This document shows positions 1 to 64,000 of a DNA stretch of 64,000 nucleotides, one piece after another; the first letter of the stretch is position 1; the number at the start of each line of letters is the position of its first letter. Both the position numbers and the translations under genes were made by a program. The notes under the pieces were generated by a model, which was not told where the DNA came from, did no database searches, and saw nothing but the letters and a program-made list of their open reading frames with translations. Location: positions 64,001 to 128,000 of IMG/VR virus record IMGVR_UViG_3300043427_001127, one strand, 5' to 3'. Source of the stretch: a virus.

Positions 1-2
1 AT

Positions 3-116
3 CCCCGCAGGGCGTCATTCTGTGCAAGAATGAAAGGAATGCGTAAGAGACAGAAAGATAAAAATAACACTGGAGAAGATCGTCTATCTAAATCATTAAG
101 AGCTTGGAACTGCTGA
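3..116 (+). CDS. 3' end of conserved cyanophage hypothetical protein (partial)
   Basis: Frame 3 reads PRRASFCARMKGMRKRQK...SKSLRAWNC*, a motif I recognise from T4-like cyanophage proteins; truncated by window edge. Confidence 0.6.
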   Translation, partial: PRRASFCARMKGMRKRQKDKNNTGEDRLSKSLRAWNC

Positions 117-191
117 CAAAAGTATATCATTTGTTACTTGACAAACACTTCGTATCCTATATAATAACATTACCGTCTCAAGGTAAGACAC

Positions 192-425
192 ATGGATACC
201 AAAACCTGCCCTAAATGTGGGGCTTGCTGGATTGGAGGGCAACACTTCTGGGCTGGCACAAATAAGAGGGGAAATGAAACTGAACTCGCTTCTTTAGTTT
301 GTGATAAGTTTGGAGATGATACTTGTATCAATCCAGCACAAGGAACCACCAAAGGCGATGGGTGGGAAAAGAGATTAAATAGTATGCAAGAAATCGAAAA
401 GGATATTAGTAGAGCAAATGAGTGA
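192..425 (+). CDS. hypothetical Cys-rich protein
   Basis: 77-aa ORF with CPKCG; preceded by TTGACA-16-TATAAT (138-165); overlaps gp17 start. Confidence 0.7.
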   Translation: MDTKTCPKCGACWIGGQHFWAGTNKRGNETELASLVCDKFGDDTCINPAQGTTKGDGWEKRLNSMQEIEKDISRANE

Positions 426-2082
426 TGCAGTATATCTTGGTAATCCTAATCTAAAGAAAGCTAATACCGCTATTAGTTTTACAAAGGATCAAGTCGAAGA
501 GTTTATTAAATGCAAAGATGATCCTGTTTACTTTGCAAAGAACTATGTAAAGATCATCTCACTTGATGAAGGTCTTGTTCCTTTTGAGATGTATGATTTC
601 CAAGAGAAACTGATTGAAAACTTTCATAATAACAGATTTAATATTGCCAAACTTCCAAGACAGACAGGAAAATCGACAACGGTTATTTCCTACCTGTTGC
701 ACTACGCAGTATTCAACGACAACATCAAGATTGCTATTCTAGCAAACAAAGCAGAAACGTCAAGAGAACTTCTGTCTCGTTTGCAGTTAGCATATGAGAA
801 TCTACCGAAGTGGATGCAGCAAGGTATTGTAGCATGGAACAAAGGATCTATGGAACTGGATAATGGTTCCAAGATTATAGCAGCATCCACCTCATCATCT
901 GCTGTGCGAGGAAACTCTTTCAACATCATCTTCCTTGACGAGTTTGCGTTCGTTCCTAACCACATGGCGGAACAGTTCTTCTCGTCCGTATATCCTACCA
1001 TCTCGTCTGGTAAGACCACAAAGGTTATTATCATTTCCACCCCACAGGGTATGAACATGTTCTATAAGCTGTGGCATGACGCAGAGCGCGGCAGGAACGG
1101 CTACGTGCCCCTTGAAGTTCATTGGAGTGCAGTTCCTGGCAGAGATGAGAAGTGGAAGGAAGAGACGATCAGGAACACCTCCGAGAGGCAGTTCACGCAG
1201 GAGTTTGAGTGTGAGTTCCTAGGATCAGTTGATACGCTTATCTCGGCTGCTAAGTTGCGTTCAATGGTCTTTGAAGACCCTATACAAGATAATAGCAAAG
1301 GATTAAAGGTATACGAGGAAGCAAAGAAAGATCACGACTACATCATGACAGTCGATGTATCCCGTGGAACCAACAATGATTACTCCGCTTTTGTCGTATT
1401 CGATATTACCACACTACCCTGGAAGATAGTTGCTAAGTATCGAAACAACGAAATCAAACCAATCCTATTCCCCAACATTATTGAACAGGTTGGCAAAAAC
1501 TATAACAAAGCATATATTCTAGCAGAAGTCAATGACATCGGTGAGCAGGTAACTAATATTCTTCATTACGATTTAGAGTATCCAAACATTCTAATGTGTG
1601 CCATGCGTGGTAGAGCTGGTCAGATTGTTGGTCAAGGATTCTCTGGCACCAAATCTCAACTTGGTCTGAAGATGTCGAAGGTGACTAAGAAAGTTGGGTG
1701 CTCAAACTTAAAGACATTGATTGAAGACGATAAACTATTAATCTCAGACTATGAGATTATCAGTGAACTCACTACATTTATTCAAAAGAATCAATCGTTT
1801 GAAGCTGACGATGGATATAACGATGACCTTGTGATGTGTCTAGTTCTATTCTCGTGGTTGGCGGTTCAACCTTACTTCAGGGAGATGACTGATAACGATG
1901 TTCGCAAGCGTATCTACGAAGAACAGAAGAATCAGATTGAACAAGATATGGCACCTTTCGGATTTATATCAGATGGAATCATTGACGAAGAAGAAAAATT
2001 TGTTGATGAAGACGGAAACGTTTGGTATACAGATGGATACGGCAATCCGTTTGCAGATGTAGAATATATGTTGGGTTACTGA
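418..2082 (+). CDS. gp17: terminase large subunit
   Basis: YLGNPNLK N-terminus, Walker A PRQTGKST, Walker B FLDEFAF, C-terminal nuclease DDLVM; T4-like synteny. Confidence 0.98.
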   Translation: MSDAVYLGNPNLKKANTAISFTKDQVEEFIKCKDDPVYFAKNYVKIISLDEGLVPFEMYDFQEKLIENFHNNRFNIAKLPRQTGKSTTVISYLLHYAVFNDNIKIAILANKAETSRELLSRLQLAYENLPKWMQQGIVAWNKGSMELDNGSKIIAASTSSSAVRGNSFNIIFLDEFAFVPNHMAEQFFSSVYPTISSGKTTKVIIISTPQGMNMFYKLWHDAERGRNGYVPLEVHWSAVPGRDEKWKEETIRNTSERQFTQEFECEFLGSVDTLISAAKLRSMVFEDPIQDNSKGLKVYEEAKKDHDYIMTVDVSRGTNNDYSAFVVFDITTLPWKIVAKYRNNEIKPILFPNIIEQVGKNYNKAYILAEVNDIGEQVTNILHYDLEYPNILMCAMRGRAGQIVGQGFSGTKSQLGLKMSKVTKKVGCSNLKTLIEDDKLLISDYEIISELTTFIQKNQSFEADDGYNDDLVMCLVLFSWLAVQPYFREMTDNDVRKRIYEEQKNQIEQDMAPFGFISDGIIDEEEKFVDEDGNVWYTDGYGNPFADVEYMLGY

Positions 2083-2303
2083 TGGACATCGAAGATCAGT
2101 TTTCACTGGAACATTTATTGTTTAAAGAAAGAACATGTAGATGTTGTGGAGAGATCAAAGATCTTTTAGATGACTATTATATTATAAGAAAATCAAAGAG
2201 ACATTTACCTTCGTCATACTCTTATGAGTGTAAAGATTGCACTATCAAGAGATTGATGGCAAATAAAAAATCCCCAAATACATGGGAATATCCTGACTGG
2301 TAA
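2082..2303 (+). CDS. small Zn-binding hypothetical protein
   Basis: ATG overlaps gp17 stop; CRCC...CKDC, ends WEYPDW. Confidence 0.7.
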   Translation: MDIEDQFSLEHLLFKERTCRCCGEIKDLLDDYYIIRKSKRHLPSSYSYECKDCTIKRLMANKKSPNTWEYPDW

Positions 2304-2403
2304 CTAGTTCATGCACTGTTCATGCATATTTTTTGGATTTGAAATAACCATTTTCATAAATACTTTTAGATTAAAATGAACTACTTTTCACGAGGAGAAA
2401 AAC

Positions 2404-4035
2404 ATGGCAGGTCAAGTATCACCTGGAATTGTTCTTAGAGAGCGTGATCTAACAGCACAAACTATTGTCAATACTCAAGCAAATACTGCAGCACTTGTAG
2501 GATTGTTTGAAAAAGGACCAGTTGGTGTTATTACTAATATTGCATCAGAGAGAGAACTTCTAGATACGTTTGGTGGTCCAAACAATAATAACTATCAAGA
2601 TTGGTTCACTGCCGCTACATTTTTAGCTTACGGCGGTCAACTACTAATCGTTCGTATTGCAGCAACAGATTCAATCAATGCTACCGATGATGGCACTGGA
2701 GTATTGATTAAATCCAGAGAACAATACGATTCACAATACACGACATATAACTGGTTGTTTGCAGCAAAAACTGCTGGTGCCTGGGCAAATGGATTAAAGA
2801 TTGCTATCATCGGAAAATCTGTTGCAAACTACGAAACAGCAGTTATCTACGAAGATGCTCAAGGCAATGATGTTTTATGGTCAGCATTTGCTTCAGATTT
2901 TGAGTATGCCGATAACGGTGCTTGTCACATCGCTGTTCTAGATTCAGATAATAACTTACTAGAACTATTTAAATATGTGTCTACAAATACAAGTGCTACT
3001 GACACAGAAGGAGCATCGATTTATTACGTTAATGTTTTAGCAAATAAATCAAGATATGTATATGCTGGAGACACATTTACACTAACTGCAGGAGTTGCCA
3101 CAGAAACATTAAGTGGTGGAGAAGATGATTACGGTGCTGCTGTATCAGATTACACTGATGGTTATGATGTTTTTGCAGACACAGAATCAATCGATATCAA
3201 TTTTATTATATCTGGCGGCAGTTTAGGAAATCAAAACGATACTGTAACTAAGGCTCAGGCAGCTATCTCAATCGCAACTTCAAGAAAAGATTGCGTTGCT
3301 TTTGTTTCTCCATACAATAACTTTGTTGGATTAACCTCTTCTCAAGATCAAAGAGATGCAATCATTTCTTTCTTCGATCAACTAGGAACTAGCAACTCTT
3401 ACACCATTTTTGATAGTGGTTATAAGTATATTTACGACAGATATAATGATGTGTATCGCTATGTTCCTTGCTGTGGAGATGTAGCAGGTTTATGTGTACA
3501 AACTTCAGAGATTCTAGAAGATTGGTACTCACCCGCTGGAACCCAAAGAGGTAACTTAAGAAACGTTGTTAAACTAGCATATACACCTGGAAAGACAGAT
3601 AGAGACAAACTCTATCAAAAGAGAATCAATCCTATCACATCGTTCCCAGGTCAAGGTGTAGTTCTCTTCGGAGATAAGACTGCTCTAGCAACCCCAAGTG
3701 CTTTTGATCGCATCAATGTTCGTCGTTTATTCTTGGCTATTGAAAGAAGAGTTGGCAATCTTGCAAAGAATGTTCTATTTGAACTTAACGACGAAGCAAC
3801 TAGAGCAACATTTGCAAATGCAGTTAGCTCTTATCTAACTGAAGTTAAATCTAAGAGAGGAGTTATTGACTTCTTAGTAGTTTGCGATGAAAGCAATAAT
3901 ACCCCTGATGTTATTGATAGAAATGAGTTTGTTGCTGATATTTACATCAAACCAACAAGGTCGATTAACTTCATCACACTAACTTTTGTTGCTACCAGAA
4001 CTGGCGTTTCATTTGCTGAAGTTGTCGGTAGATAA
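2404..4035 (+). CDS. gp18: tail sheath protein
   Basis: SPGIVLRERD N-terminus, WYSPAG, FDRINVRRLF, IKPTRSINFITL; late promoter ATAAATA and GAGGAG RBS upstream. Confidence 0.97.
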   Translation: MAGQVSPGIVLRERDLTAQTIVNTQANTAALVGLFEKGPVGVITNIASERELLDTFGGPNNNNYQDWFTAATFLAYGGQLLIVRIAATDSINATDDGTGVLIKSREQYDSQYTTYNWLFAAKTAGAWANGLKIAIIGKSVANYETAVIYEDAQGNDVLWSAFASDFEYADNGACHIAVLDSDNNLLELFKYVSTNTSATDTEGASIYYVNVLANKSRYVYAGDTFTLTAGVATETLSGGEDDYGAAVSDYTDGYDVFADTESIDINFIISGGSLGNQNDTVTKAQAAISIATSRKDCVAFVSPYNNFVGLTSSQDQRDAIISFFDQLGTSNSYTIFDSGYKYIYDRYNDVYRYVPCCGDVAGLCVQTSEILEDWYSPAGTQRGNLRNVVKLAYTPGKTDRDKLYQKRINPITSFPGQGVVLFGDKTALATPSAFDRINVRRLFLAIERRVGNLAKNVLFELNDEATRATFANAVSSYLTEVKSKRGVIDFLVVCDESNNTPDVIDRNEFVADIYIKPTRSINFITLTFVATRTGVSFAEVVGR

Positions 4036-4070
4036 TAAACAATAACAACTTTTAAAAGAGGTAACTAAAA

Positions 4071-4661
4071 ATGGCAGTAACAAGTAGCATTAACACTTTT
4101 CTATCAAACGTACAGAATGGTGTAAGACCCAATCTATATGAAGTTGATTTCAACTTCCCAAATGATACAAATATTGCATCAGACGCAACTAACGAACTAA
4201 GTGGATTGATGTGTAAAGCAGCTGCTCTACCAGCATCAAACTTAGGCGTTATTGAAGTTCCTTTCAGAGGAAGAACAGTAAAGATTGCAGGTGATAGAAC
4301 TTTCGATACATGGACAGCAACTTTCATCAACGACAGAAACTTCGCTATTCGCGGAGCTATGGAGAAGTGGATGGAAGCAATCAACGCACACGAGAAGAAC
4401 AGCGCAAGCCTCGTTCTTCCATCTACTTCTGGTGGTTATCTAGCAGATCTGCTAGTCAAGCAACTAGAAAGAGATAACAGTGCAGGTGGTGAAGTTAAAA
4501 CTGTATACAAACTATGGGGTTGTTTCCCAACCAATATTTCTCAGATTGACCTCGCATATGATAGTAATGATCAGATTGAAGATTTCACAGTTGAGTTCCA
4601 ACTTCAGTACTGGACTCGCGGAGATTCTGATCCTTACACAAATGTCATTGCTGGTGCTTGA
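4071..4661 (+). CDS. gp19: tail tube protein
   Basis: RPNLYEV, PFRGRTVKIAGDRTFDTW, IEDFTVEFQ; follows gp18. Confidence 0.96.
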   Translation: MAVTSSINTFLSNVQNGVRPNLYEVDFNFPNDTNIASDATNELSGLMCKAAALPASNLGVIEVPFRGRTVKIAGDRTFDTWTATFINDRNFAIRGAMEKWMEAINAHEKNSASLVLPSTSGGYLADLLVKQLERDNSAGGEVKTVYKLWGCFPTNISQIDLAYDSNDQIEDFTVEFQLQYWTRGDSDPYTNVIAGA

Positions 4662-4691
4662 TAAATAGTTGTATCATGAAACCATTTAACA

Positions 4692-6308
4692 ATGAGTCAA
4701 CTATTTGGATTTTCTATTAAGCAGGAGGGGGGATTAAAAGGTCAATCCCCTATCCCACCAAATGCAGACGATGGAGTAACCGCTGTAGCAGGCGGTTACT
4801 TTGGTTCGTATGTAGACATTGAAGGTGTCGCTCGCAATGAGTTTGAACTCATTCGCAGATACAGAGACATGGCACTACATCCAGAAGTCGATTCTGCTAT
4901 TGATGAAATCGTTAATGAAACTATCGCATCCGATTTGGATGACAGCCCAGTTCAAATAGAACTATCTAACTTACAAGTTAGTGAAAGTATTAAAAATAAA
5001 ATCAGAGAAGAGTTTAACTACATCAAACGTTTATTGAGTTTTGATTCTCGCTCACACGAGATTTTCAGAAACTGGTATATTGACGGTAGACTATATTACC
5101 ACAAAGTAATCGATTTAAACAATCCTAAAGCTGGTATTCTTGAACTGAGATATATTGACCCGATGAAAATTAAGAAGGTCAAAGTTCAAAATAAAGACCA
5201 GAAAGAAGTAATGAGTCAGGAGACTCGCGGCACAGCACTTCAATATAACTTCGGTGAGTTTATTGAGTACTTCCTTTACAATCCAAAAGGATATATTACA
5301 AGCGCAAACTTCGATGGTAATGCCATGGCAAATGGCATGAAGATTGCTGCTGATGCTATTACATATGTTCCTTCTGGCATTCAAGATCTCAACAAAAAAA
5401 TGACGTTGAGTTTCTTACACAAAGCAATCAAGGCACTCAACCAGCTTCGCATGATTGAAGATGCGCTGGTTATCTACAGACTTTCACGCGCACCAGAACG
5501 TCGTATTTTCTACATCGACGTAGGCAATCTCCCAAAGGTAAAAGCAGAGCAATACCTTAGAGAGGTAATGGCACGTTACCGCAACAAACTTGTATACGAT
5601 GCCGCCACTGGAGAAATCCGCGACGACAAAAAGCATATGAGTATGCTTGAGGACTTTTGGCTCCCTCGTCGTGAAGGTGGCAGAGGAACTGAAATCACAA
5701 CTCTGCCTGGTGGTCAAAATCTGGGAGAACTTAAGGATGTTGAATATTTCAAAAAGAAACTGTACAACTCACTTAACCTTCCACCATCACGTCTAGATGA
5801 TGCTAACCAAGGATTCTCACTTGGTCGTTCATCTGAGATTCTAAGAGATGAACTTAAGTTTTCCAAGTGGATCGGAAGACTTCGCAAAAGATTTAGCACT
5901 ATATTCCACGACACTTTAAGAACACAACTTATTCTGAAAGGAATCATTGCCCCAGAAGATTGGGAGCAAATGCAAGAGCACATTCAGTATGACTATCAGT
6001 TTGATAATCATTTTGAAGAACTTAAGCAAGCAGAACTAATGGGCAATCGCTTACAAGTTGCAACTGCTTTGGATCCTTTCTTAGGAAAGTATTACTCCAT
6101 TGAACATGTTCGTCGTCAAGTATTAATGCAAACTGATGCTGAGTATGACGAGATTACTAAGCAAATGGAGAATGAGATTGCGGAAGGCAAGATTCCAGAT
6201 CCAATCCACACAAACCTAATGAATGCAGCAACTTTGGAAGTGGGGGCATTGCCTCCTCCACCTCCTGCTCCAGTAGCTGCACCCAAACCTAAAACATCAG
6301 AAAAATAA
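4692..6308 (+). CDS. gp20: portal vertex protein
   Basis: YRLSRAPERRIFYIDVGNLP, EDFWLPRREGGRGTEITTLPGG. Confidence 0.98.
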   Translation: MSQLFGFSIKQEGGLKGQSPIPPNADDGVTAVAGGYFGSYVDIEGVARNEFELIRRYRDMALHPEVDSAIDEIVNETIASDLDDSPVQIELSNLQVSESIKNKIREEFNYIKRLLSFDSRSHEIFRNWYIDGRLYYHKVIDLNNPKAGILELRYIDPMKIKKVKVQNKDQKEVMSQETRGTALQYNFGEFIEYFLYNPKGYITSANFDGNAMANGMKIAADAITYVPSGIQDLNKKMTLSFLHKAIKALNQLRMIEDALVIYRLSRAPERRIFYIDVGNLPKVKAEQYLREVMARYRNKLVYDAATGEIRDDKKHMSMLEDFWLPRREGGRGTEITTLPGGQNLGELKDVEYFKKKLYNSLNLPPSRLDDANQGFSLGRSSEILRDELKFSKWIGRLRKRFSTIFHDTLRTQLILKGIIAPEDWEQMQEHIQYDYQFDNHFEELKQAELMGNRLQVATALDPFLGKYYSIEHVRRQVLMQTDAEYDEITKQMENEIAEGKIPDPIHTNLMNAATLEVGALPPPPPAPVAAPKPKTSEK

Positions 6309-6331
6309 ATAATTTATTATAGGTAAATCAA

Positions 6332-6532
6332 ATGGATACTATTGAAGTCGTAAACGCCGTCCGTGACGGTAATAGAGTTCAAGCACTCGATAAAATTGCT
6401 GACATCCTCTATGGAAAAGCAGCAGAAGCAATGAAAGATTACAAACAAGTTGTTGCTCATTCTTTTTTCGATCAACCAGAATCTCCTGAAGAGGAGGTAG
6501 AAGAAACACCATCAGAGGAAACAGACCAATGA
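6332..6532 (+). CDS. small acidic prohead core protein (gp67/68-like position)
   Basis: 66 aa, acidic C-terminus, between gp20 and gp21, late promoter upstream. Confidence 0.6.
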   Translation: MDTIEVVNAVRDGNRVQALDKIADILYGKAAEAMKDYKQVVAHSFFDQPESPEEEVEETPSEETDQ

Positions 6533-7173
6533 AACTAATCACCGAAGCAATCGAAGATATTCAAATCCTCGAAGAAGAAGCAAACGGAAAAAAACTACTA
6601 TACATCGAAGGTGTATTCCTTCAGGCAGATTTGAAAAACCGAAATGGTCGTGTTTATCCATTCGGTGTTCTTGAGCGTGAAGTTGGTAGATATAATGAAC
6701 AGTATGTTTCTGCTGGTCGTGCTCTCGGTGAACTAGGTCATCCCGATGGTCCTACTGTAAATCTAGATCGCGTATCTCATAAGATTGTTTCTCTCAAAGC
6801 AGAGGGTTCAAACTTTATTGGAAAAGCACAAATCCTAGACACACCAATGGGAAACATTGCCAAATCTCTTCTAAGTTCGGGAGTTAAACTTGGCGTTTCT
6901 TCTAGAGGCATGGGTTCTATCGAAGAGAAGAACGGTGCCAACTATGTCCGTGATGATTTCATGCTCGCAACTGCTGCTGATATTGTAGCAGACCCTTCCG
7001 CGCCCGACGCATTTGTGAACGGAATCATGGAAGGTAAAGAGTGGGTTTGGGAAAATGGCATTATTAAGGAAGTTAATATTGCTAAATATCACAGATATAT
7101 TTCTGAATCTACCAGAAAAAATCTTGAGGAGAGATCGTTGAAAGCATTCAATCATTTCTTACAAAATTTATAA
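6529..7173 (+). CDS. gp21: prohead core protease
   Basis: NRNGRVYP, ALGELGHP, GVSSRGMGS, DIVADPSAPDA. Confidence 0.97.
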   Translation: MKLITEAIEDIQILEEEANGKKLLYIEGVFLQADLKNRNGRVYPFGVLEREVGRYNEQYVSAGRALGELGHPDGPTVNLDRVSHKIVSLKAEGSNFIGKAQILDTPMGNIAKSLLSSGVKLGVSSRGMGSIEEKNGANYVRDDFMLATAADIVADPSAPDAFVNGIMEGKEWVWENGIIKEVNIAKYHRYISESTRKNLEERSLKAFNHFLQNL

Positions 7174-7226
7174 TATCATAAATAATCATAGAATAAACAT
7201 ATAGTAAGTATTACGAGGAATCTCAA

Positions 7227-8357
7227 ATGTCAGATAACTTAAACGAAAAGTTTGAGGAGCTTGTAACTGAGTCAGATGTAATGACGAGTGCTCTCTCCCC
7301 AGCTATTGTTCCTGGTCAATCATCTGGTATCGGTCAATACATGCAACCCGTTACTGGTCAAGTAAGCGACGCGCAAACACGCGGCGGTCACAAAGACTCA
7401 GGATTTGAACTACCAACTTCTCTTGCTCCTGGGCAATCAGAAGAAGATAACGGTGGTTCTGATTTTGAAGATCCAGAGGGTGAGGACAATCCTGGAGCAA
7501 AAGCTGCTAAGCACAACAAAAAAGTTGCTGATGCACAAACACGCGGCAAGCACCAAGATTCGGGCTTCTCGGTTAAGTCATCTGGTTATGGCGTTGAGAA
7601 TGGTCCCAACAATACAAAAGTATTTGGTATGGAAGCAATCAACTATTCCGCTGCGGAAGATGTTGCTGCCCTTACTGAAGGCGAAGAGTTCTCAGAAGAG
7701 TTTAAAGCAAAAGCAACCACAATCTTTGAAGCTGCTGTTAAGACACGCATCGAAGAGCAAGTAACTGCTATTGCTTCAACTCTAGAGGAGCAGTTCTCCG
7801 CCAAACTACAAGAGGAGATTGCATCCTTAGCAGAGAAAGTTGATGAAACACTCAACTATGCAATCACCACTTGGGTAGAAGAGAACCAAGTTGCACTCGA
7901 TGCAGGTCTCAAGCTTGAGATCGCTGAAGAGTTCATGGGTGGTCTCAAAAAAGTTTTTGAAGAAAACTACCTCAATCTCCCAGAAGAGAAAGTCGATGTT
8001 GTTGAAACAATGACTGAGGAGCTTTGTGAAATGGAAGGTCGCTTAAACGAACAGATTGAGCGTAATATTGATCTTAATAATAAACTCGCTGGTTATCAAA
8101 AGCAAGTTATCCTTTCTCAAATGAGCGAGGGTCTTGTTGATACTCAAAGAGAAAAACTTGCTTCTCTTGCTGAAGGGGTGGAGTTTGTTTCTGAAGAAGA
8201 CTTCAAGAACAAAGTCGCAACTCTCATTGGCAGCTACTTCCCTAAGCATGTAGTGAATGAGCAAGTACTACCTGAAGTCTCAGGTGAGCAAGGAACCGAA
8301 GAAGTATCACCAGTAATGGCTGCATACCTCCAGGCTCTTTCTCGCTGGAGCAACTGA
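7227..8357 (+). CDS. gp22: prohead core scaffold protein
   Basis: Acidic coiled coil, KAKATTIFEAAV, position between gp21 and gp23. Confidence 0.93.
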   Translation: MSDNLNEKFEELVTESDVMTSALSPAIVPGQSSGIGQYMQPVTGQVSDAQTRGGHKDSGFELPTSLAPGQSEEDNGGSDFEDPEGEDNPGAKAAKHNKKVADAQTRGKHQDSGFSVKSSGYGVENGPNNTKVFGMEAINYSAAEDVAALTEGEEFSEEFKAKATTIFEAAVKTRIEEQVTAIASTLEEQFSAKLQEEIASLAEKVDETLNYAITTWVEENQVALDAGLKLEIAEEFMGGLKKVFEENYLNLPEEKVDVVETMTEELCEMEGRLNEQIERNIDLNNKLAGYQKQVILSQMSEGLVDTQREKLASLAEGVEFVSEEDFKNKVATLIGSYFPKHVVNEQVLPEVSGEQGTEEVSPVMAAYLQALSRWSN

Positions 8358-8405
8358 TTATAATAAATAATTTTAACCCCAATAACTCAACGGAGTAAAA
8401 GCAAA

Positions 8406-9827
8406 ATGTCTGACACAAGAATTTTGCAGGAAAAGTGGGCACCTGTTCTAAATCACGGTGGTCTTCCTGAAATCAAGGATGCATATCGTAAACAGGTTGT
8501 TGCTACCCTGCTAGAAAACCAAGAGCGTGCTATCCGCGAAGAGCACGGTATGCTTCATGAAGTTACCTCACAGGTAAACTCATTAGGTTCCGCAACTATC
8601 GCACCTGCTGGTTCAGCTCTATCATCCAGCAACACTGCTGGTCTCGCTGGTTTCGATCCTATCCTAATCAGCCTAATCCGCCGTTCAATGCCTAACCTTG
8701 TCGCTTATGACATCGCTGGCGTTCAACCAATGAGCGGTCCTACTGGTCTTATCTTCGCAATGCGTGCTCGTTACGAGAACCAAGGCGGCGCTGAGGCTCT
8801 CTACTACGAACCAGACGAGGCATTCTCAGCTGGTTACGATGCAACCAAGGGCGCTTATAACGTTCGTGGTGCTGACGGAACTGGTGGAGATGCTGAGGGC
8901 AACAACCCTGCAGTTCTTAACGATGCAGTACCTTCTGCATACGAAGTTGCTCGTGGCATGAGCCGTGAGACTTCTGAAGTTCTAGGTGAAGCAAATACTC
9001 TATTCCGCGAGATGGCGTTCAGCATCGAGAAGACCTCGGTGACTGCTAAGACACGCGCTCTCAAGGCTGAGTACACCCTAGAGCTAGCACAAGACCTCAA
9101 GGCAATCCATGGTCTTGATGCTGAGCAAGAGCTCGCCAACCTACTCTCAAGCGAGATCCTCGCTGAGATCAACCGTGAAATCATCCGTACCGTTTACACT
9201 GTTGCACTTCCTGGTGCTCAGCAAGACGTTGCTACTCAGGGTACTTTCGACCTTGATATCGATTCAAACGGTCGTTGGATGGCAGAGAAGTTCAAGGGTC
9301 TCCTATTCCAAATCCAGCGTGATGCAAACGCAATCGGTCAACTCACCCGTAGAGGTAAGGGCAACTTCATGATCTGCTCAGCAGACGTTGCTTCCGCTAT
9401 GAGCATGGCTGGTATGCTTGATTACGCTCCTGCTCTCAACACTTCACTCAACGTTGATGACACTGGTAACGTATTTGCTGGTGTTCTTCAGGGTGGTATC
9501 CGTGTTTACATCGATCCATTCGGTGCTCCTGTTTACTCACAAGGTCAGGCTGCTAAGCACTACTACGTCATGGGTTATAAGGGCACATCACCTTATGATG
9601 CTGGTCTCTTCTATTGCCCATACGTTCCCCTCCAAATGGTTCGTTCGATCAATCCTGACACCTTCCAGCCTAAGATTGGATTCAAGACTCGTTACGGTAT
9701 GGTCAGCAACCCATTCGTTTCAACCACAAACGTTAATGGTATCGCTGGTGGTACTCCAGATGGCGGCATCCTTACTCCTAATACTAACCAGTATTACAGA
9801 AGAGTTAAGGTTACCAACCTCACCTGA
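8406..9827 (+). CDS. gp23: major capsid protein
   Basis: GVQPMSGPTGLIFAMR, RALKAEYTLELAQDLKAIHGLDAE, FQPKIGFKTRYG. Confidence 0.99.
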   Translation: MSDTRILQEKWAPVLNHGGLPEIKDAYRKQVVATLLENQERAIREEHGMLHEVTSQVNSLGSATIAPAGSALSSSNTAGLAGFDPILISLIRRSMPNLVAYDIAGVQPMSGPTGLIFAMRARYENQGGAEALYYEPDEAFSAGYDATKGAYNVRGADGTGGDAEGNNPAVLNDAVPSAYEVARGMSRETSEVLGEANTLFREMAFSIEKTSVTAKTRALKAEYTLELAQDLKAIHGLDAEQELANLLSSEILAEINREIIRTVYTVALPGAQQDVATQGTFDLDIDSNGRWMAEKFKGLLFQIQRDANAIGQLTRRGKGNFMICSADVASAMSMAGMLDYAPALNTSLNVDDTGNVFAGVLQGGIRVYIDPFGAPVYSQGQAAKHYYVMGYKGTSPYDAGLFYCPYVPLQMVRSINPDTFQPKIGFKTRYGMVSNPFVSTTNVNGIAGGTPDGGILTPNTNQYYRRVKVTNLT

Positions 9828-9844
9828 TTTATCAGGTTCTTCTC

Positions 9845-9872
9845 AGACCTCCCGCAAGGGGGGTCTTTTTTT
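9845..9872 (+). terminator. Rho-independent terminator after gp23
   Basis: AGACCTCCC-GCAA-GGGGGGTCT hairpin followed by T run. Confidence 0.9.
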
Positions 9873-9904
9873 ATGGAAATAAATAGTAAAAAAAGGATAA
9901 GATC

Positions 9905-10417
9905 ATGCCAGCAAAATGGTTTGAAGAACAACCAGCAAATAGAAACTTTCTTGCTCCAGCGGGTTTTAAACTAGAGTTAGAACTTTTTCCAGGTGTAGAT
10001 TTTTTCTGTCAAAGAGCTGGAGTTCCTGATATTTCAGTTCCTACTACAGAAGTTCCAACTCCATTTAGAAGTTTGTCTATACCTTCTGCAGGTGGTGTAA
10101 CTTATGGAGATTTCAGATTACAGTTTATTATTGATGAAGATTTAAAAAACTATCTCTCTATTTTTGATTGGATTCAAAAAAATAATCTAGCAGAAACTTA
10201 CGATGATAGTGGTATAGAGTTTTGTAATGCTGAACTTCATATACTGAATAGTAACTTTAAAACAAATAGAATAGTATTTTTTGAAAGATTATTTCCAATA
10301 GATTTGTCTGGAGTTGAGTTTGATGTTGGTGATCAAGATGTAGAATACATTACTGCTAATGTAACCTTTAAGTTTTTTAGATATTATTTTACAAATAAAA
10401 ATAACGAGGAGTTGTGA
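9905..10417 (+). CDS. gp3: tail completion / sheath stabiliser
   Basis: NRNFLAPAGF, FIIDEDLKNY, LFPIDLS; synteny after gp23. Confidence 0.88.
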   Translation: MPAKWFEEQPANRNFLAPAGFKLELELFPGVDFFCQRAGVPDISVPTTEVPTPFRSLSIPSAGGVTYGDFRLQFIIDEDLKNYLSIFDWIQKNNLAETYDDSGIEFCNAELHILNSNFKTNRIVFFERLFPIDLSGVEFDVGDQDVEYITANVTFKFFRYYFTNKNNEEL

Positions 10418-10420
10418 TTT

Positions 10421-10897
10421 ATGAAGTTTGATGATTTGAGAACCCTTTTTAATCATGTTAAATCAGAATGGCAAGAAGATTCACATATCGACTTCCAGTT
10501 TAAAAACAAACAATACTCAGCAGACCTAGCACAAATCTCGCTAGACATTCCTTACCAACACAATAAATATTTAAACTTCTACAACGATTTTTCTACAGAG
10601 AAGACTGCACTGGAGTTCCAGTATCGTATGAAGTTAAAAGAAAAAAGAGAATATTATCAAGGCGAAGCCGATCCTGAAGTTTACAAAGAAAAACCTTTTG
10701 GGCAATCCATAAAAACATCCGAGAAGATGAAAGTATATCTAGAAGCGGATGAGGATTTGATTAACATTGAGATGAAAATAGAGTTTATTAATAAGGCACT
10801 TTTCTTTTTGGATAATGTTCTTAAAATGATTTCCAACAGAAGTTTCCAAATTAAAAACGCTATCGAGTGGGAGAAGTTTATTAACGGTAGCACCTAA
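10421..10897 (+). CDS. uvsY: recombination mediator UvsY
   Basis: C-terminal RSFQIKNAIEWEKF; precedes uvsW. Confidence 0.9.
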   Translation: MKFDDLRTLFNHVKSEWQEDSHIDFQFKNKQYSADLAQISLDIPYQHNKYLNFYNDFSTEKTALEFQYRMKLKEKREYYQGEADPEVYKEKPFGQSIKTSEKMKVYLEADEDLINIEMKIEFINKALFFLDNVLKMISNRSFQIKNAIEWEKFINGST

Positions 10898-12375
10898 TGA
10901 CAAATCTGGCAGTTGCAAAAAAGAACAACATTTATCTGACCATCAAAGCAGAACCTCACGTTCATTACGAGTTAGCAGATTATTTTACGTTCGATATTCC
11001 TAATGCCAAGTTTATGCCACAATACAAAAGTGGTGTATGGGATGGCAAGATTAGATTGTATTCACCAGGAACAGGTGAACTATATTGTGGTCTTATTTCT
11101 CACTTAAAAGAATGGTGTGGTATTAAAAACTATTCTATTTCTTATGAGTCTAATAAGTTCTATGGCGATGTAGAAGAAAAAAATGAACAGATTACCTTAG
11201 AGGGTGTCAAAGGTTTCATGGGAGCTGTATGCCCCAATCACGAACCACGCGACTATCAAGTTCAAGCAGTGTATGAAGCACTGCTAAACAATCGTAGACT
11301 TCTACTCTCTCCAACTGCTTCAGGTAAATCTTTGATGATTTATTCTCTAGTACGTTACTACTATGCAGCAGAGTATAAAAAGTCAGGAAAGAAAACACTT
11401 ATCATTGTTCCTACTACTTCACTAGTGGAACAGATGTATAATGACTTTGCTGATTATGGATGGGATGTTGATGAACACTGTCACAGAATCTATGGCGGCA
11501 AAGATAAAAACGTAGAGAAAGCAGTTATCATTTCTACTTGGCAATCTATCTACAAGTTTCCTAAGCGTTGGTTTGATGACTTCTCCTGTGTCATCGGTGA
11601 CGAGGCACACCTATTCAAATCTAAATCTCTTACTGGCATCATGACTAAGTTGCATGAAGCTAAGTATCGTTTTGGTTTCACTGGCACACTTGATGGATCT
11701 GCTACTCATAAGTGGGTGCTTGAAGGATTGTTTGGTGAATGTAAGCATGTTACCAAGACAGAAAAACTTATCAAAGAAGGTCACCTATCTGATTTCAGAA
11801 TCAAAGTTCTTTTGCTGAAGCATGAGAGAATGGAGTTCTTTGATTATCAAGGAGAGATTGATGCGATTGTAGATAATCCAAAACGCAATAGGTTGATTAA
11901 AAATCTTGTGCGTGACTTAGAAGGAAACTCTCTGGTTCTCTTCAACTATGTGGAGCGTCACGGGATGCCACTTTACGAGGCGATAAATAGTGTTGTTGAA
12001 GAAGGTCGTAAAGTTTTTCTGGTCTATGGTGGTGTAGACACTGAAGAACGCGAAGAGATTAGACGCATCACTGAAACTGAAAACAACGCAGTGATTGTTG
12101 CTTCATACGGAACATTTAGCACTGGCATCAACATTCGTAACCTACACAATGTTGTATTTGCTTCACCTTCAAAATCAAGAGTAAGAAACTTACAGTCTAT
12201 CGGTCGTGTATTGCGTAAGGGCAATAACAAAACTTACGCTACTCTTTATGACATTGCCGATGAGTATTGCAGAACACCACAAAAAAACTATACGCTGAAA
12301 CATTTAGATGAACGTTTGAAAATCTATGAAGAAGAAAAGTTCAATGTAGAAATCATTAAACTGGATTTAAAGTAA
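10897..12375 (+). CDS. uvsW: SF2 DNA helicase UvsW
   Basis: SPTASGKS, DEAH, GFTGT, QSIGRVLR. Confidence 0.97.
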   Translation: MTNLAVAKKNNIYLTIKAEPHVHYELADYFTFDIPNAKFMPQYKSGVWDGKIRLYSPGTGELYCGLISHLKEWCGIKNYSISYESNKFYGDVEEKNEQITLEGVKGFMGAVCPNHEPRDYQVQAVYEALLNNRRLLLSPTASGKSLMIYSLVRYYYAAEYKKSGKKTLIIVPTTSLVEQMYNDFADYGWDVDEHCHRIYGGKDKNVEKAVIISTWQSIYKFPKRWFDDFSCVIGDEAHLFKSKSLTGIMTKLHEAKYRFGFTGTLDGSATHKWVLEGLFGECKHVTKTEKLIKEGHLSDFRIKVLLLKHERMEFFDYQGEIDAIVDNPKRNRLIKNLVRDLEGNSLVLFNYVERHGMPLYEAINSVVEEGRKVFLVYGGVDTEEREEIRRITETENNAVIVASYGTFSTGINIRNLHNVVFASPSKSRVRNLQSIGRVLRKGNNKTYATLYDIADEYCRTPQKNYTLKHLDERLKIYEEEKFNVEIIKLDLK

Positions 12376-12376
12376 C

Positions 12377-12796
12377 ATGGAAGAAGATTTTTATGCATCA
12401 ATGAAACTTACATCTGGAGAAGAGATCGTAGCTAAAGTTAGTTATGATCCAGATGATGATGTTGTTATTGTGTTTAATCCTCGCATAGTTGAAAAAATAG
12501 AAATTAAAAAAACTAATATGATTGTAGAAGGAATCGTCTTTGATGATTGGATCAACGCCACTCACGAAGATATGTTTATTATTCCCAGAAGTCATATTAT
12601 AACTATGATTGAACTAGATAATAAAATCTGTGGATTTTACGAAGATCATTTAAATGATAAAAGTAAATATAGAAAATCCAGATCGAAGGAACAAAAATCA
12701 AATACAAAAAAACAAGACCCCAAAGATCATGAAGGATATCTAGGATCTATTAAAGAAGCTAAGAAGTTATTAGAAGAGATATATAATAAATCTTGA
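12377..12796 (+). CDS. conserved cyanophage hypothetical protein (Sm-like fold possible)
   Basis: KLTSGEEIVAKV motif; usual position between uvsW and gp55. Confidence 0.65.
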   Translation: MEEDFYASMKLTSGEEIVAKVSYDPDDDVVIVFNPRIVEKIEIKKTNMIVEGIVFDDWINATHEDMFIIPRSHIITMIELDNKICGFYEDHLNDKSKYRKSRSKEQKSNTKKQDPKDHEGYLGSIKEAKKLLEEIYNKS

Positions 12797-12811
12797 AAGC
12801 GCGACATTGCT

Positions 12812-12845
12812 ATTATACACAGAATATAAGGTCTTGTCAAGCCCC
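12812..12845 (-). promoter_or_regulatory. sigma70-type promoter on minus strand (antisense)
   Basis: Reverse complement GGGGC-TTGACA-17 nt-TATAAT. Confidence 0.75.
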
Positions 12846-12874
12846 TTTACAAACGTTGCTCGGTGTGTTACAAT
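12846..12874 (+). promoter_or_regulatory. sigma70-type promoter for gp55
   Basis: TTTACA-17 nt-TACAAT. Confidence 0.7.
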
Positions 12875-12897
12875 ACACACAGAGTAAATAAAAGCAA

Positions 12898-13413
12898 ATG
12901 TTAGTAGCAAACAAACCCATGGCTAGAAGGGCAACCAAAGAAAACTATGTAAACAACAGGGAATTTTTGGATGCCCTTATGGTTTATCGGCAACAAGTTG
13001 CTGCTGCCAAAGAAAAGGGAATACCAAAACCAAAAGTACCAAACTACATTGGAGAGTGTTTTCTAAAGATTGCCACACACCTATCATATAAACCTAACTT
13101 TGTCAACTACATGTTTAGGGAAGATATGATCTGTGACGGTATTGAAAACTGTCTTCAGTATATTGACAACTTTAATCCAGAAAAATCTACTAACCCATTT
13201 GCTTATTTTACTCAAATCATCTATTATGCTTTTCTTCGTCGTATTCAGCGAGAGAAAAAGCAACTAGAAATCAAAGCTAAGATTCTTGAAAGGTCTGGGT
13301 TTGATGAAGTTTTGCATATGGACAGTCACGGTGGTGACATGTATGGTTATAGTAGCAGCAGTGCTGACATGAACAGCATTAAAGAAAACCTTGAGATCAG
13401 ATCTAAACGATGA
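12898..13413 (+). CDS. gp55: late-transcription sigma factor
   Basis: YVNNREF, NYMFREDMICDGIENC, NPFAYFTQIIYYAFLRRI; true start may be 12919. Confidence 0.96.
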   Translation: MLVANKPMARRATKENYVNNREFLDALMVYRQQVAAAKEKGIPKPKVPNYIGECFLKIATHLSYKPNFVNYMFREDMICDGIENCLQYIDNFNPEKSTNPFAYFTQIIYYAFLRRIQREKKQLEIKAKILERSGFDEVLHMDSHGGDMYGYSSSSADMNSIKENLEIRSKR

Positions 13414-14459
13414 CAGTTGCACTTATCACAGACCAGCATCTTGATGGAAGGAAAGGCAGTATTGCTTTTTGGGAATACTTCAAAAAGTTTTATGATGATG
13501 TATTCTTTCCTACGTTGGAAAAGCAGAATATCAAAACAGTCATTGACCTAGGCGATACCTTTGACAATCGCAAAGGCATTGACTTTAATGTTTGGAACCG
13601 TGTGCGTAGCTATTATTTTCAACGTCTTGAAGATATGGGTATCTTCGTTCACATGATCCTTGGCAATCACTGCACCTACTACAAGAATACGAACGAGATT
13701 AACTCACCCGAACTTCTGCTCAAGGACTTCAGCAACATTGAAATCTACGCTCACCCAGAGACGGTAATGATTGATGGTGCTAAGATTCTGATGTTGCCTT
13801 GGATCAACTCAAGCAACTATGAGGATACCATGAGGCATCTTGAGGGCACCAGTGCTGAGATTGCTATGGGTCATCTTGAACTATCTGGTTTTGAAGTGAC
13901 GCCTGGCAACAAACAAGAACATGGTATGGATCCTTCCATCTTCAAAAAGTTCAAACAAGTATTTTCTGGGCACTATCATCACAAATCATCCAGAGGTAAC
14001 ATTACTTATCTTGGTAACCCCTATCAGATGTTTTGGAATGATTACAAAGACGAGCGAGGATTTCATCTATATGAACCAACAACAAATAAACTCAAGCGGG
14101 TCAAGAACCCTTATGAGATTTTCCAGAAAATCTATTATAATGATTCTACTGGTTCTCATCTCAGCTTCGATACCAGTGAGTGTGCAAATTCTTTTGTCAA
14201 GATTATCGTAGAAGATAAAAAAGATTATACTGAGTTTGAAAAGTTTGTAGACTCTGTGTTTGCAGTTGCTCCTCACGATGTCAAAATTATCGAAACGCTT
14301 GTCAATGATTCTTTTGTAGAAGAAGACGAGAACGTAGAAATCAAAGATACACTCACCCTTCTTAATGAATATATTGATGAGGTAGAGATTGCTGTAGACA
14401 AAGCAAAGTTAAAGAGTATAATGAAATCACTATATATTGAAAGCTGTGAGGTAGTATAA
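13410..14459 (+). CDS. gp47: recombination endonuclease subunit (Mre11/SbcD-like)
   Basis: TDQH, DLGDTFD, GNH, GHYH metallophosphoesterase motifs. Confidence 0.96.
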   Translation: MTVALITDQHLDGRKGSIAFWEYFKKFYDDVFFPTLEKQNIKTVIDLGDTFDNRKGIDFNVWNRVRSYYFQRLEDMGIFVHMILGNHCTYYKNTNEINSPELLLKDFSNIEIYAHPETVMIDGAKILMLPWINSSNYEDTMRHLEGTSAEIAMGHLELSGFEVTPGNKQEHGMDPSIFKKFKQVFSGHYHHKSSRGNITYLGNPYQMFWNDYKDERGFHLYEPTTNKLKRVKNPYEIFQKIYYNDSTGSHLSFDTSECANSFVKIIVEDKKDYTEFEKFVDSVFAVAPHDVKIIETLVNDSFVEEDENVEIKDTLTLLNEYIDEVEIAVDKAKLKSIMKSLYIESCEVV

Positions 14460-14747
14460 ATGTTTTTGATCACTCTTGCTGAACATCCAGACGGAGTATA
14501 CTCGGTTCTTGACGAAGAGGGTGATCATGTGGTATACTTTTTTCGGGAGGAAGATGATGCGGAGCGTTATCTTGGATTGCTTGTAGCAAATCAAGATGAT
14601 GACAGTCTTCCTCCACTCATGACTTATGAAGTTGATACTAAAGCAGGTGTTGGTATGTGTGAGTTGCGAGGTATGAAATACCTCATTGTTGAACCTGACG
14701 ACATTATTGTTCCCCCTAGATCTTATGATAATTTTCAAGACGATTAA
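14460..14747 (+). CDS. hypothetical protein
   Basis: 95-aa acidic ORF between gp47 and gp46 (FREEDDAERY, DDIIVPP). Confidence 0.75.
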   Translation: MFLITLAEHPDGVYSVLDEEGDHVVYFFREEDDAERYLGLLVANQDDDSLPPLMTYEVDTKAGVGMCELRGMKYLIVEPDDIIVPPRSYDNFQDD

Positions 14748-16449
14748 ATGGAAAAACTTTCTTTCTACTGGTGCTCAGTTCACAGAGATTTCTCTGACTG
14801 ATAGAAAGAGTAGTTTGATTGTAGGAACCAATGGTGCTGGCAAGTCAACCATTTTAGATGCCCTTACTTTTTCTTTGTTTGGTAAACCTTTTCGCAAGAT
14901 TAATAAACCACAACTTCTCAACTCTATCAATCAATCTGATTGTGTTGTAGAAGTTAACTTTGATATTGGCAATAATAAATACAAAGTGATTCGTGGTATT
15001 AAACCAGCGAAGTTTGAAATCTATCAGAATGGTGCGCTACTCAACCAAGATTCATCTGCCGTAGATCAGCAGAAACATTTTGAGCAAACGATTCTGAAGA
15101 TGAACTACAAATCGTTTACTCAGATTGTTGTGCTGGGGTCATCGACCTTTGTGCCATTCATGCGTCTTCCACTGGCAGCTCGTAGAGAAATCATCGAAGA
15201 CATTCTTGACATTCAAATCTTCTCGACTATGAATGTCAATCTGAAAGAAAAAATCAAAGTAATCAACGACGAACTTAAAGACCACGAATATAAACTCTCA
15301 CTTGTCAAAGAGAAGATTGACATGCAGAAGCAGTTTATGCTTGACATTGAAAAGAAGAATAAAGAAGACATTCAACAAAAAGAGAATCGCAAAGAAACTC
15401 TTCTACAAGAGGCTCTAGATTATGAGACACAAATCCTCGATAATGACAAGGAAATCGACGCTAAGACCTCTGCCGTTTCAGACACGCAGACGCTTAAAGC
15501 AACGATCACTAAGGTTAATACGCTCAGCAACAAAATATCATCCAAACAAAAAACATATCATAAGGAAAAAATATTCTTTGAGCAGAATGATTCGTGCCCG
15601 ACATGCGGACAGAGTATTGAGGAGCATTTTAAACAAGAGAAGATCCAAGTTCTCTCGGATAAACTTGTTGAGGTGGAAAAAGCTATGTCTGATTTGGGAC
15701 AACAACTTTCCGATCTCCAAAGTAAAGAGAATACCTTTATTCTTTTGATTGATGAAATAAACGAACTCAATCTAAAGAATCGACAACTCAATAATGAAAT
15801 TAAGTCACTTCATAAACGAATTGAAGAACTGGACGACGACATCAGAAAACTGCGGGATTCAGATATCAGTCAACGGGAACAGTTTTCAATACTTAAATCC
15901 CTCAGCGAAGACGGGAAGCAAATCCAAGAAACTATTTCTGAAACAAAAGAAGAAAAAGATTGCCTCCTCACGGCGGCACAACTTCTCAAAGACTCGGGGA
16001 TCAAAACGAGGATCATCAAAAAATACCTCCCAACGATGAACAAACTTATCAATGATTACCTTGATAAGATGGAGTTTCCAGCATCGTTCATGTTAAATGA
16101 AAGTTTTGAAGAGGTAATCAAATCACGATATAGGGACGAGTTTAGTTATGAATCTTTTTCTGAAGGAGAAAAAGCTAGAATCGATATTGCTCTGCTGCTT
16201 ACTTGGCGTAGCGTTGCTAAACTTAAGAATAGCGTGGATACTAATCTTCTGATTCTTGATGAAATCTTTGACGGGTCACTTGACCAATCTGGTAACAGCG
16301 ACCTTGGATGGATTCTAAAAACATTTGATGACAAAACTAATGTGTTTGTTATTTCACACCGCGACAATATGGCAGACAAGTTTGACCGCTGCCTCAGATT
16401 TGAGAAGCATAAGAACTTCTCATACGTCACAGACGAGACATCAGAATAG
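14725..16449 (+). CDS. gp46: recombination ATPase subunit (Rad50/SbcC-like)
   Basis: KNFLSTG, GTNGAGKST, CPTC zinc hook, FSEGEK, ILDEIFD. Confidence 0.97.
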   Translation: MIIFKTIKWKNFLSTGAQFTEISLTDRKSSLIVGTNGAGKSTILDALTFSLFGKPFRKINKPQLLNSINQSDCVVEVNFDIGNNKYKVIRGIKPAKFEIYQNGALLNQDSSAVDQQKHFEQTILKMNYKSFTQIVVLGSSTFVPFMRLPLAARREIIEDILDIQIFSTMNVNLKEKIKVINDELKDHEYKLSLVKEKIDMQKQFMLDIEKKNKEDIQQKENRKETLLQEALDYETQILDNDKEIDAKTSAVSDTQTLKATITKVNTLSNKISSKQKTYHKEKIFFEQNDSCPTCGQSIEEHFKQEKIQVLSDKLVEVEKAMSDLGQQLSDLQSKENTFILLIDEINELNLKNRQLNNEIKSLHKRIEELDDDIRKLRDSDISQREQFSILKSLSEDGKQIQETISETKEEKDCLLTAAQLLKDSGIKTRIIKKYLPTMNKLINDYLDKMEFPASFMLNESFEEVIKSRYRDEFSYESFSEGEKARIDIALLLTWRSVAKLKNSVDTNLLILDEIFDGSLDQSGNSDLGWILKTFDDKTNVFVISHRDNMADKFDRCLRFEKHKNFSYVTDETSE

Positions 16450-16512
16450 CTTAACAGGGGTTGCTGCGGCGACCCCTTTGCTGTATAGTTGATTCATCAA
16501 CGAAAGAGACCG

Positions 16513-18660
16513 ATGTTCAACGCCGAAGTCAAGGGCAATCTCGCTCGCCTTCTCGCCACCGAGAACCTTATCATTGAGCACCGCCCTGTAGAGACGGCGA
16601 TGTTCAACGTGAAAGACCGTATCCTCACCCTGCCGATGTGGGAGCGGGCATCCGCCAACGTCTACGATATGCTGGTGGGGCATGAAGTCGGTCACGCTCT
16701 CTACACCCCTGACCGTTGGGGTGATGACTATGGCATTCCTCAGTCGTATCTCAACGTGTGCGAGGATGCTCGTATTGAGAAACTGATGAAGCGTAAGTTT
16801 CCTGGTCTCGCCCGTAACTTCTACGCTGGTTATAAAGAACTGCAGGATGATGATTTCTTCTGTATCGGTGAGCGTGAGCTGGATAGTTATGCTTTGATTG
16901 ACCGTGTGAATCTTTACTTTAAGATTGGCATTCACGCTGGTGAAGTCTTCTCTTGGAATGAGCAAGAAAAAGCAATCGTAGATGAGCTTGCTAATGCCGA
17001 AACTTTTGAGCAAGTTGTGGATGTTGCTCGCAAGATTCTTGCATACACTGAGCAACAGGAACAACAGCAGGTTGTTGAGGCGCAAGGCGACCTTCAGCAA
17101 TCTACTCAAGGTGGGGGTGATTCCACTCAAGGTGGGGGTGACTCTACTGATGGTGAGGGTGAGCAACCTCAGCAAACTTCTGGTGACGGTAACCAAACTG
17201 AAGGTAACGCTGATTCCGATCAACCCGATGATCAGGGTGAAGGTGCTACCAATGGTGGTGGTCAAACGAATACGCTTGAGTCTGAAACTGACAAGGCATT
17301 TACTGAGAATCAGAAACAACTGATTAGTCAGTATCCTCGTTCGCAGCACCTCAACTACATTGAGCTGCCTGACCTCAAAGTAGATAACATTGTTGTCTCT
17401 AACAAGCAAGTGCAGGAAGACTGCAACACTTGCTTCAATGAGCAAACCTCTCGTGTGTTTGCTGAGGTTGACAAACAGTATCTGACTTTCCGTAGCGAAG
17501 CTCAGCGTGAGGTTAACTATCTTGTAAAAGAGTTTGAGATGCGTAAGTCGGCGGACCAGTATGCCCGTGCATCTACTGCCAAGACTGGTATCCTTGATAC
17601 TGCGCTGCTTCATACCTACAAGTGGAATGAGGATGTGTTTAAGAAAATCAATGTTGTGCCTGATGGTAAGAATCATGGTCTGATTTTTATCCTTGACTGG
17701 TCTGGTTCTATGGGTGGTATCCTGCAAGATACTGCTAAGCAACTGTTGAACCTTGCATGGTTCTGTAAGAAAGTGCAGATTCCTTTTGACATCTATGCTT
17801 TTACCAATGACTACTGGTATCACCGAAGCTACGATTATCACACTCAAACTCGCAACAAATCTCCTCGCATTCAAACTCCTAAGGCGGGTCAAGTCAAACT
17901 GTGTGACCACTTCAACATGCTGAATCTTGTCAGCAGCAACGGTCGCAACGGCAAAGACCTTGAAGCACAACTTAAAAACTTCTGGCGTCTTGTTGTTGGC
18001 AATGGTAGCTACTCTGGTTACTCTATTCCTGCTGGTTATGGTCTGTCTGGCACTCCTCTCCATGAGGCAGCAATCTCTCTGACTGCACTTATCCCTGCCT
18101 TTCAGAAGCGTAACAAGGTTCAAAAGACCAACGTTATTATTCTGACTGACGGTGAATCTGCCAGCATCAACTACTACACTGACCAGAAGTATGGTAGCCG
18201 TATGGGCACGAATCATGTAACCAATGATTGTGTTCTGCGTGATCGTAAAACTGGTCGTGTGTATCCTCGCTTTGATGATGGTGGTTACTATGGTAACTCT
18301 GATAAAATCACCAAAGTGTTTCTTCAGAATGTGCGTGATCGTTTCCCTGATGTAAACCTTATCGGTATTCGTCTGGTGAATGGTCGTGGTCTTAACACCA
18401 CCTACAATGCTGAAGATTGTAAAACTTCTTGGGATGAAGTTCAAAAGCAGTGGAAGAAAAACAAGTCCGCTGAACTGATTGAGCATCTTGGTTATCAAGC
18501 ACTTTACATGATGGGCACTGATTCGCTATCTGCGAATAGCGAATTTGATGTTGAAGATGATGCTACCGAGAAAGAAATCGGCAAGGCATTTACTAAAGCA
18601 CTCGCCAAGAAAGGCGTCAATAAGAAGATGCTGACCTCCTTCGCCACACTCATCAGTTGA
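16513..18660 (+). CDS. HExxH metallopeptidase-like + VWA domain protein (CobT-like partner of AAA ATPase)
   Basis: HEVGH...EDARIE N-domain, acidic Gly/Gln linker, MIDAS motifs DWSGS / GTP / LTDGE. Confidence 0.85.
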   Translation: MFNAEVKGNLARLLATENLIIEHRPVETAMFNVKDRILTLPMWERASANVYDMLVGHEVGHALYTPDRWGDDYGIPQSYLNVCEDARIEKLMKRKFPGLARNFYAGYKELQDDDFFCIGERELDSYALIDRVNLYFKIGIHAGEVFSWNEQEKAIVDELANAETFEQVVDVARKILAYTEQQEQQQVVEAQGDLQQSTQGGGDSTQGGGDSTDGEGEQPQQTSGDGNQTEGNADSDQPDDQGEGATNGGGQTNTLESETDKAFTENQKQLISQYPRSQHLNYIELPDLKVDNIVVSNKQVQEDCNTCFNEQTSRVFAEVDKQYLTFRSEAQREVNYLVKEFEMRKSADQYARASTAKTGILDTALLHTYKWNEDVFKKINVVPDGKNHGLIFILDWSGSMGGILQDTAKQLLNLAWFCKKVQIPFDIYAFTNDYWYHRSYDYHTQTRNKSPRIQTPKAGQVKLCDHFNMLNLVSSNGRNGKDLEAQLKNFWRLVVGNGSYSGYSIPAGYGLSGTPLHEAAISLTALIPAFQKRNKVQKTNVIILTDGESASINYYTDQKYGSRMGTNHVTNDCVLRDRKTGRVYPRFDDGGYYGNSDKITKVFLQNVRDRFPDVNLIGIRLVNGRGLNTTYNAEDCKTSWDEVQKQWKKNKSAELIEHLGYQALYMMGTDSLSANSEFDVEDDATEKEIGKAFTKALAKKGVNKKMLTSFATLIS

Positions 18661-18731
18661 TCTGATCAATGGGGGCTTGCGCCCCCATCCCCTTTGCCCT
18701 ATAATACTTACATACGAAACGACCCCACACC

Positions 18732-19835
18732 ATGAAAAACTTTGAAGTCGCCCCCATGATTGACCGCTTCGGTCCTGTTGTGACTGCTGCTGACGTTCGT
18801 GCCTATGCCGACGAGATTGGCATGGGTTACCAAACGCTCACTAAGAAACTGGAACAGTTCAAGGTGCAGCGTGGTCTGTGGCATCTGACTGCTGCTGAGC
18901 AACTTGAGCAAACCTATAATCAACCCGCTGTTGAACCTGTGGCAGAAAACCCTGAAAACTTTATTCCTGCGAAAGATGCTTCCTTCGTCAGCTTTGGTAA
19001 CTTTAGTGATATTAAGAAGATTGTTTCTTCTCGCCAGTATTATCCTATCTTCATCACTGGTCTCTCTGGTAACGGTAAAACTTTCAGTGTGGAGCAAGCT
19101 TGTGCTCAACTGAAGCGTGAGTTGATTCGTGTCAACATCACCATTGAGACCGACGAGGATGATCTGATCGGCGGTTTCCGTCTCGTTAACGGTGAGACCG
19201 TGTGGCACGATGGTCCTGTGGTGCAGGCACTCAACCGTGGCGCTATTCTCCTGCTGGATGAGATTGACCTTGCCTCTAACAAAATCCTCTGCCTGCAATC
19301 TGTGCTTGAGGGTAAGGGTGTCTTCCTTAAGAAGATCGGCAAGTATGTCAAACCCGCTGCTGGTTTCAACGTTGTTGCTACTGCCAACACCAAAGGTAAG
19401 GGTAGCGATGACGGTCGCTTCATCGGCACTAACGTTCTCAACGAAGCATTCCTTGAGCGTTTTCCTGTGACCTTTGAGCAGGCATATCCCACTCCTAAGG
19501 TTGAAACTGCTATCCTTAAGAAAGCTGCTGATTCGCTGAACTGCTACGATGAAGAGTTTGTGAGTCGTCTGGTTGCATGGGCAGAGATTATTCGTAAGAC
19601 CTTCTACGATGGTGGTGTTGACGAAATCATTTCCACTCGTCGTCTGGTTCACGTTATCCGCGCCTTCAGTATCTTTGGCAAGCGTAAAAAAGCGATTGAG
19701 GTTTGCATCGCTCGTTTTGATGATGAGACTAAGCAATCCTTCATGGAACTCTATTCCAAGATTGACGCTTCCATTGATGCTCAACCTACTGAAACCACTC
19801 AACCCGAACTGACTGTTGAATCTGATCCCTTCTGA
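18732..19835 (+). CDS. cobS: MoxR/CobS-like AAA+ ATPase
   Basis: GLSGNGKT, LLDEID, ATANTKG, NEAFLERF, STRRLV. Confidence 0.9.
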   Translation: MKNFEVAPMIDRFGPVVTAADVRAYADEIGMGYQTLTKKLEQFKVQRGLWHLTAAEQLEQTYNQPAVEPVAENPENFIPAKDASFVSFGNFSDIKKIVSSRQYYPIFITGLSGNGKTFSVEQACAQLKRELIRVNITIETDEDDLIGGFRLVNGETVWHDGPVVQALNRGAILLLDEIDLASNKILCLQSVLEGKGVFLKKIGKYVKPAAGFNVVATANTKGKGSDDGRFIGTNVLNEAFLERFPVTFEQAYPTPKVETAILKKAADSLNCYDEEFVSRLVAWAEIIRKTFYDGGVDEIISTRRLVHVIRAFSIFGKRKKAIEVCIARFDDETKQSFMELYSKIDASIDAQPTETTQPELTVESDPF

Positions 19836-20032
19836 TGTTTGATAACCTCTCTCGCCACACCCTCATTCGCCTGACGGATGGGGGTGTTTTTTTAATCAAA
19901 TGTAAAGTCATGGAGCTTCACAATGGATTGGAGATTCCCTGTTACCTTGGATTACGTTACGTCACCGAGGTTGACTACATGACCACAAGATGCTATACTG
20001 AACAAATAGATTCTATTATCAAGGAAATCTAA
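19835..20032 (+). CDS. hypothetical protein
   Basis: 65-aa ORF coupled to cobS stop; contains a terminator-like hairpin at 19857-19892. Confidence 0.5.
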   Translation: MFDNLSRHTLIRLTDGGVFLIKCKVMELHNGLEIPCYLGLRYVTEVDYMTTRCYTEQIDSIIKEI

Positions 20033-20034
20033 CT

Positions 20035-20322
20035 ATGCAATGGAAATACAATGAAGAGCAACTGCTCAATGAACTGCGAGATTACATCACCAATACATAT
20101 CGCCAACACTATTCGTCTGGCGTAGATGGTGTTCAGACCCTAGATCTGATCGCTGCCTGTGGTGATGGTGAACCATTCTGTCGTAGTAATATTCTCAAGT
20201 ATGCTTCGCGGTATGATAAGAAAGGAAGCGCCCGACATGATATTATGAAAGTGCTGCACTACGCACTTCTGCTTCTACACTTCAATGACCAAAACGCACA
20301 GCGAGAAGATTACAACCGATGA
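20035..20322 (+). CDS. DUF3310-like protein
   Basis: HYS...QTLDLI...FCRSNILKYASRYDKKG...DIMKVLHY. Confidence 0.75.
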   Translation: MQWKYNEEQLLNELRDYITNTYRQHYSSGVDGVQTLDLIAACGDGEPFCRSNILKYASRYDKKGSARHDIMKVLHYALLLLHFNDQNAQREDYNR

Positions 20323-20981
20323 GCACAGTTGCACTTTCCCAAACTACTCTGAATATTCTAAAGAACTTCGCCACGATTAACAATGGCATCATCATCAAAA
20401 AAGGCAACACGCTACGAACCATTTCCAACGCTGAGAACATCCTGGCTGCGGCAAACGTGGAAGAGTCTTTTCCTCAGACCTTTGCTATCTATGACCTCAA
20501 TCAGTTTATTGCTGGTCTCAGTTTGTTTGACAATCCCTCTTTGGATTTTGATAATACCGACTATGTTACTATCAAAGATGGGAGAAGTCGTGTCAAATAT
20601 TATTTCAGTGATCCTGAGATTACGCTCAAAACTGCGCCTGATAAATCAGTAAAGTATCCTGGTTCCGATATTCAGTTCACTCTGTCTGCTGCTAACATCG
20701 CTGCCATTCAGAAAGCAACTGGTATCTACAAACTACCTGACCTGAACATCAGCTCTGATGAAGAGATTATTCTGTCAGTCCGCGACAATGAAGTGTCAAC
20801 GTCTAACACGTATGATATCATTGTACCAGGCACATTTGAAGGAACGCATTCGCTTGACCTGAAGGTTGAGAACATTCGTCTTCTTCAAGGTGATTATCAG
20901 GTTGGTGTTTCTAAGCATCACATTTCTGAGTGGAAGCATCTCAACCTTGACGTTACATATTACATCGCACTTGAACCTTGA
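20319..20981 (+). CDS. gp45: sliding clamp
   Basis: ILKNFATIN, FAIYDLNQF, YYIALE. Confidence 0.96.
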   Translation: MSTVALSQTTLNILKNFATINNGIIIKKGNTLRTISNAENILAAANVEESFPQTFAIYDLNQFIAGLSLFDNPSLDFDNTDYVTIKDGRSRVKYYFSDPEITLKTAPDKSVKYPGSDIQFTLSAANIAAIQKATGIYKLPDLNISSDEEIILSVRDNEVSTSNTYDIIVPGTFEGTHSLDLKVENIRLLQGDYQVGVSKHHISEWKHLNLDVTYYIALEP

Positions 20982-21922
20982 TGAAAAACTTTTTGTGGGT
21001 GGAGGAGTATCGTCCTCGTAAGATTGAAGACTGTATCCTCCCTGATTCGTTAAAGAAAGTATTCACTGGATTTGTAGAGCAGGGGGAGATTGCTAATCTT
21101 CTTCTGTCTGGTCCTCCTGGCGTTGGTAAGACTACAGTTGCCAAAGCCTTGTGTGAAGAGATTGGTGCTTCATACATTGTTATCAACGGTTCGGATGAAG
21201 GTCGCTTCCTTGACACCATTCGTACCCGTGTCAAACAGTTCGCCAGTTCTGTCAGTTTAACTGGCGGTGGCAAACACAAAGTCGTCATCATTGACGAGGC
21301 GGATAACACCACTCATGACGTTCAGCTATCTCTTCGCGCCTTTGTTGAGGAGTTCCATAGTAACTGTCGTTTCATCTTTACCTGCAACTTCATTAACAAA
21401 ATCGTTGACCCCCTGCACTCCCGCTGCACGGTCGTTGATTTCCGCATCAAACCAGAGGAGCAGAAGAAGTTACAGGCGGCGTTCTTCGGGCGCTTACAGG
21501 GCATCCTAGACGCCTCTGGCGTGGCGTATGAGGACAAGGTGCTGGTCAAACTGATTCAGCGTTACTACCCCGACTGGCGACGCCTGCTGAACGAAGCACA
21601 GCGCCACTCTGCTAGCGGGTCACTGGACTCTGCTGTGCTCTGTGACATCGCTGATGTAAACCTAGACCAGCTCATGCGAGCAATGAAGTCTAAGGAATAC
21701 AAGGTTGTTCGTCAGTGGGTTGTGGATAATATGGATAGTGACCCTAACACTATCATTCGTAAAATCTACAATGCATTGAATGAAGTGCTGGAAGGTTCTT
21801 CTATTCCCCCAGCTGTTCTGGTGCTTGCTAAGTATCAATATCAGATTGCCTTTGTGGCAGACCAAGAGATTAATCTCTTAGCTTGTTTAACTGAGATTAT
21901 GGTGGAGTGTAAGTTTAAATGA
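20978..21922 (+). CDS. gp44: clamp loader large subunit
   Basis: LWVEEYRP, GPPGVGKTT, IIDEAD, LHSRC. Confidence 0.97.
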   Translation: MMKNFLWVEEYRPRKIEDCILPDSLKKVFTGFVEQGEIANLLLSGPPGVGKTTVAKALCEEIGASYIVINGSDEGRFLDTIRTRVKQFASSVSLTGGGKHKVVIIDEADNTTHDVQLSLRAFVEEFHSNCRFIFTCNFINKIVDPLHSRCTVVDFRIKPEEQKKLQAAFFGRLQGILDASGVAYEDKVLVKLIQRYYPDWRRLLNEAQRHSASGSLDSAVLCDIADVNLDQLMRAMKSKEYKVVRQWVVDNMDSDPNTIIRKIYNALNEVLEGSSIPPAVLVLAKYQYQIAFVADQEINLLACLTEIMVECKFK

Positions 21923-22809
21923 AATCATTGAAGACGCCGTTAAGATATCCTGGTGGTAAATCTCGTGCAGTAAAATATCTTATTCCTAAGATTCCAAAAG
22001 ATATTACCGAATACCGAGAACCTTTTCTGGGTGGTGGTAGTGTGGCAATCGCATTTACAAAAGAATATCCAGACATTCCTGTGTGGGTGAATGACCTGTA
22101 TGAACCGCTGGTAAACTTCTGGCAGATGTTACAAACGAGACCTGATGGATTGTTTGTTTTGTTGGAAGCATATAAAAAAGAATATTCTACACCAGATACT
22201 GCTAGAGAGTTATTCAACTATTGTAAAGTAGATGTAAATGACAAAGAGAAACCAGAACTTTGTAGAGCTGCTGCTTTCTATGTTGTCAACAAGTGTAGTT
22301 TCTCTGGTCTCACCGAGTCATCTTCTTTCTCAGCACAAGCAAGTGACCACAACTTCACCATGCGTGGTATTACAAACCTTCCCAAATACTCAGAACTGAT
22401 TGAGAACTGGAAGATTACTTGTGGTCCTTACTGGGATATGATGATGACATCTGCTCCTGTAGGAACGTTCTGGTTCTTTGATCCTCCTTATGATATCAAA
22501 GATAATCTCTACGGTAAGAAAGGGGAGCTGCATAAAGGATTTAACCATGAAGAGTTTCATGCTTGGATTACCCAGGGGAATGTAAAAGACCGTTGGATGA
22601 TTACTTACAATACCAACCCAACTCTTATGGAGTGGTATGATGGTTACTACCAAACCAAATGGGATTTGACTTATACTATGCGTTCAGTAGGTGACTACAT
22701 GAATGAGCAAAAAGACCGCGCTGAACTATTGATTACTAACTATGACGAAACCATCTCTGGCGGAATATTTGAACTCAATAAATCAAAACAAGAAGTCGGT
22801 AGTTATTGA
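21919..22809 (+). CDS. dam: DNA adenine methyltransferase (Dam/D12 class)
   Basis: PLRYPGGKS, EPFLGGGS, DPPY. Confidence 0.93.
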   Translation: MKSLKTPLRYPGGKSRAVKYLIPKIPKDITEYREPFLGGGSVAIAFTKEYPDIPVWVNDLYEPLVNFWQMLQTRPDGLFVLLEAYKKEYSTPDTARELFNYCKVDVNDKEKPELCRAAAFYVVNKCSFSGLTESSSFSAQASDHNFTMRGITNLPKYSELIENWKITCGPYWDMMMTSAPVGTFWFFDPPYDIKDNLYGKKGELHKGFNHEEFHAWITQGNVKDRWMITYNTNPTLMEWYDGYYQTKWDLTYTMRSVGDYMNEQKDRAELLITNYDETISGGIFELNKSKQEVGSY

Positions 22810-23128
22810 CGAAGAATCAGAAAAAGCGTATCCACCTTTCATTGTAAACAAGTGTCTTGCTGCTTTCCATGATACAGTTCTCTTTGCTAATGAGATGAAC
22901 ATGTATCCACATCTAGACAAGAAGTTGCAGTATGACTTTTTTATAAATAGTATCAATCCGCGCAAGCGGTTTTCGCCATGGGCGAAAAAAACTCAAGTAG
23001 AATACCTTGATGCGATTAAGGAGTATTATGGTTATAACGACGATAAGGCTCTACAGGCATTGAGAATTTTATCTAAAGATCAACTTGAACACATTAAAAA
23101 ACTTGTAGACAAAGGTGGAAAACGATGA
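22742..23128 (+). CDS. gp62: clamp loader small subunit
   Basis: YPPFIVNKCL, ANEMN, KEYYGYN. Confidence 0.93.
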   Translation: MTKPSLAEYLNSINQNKKSVVIDEESEKAYPPFIVNKCLAAFHDTVLFANEMNMYPHLDKKLQYDFFINSINPRKRFSPWAKKTQVEYLDAIKEYYGYNDDKALQALRILSKDQLEHIKKLVDKGGKR

Positions 23129-23553
23129 CTCCTGATATCGAAGTAGAATGGAAGCAAGCTGATATGGTTGAGGTGACTCTCAATGAACCTGATGATTTCC
23201 TCAAAGTTCGTGAGACCCTAACTCGTATCGGTGTCGCATCCCGTAAAGAAAAAAAGATTTACCAATCTTGCCATATTCTTCACAAGCAAGGCAAGTATTA
23301 CATCGTTCATTTCAAGGAGCTGTTTGCCCTTGATGGAAAGAATACAAATCTTTCAGTGAATGATGTGCAACGTAGAAACAGAATCATTCAACTGTTATCC
23401 GATTGGGGATTGATTTCTGTTGTTAAAGCAGAAGCGATTGCTGATGTTGCTCCGTTGAATCAAATCAAAGTTCTTGCTTTTAAAGAAAAAGACGAATGGA
23501 CGCTTGAAAGTAAATATAACATTGGTCGTAAGAAGACCGAAGTAACCGAATAA
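23125..23553 (+). CDS. regA: translational repressor RegA
   Basis: DDFLKVRETLTRIGVAS, QSCHILHKQGKYYIVHFKELF. Confidence 0.97.
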   Translation: MTPDIEVEWKQADMVEVTLNEPDDFLKVRETLTRIGVASRKEKKIYQSCHILHKQGKYYIVHFKELFALDGKNTNLSVNDVQRRNRIIQLLSDWGLISVVKAEAIADVAPLNQIKVLAFKEKDEWTLESKYNIGRKKTEVTE

Positions 23554-23559
23554 TTTTGT

Positions 23560-23584
23560 AGGGAGTTCCACACTCCCTTTTTTA
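23560..23584 (+). terminator. Rho-independent terminator after regA
   Basis: AGGGAGT-TCCAC-ACTCCCT + T run. Confidence 0.8.
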
Positions 23585-23609
23585 TTGCTATCTGATATAT
23601 AATATTGAA

Positions 23610-23665
23610 GAGATGCCTACGGGGTCTCGATAAAAACTCTCGCTTATTAAAGGAGAACAATCATG
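23610..23665 (+). promoter_or_regulatory. ROSE-like RNA thermometer candidate in hsp20 5' UTR
   Basis: TCTC(G)CTT pairs with AAGGAGA (SD) leaving a bulged G; upstream hairpin GAGATGCC-TACG-GGGTCTC. Confidence 0.6.
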
Positions 23666-24109
23666 TCACAATACACCTGGGATATTTACGCCCCATTTGG
23701 CGTTGGATTAGATAGCATTTTTAATAGACTGGATGCAATGTCTGGTCACAACACAAGCTATCCACCATACAATATCGTCAAAAACGATGAATCTAACTAC
23801 GAAATTGAAATCGCTCTGGCTGGATTTAAAGCAGATGAGATTGAAGTCTCTACAGAACAGAACATTCTCAGAGTTACCTCGAAAGTTGCAAAACGAGATA
23901 CTGAAAGAACATACCTGCACAAAGGTTTATCCAAACGTTCCTTTAATAACTCATGGCAACTCGCAGATGATGTCAGAGTATCCTCTGTAGATTTTGCTGA
24001 TGGTCTATTAACAATCTCATTGGAGAAGATCATCCCAGAACATCAGAAGAAGATCACCTACAACATCGGCAGACACTTAGATCCTCAGTTTTTGACTGAG
24101 GATAAATAG
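23663..24109 (+). CDS. hsp20: small heat-shock protein Hsp20
   Basis: YPPYNI, EIALAGF, YLHKGLSKRSF, DGLLTI. Confidence 0.96.
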   Translation: MSQYTWDIYAPFGVGLDSIFNRLDAMSGHNTSYPPYNIVKNDESNYEIEIALAGFKADEIEVSTEQNILRVTSKVAKRDTERTYLHKGLSKRSFNNSWQLADDVRVSSVDFADGLLTISLEKIIPEHQKKITYNIGRHLDPQFLTEDK

Positions 24110-24217
24110 GCGCGGGGCAACCCAAATATCGTCGGCGCAAGGGCGGGGCTGGCAACTATCAGCCCTTGCCCTATTTTCTTTTTTGTGCTATACTATTATT
24201 AAACAGGAGATTATTTT

Positions 24218-24577
24218 ATGATTCCGAAGATTATTCTTACTAAAAATGGAGAAAAACTCATTGCTGCAGTTGGTGAGTTTACTGATCCAGAAACAGACAA
24301 AGGATTGGGATTTGTTTTTAGGTGTCCATATGTCCTTTCTATGACTCCTAATGGAGATGGTCAGTTCTCTGTAAACTTCACTAAATGGATTCCATATGCT
24401 ACCGATAGTCAATATAAAGTTCCTTATGATGTAGTTGCTGCTATTGGAGATCCAGAACCAGATATTGCTAATATTTACATTGAAAAATTTGGAGATAGAT
24501 TAAATGACGACGCCGCAACAACCAGTGATTCAAGTGATAGTGTTGAAGAATCAGGAGTATCTGATATCGGGGATTGA
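24218..24577 (+). CDS. hypothetical protein
   Basis: AGGAG RBS; conserved position upstream of gp43. Confidence 0.7.
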   Translation: MIPKIILTKNGEKLIAAVGEFTDPETDKGLGFVFRCPYVLSMTPNGDGQFSVNFTKWIPYATDSQYKVPYDVVAAIGDPEPDIANIYIEKFGDRLNDDAATTSDSSDSVEESGVSDIGD

Positions 24578-24890
24578 AGAAAGAGAAGAAAGTCCCGAGT
24601 GTCTTCTGACAAATCCATATAGAATAACTGACCTAACTTATTGGGATCATTCTAACGTTGATTATAAAAACGTTCATAATCCCGAAGCTCTTTTTGTTGA
24701 AGAGTCTATCGAAAAAGAACTAGACAAAGATGGTAATGAGGTAACAGTTACTCAAACGGATTATATTCTTCTTCAAAAGTTTCCGAAGTACACTAATCAA
24801 ACTCAAATCTACATGCGAGCAGATGACATCCTGACCATTTGCGATCCGTCGTATTCTGTGCTAGAATACTACCAGAAGACCGTGGGTTGA
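24504..24890 (+). CDS. hypothetical protein
   Basis: 128-aa ORF directly before gp43. Confidence 0.7.
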   Translation: MTTPQQPVIQVIVLKNQEYLISGIEEREESPECLLTNPYRITDLTYWDHSNVDYKNVHNPEALFVEESIEKELDKDGNEVTVTQTDYILLQKFPKYTNQTQIYMRADDILTICDPSYSVLEYYQKTVG

Positions 24891-24894
24891 CCGC

Positions 24895-27387
24895 ATGAAG
24901 TTTTATACGAACATTGAACAGGCGGGGAATCGCATCCTCGTTCGTGGTTATGAGAAAGGTGAGCGAGTTCAGTATCGTGTAAACTACAATCCTAAACTGT
25001 ATGTGCTTAGTAATAAGCAGACAGACCACAAGAGTCTGGATGGGCGTTTCCTTAAGGAAATCTCTCCAGGCTCTATTAATGATTGTAGGCAGTTTATTAA
25101 TCAGTATGAGGGTGTGGAAGGATTTGAAATCCATGGAAATACTAGATACTTGTATCAGTATATCAACGAAGCATATTCCGATGATGAGATTCGTTTCGAT
25201 TCTTCCCTCATTCGCACATTTACTCTGGATATTGAAACTGGAGCAGAAAACGGTTTCCCTGATATTGAATCAGCAGACCAAGAGATTCTTCTTATTTCTC
25301 TCCGTGATTCTTTTACAAACAGGATCACTGTCTGGGGATCAAAGAGTTTCCAGAATGAAGACCGACAGGTTGATTACATCCATTGTAACGATGAGACGAA
25401 ACTCCTTTCGTGCTTCCTCAAATGGTGGCAGGAGAATACCCCCGACGTAATCACTGGTTGGAACGTTCAGCTATTCGATATGCCATACATCTGCCGACGT
25501 ATGGATAGGATTCTTGGTGAGGATCATACTAAACTTCTATCGCCATGGAAACTAATCTCATCGCGTGAGATTTTTATCAAGGGTCGCAAACAGATTGCAT
25601 ATGATATTCCTGGCATTGCCACGTTGGATTACCTTGAACTCTACAAGAAGTTCACATACACCAACCAAGAATCATATCGCCTTGATCATATCGCATCTGT
25701 AGAACTTGATGCCAAGAAACTTGACCACTCTGAGTTTGATACTTTCAAAGAGTTCTACACTAAGGACTGGGACAAGTTTGTTAAGTACAACATCCATGAC
25801 GTTCGCCTTGTTGATCAACTTGATGACAAGATGAAGTTATTGGAACTCGCTTTTACTATGGCATATGATGCCAAAGTAAACTACGAAGATGTTTATTCTC
25901 AGGTGCGTATGTGGGACAACATCATTTTCATCTATCTGGCGAAGATGGGTATTGTCATTCCCCCCAAGAAAGATAGCACAAAGGATGCCAAGTATGCTGG
26001 TGCATATGTGAAAGAACCTGTGCCTGGCATGTACGATTGGATCGTAAACTTTGACTTGAACTCCCTGTACCCACACCTGATCATGCAGTACAACCTGTCC
26101 CCTGAGACCCTCCTACCGCGCCGTAGCAGCGTCAACGTGGACATGCTGCTGGACAAGGCATTCGATACCAGCGACCTCGTAGGGGAGACTCTGTGCGCCA
26201 ATGGGACACACTACACCACCAAGCAGCAGGGGTTTCTCCCCAAGCTCATGGAGAAGATCTATGAGGATCGCACCATCTATAAGAAGAAGATGATTGCTGC
26301 CAAGCAGCAGTATGAGAAGACTCCAACGATTGAGTTGAAGAAAGAGATTGCCCGCTGTAATAACATTCAGATGGCACGAAAGATTCAACTCAACTCTGCT
26401 TATGGTGCTATCGGTAACGAGCACTTCCGCTATTACAAACTTGAAATCGCTGAGGCAATCACTCTTTCTGGTCAGCTATCTATTCGCTGGATTGAGAAGA
26501 AGATGAATGCCTATCTCAATAAAGTTCTAAAGACAAAGGATGTTGATTATGTTATTGCTTCAGATACTGATTCCATGTATCTTAATCTCGGTCCTCTGGT
26601 TGAGACTGTATACAAGGGAAGAGAGAAAACTGCTGAGAGCATTGTTACGTTCCTTGATAAGGTCGCTTCTATGGAACTTGAGAAGTTTATTGAAAGTTCT
26701 TACCAAGAACTGGCCGACTATCTCAAGGCATACGACCAGAAAATGAAGATGAAGCGTGAGAACATTGCTGAGCGTGGTTTTTGGACTGCCAAGAAACGCT
26801 ATGTTCTTAACGTCTGGGATAGCGAAGGTGTGCGTTATGCCAAACCTAAGATGAAAATCTGTGGTATGGAAACTGCACGTTCTTCCACCCCAGCTTACTA
26901 CCGTGACAAACTGGAACAGGCATATCGTATCATTGTTACTAAAACAAATGAGGATGTGCTGGACTTCATTAATGAAATCAAGGAAGACACCAAGAAGCAG
27001 AACTATCTCAACATTGCTTTCCCTCGTGGTTGTAATGGTCTGAAGAAGTATCGCAGTGCTGCTGACATCTATGCTAAGGGCACTCCTATTCAAGTACGCG
27101 GTGCGTTGCTCTACAACTATTACATTCGTAAAAACAACCTAGAGCATAAGTATCCAATCATCCAAGAAGGTGAGAAGATTAAGTTCATCTATCTGAAGAC
27201 ACCAAACCCTATCCGCGAGAATGTCATTTCGTTCTTTCAACAACTGCCGAAGGAACTGAACCTTGACAAATACATTGATTACACGCTACAATTTGAGAAG
27301 AGTTTCTTTGAACCGCTGAAGAACGTGCTAGAATGCATCGGTTGGCAAGCGGAACGTAAAGGCAGTTTAAGTAGTTTTTTCTTTTGA
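24895..27387 (+). CDS. gp43: family B DNA polymerase
   Basis: DIET exonuclease motif, DLNSLYPH, KIQLNSAYG, DTDS; uninterrupted. Confidence 0.99.
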   Translation: MKFYTNIEQAGNRILVRGYEKGERVQYRVNYNPKLYVLSNKQTDHKSLDGRFLKEISPGSINDCRQFINQYEGVEGFEIHGNTRYLYQYINEAYSDDEIRFDSSLIRTFTLDIETGAENGFPDIESADQEILLISLRDSFTNRITVWGSKSFQNEDRQVDYIHCNDETKLLSCFLKWWQENTPDVITGWNVQLFDMPYICRRMDRILGEDHTKLLSPWKLISSREIFIKGRKQIAYDIPGIATLDYLELYKKFTYTNQESYRLDHIASVELDAKKLDHSEFDTFKEFYTKDWDKFVKYNIHDVRLVDQLDDKMKLLELAFTMAYDAKVNYEDVYSQVRMWDNIIFIYLAKMGIVIPPKKDSTKDAKYAGAYVKEPVPGMYDWIVNFDLNSLYPHLIMQYNLSPETLLPRRSSVNVDMLLDKAFDTSDLVGETLCANGTHYTTKQQGFLPKLMEKIYEDRTIYKKKMIAAKQQYEKTPTIELKKEIARCNNIQMARKIQLNSAYGAIGNEHFRYYKLEIAEAITLSGQLSIRWIEKKMNAYLNKVLKTKDVDYVIASDTDSMYLNLGPLVETVYKGREKTAESIVTFLDKVASMELEKFIESSYQELADYLKAYDQKMKMKRENIAERGFWTAKKRYVLNVWDSEGVRYAKPKMKICGMETARSSTPAYYRDKLEQAYRIIVTKTNEDVLDFINEIKEDTKKQNYLNIAFPRGCNGLKKYRSAADIYAKGTPIQVRGALLYNYYIRKNNLEHKYPIIQEGEKIKFIYLKTPNPIRENVISFFQQLPKELNLDKYIDYTLQFEKSFFEPLKNVLECIGWQAERKGSLSSFFF

Positions 27388-27393
27388 GGTATT

Positions 27394-28416
27394 ATGAGTT
27401 TCTTACAATCTGTTATTAAGGAGTTAGATAATGAGTTCGCAAGCGTGGTTGAAGATGGAGTCGCTGCTGGTGACTGTGAATCGTTCGTTGATACTGGTAG
27501 CTTCATTCTCAATGCTCTTATTTCTGGGAGCATTTATGGTGGACTGCCTGCAAACAAAATCACAGCCCTCGCGGGGGAATCCTCAACTGGTAAAACTTTT
27601 TTTGCGCTCTCAATCGTAAAACACTTTCTGAATAATAACCCTGATGCTCAGGTGATTTACTTTGAAACTGAATCAGCTGTCTCTAAAGACATGATGGTTT
27701 CTCGTGGCATTGATGTTAAGCGTGTGGGTCTTGTGCCTGTGTCCACCGTACAAGAGTTTCGTACCCAGTCTATCAAGGTGGTAGACGAGTACATGAAACT
27801 GAAGAAAGAGGATAGACCTCCGCTGCTTTTTGTGCTAGACTCCTTAGGGATGCTTTCTACCACGAAGGAGATTGACGATGCCACTGCTGGCAAGGAGACA
27901 CGCGACATGACTCGCGCTCAGGTGATTAAATCTATCTTTAGGATTCTATCACTCAAGCTAGGTCAAGCGGGTATTCCTCTTATCGTTACCAACCATACAT
28001 ATGAAGTGGTGGGTGCTTATGTGCCAACTAAAGAAATGGGCGGTGGTACTGGTCTCAAATATTCTGCCTCAACTATTCTCTTCCTGTCTAAGAAGAAAGA
28101 GAAGGATGGCACTGAAGTTGTAGGTAACATTATCAAAGTGAAGGCACAGAAGTCGCGCTTCACCAAAGAAAACTCAGACATCGAGACGAGGTTATTCTAT
28201 GACGCACGGGGACTGGACAAGTATTATGGACTACTGGAGTTGGGTGAGAAGTACGGAGTATTCCAACGTAAGGGGAATCGCGTGGTTGTTGGGGAATCTT
28301 CCGTTTATCCTTCTGTTATCCTTGCCGATCCTCAGAAGTATTTCACGCCCGAAGTGATGCAAGCCCTAGATGAGTGTGCCCGTAAAGAGTTTCTATATGG
28401 AGTAGCGGATGAGTGA
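27394..28416 (+). CDS. uvsX: RecA-like recombinase UvsX
   Basis: [25 protein letters not shown]. Confidence 0.97.
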
Positions 28417-29794
28417 GAGAATCGAAACAACTATACTACGCAACCTTCTGTGCAACGAACAGTTCTACAGGAAGGTTGTTCCTTTTGTAAAACCAGATTA
28501 CTTTAATGAGATTCACGAACGTGTAATCTATGAAGAGGTCTGGAACTTCGCAAGCACCTATGAGCTGGTGCCTACGAAGGAAGTATTAACTATCAACCTT
28601 GAAGCAAGAAAAGATTTAAATGAGGAAGTATATCAAAACGCGGTTAAAACGATTGCTGAACTTAGTGACTCACCAATCGAATACAACTGGTTGCTCGACA
28701 CCACAGAGAAGTGGTGTAAGGACAGAGCAATCTATCTTGCTCTCCTCGACTCAATCAAGATCGCGGATGGAGGTAATACAAAAATATCAAAAGATGCGAT
28801 CCCAGCAATCCTTCAAGAGGCCCTGGCAGTATCGTTCGACGAACATGTAGGTCACGATTATCTAGAGAATAGTGTTGAGCGATATGAGTTCTACCATCGT
28901 GAGGAAGATAAGATTCCTTTCCACCTTGAATACTTCAATAAGATTACCAAAGGTGGTCTGCCAAACAAGACTCTTAACGTAGCTCTTGCTGGTACTGGTG
29001 TAGGTAAGTCACTCTTCATGTGTGACCTTGCCGCTCATTGTTTGTCGATGGGTCGCAACGTTCTCTATATCACTATGGAAATGGCAGAAGAAAAGATTGC
29101 CGAACGTATTGATGCTAACCTGTTTAACGTCAATATCAAAGACCTGATTGATTTGCCTGAGACAATCTTTCAAAGTCGCATCAATGAACTGAAGCGTAAA
29201 ACTGCTGGTCGTCTTATCATCAAGGAATATCCAACAGCATCGGCACACGTTGGGCATTTCAAATCTCTTTTGAATGAACTGCAACTGAAGAAAACATTTA
29301 AACCTGATATTATCTTTATCGACTACCTTAACATCTGTGCTTCCGCTCGATATAAGGGAGCTATTGTAAACTCTTACACATATGTCAAGGCAATCGCAGA
29401 GGAACTCAGAGGATTGGCAGTGGAACACAACGTACCACTTGTCTCTGCTACACAAACTACAAGGTCTGGGTTTGGTAATAGTGATGTCGATCTCACTGAT
29501 ACCAGTGAGTCCTTTGGTCTCCCTGCTACTGCTGACTTCATGTTTGCTCTCATCGCTACAGAGGATTTGGAGAAAGATGGGAAGATAATGGTGAAGCAGT
29601 TGAAGAACAGATACAATGACCCTACCATGTATAAGCGTTTCCTTGTTGGGGTTGACAGAGCACGTATGAAGCTCTATAATGTTGATAACGCCGTTGACTT
29701 ATCCTCTGATAAAGAAGAGGAGTATGACTTTGAAGAAATGGCGGCGGAACAAAGTCGAAACACACAAAACAAGTTTACCAGTTTTATTTTATGA
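28409..29794 (+). CDS. gp41: replicative DnaB-like helicase
   Basis: [38 protein letters not shown]. Confidence 0.98.
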
Positions 29795-30195
29795 CGATTG
29801 ATTTTAATAAGTATATTGAGTTTGTTGGTGCCGTCACCAGCCCTGCATCCCGAGATACCAGTGAGTTTGTTGCTCGCGTCAATGAACTAAAATCTCAAGG
29901 TGTAGACATTCAACGTCTGATGACTGCTGCTTGTGGTATTACTGCTGAAGGTGGTGAGTTCACTGAGATTGTGAAGAAGATTGCCTTCCAAGGCAAACCT
30001 TATAATGAAGATAATATCTTTCATATGAAACGCGAACTGGGTGATATTCTTTGGTATATTGCTCAAGCATGTATCGCTCTCGATATTTCTTTTGAGGAGA
30101 TTGCTCAAATGAACTTTGAGAAACTAACTGCTCGATACCCTGAAGGAACCTTTAGTATTGAGCGAAGTGAAAACCGAGTTGCCAACGACCTTTGA
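29791..30195 (+). CDS. mazG: MazG-like NTP pyrophosphohydrolase
   Basis: EGGEFTEIVKK, ELGDILWY, KLTARYP. Confidence 0.93.
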   Translation: MTIDFNKYIEFVGAVTSPASRDTSEFVARVNELKSQGVDIQRLMTAACGITAEGGEFTEIVKKIAFQGKPYNEDNIFHMKRELGDILWYIAQACIALDISFEEIAQMNFEKLTARYPEGTFSIERSENRVANDL

Positions 30196-30201
30196 TATAT
30201 G

Positions 30202-30232
30202 CCTCTCCTAAATAACTAGGGGAGGTTTTTTC
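30202..30232 (+). promoter_or_regulatory. SD-sequestering hairpin/terminator containing a late promoter
   Basis: CCTCTCCTA-AATAAC-TAGGGGAGG-T7; TAAATA at 30209-30214; GGAGG 9 nt before ATG 30235. Confidence 0.7.
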
Positions 30233-30234
30233 TT

Positions 30235-31524
30235 ATGGCAAATCTAACTTGGGGTCAGTTCGCTAAAAGAAATCGTTTTGAAAATAATATAACGGTTCTT
30301 TACAATCGAGCTAAAAATAACGAACCAATGCACTTTGTCGATAAGCACGGCAACATCAATGGAGATGGTATGAAGTTGTATGCAAAATATTTGCATATGG
30401 CGATACCTAATATTAAGAATGGTAGATTAGTTGCAAACAAAAAATCTATAGATAGATCTTTTAATCTTGGTAAAGGTAATAACTCTTTCCGCAGTGCTAC
30501 TGCATTATTACAAGCAATATATAGAGAAGGTGTTCCTAGACGAGTAGTTATGTCTGGGGCATTTAATCAGTTTCCAGTAGAGATATCTTTAAGTGAAACT
30601 AAAACAGGAACTCGTTATGCTCTTAGTCATTTTCTTAAAGACTTTGATTTTGGTGGGCAACTAGCTCCAGGTCAATCTATACAAGTTAACTGGGGGTTAC
30701 TTGGATATTGGGTAAATGAACATGGCATGAGATATAAACTGAATGTTCCTTCCATTAAAGAAAGGGGAGAGTTAGATTTACTTACTACTCTCAACAAAGC
30801 AATCATGTCTATTGTTGAACACAGAGGCATGTCTTTTGCTGATGGTATTACTATAAGTGTTGGCGAAAATAATCCAAAAACATATACTAATATTGTTGGA
30901 TTTAATAAGCAAGAGGGACAAGTTAAAGCTGATATTGTCATGGTTCAGAAAGACGGAAATACACTAAAGGACGTTGCTTGGTTTTCTCATAAGGAAGGTT
31001 CCAGGGCAAATCATTTTCAGCAATGGGGTGGAGTTTCTCACTTTTTGAATGATAAGGATGAAACTTTAGATGTGTTTCCCGAGATTAGAAAGTTTGGTGA
31101 TTATATGAAACAGATTTGTGGGCGAGGAGGTCTGTATGATTTTACTACTCCAGCGGGAAAAGGATTTACTGCGATGATGGATATCGAAGACAATGCATTA
31201 AAAATGCAATCTGTTTATGGTAAAGATTTTAGTCCTGGCGCAAACTTCGGCAAGTCAAACTGCACTGGTGTCCTCCAGGGTGATGCATCTATTGTGAGGA
31301 ATGGAAATGATAAGTATAAGTTGCAGATGAGTGCTCATGCCCACATAAATCCTTATGTGATGACTGGTGGATATGATCCAGTTCTTATGATAATATACAA
31401 GGGTGATCGAAATGATCTTGGGATCCCAGGTGCTAGGGTGGTTGTGCAACCGAGGGAAAGTCGCACCGCCAAATTTATTGTAACCAAAGACCGTAACGGA
31501 AACTACCAAATGAATCCAGCATGA
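30235..31524 (+). CDS. putative PD-(D/E)xK-type nuclease
   Basis: E...KADIV...FSHK...FQQWGG pattern resembling a restriction-endonuclease-fold core; function inferred. Confidence 0.5.
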   Translation: MANLTWGQFAKRNRFENNITVLYNRAKNNEPMHFVDKHGNINGDGMKLYAKYLHMAIPNIKNGRLVANKKSIDRSFNLGKGNNSFRSATALLQAIYREGVPRRVVMSGAFNQFPVEISLSETKTGTRYALSHFLKDFDFGGQLAPGQSIQVNWGLLGYWVNEHGMRYKLNVPSIKERGELDLLTTLNKAIMSIVEHRGMSFADGITISVGENNPKTYTNIVGFNKQEGQVKADIVMVQKDGNTLKDVAWFSHKEGSRANHFQQWGGVSHFLNDKDETLDVFPEIRKFGDYMKQICGRGGLYDFTTPAGKGFTAMMDIEDNALKMQSVYGKDFSPGANFGKSNCTGVLQGDASIVRNGNDKYKLQMSAHAHINPYVMTGGYDPVLMIIYKGDRNDLGIPGARVVVQPRESRTAKFIVTKDRNGNYQMNPA

Positions 31525-32732
31525 GCAAGAATACTCACCTAGAGCATTTAGAAGACAGCATTCTCTTTGATGGTCAAGAGGGTGCTAAAGATGCATTTGC
31601 ATTTCTTGATGCTCTCACCAAAACTTTTAGTGGAACTCAAACAAGTAACTTTAAAATTACTACTAAGTGGGACGGTGCTCCTGCTGTGATCTGTGGTGAA
31701 GATCCTGAAAACCGAGATTTCTTTGTTGGAACTAAATCTGTTTTTAATAAAACAGAACCAAAGATTAACTATACTGATTATCATATTGAAGCAAACCACG
31801 GCAACTCTTCTGGTCTGGTGGATAAACTCAAAGTAGCATTAGAACATTTTCCTAAACTCGGCATCAAAGGAATCATTCAGGGAGATTTGTTATTTACTGA
31901 TGATGCCAAAGAGGAGAAGATTGATGGTGTAGATTATCTTACCTTCACTCCAAACACTATCACCTACGCTATTCCCAAAGGAACGGAAGCATACAAGAAA
32001 GCAAAGCGAGCTAAGATTGGTGTAGTTTTTCACACTCGCTATGTTGGTTCCAGCATTGCAACTTCTAACGCTACGTTTGGAGTTGACATCAGTAAGTTTA
32101 ATAAGACTGATGATGTGTTTGTAATCAGTGCTGAGGTTGATACTCTGGGTAGTAACATGATTCTTAATGCTACAGAAAAAAGAAATCTCAATAACATGAA
32201 AAGAACTGCACCTACTTTTCTTCGCAATGCAGGATCTTTCTTGGATGAGATTTCTGAACAGATTAACTCTAAGGATAACTTAAGCGTTGGCACTCGCCTT
32301 AAAACTTACTTCAATACTTATGTGAGGGAAGGTAAACGTATTAGTAATGTCAATCGTTTTATTAGTGATTTCAAAAATGCTTATCATGAAACGATGATGA
32401 AGGAAGTTAACAAAGTGAAACAGGAAAAGACTAAGGCTGCAAAACTGAAGAAACTCTATGATGGTATTGAGTTCGTGGATTCCAACATCGCTGGATTCAA
32501 GGCAACGATCACTCTCTATGTTATTCTTCAGAATGCTAAGAACATGTTTGTGAAGAAACTAGAATCTGCTGATAGCACTCGCACGTTCCTTCGTACTGAT
32601 GATGGATTCCGTGTTACTGCTCCTGAAGGATTTGTTGCTATTAAAGATGGAAATGCTACCAAGCTTGTTGATCGTTTAGAGTTTAGTTTGGCAAACTTCA
32701 CTCTCGCAAAGAACTGGGTAAAGGGAAACTAA
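31521..32732 (+). CDS. conserved T4-like protein (DUF6267-like) with ATP-dependent ligase-type motifs
   Basis: HLEHLED N-terminus; KWDG, QGDLL, EGFV, KLV. Confidence 0.7.
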   Translation: MSKNTHLEHLEDSILFDGQEGAKDAFAFLDALTKTFSGTQTSNFKITTKWDGAPAVICGEDPENRDFFVGTKSVFNKTEPKINYTDYHIEANHGNSSGLVDKLKVALEHFPKLGIKGIIQGDLLFTDDAKEEKIDGVDYLTFTPNTITYAIPKGTEAYKKAKRAKIGVVFHTRYVGSSIATSNATFGVDISKFNKTDDVFVISAEVDTLGSNMILNATEKRNLNNMKRTAPTFLRNAGSFLDEISEQINSKDNLSVGTRLKTYFNTYVREGKRISNVNRFISDFKNAYHETMMKEVNKVKQEKTKAAKLKKLYDGIEFVDSNIAGFKATITLYVILQNAKNMFVKKLESADSTRTFLRTDDGFRVTAPEGFVAIKDGNATKLVDRLEFSLANFTLAKNWVKGN

Positions 32733-32744
32733 ATACTAATAAAA

Positions 32745-33299
32745 ATGTTTAAGAGAGTAGTCATTACTTTCGGTCGCTTTAATCCTCCCACTATTGGTCA
32801 TGAAAAACTTATTGATGCTGTGGCGAGGATTGCAGGAACCGATGACTATAAAATCTATACCAGTCATACCAAAGACAAGAAGAAGAATCCTCTATCTTCC
32901 GAACAAAAAGTAGGATACATGAAAAAGATGTTTCCGAAACATAAAAATAATATTATGCTTGATACTGATTTGAAGACTATCATTAAAGTTCTTCAGAGTT
33001 TGCAAGGTGAATATTCGGATCTGACTCTTGTTGTTGGTAGTGATCGTGTACAGGAAATGGACACTTTGATCCAGCGTTATAATGGAACGGAGTATACATT
33101 TAGAACTCTTGAAACAAAATCTGCTGGTGAAAGAGATCCTGATGCTGATGGAGCAACTGGAATGTCTGCTAGTAAAATGAGAGAAGCAGCAACGAATGCA
33201 AACGTTGCTGAGTTTCGTAAAGGTATACCATCTACTTTAGACGATAAAGAAATGATGAAACTAATGAAAGAAGTTAGAGAAGGGTTGGGTATTAAATGA
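32745..33299 (+). CDS. HIGH-family nucleotidyltransferase (cytidyltransferase/NadD-like)
   Basis: FGRFNPPTIGH, VVGSDR, MSASKMR. Confidence 0.88.
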   Translation: MFKRVVITFGRFNPPTIGHEKLIDAVARIAGTDDYKIYTSHTKDKKKNPLSSEQKVGYMKKMFPKHKNNIMLDTDLKTIIKVLQSLQGEYSDLTLVVGSDRVQEMDTLIQRYNGTEYTFRTLETKSAGERDPDADGATGMSASKMREAATNANVAEFRKGIPSTLDDKEMMKLMKEVREGLGIK

Positions 33300-33583
33300 A
33301 ATCACTTAAAGAACTGTTAGCGCAATCAAAACAGAAGTCTTTTAGACTTGGGAATGTATTTGCGGAGGGGGATTGGATTCAAAATATTGATGGCGAAGTG
33401 GGAAAGATTCATCGTCGTGGCGTTAACTATGTTATTGCTGTAACTGAAGAAGGTAAAATGTTTCGTGCTTGGGTGAAAGACATTAAAGAACATTGTGGGT
33501 GTGATCATCAAGAAGTATCTGCTAAAGAGAAAGTGAAGTCGTTTATAAATAAAAATAAACGACAAAAGAACAATGACGATTGA
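33296..33583 (+). CDS. hypothetical protein (SH3-like beta domain)
   Basis: GDWI...GKIHRRGVNYVIAVTEEGKMFRAWVKD; overlaps previous stop. Confidence 0.65.
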   Translation: MKSLKELLAQSKQKSFRLGNVFAEGDWIQNIDGEVGKIHRRGVNYVIAVTEEGKMFRAWVKDIKEHCGCDHQEVSAKEKVKSFINKNKRQKNNDD

Positions 33584-34334
33584 CGAGTTCTCAAAACAAC
33601 TGATTGAGAAAGCACTTATTCAGCTAGATGAAAAGGGTAAGTGTAATCACAGCGGTGCTGGATCATCATGTCCTCTACATGGTGATGCTGATTGCAACTC
33701 ATCGAAGCAGAATCGTGCTGAAGAGTTTACTGCTGAAGGCAAGAACAAAGAAGGTAAGGAACAAGGTGCTGACGGCAAAGCTTGTTGGAAAGGTTATAAG
33801 TATGCTGGCACTGAGAACGGAAAAGACAAGTGTGTGAAGGCAGGATACGAAATGGAAGGTGGTGAAGAACTATCCGAAAGGAAAGATATGCCTGGTAACC
33901 AGGAGAAAATTGATGCTAATAAGAATGGTAAAGTGGATGCTCATGATTTTGCTCTTCTTCGCGCTAGAAAATCTAAGAAATCAGTAAAAGAAATGTGGCA
34001 ACAAGCTGCTGATATCGTAGAAGCAAAAAACAAAACAAAGATTGAAGTGATGCCAACTATCAACGACAATCCTACAGAGCAAGGCGAAAAGGAAAGCAGT
34101 GAGATTTCTTCGGATGCCAAGAACTCAAAGTATGACGAAAAGAAAAAGAAGATGAAAGAAGAGGTAGAACCTCTTGAAGAGAAAAAACTATCTGCTAAAG
34201 AAAAGGCAAAGAAAGAAAAGTTTGTTAAGGGAATGAAAAAGAAGTTTGGTTCTTTTAAATCTAAGTATGGTGAGAAAGCAAAAGATGTAATGTATGGAAC
34301 TGCGACTGCCATGGCAAAGAAATCTGCTAAATAG
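33573..34334 (+). CDS. charged modular protein with EF-hand-like loop, probable virion internal protein
   Basis: CWKGYK module, DANKNGKVDAHD, Lys/Glu-rich, YGTATAMAKK. Confidence 0.6.
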   Translation: MTIDEFSKQLIEKALIQLDEKGKCNHSGAGSSCPLHGDADCNSSKQNRAEEFTAEGKNKEGKEQGADGKACWKGYKYAGTENGKDKCVKAGYEMEGGEELSERKDMPGNQEKIDANKNGKVDAHDFALLRARKSKKSVKEMWQQAADIVEAKNKTKIEVMPTINDNPTEQGEKESSEISSDAKNSKYDEKKKKMKEEVEPLEEKKLSAKEKAKKEKFVKGMKKKFGSFKSKYGEKAKDVMYGTATAMAKKSAK

Positions 34335-34361
34335 CTTTAAACTCTCTTAGAGGATACTATC

Positions 34362-34532
34362 ATGGGCGCACTTGTAGAACTAGTAAAACCAATCATCTTC
34401 GCAGCACTCAACAGCTGCCACACCAAGAGACTCGTATGTGATCTACTTGACAGATATGTTGAGAAAACTGACAACGATGTTGACAATGTAATCGCATCAA
34501 CAGTAAGAGTTGCCCTAATGAAGGGTTGCTGA
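34362..34532 (+). CDS. small hypothetical protein (not in ORF track)
   Basis: GAGG RBS; MGALVELVKPIIFAALNSCHTKRLVCDLLDRYVEKTDNDVDNVIASTVRVALMKGC*. Confidence 0.7.
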   Translation: MGALVELVKPIIFAALNSCHTKRLVCDLLDRYVEKTDNDVDNVIASTVRVALMKGC

Positions 34533-34552
34533 TAAAAAATAATAAGTGTCTT

Positions 34553-34578
34553 AGGGATGCTTAGGCATCCCTTTTTTT
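34553..34578 (+). terminator. Rho-independent terminator
   Basis: AGGGATGC-TTAG-GCATCCCT + T run, followed by late promoter TATAAATA. Confidence 0.85.
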
Positions 34579-34620
34579 ATAAATACTTTTTAGAATACGA
34601 ATATTTTATAGAGGAAACCG

Positions 34621-35742
34621 ATGGCAATTTTCGGAACAATCGACGCGAAGGCGTTGGCAAATAATGTTAGTGTTGCAAATGGTAGCACGACGGTAACAAC
34701 AACTGGTGATTTTACTGACAGAACTTCCGCTAACTTTGTTCAGAATGGAGATGTTCTTTCCCTTGGTGGTGTGCAATATACGGTTGAGTCAGTAGTTTCG
34801 GCAACATCACTTAAACTCAGAACAGCATATGCAGGTTCAACTGGAACCGTTCTTGCTGCTAATGCTATTCGCAGAACTCCTCCAAAAGAAGTTGCTACTC
34901 TTCTTCTTGACGAGAATGGTCAACTAGCACACTTCCCAACAGGAACAAATCTTATCTTCATCGATGACACTGAAGCTGCTCTAGATGAGAATAAGATTCG
35001 TGGTCTTAAGTGGCCAGGTTGGTGGGCATATAGAACCTATACTGATGGCGATGGCAATACTCGTCATAAGGCAGAATGTCTAGCATTCGCTAATGCAACT
35101 GCTGGAGCATCTGTTGGTGACTATGGTACTGCCCAAGGTGGAACTGAAGATAATCCTGCTGCTGATGTAGCATCCGCTATTAGCATTTCAGCACAACCTT
35201 CCAACCAGTCAACACAAGCACCAGCTGGTGGTATTCTAACGGTTGACACTATTGGCGCTGCTGATGCACTCAGAACTGCTGGCACATACACCATCACTGC
35301 TTCTGATTACACAACAGACGCTGCTGGAACTGGCGCTACATTCAGTGTAGTTGTTAATGGTTCTGGTGCTGCTACTGTAACAGTAACTGGTGCTGGTTCT
35401 GGTTTCGTTGTTGACGAGACAATCACTATCCTTGATGCTGAACTAGGTGGTGGCGGCGCTGCTGCTCTAACCTTTGATGTTGCTACTGTTGCAACCGCTG
35501 CTGCTACATTCTCAGTTACTGCTTCCGCTACAACTGGTTCTCTAACCTATCAGTGGCAAGTTCAAACTGCTGCGTCTACAACGAAGTGGACCAACATCTC
35601 TGGTGCTACTTCCGCTTCGCTTGCTCTTACTGGTCTCTCAACTTCAGATACTGGTAAGAAGTATAGAGTTAAGGTTGGTGGTTCTGCAGGTGGTGAGGAA
35701 GTTATTTCCAACACCGCAACTCTTACTGTAACTGCTGCTTGA
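34621..35742 (+). CDS. virion structural protein with Ig-like C-terminal domain
   Basis: Ala/Thr/Gly-rich; WWAYRTYTDGDGNTRHKAE; YQWQ...GKKYRV Ig-like pattern; late promoter. Confidence 0.75.
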   Translation: MAIFGTIDAKALANNVSVANGSTTVTTTGDFTDRTSANFVQNGDVLSLGGVQYTVESVVSATSLKLRTAYAGSTGTVLAANAIRRTPPKEVATLLLDENGQLAHFPTGTNLIFIDDTEAALDENKIRGLKWPGWWAYRTYTDGDGNTRHKAECLAFANATAGASVGDYGTAQGGTEDNPAADVASAISISAQPSNQSTQAPAGGILTVDTIGAADALRTAGTYTITASDYTTDAAGTGATFSVVVNGSGAATVTVTGAGSGFVVDETITILDAELGGGGAAALTFDVATVATAAATFSVTASATTGSLTYQWQVQTAASTTKWTNISGATSASLALTGLSTSDTGKKYRVKVGGSAGGEEVISNTATLTVTAA

Positions 35743-35748
35743 TGATAT

Positions 35749-36108
35749 ATGATTTTTCATGAGTTGACTCCAGATAACTGGTTGATGTTCGCAATCAAAA
35801 ACTACAACAACCCGTTATCTGTTACATATGATGACTTTGAAGAAGACCTTCAAAAGTTTAAATATATAAAGAGATTACTTCGACGCTATGATACTACTGG
35901 TGAGTTGAAACATCATTTGATTCTTAATCATATGATTACTCTATATAATGTTTTTAATGATGCAGCAACGCTGCTTCTATTCTATAAAATAGAATCACAA
36001 TACTGGTCGATTTTGAAAGCATTTATGATATTTTTGAATAGATTGCCAGAAGAAGTAGACAAATCAGATATGGATGAGCAATGTCTAAAAATGTTAATGC
36101 TAATATGA
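35749..36108 (+). CDS. conserved T4-like hypothetical protein
   Basis: FAIKNYNNP...FKYIKRLLRRY...LILNH...LYNVF. Confidence 0.75.
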   Translation: MIFHELTPDNWLMFAIKNYNNPLSVTYDDFEEDLQKFKYIKRLLRRYDTTGELKHHLILNHMITLYNVFNDAATLLLFYKIESQYWSILKAFMIFLNRLPEEVDKSDMDEQCLKMLMLI

Positions 36109-36827
36109 ATGAAATGATGGCAGGTGATGGATCGTCACTAGCACTTCCTCCTGCCTTTGTCTTTGTTAACACAGCAAAGAAAAAGAAAAACTTGAAAAAG
36201 ACCAAAGATGAAAAGATTGATGGTCGCAAGAAAAGTGCTAGAAAACTAATCCAACGTGTAATGTCTAGGAGAACAACTAAAATGTCCGAAGAGAATATGG
36301 AAAATATTTCGGAAGCAACATCCGAAACCGAAAAGGCACAGAAGCAAATCAAAGCTTCTAAGCAGATGAGAGCAAAGAGAGAACTTCAATCAAAGCGCAC
36401 TGCTGCTAAGCAACAAGCACAAGACAAGTCAGATGAAATGAATACTCTGCTTCGTGCTCGTATGTCTGATTTCAAAAAGAAATCTGCCCAGAAGCAACAG
36501 AGAGCATCAAAACAAATCATGAAGAAAGAGGAAGTTGAAATGATTTCTCAACCTAGAACTGGTTCTGCTGGCGGCGTAGATGTATTCACTACAGCAATGA
36601 AAGTTGCTGAAGAGGGTAGCAGCTGGGGTAGAGATCCAGAGACATCATTTGCAAATCTTGTGTTCCAAGATGGCACTGGCGGCAGAATCGGTGTCTTCGA
36701 TGCCAAGAGAATCCTAGCAACTTATGAAGGTTTATCACCAGAGAACAGAGATAAGTTTCGCGTCATGCTAAACATGAGTGCTTCATCTTATCAAAAGGCT
36801 CTTGACTTTGCCGTTCGTAACGTTTGA
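36105..36827 (+). CDS. hypothetical basic coiled-coil protein
   Basis: Lys-rich, DGRKK motif. Confidence 0.65.
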   Translation: MNEMMAGDGSSLALPPAFVFVNTAKKKKNLKKTKDEKIDGRKKSARKLIQRVMSRRTTKMSEENMENISEATSETEKAQKQIKASKQMRAKRELQSKRTAAKQQAQDKSDEMNTLLRARMSDFKKKSAQKQQRASKQIMKKEEVEMISQPRTGSAGGVDVFTTAMKVAEEGSSWGRDPETSFANLVFQDGTGGRIGVFDAKRILATYEGLSPENRDKFRVMLNMSASSYQKALDFAVRNV

Positions 36828-36840
36828 TGCAGAGGAAGAG

Positions 36841-37260
36841 ATGTTTAACGGAAACTCAAAACTAGATGTATTGGAATCTAAATTAAACATCTACGAATCA
36901 CTCTCAAGGGAGATGCTAGACAAGTTGGAAACAGCAGTAGATAAAATCTCTGATGCAAATCAGCGTATTGCTAACATTCTGACAAAACATGATGAACGTA
37001 TTGAACAAAGTATAAAGACAGACGAACTCATTATCAAAATGATTGAGGATGTCAAGCACCAAAACTCAGTAGAACATTCTGCAGTCATCAAAAGACTGGA
37101 GACAGTTGAAAACAACGTTAACGAGTTATCAAAGTTCAAATGGCAGGCAGCGGCTCTTGTGGGCGCTGCCGTTTTGCTTGTGGGGTTGGTCGTTCCCTTT
37201 GTTGACAACATGCTCGGATCGCACTATAATGGGGGTAACCAGCAGACCATCGTTAGATAA
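36841..37260 (+). CDS. coiled-coil protein with C-terminal TM helix
   Basis: KLETAVDKI, HDERI, hydrophobic AAALVGAAVLLVGLVV. Confidence 0.7.
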   Translation: MFNGNSKLDVLESKLNIYESLSREMLDKLETAVDKISDANQRIANILTKHDERIEQSIKTDELIIKMIEDVKHQNSVEHSAVIKRLETVENNVNELSKFKWQAAALVGAAVLLVGLVVPFVDNMLGSHYNGGNQQTIVR

Positions 37261-38246
37261 TGAACTACATTGACACCAAATATATTGGTTTGGTCTCTTC
37301 GCAACTCCTTAAGTTTACCGAGAAAAAGAAAGGAACATACAACTTCCGCTGTCCCTACTGTGGTGACTCCGAGAAGAAGCAGAATAAAGCACGAGGCTAT
37401 CTCTTCACCATGAGGGATAGTTTTGTTTTCAAGTGCCATAACTGTGGCGTCACTCGTAACTTCTCACAGTTTCTGAAGGATCAGAACACCATGCTCCATG
37501 ATGAGTATGTACTGGAGCGTTATAAGGAAGGCATGACAGGCAAGAACTATCAGGTCAAGACTCCTGATTTCAAACCGTTTGTTTCCAAACCAGTATTTAA
37601 AAAAAATATTTTTAGTGACCTCTCAACCATCGAATCACTAAATAGTACACACCCAGCAAAGCAATATCTGCTCGCACGAAAGATACCAGAGAAATACTTC
37701 TCAAACTTCTATTACGCAGAAGACTTCAACGCTTGGGAGAATAATAAAAATACAATTAAAGAAGCACGAATTATACTCCCACTAATCTCGGAAGATGGAA
37801 ATGTATTTGGATATCAAGCAAGGTCTCTTAATAAGAATGCAAGCCTTCGCTATATCACTACCATCTTGGATAAGAAATACCCTAAACTATTTGGACTTGA
37901 TCGTATAAACAAAAATGAAAACATCTACGTCACAGAGGGTCCGTTTGACTCTCTTTTCTTGTCTAATGGATTGGCGATGTGTGGCGCTGATGTTGTACTT
38001 GACAGGGTATCTTACCCTCATCGCACATTTGTTTACGACAACGAACCCAGAAACAAACAAATCGTTGAACGATACGAGAGGTGTATTGATAAAGGAGAAA
38101 GCATTGTAATCTGGCCTGAATCAGTCAAAGAAAAAGATATCAATGACATGGTTCTAGCTGGACATGATGTACAATCCATGGTAGAATGTAACACCTATAA
38201 TGGTTTAGAAGCAAAAGTAAAACTTAGTCTTTGGAAGAAAATATGA
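37260..38246 (+). CDS. gp61: DNA primase
   Basis: CPYCGDS...CHNC zinc finger, EGPFDS TOPRIM, DNEPRN, KDINDM. Confidence 0.97.
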   Translation: MNYIDTKYIGLVSSQLLKFTEKKKGTYNFRCPYCGDSEKKQNKARGYLFTMRDSFVFKCHNCGVTRNFSQFLKDQNTMLHDEYVLERYKEGMTGKNYQVKTPDFKPFVSKPVFKKNIFSDLSTIESLNSTHPAKQYLLARKIPEKYFSNFYYAEDFNAWENNKNTIKEARIILPLISEDGNVFGYQARSLNKNASLRYITTILDKKYPKLFGLDRINKNENIYVTEGPFDSLFLSNGLAMCGADVVLDRVSYPHRTFVYDNEPRNKQIVERYERCIDKGESIVIWPESVKEKDINDMVLAGHDVQSMVECNTYNGLEAKVKLSLWKKI

Positions 38247-40558
38247 GCAACGGAATCAAAGTTAAAAAGCGTGACGGTTCTACAGAATCCCTTAACCTTG
38301 ATAAGATTCACAGTATGGTAGAATGTGCTTGTGGCGGACTCGCTGGAGTGTCCCCATCACAAGTAGAAATCAACTCTGGTATTCAGTTTTATGATGGCAT
38401 TAGCACTAATGAAATCCAAGAAATCCTTGTTAGGTCAGCTAGTGACCTTATTGACCTTGACACTCCAAACTATCAGTTTGTTGCTGCTCGTCTTCTCCTG
38501 TTCGGTCTATATAAGCAAGTCTTTGGAAATGATTGGAAGCACGGTTTCCCCACAGTAGGAGAGCATCTTACCAAAGGCATTCTAAAAGGTATCTACGACA
38601 AGCAACTGGCTGCTAAGTATACCGATGAGGAGTGGGATAAGATTAATAGTTTCATTGACCATGATCGTGACTATCTCTTCACATATGCTGGTCTTCGCCA
38701 GGTTGTAGATAAATATCTGGTGCAGGATAGAAGCAGCGGAAGTGTCTTTGAGACACCACAATACGCTTATATGTTGGTTTCAGCAACCATCTTCGCAGAG
38801 TATCCTCAGGTAAATCGTCTATCTTATGTCAAGCGATACTATGACGCAATCAGCAAGCACAAAATCAACGTGCCAACTCCCATCCTTGCAGGAGTTAGGA
38901 CGCCTCTGCGACAGTTCGCTAGTTGTGTGCTGGTTGATTCTGATGACACCCTTGATAGCATCTTCAGTAGCGACATGGCTATTGGTCGCTATGTTGCTCA
39001 AAGGGCGGGCATCGGTATCAACGCAGGCAGAATCCGCGCTCTCAACTCTAAAATTCGAGGTGGCGAAGTCAGCCACACTGGTGTTATACCGTTTCTCAAA
39101 AAGTTTGAAAGCACTGTCCGTTGCTGTACGCAAAATGGTATACGAGGAGGAAGCGCGACAGTCCACTTCCCAATCTGGCACAGGGAAATAGAAGATATCC
39201 TAGTATTAAAAAATAACAAAGGAACTGAGGATAACCGCGTTCGTAAGTTAGACTACAGTATTCAAATCAGCAAACTGTTCTATGAGCGATTCATCCGTAA
39301 CGAAGACATCTCTCTCTTCTCACCACATGACGTGCCTGGTCTTTCAGATGCTTTTGGGCTTGCTGGTTTTGACGAGTTGTATGGCGTTTACGAACGAGAT
39401 GCTTCTATTCCAAGAAAAACTATTGGCGCTCAAGAACTATTTCTTTCACTCCTAAAAGAAAGAGCAGAGACTGGTCGTATCTACATCATGAATATCGACC
39501 ACTGTAACGAGCATTCTTCTTTCAAAGATAAAGTTTGGATGAGTAACCTCTGCCAAGAGATTACCCTGCCAACTAATCCTCTGCAGCACATTGATGATAT
39601 TAATGGTGAGATTGCCCTGTGCATTCTGTCTGCTGTTAACGTAGGTAAGATTAAGCACCTAGACGACCTAGAAGAACTCTGTGACCTCTCTGTGAGGGCG
39701 CTGGACGAGTTGATTGATTACCAAGAGTATCCTGTGGTTGCTGCTGAAGCATCCACCCGTAACCGCCGCTCACTGGGCATTGGTTACATCGGACTGGCAC
39801 ACTGGTTAGCTCGTCATCAGGTTAAGTATTCTGATGGTGCTGCTGCTCATCTTGTGCATGGTCTGACTGAAGCATTCCAGTATTATCTGCTGAAGGCTTC
39901 TAATCAACTTGCTATTGAGAAGGGCAAGTGTGGTTACTTTGATCGTACTAAATATGCCGATGGGATTCTTCCCATTGACACCTACAAGAAAGATGTAGAC
40001 GAAATCGTACCTAATGTCCTCCATTATGATTGGGATAAGCTCAGGGAATCTATTAAACAGCACGGTCTTAGGAACTCAACACTGTCCGCACAGATGCCTT
40101 CGGAGAGCAGTTCCGTTGTGTCAAACGAGACAAACGGAATCGAACCTCCCCGTGCCTTCCTGTCCGTTAAGAAGTCCAAGAAAGGGGTTCTTAAGCAGAT
40201 TGTCCCCCAGTATCAAACTCTTAAGAATGCTTATACGCTTCTTTGGGATATGCCTGACAATACTGGTTATATCAATATTGTTGCTGTTATGCAGAAGTTC
40301 TTTGATCAGGCAATCTCGGGTAACTGGTCGTATAATCCAGAGCATTATGCCGATAATGAAGTACCTGTGTCGGTAATGGCACAAGACCTACTTAACACAT
40401 ACAAATATGGATGGAAGACATCTTATTATCAGAACACATATGATATTAAGAAAGATGATGTTGAGGATGATGAAAAGAAAAAATCGTTAGAAAATCTACT
40501 TAATTCAATCTTAGAAGGAGCACAAGAGGAGGAAGACTGTGACAGTTGCAAAATTTAA
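38243..40558 (+). CDS. nrdA: class Ia ribonucleotide reductase alpha
   Basis: ATP cone VKKRDG, PTP, SNLCQEI, C-terminal CDSC; no intron or intein. Confidence 0.98.
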   Translation: MSNGIKVKKRDGSTESLNLDKIHSMVECACGGLAGVSPSQVEINSGIQFYDGISTNEIQEILVRSASDLIDLDTPNYQFVAARLLLFGLYKQVFGNDWKHGFPTVGEHLTKGILKGIYDKQLAAKYTDEEWDKINSFIDHDRDYLFTYAGLRQVVDKYLVQDRSSGSVFETPQYAYMLVSATIFAEYPQVNRLSYVKRYYDAISKHKINVPTPILAGVRTPLRQFASCVLVDSDDTLDSIFSSDMAIGRYVAQRAGIGINAGRIRALNSKIRGGEVSHTGVIPFLKKFESTVRCCTQNGIRGGSATVHFPIWHREIEDILVLKNNKGTEDNRVRKLDYSIQISKLFYERFIRNEDISLFSPHDVPGLSDAFGLAGFDELYGVYERDASIPRKTIGAQELFLSLLKERAETGRIYIMNIDHCNEHSSFKDKVWMSNLCQEITLPTNPLQHIDDINGEIALCILSAVNVGKIKHLDDLEELCDLSVRALDELIDYQEYPVVAAEASTRNRRSLGIGYIGLAHWLARHQVKYSDGAAAHLVHGLTEAFQYYLLKASNQLAIEKGKCGYFDRTKYADGILPIDTYKKDVDEIVPNVLHYDWDKLRESIKQHGLRNSTLSAQMPSESSSVVSNETNGIEPPRAFLSVKKSKKGVLKQIVPQYQTLKNAYTLLWDMPDNTGYINIVAVMQKFFDQAISGNWSYNPEHYADNEVPVSVMAQDLLNTYKYGWKTSYYQNTYDIKKDDVEDDEKKKSLENLLNSILEGAQEEEDCDSCKI

Positions 40559-41720
40559 ACTAACCGAGACCACCCCAACTGTAGAAGGGATGACTGTTTT
40601 TAATACAAAACGTGTAGATGTAAAGAAGCAACCGATGTTCTTCGGTGCTCCACTGGGAGTTCAGAGGTATGATACGTTTAAGTATCCTATCTTTGACAAG
40701 CTAACTCAACAACAACTTGGATACTTCTGGAGACCTGAAGAGGTCTCCCTCCAGAAGGATCGTGCTGACTATGCCACCCTTCGCCCAGAGCAGAAGCATA
40801 TCTATACTGCTAATCTAAAGTATCAGATTATGCTTGACTCTGTTCAGGGTCGTGGTCCTGGTATGGCATTCATTCCCTACTGTTCTCTCCCAGAACTAGA
40901 GTCAGCGATGACTATCTGGGAGACGATGGAGATGATTCACAGTCGCTCGTATACATACATTATTAAAAATATCTATTCTGACCCATCGGAAGTATTTGAT
41001 ACTATCCTTGATGATCAGAATATCCTTGATAGAGCGAAAAGCGTAACAGAAGCATACGATGATTTCATTCGTGCTGCCCAAGAGTATTCTTCGGGCAATC
41101 AATGGCAGCATCAACTAGAAGGAGTTCCTGCTGCACAACAGACTCTCTATGATTTGAAGCGTAAACTCTATCGTGCAGTGATTAATGTAAACATTTTAGA
41201 GGGGATTAGATTCTATGTTTCGTTCGCATGTTCGTTCGCTTTTGGCGAACTTAAGCTTATGGAGGGATCCGCTAAGATTATCTCTCTCATCGCCAGAGAC
41301 GAAAGCCAACATCTTGTCCTTACGCAAAACATTATCAAAAACTGGCTTAATGGAGATGACCCAGACATTCTTCAAATCGCTAAAGAAGAAGAAGCATGGA
41401 CAGTAGAGCAGTTTAAAAAGACTGTTGATGAAGAGAAAGCATGGGCGCAGTATCTATTCAAAGATGGTAGCATCATTGGATTGAATGATAAGTTGCTCAA
41501 CTCTTATGTTGAGTATATTGCCAACCGTCGTATGCGAGCGATTGGTTTGAAGCCTGTGTTTGATACTCCTATGTCAAATAATCCACTGCCTTGGACTCAG
41601 CACTGGTTGTCATCTAAGGGTCTGCAAGTTGCACCACAGGAGACTGAGGTAGAGTCCTATGTCATTGGAGGTATTAAACAGGATGTTAAGAAAGATACTT
41701 TCGCTGGTTTTAAACTGTGA
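40539..41720 (+). CDS. nrdB: ribonucleotide reductase beta
   Basis: FWRPEE, EMIHSRSY, EGIRFY, RDESQH, APQETE. Confidence 0.98.
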   Translation: MTVAKFKLTETTPTVEGMTVFNTKRVDVKKQPMFFGAPLGVQRYDTFKYPIFDKLTQQQLGYFWRPEEVSLQKDRADYATLRPEQKHIYTANLKYQIMLDSVQGRGPGMAFIPYCSLPELESAMTIWETMEMIHSRSYTYIIKNIYSDPSEVFDTILDDQNILDRAKSVTEAYDDFIRAAQEYSSGNQWQHQLEGVPAAQQTLYDLKRKLYRAVINVNILEGIRFYVSFACSFAFGELKLMEGSAKIISLIARDESQHLVLTQNIIKNWLNGDDPDILQIAKEEEAWTVEQFKKTVDEEKAWAQYLFKDGSIIGLNDKLLNSYVEYIANRRMRAIGLKPVFDTPMSNNPLPWTQHWLSSKGLQVAPQETEVESYVIGGIKQDVKKDTFAGFKL

Positions 41721-41854
41721 AAAAGAAAAAGCTTCAAAAGATTCAAAAGAAACTGGAGGAGCAGCAACAAAATATAGAGAATCTAAACCATCAGCAACGG
41801 TGGATGCTAAAGATTCTAATGGAAAAATACCAGATCCCTGGTTCAACTGAATAG

Positions 41855-41883
41855 ATAAATACCTCCATCATGGAGGTTTTTTA
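41855..41883 (+). promoter_or_regulatory. late promoter overlapping SD-sequestering hairpin/terminator
   Basis: ATAAATA (41855-61), ACCTCCA-TCA-TGGAGGT, T run, ATG at 41886. Confidence 0.7.
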
Positions 41884-41885
41884 TT

Positions 41886-42233
41886 ATGAATCCAAGTTCA
41901 GCGAAAGCGAAGGGTCGCCGTCTGCAACAGTGGGTGAGAGATAAACTCATTGAGATGCTTGAGGTTCACCCAGAAGATATTGAATCTCGTAGCATGGGTG
42001 CTGGTGGCGAAGACCTTATCATGGCTCGTGCTGCTCGCCAGAAGTTTCCACATAGTATTGAATGTAAGAATGTAGAGAAACTAAATATCTGGGAAGCCTA
42101 TGAGCAGGCAACTGCCAATCGTGGTGACTATGAGCCTATTGTTGTTATCAAAAAGAATGGCAAGAAACCACTGGTAGTCGTAGACGCAGAGTATTATATT
42201 CAACTATTCGGAGACAAAGATGGCAAAGATTGA
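41886..42233 (+). CDS. Holliday-junction-resolvase-like PD-(D/E)xK nuclease
   Basis: KAKGRRLQ, GEDL, IECKN. Confidence 0.8.
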   Translation: MNPSSAKAKGRRLQQWVRDKLIEMLEVHPEDIESRSMGAGGEDLIMARAARQKFPHSIECKNVEKLNIWEAYEQATANRGDYEPIVVIKKNGKKPLVVVDAEYYIQLFGDKDGKD

Positions 42234-42915
42234 TTTACACAACTTCTTCAAACACTTTGACGAGAAGAATCCAAAGCACGTTGCTGCTGTAGAGCAACTT
42301 GAGGTTGACCTCAAGGATTCTCCACTCATGGAAGACTCAGCAAACTGGGTTAAAATCTATAGAACTCAACCAGAGAAACCAAAATCATCAATCCTTGATG
42401 TGCCCTATTTTCCACAGACAGATAACTATAGAGATGCTAACCGCACCTGTAACTCATCTGCCTGTGCTATGGTGTTAGAATACTTCAAACCAGGCACACT
42501 CAAAGGAGCGAAAGGCGATGATGCTTACGTTCAAAAAGTATTTGCAATCGGTGACTCAACTGACCATGTGGTTCAGACCCGTGTGTTGGCGTCTTATGGC
42601 ATTAAGTCACACTTTAGTTATGGTCTTTCTTTTGCTGACCTTGACCGTGAGCTTGCTGCTGGGAGACCCGTTGTTATTGGCATCCTCCATCGTGGTCCTC
42701 TATCTAATCCTATTGGTGGGCACATGGTTGTAGTCATCGGCAAGACCCCCGCAGGCGATTACGTCGTCAACGACCCCTACGGCAGTCTCAACGATGGTTA
42801 CACAGGCGCTGTGAGCAACGGTAAGGGCGCAGTCTACAAGCGTTCAGAACTCGCTCGTAGGTGGTGTCCTGCAGGCAACGATGGATGGGGCAGAATCTTT
42901 GATGCAAAAAAGTGA
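42220..42915 (+). CDS. C39-like cysteine peptidase (putative peptidoglycan hydrolase)
   Basis: VPYFPQ, TCNSSACAM (Cys), GGHMVV (His), NDPYG (Asp). Confidence 0.85.
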   Translation: MAKIDLHNFFKHFDEKNPKHVAAVEQLEVDLKDSPLMEDSANWVKIYRTQPEKPKSSILDVPYFPQTDNYRDANRTCNSSACAMVLEYFKPGTLKGAKGDDAYVQKVFAIGDSTDHVVQTRVLASYGIKSHFSYGLSFADLDRELAAGRPVVIGILHRGPLSNPIGGHMVVVIGKTPAGDYVVNDPYGSLNDGYTGAVSNGKGAVYKRSELARRWCPAGNDGWGRIFDAKK

Positions 42916-42960
42916 CACCCCTCATCTCTATAGATGATGGTCTGCCAGCGGGGGGTATCA
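42906..42960 (+). promoter_or_regulatory. candidate -1 programmed ribosomal frameshift signal
   Basis: In-frame A_AAA_AAG (42906-12) directly before TGA, followed by a branched stem-loop; -1 frame is the lysozyme ORF. Confidence 0.7.
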
Positions 42961-43400
42961 GACTTATCAAAGAGTTTGAAGGATGCCATTTGTATGCATA
43001 CAATGACCCTCTCACTGGTGGATTACCTATTACTATAGGATGGGGAAGTACTAGAGATTTTAACGGTAAACCATTCAAACTAGGTGCTACTATTACTCAG
43101 TTTCAGGCAGATCAACTTCTGTATGAGCAACTGAAGAAAGAGTTTCTACCTAAACTATCTAAGATTCCTTATTGGAGCGAGATGAATGACAATCAAAGAG
43201 GGGCTTTACTTAGCTTTGGGTATAATCTTGGTGGAGATTTCTATGGTAGTAGCGACTTCTATACTATTACACGCATCCTAAGAGAGCGTAAATGGAATGA
43301 AGTGCCTAAGGTGCTGGAAATGTATCGTAATCCTGGCAGCAATGTAGAGGCAGGACTACTGAGACGTAGAAAAGCAGAGGGTAAACTCTGGTCAACATGA
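42912..43400 (+). CDS. GH24 phage lysozyme (endolysin)
   Basis: IKEFEG...AYND...TIGWG catalytic E/D/T, ALLSFGYNLG, GLLRRRKAE. Confidence 0.92.
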   Translation: MTPLISIDDGLPAGGIRLIKEFEGCHLYAYNDPLTGGLPITIGWGSTRDFNGKPFKLGATITQFQADQLLYEQLKKEFLPKLSKIPYWSEMNDNQRGALLSFGYNLGGDFYGSSDFYTITRILRERKWNEVPKVLEMYRNPGSNVEAGLLRRRKAEGKLWST

Positions 43401-43733
43401 ATAAGGTTCGGCAATACCTTCATTCATCATCCATTCATTGATTGTGACTGAATCACCTGCAAGATAAAGAGTGCCAAGTATTCTTCCATACTTGTCCTCT
43501 TTTGTGGTTTCAATGATCCACTTACCTTCACGGGATAGTTGTTCTTCTAACCATACCTTTGCTGCTAGACCTCTTTCCTTCTCTGCTAAATCTTTAGTTC
43601 TAGTTTCAGCAGTATTAATACCTTTAAGACGGACTCTTTGTGATATCGTAATACCAAATCCTAAATCAATATCCAAATCAACTGTGTCTCCATCAACGAC
43701 TCGGTTGATTTTTTTTACTTTGTAAGTATACAT
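43392..43733 (-). CDS. thermonuclease (SNase-like)
   Basis: VVDGDT, RVRLKGINTAE, DKYGRILG. Confidence 0.88.
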   Translation of the reverse strand: MYTYKVKKINRVVDGDTVDLDIDLGFGITISQRVRLKGINTAETRTKDLAEKERGLAAKVWLEEQLSREGKWIIETTKEDKYGRILGTLYLAGDSVTINEWMMNEGIAEPYSC

Positions 43734-43737
43734 TTTC

Positions 43738-44034
43738 TTAAAGCTTAGTTTTAAGTGCGATTAATGTAGCGAGCAACCCAACCAATGTCTCTATAGACTT
43801 GGAGTTTGTATCGTCACATTTGCTAGGAGGAGTTTTATTTTTACTCAACCCATTGACAGTATAAAGATACTGAAGGTTCAATGGATGTTTGATGTTACAC
43901 ACAGCATAGTTGAAGAATACCATTGAGATGATTGCTGTTACAACTGCACCTAGCAACCAACTAATCACCGCATCTAGGTGAGACTTTTTTTCTTTCTTTT
44001 CTTCTACTGCTAACTCTTCTGGTGTTTCATTCAT
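43738..44034 (-). CDS. membrane protein (two hydrophobic segments)
   Basis: VISWLLGAVVTAIISMVFF and LVGLLATLIAL. Confidence 0.6.
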   Translation of the reverse strand: MNETPEELAVEEKKEKKSHLDAVISWLLGAVVTAIISMVFFNYAVCNIKHPLNLQYLYTVNGLSKNKTPPSKCDDTNSKSIETLVGLLATLIALKTKL

Positions 44035-44222
44035 CGTCCTTCCTCCTTATGAATCCATGTTTTTAACTCGTGTAGATATTGTCTAAGTTCGTCTGCTTTT
44101 TGTAGATGCCACGTATTACCACTCTTGAAATACTCTTGAGTGTGGTTGTCTATTGCTTTGAGAATATTATGTATAGGTGCGTTCCAAGGCTCACGTTTGG
44201 GAGTGTTCCATTCTCTTGGCAT
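44031..44222 (-). CDS. conserved cyanophage hypothetical protein
   Basis: MPREWNTPKREPWNAPIH... Confidence 0.7.
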   Translation of the reverse strand: MPREWNTPKREPWNAPIHNILKAIDNHTQEYFKSGNTWHLQKADELRQYLHELKTWIHKEEGR

Positions 44223-44225
44223 ACT

Positions 44226-44330
44226 TCACTTTTTCTTACCCCCGTTCTTTGCCTTCTTCGCAGTCGCATTCCCTTGATTTTGCTTAGGTTTTTTGACAGC
44301 TTTGCTGCCCTTGTTCTTTGCCTTAGACAT
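44226..44330 (-). CDS. 34-aa Lys-rich basic peptide (not in ORF track)
   Basis: MSKAKNKGSKAVKKPKQNQGNATAKKAKNGGKKK*; minus-strand CTAAATA late promoter upstream. Confidence 0.6.
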   Translation of the reverse strand: MSKAKNKGSKAVKKPKQNQGNATAKKAKNGGKKK

Positions 44331-44361
44331 GATTCGGTATACCGATACACTATATTTAGGA

Positions 44362-44396
44362 GGGGGCTTGACAGAAAGCTAAATACGTGTTATATT
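44362..44396 (+). promoter_or_regulatory. early promoter, GGGGGCTTGACA type
   Basis: GGGGGC-TTGACA-17-TATATT; same extended -35 recurs near 47333, 54335, 57851 and (minus) 12845. Confidence 0.8.
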
Positions 44397-44402
44397 ATGT
44401 TT

Positions 44403-44520
44403 TCTTCACATTTGTGGAGAGTCTCATTATTATAACGTGAGTGACAATCAGAGCCCAGGAAGATGCCCCCAGAGATGGTTGCGGTGTACCCCTCTTCTAT
44501 TGGGATGTAGAGTTCTATTT
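44403..44520 (+). ncRNA. structured 5' leader RNA of rlpA-like gene
   Basis: Two 5' hairpins plus nested AGAGC/GTTCT, CCCAG/TTGGG, GAAG/CTTC, ATGCC/GGTGT stems. Confidence 0.5.
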
Positions 44521-44526
44521 AACTAA

Positions 44527-44889
44527 ATGCTTCTTAAAACACTTTCTATTCTCGCCATTGCCGCTGCAGGACTAGCACCCCTTCAAGCAAAGGCAGCGAG
44601 CGGATGTTCCCTCGCATCACATTATGGAGTTGGTGACGGATATCATGGGCAGACGACTGCAAACGGCGAAAGATACAATGCTTATGGCAACACAACAGCA
44701 CACAGATGGCTTCCTTTCGGAACTAGATTGAAGGTTACAAATCAGCGAAATGGTAGGTCAGTCATCGTGCGAGTAAATGATCGCGGTCCTTTCGTAGGTG
44801 GAAGGAGCCTTGATTTGTCTTATGGTGCATTCTCTTCTATTGCTTCCCCAGGTCAAGGCGTCGCAAGCGTCTGCTACACAAGGGTTTGA
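44527..44889 (+). CDS. rlpA: RlpA-like double-psi beta-barrel lytic transglycosylase with signal peptide
   Basis: ASHYG, TANGERY, TAHRWLPFGT, VRVNDRGPF, LDLS. Confidence 0.92.
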   Translation: MLLKTLSILAIAAAGLAPLQAKAASGCSLASHYGVGDGYHGQTTANGERYNAYGNTTAHRWLPFGTRLKVTNQRNGRSVIVRVNDRGPFVGGRSLDLSYGAFSSIASPGQGVASVCYTRV

Positions 44890-44931
44890 ATAACTGAATA
44901 AATATTGGGGAGTGCTGCAGAACTCCCCTTT

Positions 44932-45333
44932 ATGTTTAACTTTCACATTGGCAAGCCCTCTAATAAAACTATTATAACAACCAGTATCGTATTATCTTCT
45001 ATCATTGCAGCACTCTCCCAATGCACTGGAATACATGAAAACAACCTTTGGGATTTACTTGACGAAGTTCAAAGAAAGTTTTTCCCGCAGACTACTATTA
45101 ACAGGGTTATTGTTAAAGACCCTGACAAAGTAAAACGTAGAGTAGAACGAGATGTCACCAATGCCATCGATGATTATTGGAGACAATCTGGTTTATCAAA
45201 AGCAGAAGTATACAAACCTCGCTATATAGAAGAAGCAAATGACGAAACATTATGCTACAGTGATGAGTGCAAAGCACTCGCTCCACCAATGAGACTCTGT
45301 GCTCCATGGCTTGACAACTGCCCTAAGCAGTAG
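44932..45333 (+). CDS. hypothetical protein with N-terminal hydrophobic segment
   Basis: IITTSIVLSSIIAALSQC; Cys-rich C-terminus. Confidence 0.65.
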   Translation: MFNFHIGKPSNKTIITTSIVLSSIIAALSQCTGIHENNLWDLLDEVQRKFFPQTTINRVIVKDPDKVKRRVERDVTNAIDDYWRQSGLSKAEVYKPRYIEEANDETLCYSDECKALAPPMRLCAPWLDNCPKQ

Positions 45334-45347
45334 TATAATACTCTCAT

Positions 45348-45424
45348 GTCTCGGTAGCTCAGTTGGATAGAGCATCTGCCTTCTAAGCAGTTGGTCACAG
45401 GTTCAAGTCCTGTCCGAGACGCCA
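45348..45424 (+). tRNA. tRNA-Arg(TCT)
   Basis: Cloverleaf, loop CTTCTAA, GGTTCAAGTCC T-arm, encoded CCA; TTGACA-17-TATAAT at 45311-45339. Confidence 0.95.
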
Positions 45425-45496
45425 GGGCGATTAACTCAGCGGTAGAGTGGCCTCCTTACAAGTGGTAAGTCACTGGTTCGATTCCAGTATCGCCCA
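45425..45496 (+). tRNA. tRNA-Val(TAC)
   Basis: GGGCGAT/ATCGCCC acceptor, loop CTTACAA. Confidence 0.92.
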
Positions 45497-45504
45497 TATA
45501 AACT

Positions 45505-45735
45505 ATGAATACATACTATATTTCTTTAATACTAATCTGTGCTCTGGTGTATATCATCTGGCAGGATCCAAATGTACCAGAGTACATTAACCTAAGGATA
45601 AAGTTAATGCATATCAACTTTATTCGGTGGAACATGGCAAGAAATATGAAGCGACAACTTGATAGAGAATCTAAAAAAATGCAAAAAGAAATGGCAGAGT
45701 GGTTAAAAGAAAAAAATGGCAAAGATCAGATGTAA
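45505..45735 (+). CDS. small membrane protein
   Basis: N-terminal TM, DPNV motif. Confidence 0.65.
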   Translation: MNTYYISLILICALVYIIWQDPNVPEYINLRIKLMHINFIRWNMARNMKRQLDRESKKMQKEMAEWLKEKNGKDQM

Positions 45736-45973
45736 CGCATGTGGCGTAGAGTTAGAAGTATATCAACCAAACAAAAGCAAGTCATGTGGCTGCGATAATC
45801 ATACCCTTCTGAGGTTAGATAGAAGTGGTATGCCTATTATCAGTGGCAATGACTTGTCGCACATTACTGCTGTTGATGGAGTCGGAAAACCGAAAGAGAA
45901 AAAGGTTGACAATCCTCCCGTAGCAGGTTATACTAAGAGAATACCCAGAAAACTGGACTTTGAAATCCGCTAG
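45716..45973 (+). CDS. Zn-ribbon hypothetical protein
   Basis: CNACG...CGCDN, RKLDFEIR. Confidence 0.7.
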   Translation: MAKIRCNACGVELEVYQPNKSKSCGCDNHTLLRLDRSGMPIISGNDLSHITAVDGVGKPKEKKVDNPPVAGYTKRIPRKLDFEIR

Positions 45974-46061
45974 GAAGTGTGGCAGAGCGGCTTAATGCAG
46001 CGGTTTGCTAAACCGCCGATGTCTTTATGGGCATCCGTTGGTTCAAATCCAACCACTTCCG
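45973..46061 (+). tRNA. tRNA-Ser(GCT)
   Basis: GGAAGTG/CACTTCC acceptor, loop TTGCTAA, long variable arm. Confidence 0.93.
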
Positions 46062-46106
46062 TTGCCCTATGGGCATGACATGTCGTTTAAATCTTAAGAA
46101 ACTATT

Positions 46107-46961
46107 ATGATTCGTTCATTTATTGCTGCTGGCGTCGCTGCTGCTTCTATTGCTGCTCCCGCCATGGCACAAGTCACCAGTGTGACTCAACTGAAAGATG
46201 TGCAACCTACTGATTGGTCGTATCAGGCTATCTCTAACCTGATCTCTCGCTACGGTTGTGTTGCTGGTTACCCCAATGGCACTTTCCAGCCTGGTCAACC
46301 TGCTTCCCGTGCTGAGCTCGCCGCTCTCACCAACGCTTGCCTTGACCGCATCAGCGAGTATCAGAGCGCCGCTGACGCTGCTCTGGCTGCCGCTCTACGC
46401 GCTCAGTTCTCCAAAGAGATTGCTGCTACTAACACCCGCGTGAGCGCCCTTGAGGTCGCTGCTGCTCGCAAGGCACAAGGCGTTGGTAACTACGTTGGTC
46501 TTGGCGTTCTGCTGAATAAGCAAGGCGTTGACGGTGGTGGTAAGACTGCCAACAGCACCATCTCTGGTGGTACTCTCCAAGCTCGCTATGCTGTGAAGAC
46601 TTTCGGCAACCAGAATGCTGTATCGGTTCGCCCTTACATTAATGCTGTTGCTGGACCTGATAGCAACATCGGTGCCGCTGGTGGTGCTATGCTCTCTTAT
46701 GACTGGAGCATCGCCCGCAAGGCAGGTGTAAGCGCCGCTAACATCTATGCCGCTGCTGGTTACCAAGTTCCTTTTGTCAATGGTGTTGAAGCAAACTCTC
46801 AGTCTGCTGTAGGCACTGGTACTGCTGTGCTTGCTCTTGGTTTGGAAGGTCGCATCACTAACTCTCTGATTGGTTTTGCTGATCTGAAGTTCCCTACTGA
46901 GAAAGTTGGTACGGGTTCTTACTCTCCTGTGTTCACTACGGGTCTTGGATTCAAGTTCTGA
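46107..46961 (+). CDS. SLH-domain outer-membrane beta-barrel protein (cyanobacterial porin-like N-terminus)
   Basis: Signal peptide; QVTSVTQLKDVQPTDWSYQA...YGCVAGYPNGTF SLH motif; coiled coil; amphipathic beta strands ending GLGFKF. Confidence 0.85.
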   Translation: MIRSFIAAGVAAASIAAPAMAQVTSVTQLKDVQPTDWSYQAISNLISRYGCVAGYPNGTFQPGQPASRAELAALTNACLDRISEYQSAADAALAAALRAQFSKEIAATNTRVSALEVAAARKAQGVGNYVGLGVLLNKQGVDGGGKTANSTISGGTLQARYAVKTFGNQNAVSVRPYINAVAGPDSNIGAAGGAMLSYDWSIARKAGVSAANIYAAAGYQVPFVNGVEANSQSAVGTGTAVLALGLEGRITNSLIGFADLKFPTEKVGTGSYSPVFTTGLGFKF

Positions 46962-46964
46962 TAA

Positions 46965-47342
46965 GTGATGAAAAAACTCTTCAAGCGTTGGAAAAATAGA
47001 CCAAGAACTCGCCAAGGGTGGATTGATTTATATGTTTCATATTTGAAGAGGATACCAGAGAGGCAATACTTTCCAATCTTTGTATTGCTCTCTCTGTATT
47101 TCGTGGTTCCGTATAGTGAGTTTGTAGTCACTGCACTCATACCACTATACTTTCTCTTCGAGAAACAAGTTCGTTGGTTCTTTAGTAAGATTCCAATGCC
47201 AGACTATCTGAGAATAGGTGGCTCAGTTATATTCTTTTTGGTTATGATTGATGACTACCTGTTCTACTTTGCTATCATGGCATTCGCTGCTTGGAGCGCC
47301 AAGCAACTGAAGAAAACAAAAGAGTCCGACGAGGGGGCTTGA
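46965..47342 (+). CDS. membrane protein
   Basis: Several hydrophobic helices. Confidence 0.65.
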   Translation: MMKKLFKRWKNRPRTRQGWIDLYVSYLKRIPERQYFPIFVLLSLYFVVPYSEFVVTALIPLYFLFEKQVRWFFSKIPMPDYLRIGGSVIFFLVMIDDYLFYFAIMAFAAWSAKQLKKTKESDEGA

Positions 47343-47378
47343 CATGCTCCCGACCCTCCTATATAATATGAGGGTCAA
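47333..47378 (+). promoter_or_regulatory. early promoter with -10 inside inverted repeat
   Basis: TTGACA-17-TATAAT; GACCCTC...GAGGGTC flanks the -10. Confidence 0.8.
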
Positions 47379-47383
47379 CAAAT

Positions 47384-47468
47384 GGAAGTGTGGCCGAGTG
47401 GTTTAAGGCACTTGTCTTGAAAACAAGCATGGTGAAAGCCATCGTGGGTTCAAATCCTACCACTTCCG
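47384..47468 (+). tRNA. tRNA-Ser(TGA)
   Basis: GGAAGTG/CACTTCC, loop CTTGAAA, long variable arm. Confidence 0.94.
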
Positions 47469-47469
47469 C

Positions 47470-47600
47470 TTGGTACTCGTTAGGCAGATAGCCTAGAAGG
47501 AGACCAACTTATCACAAGCGCCTGGAGATAAACTTGTCTGCTGTGATACGACAGAGGGTAAGTCCCTGTTATATCCTTGAGGTATATCACACTTACTCCA
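47470..47600 (+). ncRNA. structured inter-tRNA RNA candidate
   Basis: Three consecutive stem-loop domains filling the spacer between tRNA-Ser and tRNA-Pro. Confidence 0.45.
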
Positions 47601-47603
47601 TCA

Positions 47604-47677
47604 CGGGATGTAGCTCAGTTTGGTAGAGCACTCGCTTTGGGAGCGAGGGGCCGTAGGTTCAAATCCTATCATCCCGA
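47604..47677 (+). tRNA. tRNA-Pro(TGG)
   Basis: CGGGATG/CATCCCG, loop TTTGGGA. Confidence 0.95.
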
Positions 47678-47692
47678 TTCTTCTTAGAGGAG

Positions 47693-47971
47693 ATGTTAAT
47701 GATTTCGCAACTGGTTATTTACACACGAGATAACTGTGAATATTGTCGTAAACTCAAGGTCATCCTTGATAGTTTTACTGTCAAATACACACAGTACAAA
47801 CTGGATGTTGACTTTGATAGGGAAACATTCTATAATGAGTTTGGTGAAGGTTCTACATTTCCTCAGGTGACCCTTGATGGTCACTCTGTTGGGGGTTGTA
47901 CTGAAACCATTGAATACCTAACCAGCATTGGTTGCCTACAAGAAGAAAAAGACATGGAGTGTATGGTATGA
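47693..47971 (+). CDS. glutaredoxin
   Basis: CEYC, TFPQV, GGC. Confidence 0.9.
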   Translation: MLMISQLVIYTRDNCEYCRKLKVILDSFTVKYTQYKLDVDFDRETFYNEFGEGSTFPQVTLDGHSVGGCTETIEYLTSIGCLQEEKDMECMV

Positions 47972-48129
47972 AAACGATCACAGAAGAAACTTTTTGTCAC
48001 GACTTTGATGAGATTATGGACAACGTGATGCTTAACAAAGAAAGTTTTATCATTACCACATCAGATGGTAGTGATGTTCTTCTGATGCCATACGAAAACT
48101 ATGAGCGAATACAAGGGGAGTTAGCTTAG
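47968..48129 (+). CDS. Phd/YefM-like antitoxin-fold protein
   Basis: MKTITEETFCHDFDEIMDNVMLNKESFIITTSDGSDVLLMPYENYERI resembles the Phd pattern; overlaps tRNA-Ala. Confidence 0.65.
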   Translation: MKTITEETFCHDFDEIMDNVMLNKESFIITTSDGSDVLLMPYENYERIQGELA

Positions 48130-48187
48130 TTGGTAGAGCGCCTGCTTTGCAAGCAGGAGGTCAGGGGTTCAAATCCCCTACTCTCCA
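48115..48187 (+). tRNA. tRNA-Ala(TGC)
   Basis: GGGGAGT/ACTCTCC with G3:U70, loop TTTGCAA. Confidence 0.95.
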
Positions 48188-48190
48188 TAA

Positions 48191-48283
48191 GGGGGTGTAG
48201 CTCAATTGGCAGAGCGAGAAGCTTATACCTTCTGTATGCACCAGATTAGTGCGCGGTTGGGGGTTCGACTCCCTCCACCCCTA
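48191..48283 (+). tRNA. tRNA with TAT anticodon (nominal Ile) and 25-nt variable arm
   Basis: GGGGGTG/CACCCCT, AGAAG-CTTATAC-CTTCT, T-loop TTCGACT. Confidence 0.85.
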
Positions 48284-48299
48284 TTAGGATAGATAAAAA

Positions 48300-48920
48300 A
48301 TGAAACTGATTAAACATACAAATTACGTATACGAATATCAAAACTTTGTAAGTGATGATGTGTGTGATCACGTAACATCAATCATGCAATCTTCAAATAT
48401 TTCTTCCGAAATATGGAATGCTGGCAGAAATGATATTAGAAATAATAATGTTATTAACTTAACAACTTATAAAACTATACAGGGTTGGACAGATCAAAAT
48501 ACTTTACAAAACCTACATAGTGTAGATAGTATTTCTCACGAAGTTTTTTCAAAAGTATACCGTGAGTATCTAAAAGATTGCCCTAGGTTATCTTTTACTA
48601 TGATAAGACAAAAAATCTTAAACTTTGGTAGTGCGTATTACTATCGAACTTATGATGAAAAAGATTATTATGATTGGCATATAGATCATGATCTTCAAGA
48701 AGAAAATCTTCTTTCATTTTTATGGTACTTGAATGAAGATTATTCTGGTGGAAAACTTATGTTCTTAAATGATAAGATTTCTATTCAACCAAAGAAAGGA
48801 AGTCTAATATGTTTTCCTGTTGGTCATTGGTGGGTACACAAATCATCACCAATAAAATCTGGGAATAAAAAAGTGATTTGGACTTGCTTTTTTAAAGATA
48901 GGGAGAAAAAAAATGTATGA
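48300..48920 (+). CDS. 2OG-Fe(II) oxygenase (prolyl-hydroxylase-like)
   Basis: WHID, YLNEDYSGG, PKKGSLICFP, HKS. Confidence 0.9.
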   Translation: MKLIKHTNYVYEYQNFVSDDVCDHVTSIMQSSNISSEIWNAGRNDIRNNNVINLTTYKTIQGWTDQNTLQNLHSVDSISHEVFSKVYREYLKDCPRLSFTMIRQKILNFGSAYYYRTYDEKDYYDWHIDHDLQEENLLSFLWYLNEDYSGGKLMFLNDKISIQPKKGSLICFPVGHWWVHKSSPIKSGNKKVIWTCFFKDREKKNV

Positions 48921-49125
48921 AAATCAAACAGATTTTGAATGGCACCTTTTTGAGTTTGGTAAAAAAGTAGAATACATTCTTGCTGCAGAGCTTGCAGGCA
49001 AAGAAGATGCTAACGAAGCATACAAAAAGATTAAACATTTGTTTGAAGACCTCAAAAAGTTTCGCAAACAAGAAAAGAAACAAGATCATCCATTAGATTA
49101 CGACCAAATCCCTGATAGGTATTGA
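48913..49125 (+). CDS. hypothetical protein
   Basis: 70-aa ORF, FGKKVEYI...EAYKKIK. Confidence 0.7.
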   Translation: MYENQTDFEWHLFEFGKKVEYILAAELAGKEDANEAYKKIKHLFEDLKKFRKQEKKQDHPLDYDQIPDRY

Positions 49126-49127
49126 TT

Positions 49128-49703
49128 ATGTTGTCACAAGGATTAGTTGAAACTGAACACGAAGAGCCTGGATTTGTGATTACTCATCTGTCTTTCAGGA
49201 AACGTGAATCTTCACAACTCTATGGTGGTCCTGTAGATTACTACATCGGCAACATTGTATTTCGTTTGACTAACGAAGATGCGAAAGGTCGCATGGAATA
49301 CATTATGAGAGAGAATGAAAGAGTTCGTGTAGCACCAGACGAGGAGTTACATAACAAGTATTACGATGGTCTTCACTTCAAGTTTGACAGAGAAAAGGAA
49401 GAAGTAAATGAAGATGGTGAAAAGTTTTATAAGCTTGACATCATCAACAAAGAAGGTATCAAAGATGAAGATGTATTCATCTGGGGATACCGTCGCAACA
49501 TGGATCCACTACATGACTTCATTGAATACAATGAGAAGTTCGATTGTTACCGAATGCACGAATACTTTCAAGACACACCAGTAGTTCGTGGTATAATACA
49601 GTATCTCCAAGACATGAAAGATGGTAAACCTAATCCAAGCCGCACGGTCTATCATGAGCAGTTCCTCTCAACGCTCACAAACCTCTGTTGGTGGTGGGAC
49701 TAG
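49128..49703 (+). CDS. hypothetical protein
   Basis: Ends LCWWWD. Confidence 0.75.
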   Translation: MLSQGLVETEHEEPGFVITHLSFRKRESSQLYGGPVDYYIGNIVFRLTNEDAKGRMEYIMRENERVRVAPDEELHNKYYDGLHFKFDREKEEVNEDGEKFYKLDIINKEGIKDEDVFIWGYRRNMDPLHDFIEYNEKFDCYRMHEYFQDTPVVRGIIQYLQDMKDGKPNPSRTVYHEQFLSTLTNLCWWWD

Positions 49704-49836
49704 AACCTGTTCCAAGTGCCACACCGAGCAACCCCTTGACAAGGACCACTACCAAGTGGTAAAATACTTTCGTACAGGATTCTCCTACTACTGCAATGAC
49801 TGCAACAAACCAAAGCCGCGTGAAGACAATCCTTGA
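49654..49836 (+). CDS. small Zn-binding protein
   Basis: CSKC...CNDC. Confidence 0.55.
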   Translation: MSSSSQRSQTSVGGGTRTCSKCHTEQPLDKDHYQVVKYFRTGFSYYCNDCNKPKPREDNP

Positions 49837-50065
49837 TCGTTTTCCATATAGATACGTACAGGCAGGTATCTTAGAGATCAACGGCAAACCTGATTATCGT
49901 ATTCAAAAAATGTGTTCTTACACCAGTCGTTATCGTGATATGTATCTCTGCGACAATGAAATGCAGTTTATGACAGCGATCGAAGATTTTGAGTATACCA
50001 AGTGGCTTGACCCAGACACAGTTCCATGCTATATTAAAGGAGACGACAACGATGAAGATGAGTGA
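49820..50065 (+). CDS. conserved cyanophage hypothetical protein
   Basis: RFPYRYV...NGKPDYRIQK...YTKWLDP; GTG start. Confidence 0.75.
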   Translation: MKTILDRFPYRYVQAGILEINGKPDYRIQKMCSYTSRYRDMYLCDNEMQFMTAIEDFEYTKWLDPDTVPCYIKGDDNDEDE

Positions 50066-50330
50066 TCAAGTTAAATATCAACTAGAGCGAGCGGAAGATG
50101 CTTTGCGTTCTGCTCTTATGATGTTGGATAGTAAAGAGAGTGTTTATGTAATCTCTGCTATTTCTAAGGCATTGATTGAGATTGATAATAGTTTGTTTGC
50201 TGAACGTGCTGCTGAAGGTTCAATCTCTATTACCAAAGAGGAGCAACCTGATGGAAATGTTAAATACGAAATGAACAATACTCCTTTTAAATGGGATAAT
50301 CAAACATCGTTTGTATCCGCAAATAAATAA
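50052..50330 (+). CDS. hypothetical protein
   Basis: ORF coupled to previous gene. Confidence 0.65.
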   Translation: MKMSDQVKYQLERAEDALRSALMMLDSKESVYVISAISKALIEIDNSLFAERAAEGSISITKEEQPDGNVKYEMNNTPFKWDNQTSFVSANK

Positions 50331-50383
50331 GACACGGATGGTCTATAACAGAACTGGTGGAGTCAAGTTACCCTTTGAATGCT

Positions 50384-50563
50384 ATGAACTTTCGTATTGT
50401 TGAGCAACTAGATAATAATGATGAAGTCATTACTTACTTTCAAGTTCATGAACTTGACAATGGTTATCATTGGGAGTATGATGGTGAGCAACATGGTCCT
50501 TTTGGGAACATGCAAGATGCAGTAGATTCTGCATATGACAACTTAATACCTGTCTCGGAATGA
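50384..50563 (+). CDS. small acidic hypothetical protein
   Basis: MNFRIVEQ...HGPFGNMQDA; lies between two related RNA modules. Confidence 0.55.
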   Translation: MNFRIVEQLDNNDEVITYFQVHELDNGYHWEYDGEQHGPFGNMQDAVDSAYDNLIPVSE

Positions 50564-50695
50564 CACTAAACTTGCCCTGGTCGGGTGAACCCCCTTCTGG
50601 TTTCTTGTTTTCCCATTAAAAAACAAGTGGTGCGGATGGGACTCTCTCCCGCCCAGTTTCCTGCCTCTGGTCAAAGGGCAGGTGGCGAGCCGAGC
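50551..50695 (+). ncRNA. structured RNA with duplicated pseudoknot units, probably manA RNA motif
   Basis: CTCGG/CCGAG closure; two units with covarying stems (CTTGTTT/AAACAAG vs CCTGCCT/GGGCAGG); family name from recollection of the cyanophage manA motif, not searched. Confidence 0.65.
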
Positions 50696-50744
50696 AACGG
50701 GGGGTTGACATCCCCCACCCTCTCGGATATAATATGAGGGTCAA

Positions 50745-50821
50745 CGCGGGATGGAACAGTCTGGTAGTTCAGCGGTCTCATAAGCCGCAGGTCGCAGGTT
50801 CAAATCCTGCTCCCGCCCCCA
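50745..50821 (+). tRNA. tRNA-Met(CAT), initiator-like
   Basis: C1:C72 mismatch, loop CTCATAA, encoded CCA; promoter TTGACA-17-TATAAT 50705-50733. Confidence 0.9.
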
Positions 50822-50822
50822 C

Positions 50823-50904
50823 GTCGCTGTGGCGGAATTGGTAGACGCGCTGGGTTTAGGTTCCAGTGAGGTAACTCGTGAAGGTTCAAGTCCTTTCAGC
50901 GACA
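50823..50904 (+). tRNA. tRNA-Leu(TAG)
   Basis: GTCGCTG/CAGCGAC, loop TTTAGGT, long variable arm. Confidence 0.94.
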
Positions 50905-51145
50905 TTGAGAAAGTGATCCTGCGGGTTCGCCCAAGAGCTCTCCTTTCTCAACTATCTGGCCAGGTAGTATAAAGTTAGCCTAGTCCGAGATTGGCACGGT
51001 CGTTATGATATGCTCAAACAGATTGCCTTTCGCAATCAAGCCTCTATCATCCCGTAACTTTAACCTGATTGGTTGAGTTGCAATCTCTCTTTAGGGGGAG
51101 AATGCTCAAAACTACATAGTATCGTAGCAGATATATAGTGTAGTA
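50905..51145 (+). ncRNA. highly structured inter-tRNA RNA(s)
   Basis: Four back-to-back paired domains including a ~105-nt three-way junction; no ORF. Confidence 0.55.
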
Positions 51146-51155
51146 GCGAGCACCT

Positions 51156-51227
51156 GCGGAGTTAGTTCAGCGGTAGAACGCTATCCTTCCAAGTTAGATG
51201 TCGTCGGTTCGATTCCGATACTCCGCT
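51156..51227 (+). tRNA. tRNA-Gly(TCC)
   Basis: GCGGAGT/ACTCCGC, loop CTTCCAA, U73. Confidence 0.94.
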
Positions 51228-51249
51228 CTTATCCCTGAGGATAAATAAC

Positions 51250-51420
51250 ATGTCACTTATTTCACAGAGAGACAGACAAGTTGCCATCAGAGCACTTGAA
51301 ATGTATGCTGCTGAGGCAGAAACTGCAGAGTATTATCTGGGGTCTTCGCATCACTCAGCATCTGAAATCAACGCATTACTTAACTGGATTAGATTAGAGT
51401 ATTACAAACATGAAGATTAA
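51250..51420 (+). CDS. small hypothetical protein (not in ORF track)
   Basis: GAGG RBS; MSLISQRDRQVAIRALE...LLNWIRLEYYKHED*. Confidence 0.7.
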   Translation: MSLISQRDRQVAIRALEMYAAEAETAEYYLGSSHHSASEINALLNWIRLEYYKHED

Positions 51421-51574
51421 TCTGTGGTATTGCGAAACAATGAAACAATGGCGATGGACTCTCGTAGATGACCATCGACCCATTGTTAAAATGGAATCTG
51501 GTCAACGCCCAGATCTACGCGACGCCATGAATGACGTTGCAAATACTGTAGAATATATGTTATCTCAACAGTGA
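51410..51574 (+). CDS. small hypothetical protein (not in ORF track)
   Basis: MKINLWYCETMKQWRWTL...AMNDVANTVEYMLSQQ*. Confidence 0.7.
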   Translation: MKINLWYCETMKQWRWTLVDDHRPIVKMESGQRPDLRDAMNDVANTVEYMLSQQ

Positions 51575-51580
51575 TTTTAT

Positions 51581-51652
51581 TGGAGTGTAGCTCAGCGGTA
51601 GAGCGGTCGGCTGTTAACCGATTGGTCGCAGGTTCGATCCCTGCCACTCCAG
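51581..51652 (+). tRNA. tRNA-Asn(GTT)
   Basis: TGGAGTG/CACTCCA, loop CTGTTAA. Confidence 0.94.
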
Positions 51653-51655
51653 TTC

Positions 51656-51737
51656 GGGTAGGTGTCCGAGTGGTTAATGGAAACGGACTGTAAATCCGTC
51701 GGCTCCGCCTTCGGGGGTTCAAATCCCTCCCTGCCCA
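51656..51737 (+). tRNA. tRNA-Tyr(GTA)
   Basis: GGGTAGG/CCTGCCC, loop CTGTAAA, long variable arm. Confidence 0.94.
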
Positions 51738-51825
51738 CCTTGGGATTATCTTGTAAAACAGCTCCAATGTTTCCTCTTTGAGGTTTAGATTTTTTCCTTG
51801 ACCGCTGTGGGGAAACGGTCAACTT

Positions 51826-51897
51826 GGAATCGTAGCTCAGTGGTAGAGCACTCGGCTGATAACCGAGCGGTCACAAGTTCAAATCTTGTCGGTTCCA
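51826..51897 (+). tRNA. tRNA-Ile(GAT)
   Basis: GGAATCG/CGGTTCC, loop CTGATAA. Confidence 0.93.
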
Positions 51898-51900
51898 TAT

Positions 51901-51916
51901 TGTATAATAGACTACA
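51901..51916 (+). promoter_or_regulatory. NtcA-type binding site overlapping TATAAT
   Basis: TGTA-TAATAGAC-TACA = GTA-N8-TAC consensus. Confidence 0.55.
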
Positions 51917-51939
51917 GTTGTAGATAAATATATACAATA

Positions 51940-52151
51940 CGTTCATCCCTTTGGGACGGAAGTAAGCCGACTCGGAACGGATCGTTCATCTATGGAAGCA
52001 CTCATTCTAACCTGCTTGCAGGCACAACTGATTGCCACCCGAGTTGCTGCGGCAGACATGCCTAAGCAAACTCGCAACGATCTCATATGGGAGGTCAAAC
52101 AGATCTCTCCTAAGGAGTGCAAGATAGACGCAAAAGCCGACTGAAGGAACG
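51940..52151 (+). promoter_or_regulatory. tandem glutamine-riboswitch-like aptamers (glnA / Downstream-peptide class)
   Basis: Two units CGTTCA-[P2]-CG(G/C)AA...AGCCGACT...GGAACG (51940-51979, 51983-52151) upstream of a YRG peptide gene. Confidence 0.75.
51992..52144 (+). CDS. 50-aa ORF nested within the second aptamer
   Basis: MEALILTCLQAQLIATRVAAADMPKQTRNDLIWEVKQISPKECKIDAKAD*. Confidence 0.6.
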   Translation: MEALILTCLQAQLIATRVAAADMPKQTRNDLIWEVKQISPKECKIDAKAD

Positions 52152-52183
52152 CTCTTTAACCTAAAAAACTAAGGAGAAACCTA

Positions 52184-52342
52184 ATGTCACAAGCAACCTA
52201 CAGAGGTTGTCAGTACAACACTGACGTACCTAAGCAAGAATATCAGCGTTGGTATTCACAAACTCATGCACCAGCACATCCACAGAATACATATCGTGGT
52301 GTTGCCTACCGTCCTTGTAAGAACTCGGAGGTAGCACAATGA
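52184..52342 (+). CDS. DUF4278-like YRG-repeat peptide
   Basis: AAGGAG RBS; MSQATYRGCQY...NTYRGVAY. Confidence 0.8.
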   Translation: MSQATYRGCQYNTDVPKQEYQRWYSQTHAPAHPQNTYRGVAYRPCKNSEVAQ

Positions 52343-52425
52343 ACTGGTTGAATCTAATCCGTAGACAGATTGAAAAACAAAAGAGACTAGAGATTGCCCA
52401 ATATCATATGGCAACTCTCGGATAA
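52339..52425 (+). CDS. 28-aa peptide
   Basis: GGAGG RBS, ATGA overlap; MNWLNLIRRQIEKQKRLEIAQYHMATLG*. Confidence 0.6.
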   Translation: MNWLNLIRRQIEKQKRLEIAQYHMATLG

Positions 52426-52427
52426 AG

Positions 52428-52453
52428 CAAAGGGGGCATATGCCCCCTTTTTT
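52428..52453. terminator. bidirectional terminator
   Basis: AAAGGGGGCA-TA-TGCCCCTTTT between convergent genes. Confidence 0.8.
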
Positions 52454-52619
52454 ATTTCCTTAGTGTATGTAAGTATTGAATCATTGCTTCCCTGATATAC
52501 ATTAGCTCGTGGTAGCATTTCTGATTGTGAGCACACTGCCTCAGTTCGTTGTCTGGTTTGTGTACGCTCTCAATAAACAAATCTAATCCTCTGTTCCATT
52601 TGTCGTTGTCTTCAGTCAC
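52452..52619 (-). CDS. conserved cyanophage hypothetical protein
   Basis: KWNRGLDLFIESVHKPD...CAHNQKCY. Confidence 0.7.
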   Translation of the reverse strand: MTEDNDKWNRGLDLFIESVHKPDNELRQCAHNQKCYHELMYIREAMIQYLHTLRK

Positions 52620-52938
52620 GTTGCCTCCAGTCTTCGGGTTTGTCTCTACCTTCAGTAAACCAATCAACCATATCATCTACACTATCAAAACCACGCTTGC
52701 CGAAACGTTCGTGTCCAAGACCACCGATGTCAAGTTGATTTAAAAAATCATCCATATCTCCTTCTTGCATGTCTGGGTTCTCTGCTTTACGTCTTGCTTG
52801 GCGTAGTATTGTTGCAGCAGAACGATTTGCTTTGGCCAGTTTCTCTGCCCAAATCATATCTTCTAAACCTACCGATTCATGCTTGGCAATCTTGCTGCAG
52901 ATACCTTCCAAGCGTAGGCGATATTGTGTAGAGAGCAT
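52612..52938 (-). CDS. conserved cyanophage hypothetical protein
   Basis: MLSTQYRLRLEGIC...DMIWAEKLAKAN...DWRQRD. Confidence 0.75.
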   Translation of the reverse strand: MLSTQYRLRLEGICSKIAKHESVGLEDMIWAEKLAKANRSAATILRQARRKAENPDMQEGDMDDFLNQLDIGGLGHERFGKRGFDSVDDMVDWFTEGRDKPEDWRQRD

Positions 52939-52957
52939 GTGCAATCTCCATATAGGG

Positions 52958-53158
52958 TTATTTAGCATTAATCATTGCTTCTAAATCGTTGATTTTACTG
53001 AACTCTTGGTATGCTTTCTCAGAGCGTTCAGATAGAATGTCTAAAATATCTTCAACGATTACTTCGTTGTCAATGTATTCATCCAAATACTTGTCCAACG
53101 CTTCCTTTAGATAGCGTTTGCGATGCCACTCAGCTGAGTATGGTTTGTAGTGCGTCAT
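52958..53158 (-). CDS. hypothetical protein
   Basis: YKPYSAEWHRKRYL; minus-strand TTGACA-17-TATAAT at 53182-53210. Confidence 0.7.
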   Translation of the reverse strand: MTHYKPYSAEWHRKRYLKEALDKYLDEYIDNEVIVEDILDILSERSEKAYQEFSKINDLEAMINAK

Positions 53159-53206
53159 AACAAAACAGATATATGTGGCTGATTATAAGATATATATGTG
53201 ATTTTG

Positions 53207-54271
53207 TCAACTGGGATATGCGTGAGTCAACCCCCAGTAAATAAACAATCCTATCGCTCCAAACAAACAGATACTAGTGAGAGCTAGGTGGTTCATCTTT
53301 CATTTCCTCGTATGCTAGTTTTAAGATGTAATAGATGACATAGGCAGTACCTGCTAATCCTACTCCTAGAATAGCAAACACTCCCCAAGGTAAGTTACTC
53401 ATGTTCATCCTCGTAGGTAGATGGTTCTTCAAATAACTCGTCCATCTTTTGTTGGAAAACTATTTCTTGTAGTTCTTGTAAGTCTTCTTCGGTAAGAGTT
53501 ATCATTTGTCCTTAAGTATTTCTTCTATTCTTTTACGCATGTTTGTGCTATCTTGTTTCATGTAATCTCTACATGAATAACCACGCTGCCCTTTGATGAT
53601 ACATGTTCCTTGATAAAACATGGTGGCAGCAAACACTAGCAGGAAAACTATTCCTATTATTTCAGGGTAATGCTGAGCCATGGTAGCAGAGGTGGTATTA
53701 CTCCAATGAGTCTAAGAAGACCCTCAGCAAAAAGTGCAAGAACAACCCAACCAATACACATTGAAGTAATCGCAGCATTACGATTGTGTCTTCGTATTGC
53801 ATCATCAATCATCTCCTTCACTTCTTCTTTCGTTACTTGTGTCATGGATTTTAGCGATTCCTATAATGGGAAACATTACAAGGGCAAAGCAAAGGATGCC
53901 CAAACTGACGGGATTATTTAAGATTTCAACTATCAGATGAGTCATCTTTCTTTACATTGATGTAACATTCAAGTGGCTTCTGAGTCTCTGCATCAAAGTT
54001 CTGGTCTAGGTAGACACAAAGTTTATTGATGATTTTGATATACTCGTCGTGCATCCAATCACTACCAGTTTCGTGGTAGGCATAGTGCTTACATGCTGTG
54101 ATGATTCTATTAACGTCTCTACTTGATAGGTTATACATTTGATTATCCTTCGTAATACATTATAATGTCGCCGTGTTTTCTGTGAAAATCAAGGTGCTTT
54201 TTGCCCCATGGTATAGTCCTCCATTCAGTTTTTCCATTCCAAAGTAATAGGCAAATGTGAATGTATCTCAT
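53207..54271 (-). other. array of eight overlapping micro-ORFs, five with a single TM helix
   Basis: 53207-53296, 53274-53402, 53395-53505, 53502-53681, 53657-53845, 53805-53945, 53926-54138, 54143-54271; chained by start/stop overlaps. Confidence 0.6.
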
Positions 54272-54394
54272 ACACCTGTAGTATAACGAGCTATTTAGAT
54301 GGGTCAATATACCTATCAGAGTTTCCTAACAAAAGGGGGCTTGACAGGGGCGCTGAGATGCTATATACTATGTAAAGATTTATGACAAACGTAA

Positions 54395-54598
54395 ATGACT
54401 GTTACGACAAATGAGTATGGCCAGCAAAACATGTGGGCCAAAGAACCTGAAATGGTTTACCAAGAATACAATCGCAAGGGTCTTATGACTCCTATGCAAA
54501 CTACGGAGATGTACAATGGACGCTGGGCTATGGTCGGTATTATTGCTGGGTTCATTTCTTATGTTGGCACTGGCAAACTCTTCTTCGGCATCTTCTGA
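54395..54598 (+). CDS. hli: high-light inducible protein
   Basis: EMYNGRWAMVG chlorophyll-binding motif; promoter TTGACA-17-TATACT 54341-54369. Confidence 0.93.
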   Translation: MTVTTNEYGQQNMWAKEPEMVYQEYNRKGLMTPMQTTEMYNGRWAMVGIIAGFISYVGTGKLFFGIF

Positions 54599-54612
54599 CT
54601 GAGGGCTTGACA

Positions 54613-54699
54613 ATGACTTCGCTTTTGTTTACAATGACTTCGGTTGCCTTCTTCGTATTGCTGGCAATCTCCGTAGAAAAACTTTGTGAGACTTATTGA
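54613..54699 (+). CDS. 28-aa hydrophobic peptide
   Basis: [28 protein letters not shown], stop overlaps petF ATG. Confidence 0.5.
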
Positions 54700-54992
54700 T
54701 GGCTACCTATTCCATTACTCTTCAATCCCCCGATGGCACTGAGCAAACTATTCAGTGCCCTGACGACCAATATATTCTTGATGCTGCTGAGTTTGCAGGT
54801 ATCGACCTACCTTCCAGTTGCCGTGCGGGTGCTTGTAGTGCCTGTGCTGGTAAACTAATCAGCGGCACTGTTGATAACGAGGAGCAATCCTTCCTTGATG
54901 ATGAACAAATGGCAGATGGTTGTGTTCTAACTTGTGTAGCATATCCCACCAGCGACTGTGTTATTCTGACTGAACAAGAAGAAAATCTTTAA
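54699..54992 (+). CDS. petF: plant-type [2Fe-2S] ferredoxin
   Basis: CRAGACSAC...EQSFLDD...LTCVAYP. Confidence 0.97.
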
Positions 54993-55007
54993 TCTAGGAG
55001 AACTACT

Positions 55008-55127
55008 ATGAAATTCGGATTCACCCCTGAGGCAGAGATCCTCAATGCTCGCCTGGCAATGCTCGGTTTTGTCATTGCTGTTGGCACTTATCTCACTACA
55101 GGTCAGATTATTCCTGGAGTGCTCTGA
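55008..55127 (+). CDS. hli: high-light inducible protein (short; not in ORF track)
   Basis: AGGAG RBS; MKFGFTPEAEILNARLAMLGF...TGQIIPGVL*. Confidence 0.92.
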   Translation: MKFGFTPEAEILNARLAMLGFVIAVGTYLTTGQIIPGVL

Positions 55128-55133
55128 TACTTT

Positions 55134-55160
55134 AAAGGGGGTCGTAAGACCCCCTTTTTT
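55134..55160. terminator. bidirectional terminator
   Basis: AAAGGGGGTC-GTAA-GACCCCCTTTTT. Confidence 0.88.
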
Positions 55161-57795
55161 AATCTTCTAGTTTTAAAATAGTTAATGTAGTCGTAATCGC
55201 AGTATTTGAACCAGATTTATTTACAATGGTTGCAAATATAGTAGTATCTTCATCACTAAATCCTACAAGAGATGGGGTTATTGGGAGAACTTGATTGGAT
55301 ATCGTTGTTACATCACAGACAACACCAGCATTTTCAGGAATCGGATCTCCATAGTTTCTTCCAGAATCATTGTCTCTAGCAGTCGAGCTTGTATACAAAC
55401 GAACCCACGCAGAGTTATTTGTTTGTACTTTTAATAGTGCATAAGATTTGAATCCTGTTATGGTTATGTTTGCAGATTCGTCTTGTGCTAGTAATGGTGT
55501 TGTTCCTACAGAAGTTGTTCTTGATTGTAGTTGTTTTTGTGGTTGTGGTTCGTATACAGTTCTCCAAATAGTACTAATATTTACGTTTGGATTTGTGCTA
55601 TAAACTCTTAATTTTGCATTATGTGGAATGTTTGTGGTAACTGGAGTGTTTAAGTTGAACCACCCAACATTATTACCTGTTTGTGGATCAAATCTACTGG
55701 AAACAAAAGCACCTGATGGTATGCCAGGTCCAACAATAAACTGGTTATCTGTGGGAATGTAAATCAGTGGGATTCTGTCACAGAAAAATCTACTATCTCC
55801 TAAGTCTACTGCTTGAAAATAATCTACAGTAGCATCTGGAGTTGGATATAAACTTTCATCGAATATTTTTAAAACTCCTGTGGTATTGTTATACCATAGA
55901 TCTCCATCTTTTGCCCATGCTGGAGCAGAAGTTCCTACATGTACTGCTGGGGGTGGTGTGATAGTTAGTCCACCTATTGATGCAGATTGCTGAGAACCTG
56001 TTACGCTATCTGTATCTACTTTAAGACCACCCACGCCAGAAACTATAGCGTATGTAGTACCACCTGTGTTTGATCCTAGTAAACCTATTTTTCCTTCGTA
56101 AAAACGAGTATCAGTTTCAGAAACATCCATCGTATAAGTTTTGTTGGTGCTATCTACAATGATAGTGCCATTTAAGTTGGGTAGTGTTAGGGTTCTATTT
56201 GCAGTTGGATTTGCTACTTGAACTGTAGTTTTAAAAGTATCTACTGTAGACCCTTCAAACACCAATGAAGATGCAGTGGCAGTTAATCCTGAAGGCAATC
56301 CACTTACCGTTGATGCAATATTAATAGTATTTTCATTAGTTCTGCTGACAGTGATACCAGTTCCAGAAACTAAAACTAAATCATCATCTGTTAAGCTATT
56401 GTTTTCTCTAAGTCTGATCTTAGCTCCAGATGCATCTGTTTCTGCTGATATAATGTATTCTCTATTTGGTGGAATAGTTGGCAATCCTAATAGATCACTG
56501 TACTCACCTGTGGTTGCAACTAGTTTTAAATCTGGAAGACTTAGTAAATCGCTATAGCTTCCTGACGTTGCTACATCTGCTAAAGCGGGAGCATTTAATA
56601 AGTCACTATAATCTCCAGAGAAGAAACGATTCGTTGTGTCAGTTAAATCCGATGCATCGATAACTAATACGGGTAAATCATCTAGGTCGTTGTATGATCC
56701 AGATGTTGCTACTGGTTGTAAGTCAGGGAGATTTAATAGATCACTATAACTTCCGCTGGTTGCTACAGTCGCTAAAGCAGGAGCATTGGTGAGATCTGTA
56801 TAACTTACAAAACCGTTTATCCAAGAACCATTTAAATATTTTAATGAGTGATTATTAACAGGATCTGTGATTGTAACATCACCTAAGTCGTTGATGTCGA
56901 TAGTTGAAACGTTAACAGAAAACTCGATATCATTATTGTCAACTGTTAATACAACTCCAGGACCAGCGGTAAGAGTAACATCAACAGAAGTATTATCTGA
57001 ACCAGCTAGTGAGATAGTTTTTACTGTAGTTGAAGTGCTTGATACATTAAGACCATATGTAGTGTTTGGAGCGTTAACAGTAATAGTAGAACCACTTTGA
57101 GTTATTGAGGCAGCACCACCACCCGCTAACGTAATGTCGCCAGTTGTAAATGTTCCACCAGCCCCACTTGCTTTTAGTCTTGTTACAGTGTCTGTACTTG
57201 AAATGTTTACTGTATTTCCTGCTTGAGTTGCAGATGAAGCACCAGAAGCAGTAATAGTTACGTCACCTGTGACAAAACTTCCAGCACTACCACCTTTGAT
57301 TCTTGTGATAGTGTTGGTATCAGAAGCACCAATGGTAATGTTATTTCCTACTTGAGATATAAAAACAGAACCAGTTGGCAACAAAGAAACTTCGCCAGTA
57401 ACAAAAGAACCAGCAACACCACCTTTAATACTTGTGATAGTATCTGTATCTACATATGTTGCGTTTATGGTTATTTCATCTCCACTCCTTGTGAGTGAAA
57501 TATTTGTTCCAGGTGCTAGAGTTACGTCATCAGTGACGAAGTTTACATCAGTTAAACGGATTATTTTTTTGCCACTGCCACCATCTTCTGCGCTAATAGA
57601 ATAAGTAGTATCGATTTCTGCAGGAACATTTGCCCATTCGATTCCTTCCCCAGTTGAATATAGGATTTGACCAGGATTACCTATACCTGTTCCGTCATAA
57701 ATCCCACTCTCTGAAAGATTTAGATTGTCCGTTGCTGCTAGTTCTTCTAGACGTTTAGTTACAGAGTTACCTATTAACGGAAAGCGATTTGCCAT
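55159..57795 (-). CDS. tail-fibre-like virion structural protein
   Basis: MANRFPLI N-terminus, Thr/Gly beta repeats, 5x (L)AxVATSGSYxDL repeats, GDLWYN; minus-strand TATAAATA at 57831-57838. Confidence 0.8.
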   Translation of the reverse strand: MANRFPLIGNSVTKRLEELAATDNLNLSESGIYDGTGIGNPGQILYSTGEGIEWANVPAEIDTTYSISAEDGGSGKKIIRLTDVNFVTDDVTLAPGTNISLTRSGDEITINATYVDTDTITSIKGGVAGSFVTGEVSLLPTGSVFISQVGNNITIGASDTNTITRIKGGSAGSFVTGDVTITASGASSATQAGNTVNISSTDTVTRLKASGAGGTFTTGDITLAGGGAASITQSGSTITVNAPNTTYGLNVSSTSTTVKTISLAGSDNTSVDVTLTAGPGVVLTVDNNDIEFSVNVSTIDINDLGDVTITDPVNNHSLKYLNGSWINGFVSYTDLTNAPALATVATSGSYSDLLNLPDLQPVATSGSYNDLDDLPVLVIDASDLTDTTNRFFSGDYSDLLNAPALADVATSGSYSDLLSLPDLKLVATTGEYSDLLGLPTIPPNREYIISAETDASGAKIRLRENNSLTDDDLVLVSGTGITVSRTNENTINIASTVSGLPSGLTATASSLVFEGSTVDTFKTTVQVANPTANRTLTLPNLNGTIIVDSTNKTYTMDVSETDTRFYEGKIGLLGSNTGGTTYAIVSGVGGLKVDTDSVTGSQQSASIGGLTITPPPAVHVGTSAPAWAKDGDLWYNNTTGVLKIFDESLYPTPDATVDYFQAVDLGDSRFFCDRIPLIYIPTDNQFIVGPGIPSGAFVSSRFDPQTGNNVGWFNLNTPVTTNIPHNAKLRVYSTNPNVNISTIWRTVYEPQPQKQLQSRTTSVGTTPLLAQDESANITITGFKSYALLKVQTNNSAWVRLYTSSTARDNDSGRNYGDPIPENAGVVCDVTTISNQVLPITPSLVGFSDEDTTIFATIVNKSGSNTAITTTLTILKLED

Positions 57796-57850
57796 TACAC
57801 GACGCTCGTAAAAATGAGTTCTATTTATGTTATTTATAAATGGTTCTGGC

Positions 57851-57890
57851 GGGGGCTTGACAGGTGCGGGAAACCGTGCTACTATAAATA
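57851..57890 (+). promoter_or_regulatory. overlapping early (TTGACA-17-TACTAT) and late (TATAAATA) promoters for psbA
   Basis: GGGGGCTTGACA...TACTATAAATA. Confidence 0.8.
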
Positions 57891-57951
57891 AGTGTTAAGG
57901 AATGGAAACATTTCTTCACAATACATACCTCAACTACTCGGAGTATTTTCA

Positions 57952-59034
57952 ATGACTGCAACTATCGCACAACGTCGCGGTGTTGGCAGTGGATGGGAAA
58001 GCTTCTGCGAGTGGGTTACCTCTACCAACAATCGTCTTTATGTTGGGTGGTTCGGAACTCTTATGATTCCTACCCTTCTTGCAGCAACCATCTGCTTCAT
58101 CATCGCATTCATCGCCGCTCCCCCCGTGGACATCGACGGCATCCGTGAACCTGTTGCTGGTTCGCTTATGTATGGAAACAACATCATCTCTGGTGCTGTC
58201 GTTCCTTCTAGCAACGCAATCGGTCTTCACTTCTATCCTATCTGGGAAGCCAACTCACTTGACGAATGGCTATATAATGGTGGACCTTTCCAACTGGTCG
58301 TCTTCCACTTTCTGATTGGTATCTATGCCTACATGGGTCGTGAATGGGAACTATCTTACCGATTGGGTATGCGTCCTTGGATTTGTGTTGCCTACAGCGC
58401 ACCCGTTGCTGCTGCTTCTGCAGTTTTCCTCGTCTATCCCTTTGGACAAGGTTCATTCTCTGACGCCATGCCGCTTGGCATTAGTGGAACATTTAACTAC
58501 ATGCTTGTTTTTCAGGCGGAGCATAATATCCTCATGCACCCCTTCCATATGCTTGGGGTGGCTGGTGTATTTGGCGGTTCTCTTTTCTCTGCTATGCATG
58601 GATCTCTGGTCACTAGCTCACTCGTTCGTGAAACAACTGAAACCGAATCACAAAACTATGGATACAAGTTCGGACAAGAAGAAGAGACCTACAACATCGT
58701 CGCCGCTCACGGATACTTCGGACGCCTCATCTTCCAATACGCTTCCTTTAACAACTCTCGTAGCCTACACTTCTTTTTGGCTGCTTGGCCTGTCGTTGGT
58801 ATTTGGTTTACTGCTCTCGGAGTTAGCACGATGGCATTCAACTTGAATGGTTTCAACTTTAACCAGTCCATTGTTGACAGTCAGAACCGTGTGATCCCTA
58901 CCTGGGCAGACATCCTCAATCGTGGTGGTCTGGGCATGGAGGTGATGCACGAGCGCAACGCTCACAACTTCCCGCTTGACCTTGCTGCTGCTGAGATGAC
59001 TCCTGTTGCTCTCACCGCACCTGCAATCGGTTGA
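57952..59034 (+). CDS. psbA: photosystem II D1 protein
   Basis: [42 protein letters not shown] + C-terminal extension; 360 aa, no intron. Confidence 0.99.
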
Positions 59035-59059
59035 TACTTCAGTTAAAATCTGATATACT

Positions 59060-59082
59060 AGGAGGGGCAACCCTCCTTTTTT
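59060..59082 (+). terminator. terminator after psbA
   Basis: AGGAGGG-GCAA-CCCTCCT + T run. Confidence 0.88.
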
Positions 59083-59120
59083 ATTGCCATAAATATTCAA
59101 ACGATATTGGAGAAACATTG

Positions 59121-59471
59121 ATGGTAGATGAAGTGCTTGGTGTGCATCACATTGCTGAGTTATGCGAGTGCAATGCAGACCTTTTAAATGACTCAGCATT
59201 CATCAGCACTTCCCTTAGGCAAGCAGTAGAACATGCTAACGCAACACTGATTGAAGAAGTTAAATACGAGTTCACGCCACAGGGAATCACTGCTGTTTGC
59301 TTGCTATCAGAAAGTCATATCAGTATTCATACATGGCCAGAGAAAAGATATGCTGCCGTAGATATCTTTACCTGTGGCGACCACACCATGCCAGATAAGG
59401 CTTGCGAATACATGGTGGAGGTGTTAGAATGTATGCAACCAAACATTAAAGTATATTTTAGAGGAATATAA
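59121..59471 (+). CDS. speD: S-adenosylmethionine decarboxylase
   Basis: FTPQGIT, LSESHISIHTWPE, DIFTCG. Confidence 0.95.
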   Translation: MVDEVLGVHHIAELCECNADLLNDSAFISTSLRQAVEHANATLIEEVKYEFTPQGITAVCLLSESHISIHTWPEKRYAAVDIFTCGDHTMPDKACEYMVEVLECMQPNIKVYFRGI

Positions 59472-59472
59472 A

Positions 59473-59727
59473 ATGAACATCATAGCGTATACACTTCCAG
59501 GTTGTCCATCTTGTAGTCATTTAAGAGAACTTTTTAGGAGAGCAGAAGTAGAATATAAAGAAGTGACAGTTAAAAACGATATGACTATTTCTGAGTTTAA
59601 CTCTTTACATCCAAATGTTTCTTCTTTTCCGTTTGTTGTTATAGACGGCGAACGTGTTGGTGGACTGGTTGAAGTAGTCAGAATGTTTGTTAAGAATGGA
59701 TTAGTAAGTAGTTCAAAGAAGGCATAA
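59473..59727 (+). CDS. glutaredoxin
   Basis: CPSC, SFPFV, VGG. Confidence 0.85.
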   Translation: MNIIAYTLPGCPSCSHLRELFRRAEVEYKEVTVKNDMTISEFNSLHPNVSSFPFVVIDGERVGGLVEVVRMFVKNGLVSSSKKA

Positions 59728-59728
59728 C

Positions 59729-60112
59729 ATGGTTTTCCTTGAAGACATATATGATATTATTAATAATGCTATAGAACTGGCATTTTTTAATGAAAAATAT
59801 CAGTTGGATTTTTATGCGTATTTAAAATCTCAAAATTTTAAGAGGGAAACTATAACAGAGTTTCTAGGATCTAACTTATGTAAAGCTCTTCAGGATCAAA
59901 TACAAGAGATTGATATGTATTTAGATGGAGGAGACTCTGCTGCTCTGCTCAAAGAAGCATATAGTTGGATGGGAAAATCTAGAGCAAGAAAAGTTAAAGA
60001 TTATTTGAATACTATAGTTGAAGATGCTAAAAAATATGAACAATCAAAAAGGAGAGGAAGAAAACCAGGAAGCAAAAACAAAAAGAAAGGCACAGCAACT
60101 ACGAATAAATAA
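59729..60112 (+). CDS. conserved cyanophage hypothetical protein
   Basis: YLDGG...EAYSW...ARKVKDYL...RRGRK. Confidence 0.75.
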   Translation: MVFLEDIYDIINNAIELAFFNEKYQLDFYAYLKSQNFKRETITEFLGSNLCKALQDQIQEIDMYLDGGDSAALLKEAYSWMGKSRARKVKDYLNTIVEDAKKYEQSKRRGRKPGSKNKKKGTATTNK

Positions 60113-60125
60113 GGGTATAGAATTC

Positions 60126-60260
60126 ATGTTGCGTAGGAGGGTTGATAAAGTCAAACCTAAACATGGATTAAAACTGAGTAAAACATTCAACCTCCTACGC
60201 AGAACATTTCATTTTAATATGGAGTTCTCTTGGGAGGTTGACAAACCAACAAGGGAGTAG
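60126..60260 (+). CDS. small basic hypothetical protein
   Basis: MLRRRVDKVKPK...; start uncertain. Confidence 0.45.
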   Translation: MLRRRVDKVKPKHGLKLSKTFNLLRRTFHFNMEFSWEVDKPTRE

Positions 60261-60264
60261 TAAG

Positions 60265-60507
60265 ATGGAGTCAGCAACACCATACATCCTGTTCTTCAGC
60301 GGGATAGGTATCATCGGTTCATTCGCTATTGGGTTCATCGCTGGGTGGTTCGGAAACGATATCATCTATGCATTTCTAAACAAGAACAGGATTGCTCCCA
60401 TGCATCCTGAAATGTTTGATGAAAACGGTCAACTGATTCCTGATGAAATCGTAGCGGTTCGCTTTGAAAATTCTGAAGATTTTGAGGAGTACGACGACGA
60501 GGATTAA
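60265..60507 (+). CDS. small membrane protein
   Basis: TM helix then HPEMFDENG. Confidence 0.7.
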   Translation: MESATPYILFFSGIGIIGSFAIGFIAGWFGNDIIYAFLNKNRIAPMHPEMFDENGQLIPDEIVAVRFENSEDFEEYDDED

Positions 60508-61398
60508 ATGATTCTTATTGATATGAATCAGATTATGATTAGTAATCTGATGATGCAACTGAAGGGCGATGCTTTAAATGAAAATCTTGTTCGTCATATG
60601 GTGCTTACTGCCCTTCGCGCATTTGAAAGACAATACTCTCCTAAGTATGGTGAGATTGTTCTAGCTTATGACAGTAAGCACTACTGGCGGAAAGAAGCAT
60701 TTCCCTATTACAAACAGAATAGAAAGAAAGACCGAGAAGCATCTGACTTAGATTGGAATGCTATCTTTGAAGTCTTGAATAAAATACGCGATGAGATCAA
60801 AACGTTCTTTCCTTATAAGGTAGTAGAAGTATATGGTGCTGAGGCTGATGATGTTATTAGCACTCTTACTACCTATCAATCTTATCGCAATATTAAACTG
60901 CAGAAAGAAGGTAAAGATGCTGAGGAAGTATTGATTCTCTCGGGAGATAAAGACTTCATTCAGTTACAGAAGTATCCATTTGTGAAGCAATACAATCCGA
61001 TTCTTAAGAAAGAGATTAAACATGCAGACCCTAAAGCATACGCCAGAGAGCATATCATTAAGGGAGATAAGTCAGATGGCATACCTAACTTCTTATCTGA
61101 TGCTGATACATTTGTGGTAGGCAAGAGACAGAAACCTATAAGTAAGAAAAACTTAGAAAAGTGGGTCAATCTAGATCCATCTGTATTCTGTTTAGATCAA
61201 CAAGCCAGAGAAAACTATGAACGTAATCGAAAACTGATCGATCTTTCTTGTATACCTGAACATCTTGCCACTGAGATTGTATCTTATTACAAATCACTAA
61301 ATAGCAACGAAAGGAAAGTTCCATTAGAATACTTTCAGCAACATCAACTTACGAAGTTGATGGAAGATTTTGTATTTCGTAACACACAACCATTTTGA
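60508..61398 (+). CDS. rnh: T4-type RNase H / 5'-3' exonuclease
   Basis: ILIDMNQ, YWRK...YKQNR, EADD, SGDKDFIQL, GDKSDGIPN. Confidence 0.95.
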   Translation: MILIDMNQIMISNLMMQLKGDALNENLVRHMVLTALRAFERQYSPKYGEIVLAYDSKHYWRKEAFPYYKQNRKKDREASDLDWNAIFEVLNKIRDEIKTFFPYKVVEVYGAEADDVISTLTTYQSYRNIKLQKEGKDAEEVLILSGDKDFIQLQKYPFVKQYNPILKKEIKHADPKAYAREHIIKGDKSDGIPNFLSDADTFVVGKRQKPISKKNLEKWVNLDPSVFCLDQQARENYERNRKLIDLSCIPEHLATEIVSYYKSLNSNERKVPLEYFQQHQLTKLMEDFVFRNTQPF

Positions 61399-61404
61399 AC
61401 TGAC

Positions 61405-61854
61405 ATGGCAACTAAAACATACCGCCCTCTAATCTCAGAGGTGCTTCGTAAAGCTAACAACGCAAAGACTAAAGAAGAAAAGAAAAAGATTCTGCTTGAG
61501 AACAACACTCAGGTTCTTCGTTCACTGTTTATCTGGAACTTCGATGAGACTGTAGTTTCTATGCTGCCAGAAGGAGAAGTTCCTTATACTCCAAATCCAG
61601 CACCAGAAGGTACGGATCATCTTCTTTTGGAGAATGAGGGAAAGAAAATGTTTCACTTCGTAAAAGGTGGATCTGGTATTACTCAGAGTAAGCGTGAGCA
61701 AATCTTTTTGGGGATGATTGAAAATCTACATCCAGATGAAGCAGAAGTTCTTTGCTTGGTGAAAGATAAAAAACTACAGAAAAAATATACTCGTATTTCA
61801 AAAGCACTCATCGAAGAAACATTTCCTCAGATTCAATGGGGAGGTCGTAGCTGA
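61405..61854 (+). CDS. conserved T4-like hypothetical protein
   Basis: LPEGEVPY, KREQIF...ENLHPDEAE. Confidence 0.75.
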   Translation: MATKTYRPLISEVLRKANNAKTKEEKKKILLENNTQVLRSLFIWNFDETVVSMLPEGEVPYTPNPAPEGTDHLLLENEGKKMFHFVKGGSGITQSKREQIFLGMIENLHPDEAEVLCLVKDKKLQKKYTRISKALIEETFPQIQWGGRS

Positions 61855-62105
61855 TGAAGATTCTCCATCAAAACTGTGACCCCGAACTGGCAAACGATAG
61901 AGGTCTGCCATACACTGCTTACTTAGTTACCTATGAGATTGATGGAGCACTTGCTTACGATATAGTTATCCCAGATAAACAAATGGAAATCTTTGATTAT
62001 TATTGGGATAGATATAGAGAAGGTCTAAAAGGTTGGAAACAATCTGAAGGAAGAGTAAACCCCAAACTTTGGGGAAATAAACCACCAAAAGAAAAGAGGA
62101 AATAG
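61854..62105 (+). CDS. conserved cyanophage hypothetical protein
   Basis: LPYTAYLV, FDYYWD, GRVNPKLW. Confidence 0.75.
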   Translation: MKILHQNCDPELANDRGLPYTAYLVTYEIDGALAYDIVIPDKQMEIFDYYWDRYREGLKGWKQSEGRVNPKLWGNKPPKEKRK

Positions 62106-62108
62106 TAA

Positions 62109-62504
62109 ATGACTTTACAAGTTACTAATGGAGCTAAAAGTTTAGCACTTGCTTACTTGGTAGCAAATGATACTACGGTTGAAAATTTAAAACTTCGACT
62201 GTACAATAATGATTATACCCCCGACCAGGAAAGTATATCTTCAGATTTTATTCAAGTAACTTCTGGAAACGGATATGAAGAAAAAAGTTTAGTGGGATCT
62301 TCATGGTTAGTTAATGGAACTACCGCGTCATATCCTGTGCAAACGTGGGATTTTACTGGATCAGTTGGTAATATCTATGGGTATTATGTTATAACTGCAA
62401 CAAATAATACTGTTCTATTCGCAGAAAGATTTCCAAGTGCTCCCTATAATGTTGCTAATAATGGGGATAAGATTTCTGTAACATTAAACCTGACATCAAA
62501 CTGA
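62109..62504 (+). CDS. hypothetical beta-rich protein (possible structural)
   Basis: LRLYNND, IYGYYV, LFAERF. Confidence 0.65.
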   Translation: MTLQVTNGAKSLALAYLVANDTTVENLKLRLYNNDYTPDQESISSDFIQVTSGNGYEEKSLVGSSWLVNGTTASYPVQTWDFTGSVGNIYGYYVITATNNTVLFAERFPSAPYNVANNGDKISVTLNLTSN

Positions 62505-62505
62505 T

Positions 62506-63150
62506 ATGACAATTCATTCGCAAGTTAAACTCATTTCCGTAACGCCAGATGCAGAAAAGACAATGGCATATGTTGCTAGAGTGTCTAACCCTAGTAACCA
62601 AGATAACGAGAACTATGCGGGGTTACTTCGTTATTGCATTAAGCATAATCATTGGTCTGTGTTTGAACAATCTCATATGACACTTGAGATTGAAACGAAT
62701 CGTGGTATCGCAGCTCAGATCCTGCGCCACCGTTCGTTTACATTTCAGGAATTTTCACAACGCTATGCTGATACCAATCTAATCACAGAACATATTCCTA
62801 TTCCTGATCTTCGCAGGCAGGATACTAAGAATCGTCAGAACTCTACTGATGATCTCGGTGAGTATGTCAAACTCAAGTTCCAGTCCGAGATTGCTGAGCA
62901 CTTTGCCGCTGCCAACAACCTCTACAAGCGCCTCCTAGACGCGGGAGTTGCCAAGGAGTGTGCCCGCTTCGTGCTGCCCCTGGCAACGCCCACAAGGATC
63001 TACATGACAGGCTCGTGCAGGTCATGGTTGCATTACATTGACCTTCGCTCTGCCCACGGCACCCAGAAGGAACACATGGTCATCGCTGAGCAGTGTAGAG
63101 AAATCTTTAAGGAGCAGTTTCCAGCGGTTGCGGAAGCAATGGAATGGTGA
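62506..63150 (+). CDS. thyX: FAD-dependent thymidylate synthase
   Basis: HWSVFE, QILRHRSFTFQEFSQRY, ECARFVLP. Confidence 0.97.
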   Translation: MTIHSQVKLISVTPDAEKTMAYVARVSNPSNQDNENYAGLLRYCIKHNHWSVFEQSHMTLEIETNRGIAAQILRHRSFTFQEFSQRYADTNLITEHIPIPDLRRQDTKNRQNSTDDLGEYVKLKFQSEIAEHFAAANNLYKRLLDAGVAKECARFVLPLATPTRIYMTGSCRSWLHYIDLRSAHGTQKEHMVIAEQCREIFKEQFPAVAEAMEW

Positions 63151-63177
63151 TATAATAGGGTCAACCACGTAGACCCA

Positions 63178-63741
63178 ATGAATATTTTCTATCTCAGCTA
63201 CGATCCCCGAACGTGTGCCGCCGAGCATTGCGATAAGCATGTGGTTAAAATGATTGTTGAGTACGCTCAGCTTCTCTCCACTGCTCATCGTGTGCTTGAC
63301 GGCATTCCTTATACTGCCAAGACTGCTAACAATCGTAATATCAAACGCTGGCGACTTGACAAACCACGCGAAGATATTCTTTATAAAGCATCGCATATCA
63401 ATCACCCGTCTGCTGTGTGGGCAAGACAGTCACGGTCACACTACCGTTGGTTGTTTGATTTGTTTCAACACTGTTGTGTAGAATATACACGACGCTATGG
63501 TAAGTATCACAGCACAGAAAGTTTGGTTAGTTACCTTTGGGTTGCTCCTTTTAATATTAAAGATGCTGGGTGGACAGATCCTCCTCCCGCAATGCCTGAT
63601 AAATACAAGGTAACTGGAGATTCAATCCAGTCATACCGCAACTATTACGTCGGAGACAAAGTTGCTTTTGCTACTTGGAAGTCTCCATCTACACCCCCAT
63701 TATGGTTTATTGAAGATGCCAACTTACAAGTTCAAGGATAA
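63178..63741 (+). CDS. pyrimidine-dimer DNA glycosylase-like (DenV family)
   Basis: MNIFYL...HCDKHVVKM, HINHPSAVW, EYTRRYGK, YRNYY. Confidence 0.8.
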   Translation: MNIFYLSYDPRTCAAEHCDKHVVKMIVEYAQLLSTAHRVLDGIPYTAKTANNRNIKRWRLDKPREDILYKASHINHPSAVWARQSRSHYRWLFDLFQHCCVEYTRRYGKYHSTESLVSYLWVAPFNIKDAGWTDPPPAMPDKYKVTGDSIQSYRNYYVGDKVAFATWKSPSTPPLWFIEDANLQVQG

Positions 63742-63946
63742 TAATACTGGTGAAGAGTTTGAGAAATGGATGTATATGGCAGAGAGAGAACCATATCTTG
63801 AAGCCAATCCTCATATCACTCAGATGCCTACTATTCTCCATGCTGTTTCCGAGGTAGGAAACTGGCAGAACAAAACTGATAGCGATTGGAAACACGTTAT
63901 CAATCGTGCCGCAGATACACCTGGATCTAACATTAATCGTCTCTAA
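63716..63946 (+). CDS. FmdB-like small protein
   Basis: MPTYKFKDNNTGE... Confidence 0.65.
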   Translation: MPTYKFKDNNTGEEFEKWMYMAEREPYLEANPHITQMPTILHAVSEVGNWQNKTDSDWKHVINRAADTPGSNINRL

Positions 63947-63947
63947 T

Positions 63948-64000
63948 ATGCCTGTAAGAACTCGTAAAACAAAGCAAGCTGTTCCATCGGGAATGAGCGT
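63948..64000 (+). CDS. 5' end of ORF, possibly PhoH-like (partial)
   Basis: MPVRTRKTKQAVPSGMS; identity inferred only from usual cyanophage synteny. Confidence 0.35.
   Translation, partial: MPVRTRKTKQAVPSGMS

Follow-up and report, generated by a model that had tools for sequence, protein, structure and literature searches.

The adjoining peptidase and lysozyme genes at positions 42220-43400 of the window (the whole 64,000-nucleotide stretch of viral DNA analysed here) very probably form a dnaX/IS3-type cassette for programmed -1 ribosomal frameshifting. A backward slip of the ribosome by one nucleotide most likely occurs at the end of the peptidase gene in the window phage, in Synechococcus phage S-PM2, its nearest isolate (75.7% nucleotide identity across 42220-43400), and in dozens of uncultured relatives. 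This reading was first put forward from the sequence alone, and the heptamer, its phase, the downstream stems, the natural fusions and the relatives whose lysozyme frame has no start codon all prove favourable to it. The source phage is a T4-like cyanomyovirus whose genome has a length of 171,625 bp and a GC content of 39%. The features on which the argument turns are as follows.

42210-42213, + strand: GGAG Shine-Dalgarno sequence, 6 nt 5' of the peptidase ATG (read from the sequence)
42220-42915, + strand: peptidase ORF, 0 frame, 231 aa, the predicted short product (ORF translation, Pfam, phrog_3617 positions 2-235)
42220-42363, + strand: N-terminal helical module of about 48 aa, at the head of the peptidase ORF
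42394-42780, + strand: Peptidase_C39_2 domain, aa 59-187 (Pfam)
42900-42902, + strand: -1-frame TGA, the upstream limit of the lysozyme frame (read from the sequence)
42906-42912, + strand: slippery heptamer A_AAA_AAG, in phase with the peptidase frame (read from the sequence)
42913-42915, + strand: 0-frame stop TGA, directly 3' of the heptamer (read from the sequence)
42917-42956, + strand: stem-loop 4 nt 3' of the heptamer, with a 7-bp outer stem and a variable interior (folding)
42912-43400, + strand: lysozyme ORF, -1 frame, 162 codons (ORF translation, Pfam, phrog_3617 positions 243-404)
42220-43400, + strand: predicted trans-frame product, 393 aa (42220-42912 in frame 0, then 42912-43397 in frame -1)

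The sequence-only reading had the peptidase end in GCA AAA AAG TGA, with an in-frame heptamer adjoining the stop, and placed the lysozyme ORF in the -1 frame behind a GTG that lacks a Shine-Dalgarno sequence; direct reading bears out both statements. The last four codons lie at 42904-42906 (GCA), 42907-42909 (AAA), 42910-42912 (AAG) and 42913-42915 (TGA), and no GGAG-like Shine-Dalgarno sequence precedes the GTG at 42912, upstream of which the DNA reads ATCTTTGATGCAAAAAAG. The -1 frame is open from 42903 and, because a -1-frame TGA occupies 42900-42902, any change of frame is confined to 42903-42915, an interval of 13 nt that is essentially the heptamer plus the stop. Together with G42912 the TGA stop spells GTG, which would be a Val codon after a slip or a possible start codon. 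Counted over ORFs of 100 aa or more, the genome holds 10 in-phase copies of A_AAA_AAG, and the heptamer by itself is therefore unremarkable; only the copy at 42906-42912 adjoins a stop codon. The weight of the case lies in the position of the heptamer and, above all, in its conservation in relatives.

How might two proteins arise from this junction? Ribosomes on the peptidase mRNA would arrive at GCA AAA AAG with the stop codon next, and a fraction of them would slip back one base on A_AAA_AAG, the tRNA-Lys re-pairing with AAA. G42912 is read twice in the predicted trans-frame product: on slipped ribosomes G42912-U-G would be decoded as Val, and translation would run on across a short, flexible linker to the GH24 lysozyme. 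The stem-loop located shortly 3' of the heptamer would aid the slip, as perhaps would the adjoining stop. The predicted outcome is a 231-aa protein consisting of the N-terminal module and the C39-like peptidase, and a 393-aa protein (231 + 162 aa) with the same two parts plus the lysozyme, its junction running ...FDAKK and then VTPLISIDDGLPAGGIRLIKEFEG. We infer the slippage itself, and the roles of stem and stop, from the sequence comparisons reported here. Of the heptamers tested in Escherichia coli, A_AAA_AAG shifts most readily, owing to the sole tRNA-Lys of that bacterium (Atkins et al., 2016, PMC5009743). High shiftiness calls for a host that decodes AAA and AAG with one tRNA-Lys(UUU) only, and may not hold for the host of this phage; the phage genome itself encodes 16 tRNAs, none of them for Lys.

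The lysozyme-based scan of IMG/VR yielded 80 loci, to which isolates were added, and each locus was classed by the position and phase of its two genes. At 64 loci the lysozyme comes after the peptidase and overlaps it in the -1 frame, and the -1 phase proved to be conserved across homologous loci. An in-phase A_AAA_AAG is present in 39 of these 64 (35 distinct junctions); a further 24 have no slippery heptamer and carry, all 24 of them, the ATG of an ATGA overlap, and the isolate S-CAM7 (1 of the 64) has T_TTT_TTT at the junction in place of A_AAA_AAG. In the lysozyme tree, the frameshift arrangement occupies two large clades plus outliers.

Conservation of the heptamer, which the sequence-only reading had offered as a check on itself, is seen at the synonymous positions of the 35 distinct homologous junctions. 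The residue before Lys-Lys varies (Val in 17, Ala in 16, Glu and Thr in one each), and yet the third base of its codon is A in 35 of 35 and Lys-Lys is encoded by AAA followed by AAG in 35 of 35, counts that come from related loci which are not phylogenetically independent and from a class defined by the presence of the heptamer. The background in the same genes is 66% AAA and 34% AAG for Lys and 34% A at third positions, and the wobble positions of the adjoining conserved codons are well mixed among the same junctions. The 0-frame stop lies directly 3' of the heptamer in 30 of the 35 junctions and one codon later in the other 5. Among the 30 stops that follow directly, TAG is strongly preferred (25, as against 12% of the stops in the window's genome), with TAA in 3 and TGA in 2. 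The stop is TGA, hence a junction GTG, in the window and in L019. The only G-rich element upstream is a TGGGG about 16 nt 5' of the heptamer; its conservation is uninformative because it encodes a conserved G-W-G.

A second scan led to the ACG-2014f clade, in which peptidase and lysozyme are fused in frame, and 19 such fusions were sampled. The sequence-only reading had suggested looking for natural in-frame fusions, and they do exist: at 401-405 aa they are colinear end to end with the predicted 393-aa product, with 61-67% identity. In 12 of the 19 there is no heptamer, and Lys-Lys is encoded by AAG AAG or AAG AAA. Use of the heptamer in the manner of dnaX is accordingly rejected as a general rule for the in-frame fusions, and, since they employ other Lys-Lys codons, the amino acids do not force the heptamer. 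Given this and the invariant wobble bases, the heptamer is, as judged from the aligned junctions, kept beyond what the encoded amino acids require, by a constraint on the nucleotides that is found where a change of frame is needed.

A subset of the in-frame fusions, namely L027, L036 and the ACG-2014f group, keeps both A_AAA_AAG and a hairpin, with the -1-frame stop one codon later. At the DNA level L027 and L036 are set apart from frameshift-type relatives by a single additional nucleotide close behind the heptamer; they are nested within a frameshift clade of the lysozyme tree, and their linker, KK-S/P-DSSTSNE...YDIPEKGVELIKEFEG, is paralleled by the trans-frame linker of the frameshift-type relatives, KK-V-DNSTPSA..YDVPVKGVELIKEFEG.

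Could the lysozyme instead be translated as a gene of its own, by re-initiation at GTG 42912 after termination at TGA 42913-42915, with the heptamer doing no more than encode Lys-Lys? We regard such translational coupling as improbable. It does draw support from the GTGA overlap in the window, from the true ATG that 24 relatives use in an ATGA overlap, and from the ATG found one codon downstream in some heptamer-bearing loci (S-SRM01, L047, L056, L059). Against it stand the want of a Shine-Dalgarno sequence before GTG 42912 and the stops of the relatives: where the stop is TAG (25 of 30) or TAA (3 of 30) the junction codon becomes GTA, which is not a start. The invariance of the heptamer at wobble positions is not explained by coding, and the in-frame fusions encode the same two lysines with other codons.

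Further evidence against coupling comes from 21 heptamer loci, S-PM2 among them, whose lysozyme frame has no ATG, GTG or TTG between the upstream stop and the catalytic Glu. Re-initiation at the overlap, which the sequence-only reading had itself named among its potential refutations, is impossible in these relatives for lack of a start codon. The S-PM2 junction is GCA AAA AAG TAA, which gives the junction codon GTA, and the GenBank 'putative lysin' of that phage is a C-terminal fragment of 72 aa from which the catalytic half is missing. When the 19 distinct loci without a start codon are compared in pairs, codon positions 1, 2 and 3 differ by 0.25, 0.14 and 0.46, respectively, and the Glu...Asp...Thr motif is kept in 19 of 19. 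We count the start-less frame as translated on the grounds of this codon-position pattern and the retention of the motif, which together bear the signature of purifying selection.

The make-up of lysozymes that are translated independently also argues against coupling. Where the two genes are separate, as in DSL-LC03 and L080, the lysozyme has its own copy of the peptidase N-terminal module (54-56% identity), and the lysozymes of the ATGA class bear an N-terminal extension of 50 aa, for which a BLASTP comparison with the peptidase module gave no match and hhalign a probability of 22%. The window lysozyme has neither; it starts at the linker, and it would gain an N-terminal module only through the peptidase. 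A lysozyme-only product started at the GTG is possible in the window, and likewise in L019, besides the frameshift product, and coupling may thus act alongside frameshifting there, but not in its place across the clade.

The programmed frameshift, as we read it, would be aided by RNA structure downstream, and the sequence-only reading had placed a branched structure there, an outer stem enclosing two hairpins. The outer stem is real and longer than was claimed, 7 bp formed by 42917-42923 with 42950-42956 (pair probabilities 0.81-0.99), but the inner hairpins are not favoured: the branched fold has an energy of -12.8 kcal/mol as against a minimum of -16.8 kcal/mol, 4 worse, and its inner pairs have probabilities of 0.08-0.21, which makes it a minor alternative. 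The stem-loop of the window is not exceptional against shuffled sequences (z = -1.0), is common to no close relative and has no covariation of its own.

It is from the relatives that the structural argument draws its force. Almost every heptamer locus folds into a stem that starts 2-9 nt 3' of the heptamer, and these stems fall into at least three sequence families unrelated to one another, with 10-14 bp starting 3-8 nt downstream. The arms of the families are CTCTACTCC with GGAGTAGAG, CAACAYCACA with TGTGGTGTTG, and GCCAACTAA with TTAGTTGGC. A single consensus structure for the 35 junctions is ruled out, the 3' arms differing by whole codons between families, and the families were analysed separately in view of their different 3'-arm codon registers; each has 2-3 compensatory pairs. 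The comparison revealed some covariation within families, and stems that stay in place while their sequences were replaced. Unrelated stem sequences and differing registers of the 3' arm imply that the structure has, to judge by these alignments, been rebuilt repeatedly at a constant spacing from the slip site, in the stretch that encodes a linker with predicted disorder. Folding energy taken by itself carries little weight: the 60 nt 3' of the heptamer rank at a median percentile of 0.10 in minimum free energy against all windows of their own locus, and at or below 0.05 in 13 of 35. Downstream structure is weak at several loci in which the heptamer coexists with an ATG start (S-SRM01, L047, L056 and L086), which suggests that the frameshift signal can decay where the lysozyme has an ATG.

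The same observations bear on a second alternative, in which RNA polymerase rather than the ribosome slips, adding one A within the run of six so that a subset of the mRNA encodes the fusion in frame. Thermus dnaX uses slippage of this kind (PMC5009743). In favour of this, the heptamer contains a homopolymer run, one more A would lead to an identical protein, and the equivalent junction of S-CAM7 contains a run of eight T. The run at the heptamer, on the other hand, comprises just six A (seven in L010), and a run of six is shorter than those known for efficient slippage by RNA polymerase. Transcriptional slippage, moreover, has no need of a fixed phase, a terminal G or a hairpin, whereas the phase is fixed in 35 of 35 junctions, position 7 is G in 35 of 35 and stems lie 3-8 nt downstream. 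On these indirect grounds we take this explanation to be very unlikely. That the arrangement is an artefact or a product of decay (a frameshift mutation or homopolymer error in one fused gene, or a lysozyme pseudogene) is scarcely credible: in-frame fusions do exist, and L027 and L036 lie one nucleotide away, just after the heptamer, but the -1 arrangement recurs in 39 loci (35 distinct) whose isolates and metagenomes are independent of one another, purifying selection acts on an intact lysozyme frame, and the 0-frame stop sits directly 3' of the heptamer in 30 of 35 junctions.

What would the products of the proposed frameshift be? Both domains score well above their Pfam cut-offs: Peptidase_C39_2 (PF13529) with 50.4 bits against 24, over the full profile (1-143), and Phage_lysozyme (PF00959, GH24) with 78.9 bits against 22.3. 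The 405-position profile phrog_3617 covers both window ORFs colinearly. The Cys of RTCNSS and the His of GGHM, the putative catalytic residues of the peptidase, are conserved in the consensus of its family. The lysozyme ORF begins with a linker of about 19 aa, followed by the GH24 domain at aa 20-156, in which the catalytic E...D...T motif lies within EFEGCHLYAYNDPLTGGLPITIG (pattern FEG-x7-D-x8-TIG). A search of the peptidase against the sequences of solved structures gave no match. Fold searches were run on an AF2 model of the natural in-frame fusion L027, which is homologous to the window product, and they matched the middle domain of that model to a C39-like peptidase (3erv) and its C-terminal domain to GH24 phage endolysins (9kbq, 6et6, 2anv). 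The model has two domains with a disordered linker at residues 239-248, and the RNA stem is encoded within this same disordered region. We infer that the proteins are endolysins, and presumably both products act on the cyanobacterial cell wall at lysis.

Is the frameshift, beyond giving expression to a domain that has no start codon, a device that sets the ratio of the two products and is kept for that purpose in both gene topologies? We consider this doubtful, if somewhat less so than the alternatives to frameshifting weighed above; the fusions that keep the heptamer, a hairpin and a nearby -1-frame stop speak for it. Were it so, slippage would give a peptidase-only form in the heptamer-bearing fusions and the fusion form in the window, and both proteins would be needed. 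They might then assemble through their shared N-terminal module, and their ratio, and with it the timing of lysis, might respond to the translational state of the host.

If ribosomes do slip at these junctions, lysis enzymes would join the few classes of phage gene in which a programmed frameshift is known to be conserved. The annotation of S-PM2 would be corrected, its lysin being listed as a 72-aa fragment while the catalytic half is reachable only via the shift, and the apparent absence of a complete lysozyme gene from many cyanomyovirus genomes would be explained. The loci would also offer a natural series for the rise, drift and loss of frameshift signals, whose members are the frameshift form, the fusion one nucleotide away, the coupled ATGA pair, and the separated genes, both of which have an N-terminal module of their own. 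Phages of this kind lyse marine and freshwater Synechococcus, a process of ecological importance, and the lytic enzyme merits a correct gene model.

No frameshift in an endolysin or a cyanophage lysin came to light in full-text searches of the literature, and among the cases in the 2016 review of recoding (Atkins et al., 2016, PMC5009743) there is none from a lysin, a lysozyme or a cyanophage. One paper considered as a prior report (PMC6832245) was rejected; the motif occurs there only in a primer. The frameshift mechanism itself is classical, of the dnaX/IS3 type, and its use in a lysis gene appears to be unreported.

How, then, does the window locus compare with the systems already described? 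A close parallel in mechanism is tau/gamma synthesis from E. coli dnaX, which has the same A_AAA_AAG read by tRNA-Lys, a stem-loop close downstream and products that share their N-terminal part. The E. coli dnaX cassette also includes an upstream Shine-Dalgarno-like stimulator, and no such element is demonstrable in the window. In E. coli, moreover, the frameshift yields the short product, and dnaX is a replication clamp loader gene whereas the window gene is a predicted phage lysis enzyme. A reversed dnaX arrangement is also known from some bacteria, in which frameshifting makes the long product and the zero-frame stop comes directly after the site (Atkins et al., 2016, PMC5009743). The window resembles this reversed form on both counts, with a long product that would be made by the shift and a stop directly 3' of the shift site.

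Insertion sequences of the IS3 family (IS911, IS150) have A_AAA_AAG near the end of OrfA, a downstream ORF in the -1 frame that usually lacks a start of its own, and a downstream structure that stimulates the shift; they make OrfA and the OrfAB fusion, and OrfA controls the fusion, a relation with no known counterpart in the window. The window is similar in the placement of the heptamer near the end of the upstream ORF, in the -1 downstream ORF and in its predicted products, the upstream protein alone and the fusion, and differs in that the IS3 genes encode the transposase of a mobile element, not a pair of enzymes.

Among phages, conserved -1 frameshifts are known from the tail assembly chaperones (lambda G/GT) and the T7 capsid proteins 10A/10B. 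Like the window locus, these have a conserved -1 shift near the end of a gene, giving a C-terminally extended product; unlike it, they use other slippery sequences, encode structural or assembly proteins and add no catalytic domain. The closest counterpart in protein architecture is the fusion of Synechococcus phage ACG-2014f (405 aa; phrog_3617), which has the N-terminal module, the C39-like peptidase and the GH24 lysozyme in the same order as the window, but which, like the other fusions of its type, carries them in one unbroken ORF.

Of 30 stop codons that follow the heptamer A_AAA_AAG, the proposed -1 frameshift site joining the C39-like peptidase to the GH24 lysozyme, 25 are TAG (35 aligned junctions with the heptamer in phase, alignment A1, columns 11-13), compared with just 14 of the 120 long-ORF stops of the window's genome. 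What led to this excess of TAG? Either there is selection on the Val-Glu/Asp that is encoded in the -1 frame, or the identity of the stop affects slippage. Further downstream in the window, the loop of the stem that follows the heptamer contains GGUCUG (42939-42944), which can pair with CAGACU (42959-42964), 2 nt past that stem; this pairing of 6 bp, including one G-U, would form a candidate H-type pseudoknot, for which the relatives offer no support.

The junction also bears on the annotation of isolates. In S-PM2 (NC_006820), the "putative lysin" S-PM2p157 (L001:2466-2684) is annotated as a 72-aa ORF without the catalytic Glu region; the complete lysozyme frame begins at the heptamer of S-PM2p156 (L001:2187-2196) and has no start codon. 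The lysozyme of Synechococcus phage S-CAM7 (NC_031927) likewise lies in the -1 frame without a start codon, and its annotated "lysin" is truncated, at only 90 aa. The S-CAM7 junction is GTT TTT TTT CCA CAG TAG (L007:1495-1520), with T_TTT_TTT in phase within a run of eight T residues, a run that was not found in any IMG/VR relative. This junction may be a second type of slip site, may act through slippage during transcription, or may have arisen recently by a frameshift mutation.

Two IMG/VR loci (L106:1440-1660 and L107) form a divergent lineage in which CCA AAA AAG is in phase and the -1-frame lysozyme again lacks a start, while the zero frame continues for about 70 further codons across the lysozyme before reaching a stop. 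S-CREM1 (OP535465, L002:1459-2640) encodes a reversed fusion of 393 aa, with the lysozyme N-terminal and the peptidase C-terminal (compare phrog_10051), and the pair has therefore been fused in both orientations. A module of about 48 aa heads the peptidase, and also the stand-alone lysozyme where the phage genes are separated; it has no Pfam family.

The N-terminal module and neighboring genes in the window
42220-42363 (also L006:1583-1730, in DSL-LC03, and L080:1294-1440): helical N-terminal module, ~48 aa, MAKIDLHNFFK..NPKHVAAVEQLE..WVKIYR
43392-43733, - strand: staphylococcal-nuclease homolog, 9-nt overlap with the lysozyme stop
44527-44889, + strand: RlpA-like secreted lipoprotein with a DPBB domain, assigned from its resemblance to S-SZBM1 and S-PM2 annotations; possibly a further wall-active protein

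Some in-frame peptidase-lysozyme fusions retain both A_AAA_AAG and the downstream hairpin (L027:1455-1540, L036:1455-1540 and L004:2025-2075), and in these the -1 frame meets TGA after one codon (KKV* or KKA*). As 12 of the 19 in-frame fusions lack the heptamer, its presence in these three may be a relic. Slippage in the heptamer-bearing fusions would yield the peptidase alone, a shorter product whose expected origin resembles that known from dnaX of E. coli.

What the first reader, a model, noticed from the sequence alone, without database searches (positions are those of the whole stretch)
51940..52342. Tandem glutamine-riboswitch-like aptamers with a whole ORF nested inside the second aptamer
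Seen: unit 1 is CGTTCA-TCCC-TTT-GGGA-CGGAAGTAAGCCGACTCGGAACG (51940-79). Unit 2 is CGTTCA-TCTAT-[~130 nt]-ATAGA-CGCAAAAGCCGACTGAAGGAACG (51983-52151). In unit 2 the 3-nt loop is replaced by coding sequence: the ATG (51992) sits in the 5' strand of P2, the TGA (52142) lies in the aptamer 3' strand, and GCACTC/GAGTGC extends the long-range stem. Established: glnA and Downstream-peptide RNAs bind glutamine, often occur in tandem and precede YRG/DUF4278 peptides in cyanobacteria. Inference: ribosome transit through the nested 50-codon ORF and aptamer folding are mutually exclusive, giving a ligand- and translation-coupled switch for both the nested peptide and the downstream YRG peptide.
Basis: partly seen in the sequence, partly recalled or inferred. 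Interest (0 to 1): 0.85.

Follow-up and report, generated by a model that had tools for sequence, protein, structure and literature searches.

The report
Gene nested inside interlocked glutamine riboswitch
A cyanophage mRNA leader folds into two interlocked glutamine-sensing cores, and one of its hairpins closes around a real 50-codon gene. Sensing nitrogen and translating that gene must therefore compete for the same RNA, and I found no published description of this layout.

Summary
Unit 1 (51940-51979) scores 34.3 bits against Rfam Glutamine (cut-off 35). With its insert collapsed, the element matches all 55 invariant columns of 22 insert-free relatives.

The 50-codon ORF (51992-52144) starts in the 5' strand of a hairpin and ends at a UGA inside the conserved core. 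It is a real gene: it has 195 homolog clusters, and interior dN/dS in five nested-gene families is 0.18-0.30.

The layout is widespread. More than 100 viral contigs and about 12 cultured cyanophages carry such genes in either or both repeats. The long-range hairpin covaries, and 77 of 79 genes found by an internal peptide motif sit directly behind CGTTCA.

The "two tandem aptamers" reading is wrong. Covariation shows one interlocked fold. The linchpin pair joins repeat 1 to repeat 2 (135/135 paired, against 86/135 within a repeat; both within-repeat pairs are mismatched in this window). The two AGCCGACU boxes pair with each other.

That translation and folding exclude each other follows from the anatomy. 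Any regulatory use of this is inferred.

Earlier follow-ups of this scan reached the same reading on other cyanophage genomes (I read them after my analysis). I found no paper describing it.

The parts
51901..51916 (+). Palindromic NtcA-type box TGTA-N8-TACA upstream of the element
   Evidence: It matches on both strands. GTA-N8-TAC lies within 90 nt upstream of the cassette in 93 of 116 unique relatives, against 3 hits in a control window of equal length further upstream, taken for the loci long enough to hold one. Binding was not tested.
51940..51944 (+). CGUUC, 5' strand of the outer P1 helix; pairs with 52147-52151
   Evidence: Invariant in all relatives. RNAalifold pairs columns 1-5 with 98-102. 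Swapped model.
51946..51956 (+). Hairpin P2a (UCCC-UUU-GGGA), short form without a gene
   Evidence: RF01739 alignment. The hairpin covaries in relatives: 3 of 4 pairs show double changes. In other phages this hairpin holds a 61-69 codon gene.
51957..51964 (+). CGGAAGUA junction strand; G51959 is the outer linchpin base and pairs with C52152
   Evidence: This position pairs with the base after repeat 2's GGAACG in 135 of 135 arrangements (C:G in 86, G:C in 49). It is mismatched with the base after its own GGAACG in 49, this window included.
51965..51972 (+). Box 1 AGCCGACU, 5' strand of the shared P3 helix; pairs with 52135-52142
   Evidence: The last base of box 1 and the first base of box 2 occur as U:A, G:C or A:U. 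They are always paired in trans and mismatched in cis. Further double changes occur in the middle and at the outer pair.
51974..51987 (+). Inner P1' hairpin: GGAACG (51974-79), loop GAU (51980-82, where G51980 is the inner linchpin base), CGUUC (51983-87)
   Evidence: Predicted by the single-sequence fold and by RNAalifold. All bases are invariant. G51980:C52131 is the C:G pair kept in 134 of 135 arrangements.
51989..52003 (+). 5' strand of long-range hairpin P2b: UCUAU (51989-93) plus extension GCACUC (51998-52003); contains the nested start codon
   Evidence: Across 98 unique long units the helix averages 6.45 contiguous pairs, against 3.75 when partner strands are swapped among loci. The AUG has at least 2 paired bases in 92 of 101 units.
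51992..52144 (+). Nested 50-codon gene (MEALILTCLQ...KECKIDAKAD); the last six codons and the stop are read from aptamer core letters
   Evidence: ORF list. 195 homolog clusters, nearly all of 50 aa. Interior dN/dS is 0.23, with changes at codon position 3 > 1 > 2. The AF2 model is a helical hairpin with pLDDT 82 and a disordered tail. Weak phrog_504 hit.
52115..52128 (+). 3' strand of P2b: GAGUGC (52115-20) and AUAGA (52124-28); also codes E-C and part of K-I-D
   Evidence: Covariation with the 5' strand: GCAUUC/GAAUGU in DSL-LC03 and ACACUU/GAGUGU in S-SRM01. Statistics.
52129..52131 (+). CGC strand of the inner core; C52131 is the inner linchpin base
   Evidence: Invariant. Pairs with G51980.
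52135..52142 (+). Box 2 AGCCGACU, 3' strand of the shared P3 helix; U52142 is the first base of the nested stop codon
   Evidence: In S-SRM01 a compensated A:U to C:G change of the outer P3 pair destroys this stop, and the ORF runs on for 5 codons.
52143..52152 (+). GAAG junction strand (52143-46), GAACG 3' strand of the outer P1 (52147-51), and linchpin C52152
   Evidence: Together with 51940-51964 this gives the full RF01739 consensus CGUUCA-P2-ACGGAAGUA-P3-GAAGGAACGC.
52152..52176 (+). Predicted hairpin that hides the ribosome-binding site: CUCUUUA (52152-58) pairs with UAAGGAG (52170-76). It shares C52152 with the sensor.
   Evidence: Minimum-energy and centroid folds. Comparable to the model for gifB in PMC6212724. 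Not conserved in all relatives.
52184..52342 (+). Downstream 52-aa YRG protein, DUF4278 / IF17-like
   Evidence: Pfam PF14105 E = 3.3e-4, 21.4 bits, below the cut-off of 25.3. phrog_5049 E = 2.9e-9. The same gene follows the element in all relatives inspected.
52339..52425 (+). 28-aa ORF that overlaps the YRG stop (ATGA)
   Evidence: ORF list. phrog_545 E = 6.2e-6.
52429..52456 (+). Intrinsic terminator that closes the small operon
   Evidence: 9-pair stem, 6 of them G-C, followed by a T run.

Best explanation
SHOWN. Positions 51940-52152 are one composite glutamine-riboswitch sensor at the head of a small cyanophage operon. It is not two beads on a string. The 5' half of repeat 1 and the 3' half of repeat 2 form a complete type-I (glnA) core: P1 is 51940-44 with 52147-51; the junction strands are CGGAAGUA and GAAG; the linchpin is G51959:C52152. 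The two AGCCGACU boxes pair with each other as a shared P3 helix. The 3' half of repeat 1 and the 5' half of repeat 2 form a second, circularly permuted core inside it: the GGAACG-GAU-CGUUC hairpin with linchpin G51980:C52131. The hairpin of the inner core (P2b) closes over 130 nt that, together with its flanks, encode a real 50-aa two-cysteine helical-hairpin protein. Its AUG lies in the 5' strand of P2b. Its last codons read through the P2b 3' strand, the inner CGC strand and the P3 3' strand. Its UGA straddles the P3/GAAG border.

INFERRED. While the 3' strands are still untranscribed, the AUG is free and the first ribosomes can load; the ORF has no Shine-Dalgarno sequence. Any ribosome in the last third of the ORF melts P2b and P3, and so both cores. 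Once the RNA is ribosome-free the sensor folds, glutamine locks it and the nested AUG is buried. Pairing of the linchpin C52152 pulls it out of the hairpin that hides the ribosome-binding site, so the DUF4278/IF17-like gene switches on, as shown for gifB. The nested gene and the downstream gene would then respond in opposite directions to glutamine, and translation would reset the sensor. The conserved repeat halves also act as flanks that let such small genes be exchanged between the two hairpins and between phages.
For: Riboswitch identity:
- Repeat 1 scores 34.3 bits, E = 1e-5, against RF01739.
- The same repeat pair in S-PM2, S-CREM1 and others scores 31-36 bits.
- The window matches 55 of 55 invariant columns once the insert is collapsed.

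Interlocked fold:
- The swapped linchpin is paired in 135 of 135 arrangements with two pair types. The within-repeat linchpins are paired in only 86 of 135 and are mismatched in this window.
- The boxes pair in trans with U:A, G:C and A:U at one position, plus further compensations.
- On 22 insert-free forms the swapped model gives 93.8% paired cells, with pair 25:103 paired in 22/22 and pair 39:86 in 22/22 (three pair types). The tandem model gives 27% for both linchpins and 4/22 for both closing pairs.
- RNAalifold on its own chooses the outer P1 plus the inner hairpin.
- Only the swapped combination contains both E-loop strands.

Nested gene:
- 195 homolog clusters.
- dN/dS of 0.18-0.30 in five families, with position-3-rich changes.
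- 107 distinct proteins keep frame, both cysteines and the hydrophobic N-terminus.
- AF2 pLDDT is 82.

Fixed overlap with the RNA:
- In every long unit parsed (106 directly, plus 5 of 6 first mis-split; the sixth, L078, has a short repeat 1) the ATG lies about 8-16 nt after the C of CGTTCA, mostly 9-12.
- 66 of about 72 repeat-2 genes stop at the core UGA. 15 repeat-1 genes stop at the core UAA of AAGUAAG.
- The AUG is paired in all 101 unique units.
- The long-range helix covaries.

Obligate nesting: 77 of 79 family-B genes found by an internal peptide motif lie behind CGTTCA, and all but one of the complete loci also keep a 3' half. Phages with the short form lack these genes altogether at tblastn sensitivity.

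Switch direction: PMC6212724 and PMC6698751 report glutamine riboswitches as translational ON switches. The predicted hairpin over the ribosome-binding site shares C52152.
Against: - There are no experimental data for this RNA. Glutamine binding, the number of sites, translation of the ORF and the transcription start are all untested here.
- The helices P1, P1' and the inner linchpin never vary, so they rest on conservation, not covariation.
- The inner linchpin G lies in a 3-nt loop, which may be sterically awkward.
- In the marine class both the tandem and the swapped linchpins can pair, so the RNA may alternate between the two folds.
- The covariation amounts to about five independent double changes, not hundreds.
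- A terminating ribosome at 52142-44 would also reach the anti-ribosome-binding strand at 52152-58. Nested translation could therefore switch the downstream gene on rather than oppose it.
- The hairpin over the ribosome-binding site is not conserved across all relatives.
- No sigma-70 promoter was scored upstream in this window.
Confidence: 0.6

Rival explanations
1. Passive cargo. The sensor works as an ordinary glutamine switch for the downstream gene. The hairpin loop is simply a tolerant place where small accessory genes have been inserted and are shuffled by recombination between the conserved repeat halves. The overlap of start and stop with the RNA reflects genome compaction, not regulation.
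For: All four combinations of short and long hairpins exist: 47+5, 25, 19 and 16 loci. The same protein family occurs in either hairpin, as in L115 versus L016/L084. Insert-free forms are common and keep identical cores. The tail residues follow RNA covariation (DAKAD, DANAD, DAKVD) and are disordered in the model.
Against: The start codon lies in the helix strand in every one of 101 unique units, and none has room for its own ribosome-binding site inside the loop. The genes are almost never found outside the element. Whatever the origin, a ribosome on the ORF must unfold the sensor, so some coupling is unavoidable.
Confidence: 0.28
2. Two independent tandem aptamers, which is the first reader's and the published 'pseudo-cooperative' view. 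Each would fold on its own, and the second would simply have a very long P2.
For: Each repeat on its own scores 29-36 bits against RF01739 or RF01704. PMC9481103 lists 157 glutamine doublets as pseudo-cooperative tandems. In the marine class the within-repeat linchpins can pair.
Against: In this window, and in 49 of 135 arrangements, both within-repeat linchpins are G.G and C.C. The within-repeat P3 would be 2 bp, and its closing pair fails in 18 of 22 short forms. Repeat 1 has no GAAG and repeat 2 has no GUA. There is no expression platform between the repeats; the linker is 3 nt.
Confidence: 0.07
3. The insert is a non-coding RNA domain, or the element is a decaying relic, and the ORF is an accident.
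For: There is no Shine-Dalgarno sequence before the ATG. No Pfam family is hit and no structural relative was found. The nearest record, DSL-LC03, leaves the ORF unannotated.
Against: dN/dS is 0.18-0.30 and changes are richest at codon position 3. In the alignments and lists inspected, homologs differ in length by whole codons, and the two cysteines are invariant in 50 homologs. All 55 invariant sensor columns are intact.
Confidence: 0.05

Closest known systems
Glutamine-I riboswitch (glnA RNA motif, Rfam RF01739), e.g. the gifB leader of Synechocystis PCC 6803 (PMC6212724)
   Same: The conserved letters are the same: CGUUCA, ACGGAAGUA, GAAGGAACGC. So are the three-way junction with P1, P2 and P3, the G:C linchpin, the position in front of a DUF4278/IF17-like gene, and the likely translational ON logic through a hidden ribosome-binding site.
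   Different: P3 is not a small hairpin. It is an 8-position helix between two repeats that encloses a second core. One hairpin spans 130 nt of coding sequence. The default Rfam scan reports no hit in this window.
Glutamine-II riboswitch (Downstream-peptide motif, RF01704; structure 6QN3, PMC6698751)
   Same: It has the same ligand-site letters (CGUUC / GGAACG, the CGC strand, a C:G linchpin) as the inner core. The paper shows that the domain still binds glutamine when split into two strands, which makes a swapped or permuted core plausible.
   Different: The inner core is circularly permuted: its 3' strand lies upstream and is joined by a 3-nt loop. There is no H-type pseudoknot. RF01704 gives only 18 bits here, against a cut-off of 33.
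Tandem 'pseudo-cooperative' glutamine riboswitches (Sherlock et al. 2022, PMC9481103; Weinberg et al. 2010, PMC2864571)
   Same: They share the same kind of doublet of glutamine aptamer repeats, which is common in marine sequence data.
   Different: Those surveys treat the repeats as separate riboswitches and discard arrangements with intervening ORFs or long gaps. Here the repeats share helices, have no platform between them and contain a gene.
Leader-peptide attenuators and other upstream ORFs whose translation remodels an mRNA leader (my own knowledge)
   Same: A ribosome on a short ORF decides which RNA fold forms, and so affects a downstream gene.
   Different: Here the ORF encodes a conserved, folded 50-70 aa protein under purifying selection. 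It lies inside a metabolite-binding aptamer rather than beside a terminator.

Membership tests
Glutamine-I riboswitch (RF01739) | Covariance-model score at or above the gathering score (35 bits) | tested here: not met
   Repeat 1 alone scores 34.3 bits, E = 1e-5. There is no hit at gathering level. The tool cannot score the composite with its 130-nt insert. The miss is due to architecture, not to sequence.
Glutamine-I riboswitch (RF01739) | Conserved core letters: CGUUCA, hairpin, ACGGAAGUA, P3, GAAGGAACGC | tested here: met
   All are present if repeat 1's 5' half is combined with repeat 2's 3' half. The window matches 55 of 55 invariant columns of the insert-free relatives.
Glutamine-I riboswitch (RF01739) | Long-range linchpin Watson-Crick pair next to P1 | tested here: met
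   G51959:C52152. The equivalent pair is kept in 135 of 135 arrangements as C:G or G:C and in 22 of 22 short forms.
Glutamine-I riboswitch (RF01739) | Selective binding of L-glutamine | not testable with these tools
   Needs in-line probing or calorimetry.
Glutamine-II riboswitch (RF01704) | Covariance-model score at or above 33 bits, with an H-type pseudoknot | tested here: not met
   18.0 bits, E = 0.05 on repeat 1. No pseudoknot is needed in the supported fold.
Independent tandem (pseudo-cooperative) riboswitches | Each repeat is a complete aptamer with its own internal pairs and its own expression platform | tested here: not met
   The within-repeat linchpins are mismatched here and in 49 of 135 arrangements. 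The within-repeat closing pairs fail in 18 of 22. The linker is 3 nt.
DUF4278 (PF14105) / IF17-like, for the downstream gene | Pfam score at or above 25.3 bits | tested here: not met
   21.4 bits, E = 3.3e-4. phrog_5049 gives E = 2.9e-9. It is a likely relative but below the curated threshold.
phrog_504, for the nested gene | Significant profile match | tested here: inconclusive
   The window protein gives E = 0.0022, while the P-SSM7 and P-RSM6 nested proteins give 1.8e-19 and 3.1e-17. A profile-profile comparison of the two families gives 76% probability, E = 2.4e-5.

The most novel reading that the evidence does not exclude
The element is a new riboswitch architecture. It would be a pseudo-symmetric, domain-swapped RNA with two glutamine sites that share one helix. 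Its hairpins serve as exchangeable slots for small protein genes. Ribosome traffic on the nested gene and glutamine occupancy would then jointly set a reciprocal output: the nested protein when glutamine is low or the RNA is nascent, and the IF17-like protein when glutamine is high. This would give the phage a built-in readout of host nitrogen status.
Probability: 0.35. Interest if true: 0.9.

Novelty: new variant of a known kind. Interest (0 to 1): 0.8.

Why it matters
Riboswitch aptamers are treated as non-coding leaders, and tandem glutamine aptamers as independent units. Here a conserved protein gene lies inside the sensor, and the two repeats build one interlocked fold.

- This gives a natural system in which ligand binding, long-range RNA folding and translation act on the same nucleotides.
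- If both cores bind glutamine, the shared helix offers a structural basis for real cooperativity rather than pseudo-cooperativity.
- It shows why both gene callers and Rfam scans mis-annotate these loci. The default Rfam scan finds nothing here. Homologs of the gene carry names such as 'indole-3-glycerol phosphate synthase'.
- It points to a set of small phage proteins wired to the host's nitrogen status.
- Several cultured phage-host pairs carry the layout, so the question can be tested directly.

Tried and rejected
- Function of the nested protein: no Pfam family, no usable Atlas neighbour, and no PDB fold match better than E = 4. It is a generic helical hairpin.
- A single superfamily for all nested proteins: families A and B look related. 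B versus D, C versus D and A versus C gave no support. I claim only a shared design of a hydrophobic N-terminus and two cysteines.
- Promoter: the consensus scan found no sigma-70 site in 51800-52600. The transcription start in this window is unknown.
- Cellular origin: the repeat-2 3'-half pattern occurs in only 8 contigs of 185,579 species genomes. Seven are the phage cassette in MAG or SAG contigs and one is a chance match. I therefore dropped the idea that hosts carry the same form.
- Literature: Ames & Breaker 2011 and Ren et al. 2015 are not held. I could not check whether either mentions inserts or swapped tandems. Searches for an ORF inside an aptamer found nothing.

Full report
CONTEXT. 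The window is from a T4-like cyanophage (Kyanoviridae-like). It carries a cluster of 13-14 tRNA genes and a wcaG RNA just upstream. The nearest records are freshwater and estuarine Synechococcus phages: DSL-LC03 at 76% over 89% of the query, DSL-LC02 and S-SRM01. The finding lies between tRNA-Ile (ends 51898) and a terminator at 52429-52456. It forms a small operon: RNA element, nested ORF, a 52-aa YRG protein, and an overlapping 28-aa ORF.

OBSERVATION. Repeat 1 (51940-51979) matches Rfam Glutamine RF01739 at 34.3 bits, E = 1e-5. That is 0.7 bit under the gathering score, so the default scan of the whole window reports no glutamine riboswitch. Repeat 2 (51983-52151) cannot be scored because of its 130-nt insert. 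I therefore compared it with relatives. S-PM2 and S-CREM1 have the same two repeat types, with an ordinary 51-nt repeat 2 that scores 33 bits. With the insert replaced by a tetraloop, the window is identical at all 55 invariant columns of 22 insert-free relatives.

THE NESTED ORF IS A REAL GENE.
- The 50-aa product has 195 homolog clusters at E <= 0.01, nearly all exactly 50 aa.
- DSL-LC03, DSL-LC02, S-SRM01, P-SSM7 and P-RSM6 all have an ORF of 50-62 codons in the same place.
- A scan of IMG/VR for the 3' half of repeat 2 stopped at its 120-locus limit. Among complete arrangements there were 52 short-long, 25 short-short, 19 long-long and 16 long-short. So either hairpin, or both, can hold a gene.
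- In every long unit the ATG lies about 8-16 nt after the C of CGTTCA, mostly 9-12.
- 66 of about 72 repeat-2 genes end at the UGA of GAC-UGA-AGG, giving the tail DAKAD. 15 repeat-1 genes end at the UAA of AAG-UAA-G, giving the tail GRK. The rest end in the 3' strand of the hairpin.
- The 107 distinct proteins (49-73 aa) all have a hydrophobic N-terminus and two cysteines.
- Interior dN/dS in five families is 0.18-0.30, and differences are ordered position 3 > 1 > 2.
- AlphaFold gives a helical hairpin (helices 2-20 and 25-38, pLDDT 82) with a disordered tail, which is the part encoded by aptamer letters.
- The window protein hits phrog_504 only weakly (E = 0.002), whereas the P-SSM7 type hits it at 1e-19. 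Profile comparison makes the two families probable relatives. Other families share the design but show no demonstrable homology.

THE GENES ARE TIED TO THE RNA.
- Family-B genes retrieved by an internal peptide motif, which is independent of the aptamer letters, sit directly behind CGTTCA in 77 of 79 cases. All but one of the complete loci keep a 3' half. The exceptions look like decay products: L182, L206 and L207.
- Cultured phages with the short form show no copy of these genes elsewhere at tblastn sensitivity.
- The long-range hairpin is under selection. It averages 6.45 contiguous pairs from the junction, against 3.75 (maximum 4.15 in 200 trials) when 3' strands are exchanged among loci. 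Many covarying versions exist: UCUAU/AUAGA, UCCUAU/AUAGGA, UCCCA/UGGGA, UCCUUA/UAAGGA and UCCAA/UUGGA.
- In the window's own family the extension covaries through amino-acid changes on the 5' side matched by synonymous changes on the 3' side: GCACUC/GAGUGC, GCAUUC/GAAUGU and ACACUU/GAGUGU.
- The AUG has at least one paired base in all 101 unique units, and at least two in 92.

THE REPEATS ARE INTERLOCKED, NOT TANDEM. Published structures show that a long-range linchpin pair next to P1 is part of the glutamine site (PMC6698751). In this window the base after ACG is G in repeat 1 and C in repeat 2. The base after GGAACG is G in repeat 1 and C in repeat 2. Both within-repeat pairs are therefore mismatched, and both cross-repeat pairs are Watson-Crick.
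- Across 135 unique arrangements the cross pair (repeat 1 position 19 with repeat 2 position 41) is paired 135 times: C:G in 86 and G:C in 49. The other cross pair is C:G in 134. The within-repeat pairs hold in only 86.
- The two AGCCGACU boxes pair with each other. The last base of box 1 and the first base of box 2 are U:A, G:C or A:U, always matched in trans and mismatched in cis. AGACAACU goes with AGUUGACU. In S-SRM01 the outer pair is C:G. That makes at least five independent double changes.
- On the 22 insert-free forms the tandem model gives 27% pairing for both linchpins and 4 of 22 for both closing pairs. The swapped model gives 22 of 22 at both linchpin pairs and at the P3 pair that closes on the inner junction (21 of 22 at the outermost P3 pair), and 93.8% overall.
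- RNAalifold independently predicts the outer P1 and the inner GGAACG-loop-CGUUC hairpin.
- Only the swapped combination has both E-loop strands: GGAAGUA from repeat 1 and GAAG from repeat 2.

The result is a type-I core whose P3 is a shared helix. At the far end of that helix sits a second, circularly permuted core. Huang et al. showed that a glutamine-II domain still binds when cut into two strands. That makes the permuted core plausible, but its binding is untested.

CONSEQUENCES FOR THE WINDOW (INFERENCE). The nested ORF covers both strands of P2b, the inner CGC strand and the 3' strand of P3. Its stop straddles P3 and GAAG. A ribosome in its last codons must therefore undo both cores, and the folded sensor buries the AUG. 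The ORF has no Shine-Dalgarno sequence. Initiation should therefore depend on an unfolded start, which is guaranteed only while the 3' strands are still untranscribed.

Downstream, CUCUUUA (52152-58) is predicted to pair with the strong ribosome-binding site UAAGGAG (52170-76). It shares the linchpin base C52152. This fits the ON-switch model shown for gifB and proposed for both glutamine classes. The most likely logic is reciprocal. The nested protein would be made from nascent or glutamine-free RNA. The IF17-like protein would be made from the folded, glutamine-bound RNA. Translation would reset the sensor. I put this at about 50%.

The main rival, at about 28%, is that the genes are cargo in a tolerant loop and are exchanged through the conserved flanks. 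The same family in either hairpin (L115 versus L016) shows that such exchange does happen. A terminating ribosome could instead open the downstream ribosome-binding site, so the sign of the coupling is open.

COMPARISON AND NOVELTY. The RNA belongs with the glutamine-I riboswitches by core letters, junction and linchpin, but it fails the curated score because of its architecture. Weinberg 2010, Klahn 2018, the S-CREM1 genome paper and the 2022 survey of tandem riboswitches describe these RNAs as tandem or pseudo-cooperative. They do not mention genes inside them, and the survey explicitly drops cases with intervening ORFs. Ames & Breaker 2011 and Ren 2015 could not be read.

After my own analysis I consulted earlier notes of this scan. 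Follow-up agents had reached the same two conclusions on other cyanophage genomes: 56 notes in at least 36 genomes. For the scan, then, this window is a further member, here from a freshwater-type lineage. Those notes are not independent evidence. Everything above was tested here.

VERDICT. It is a new variant of a known riboswitch class. Interest is high.

Noticed in passing
window 51901-51916: A perfect palindromic NtcA-type box, TGTA-N8-TACA, has its centre about 31 nt before the first C of the element. GTA-N8-TAC lies within 90 nt upstream in 93 of 116 unique relatives, against 3 hits in a control window of equal length further upstream. It is usually centred 51-52 nt upstream; this window belongs to a minority with 31-32 nt. 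It may put the operon under host nitrogen control.
   Followed up: partly
window 52339-52425: A 28-aa ORF overlaps the YRG gene's stop (ATGA) and matches phrog_545 at E = 6e-6. It is a conserved third small gene before the terminator.
   Followed up: partly
L002 (S-SRM01) 816-850: A compensated change of the outer P3 pair (A:U to C:G) turns the nested UGA into GGA, and the ORF runs on for 5 codons. Here the RNA pairing appears to have taken priority over the position of the stop.
   Followed up: yes
L182, L206, L207: These are rare broken forms. In L182 the 3' half is missing and the nested ORF runs on into downstream sequence. L206 and L207 keep the 3' half but lack CGTTCA before the ATG.
   Followed up: partly
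L208-L215 (genome contigs): Seven contigs carry the phage cassette. They come from MAGs or single-cell assemblies labelled Acetobacteraceae, Dehalococcoidia, Rhodospirillaceae, Bacteroidota, Acidimicrobiaceae and Prochlorococcus. They are probably phage DNA binned with, or infecting, those cells. L215 is a 189-kb contig.
   Followed up: partly
homologs P0003, P0009, P0031, P0035 and others: Some sources name 50-aa homologs of the nested protein 'indole-3-glycerol phosphate synthase' or 'maleate cis-trans isomerase'. These names cannot be right for proteins of this size.
   Followed up: no
window 50596-50696; L006 1062-1247: There is a wcaG RNA (92.9 bits) inside the tRNA cluster of the window. 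In P-RSM6 a manA RNA (188 bits) lies between the riboswitch cassette and the transaldolase gene.
   Followed up: no
window 51974-51987: The two P1-type helices use identical letters. The RNA can therefore in principle switch between within-repeat and cross-repeat pairing. In marine relatives both sets of linchpins can pair, so a conformational toggle is possible.
   Followed up: partly
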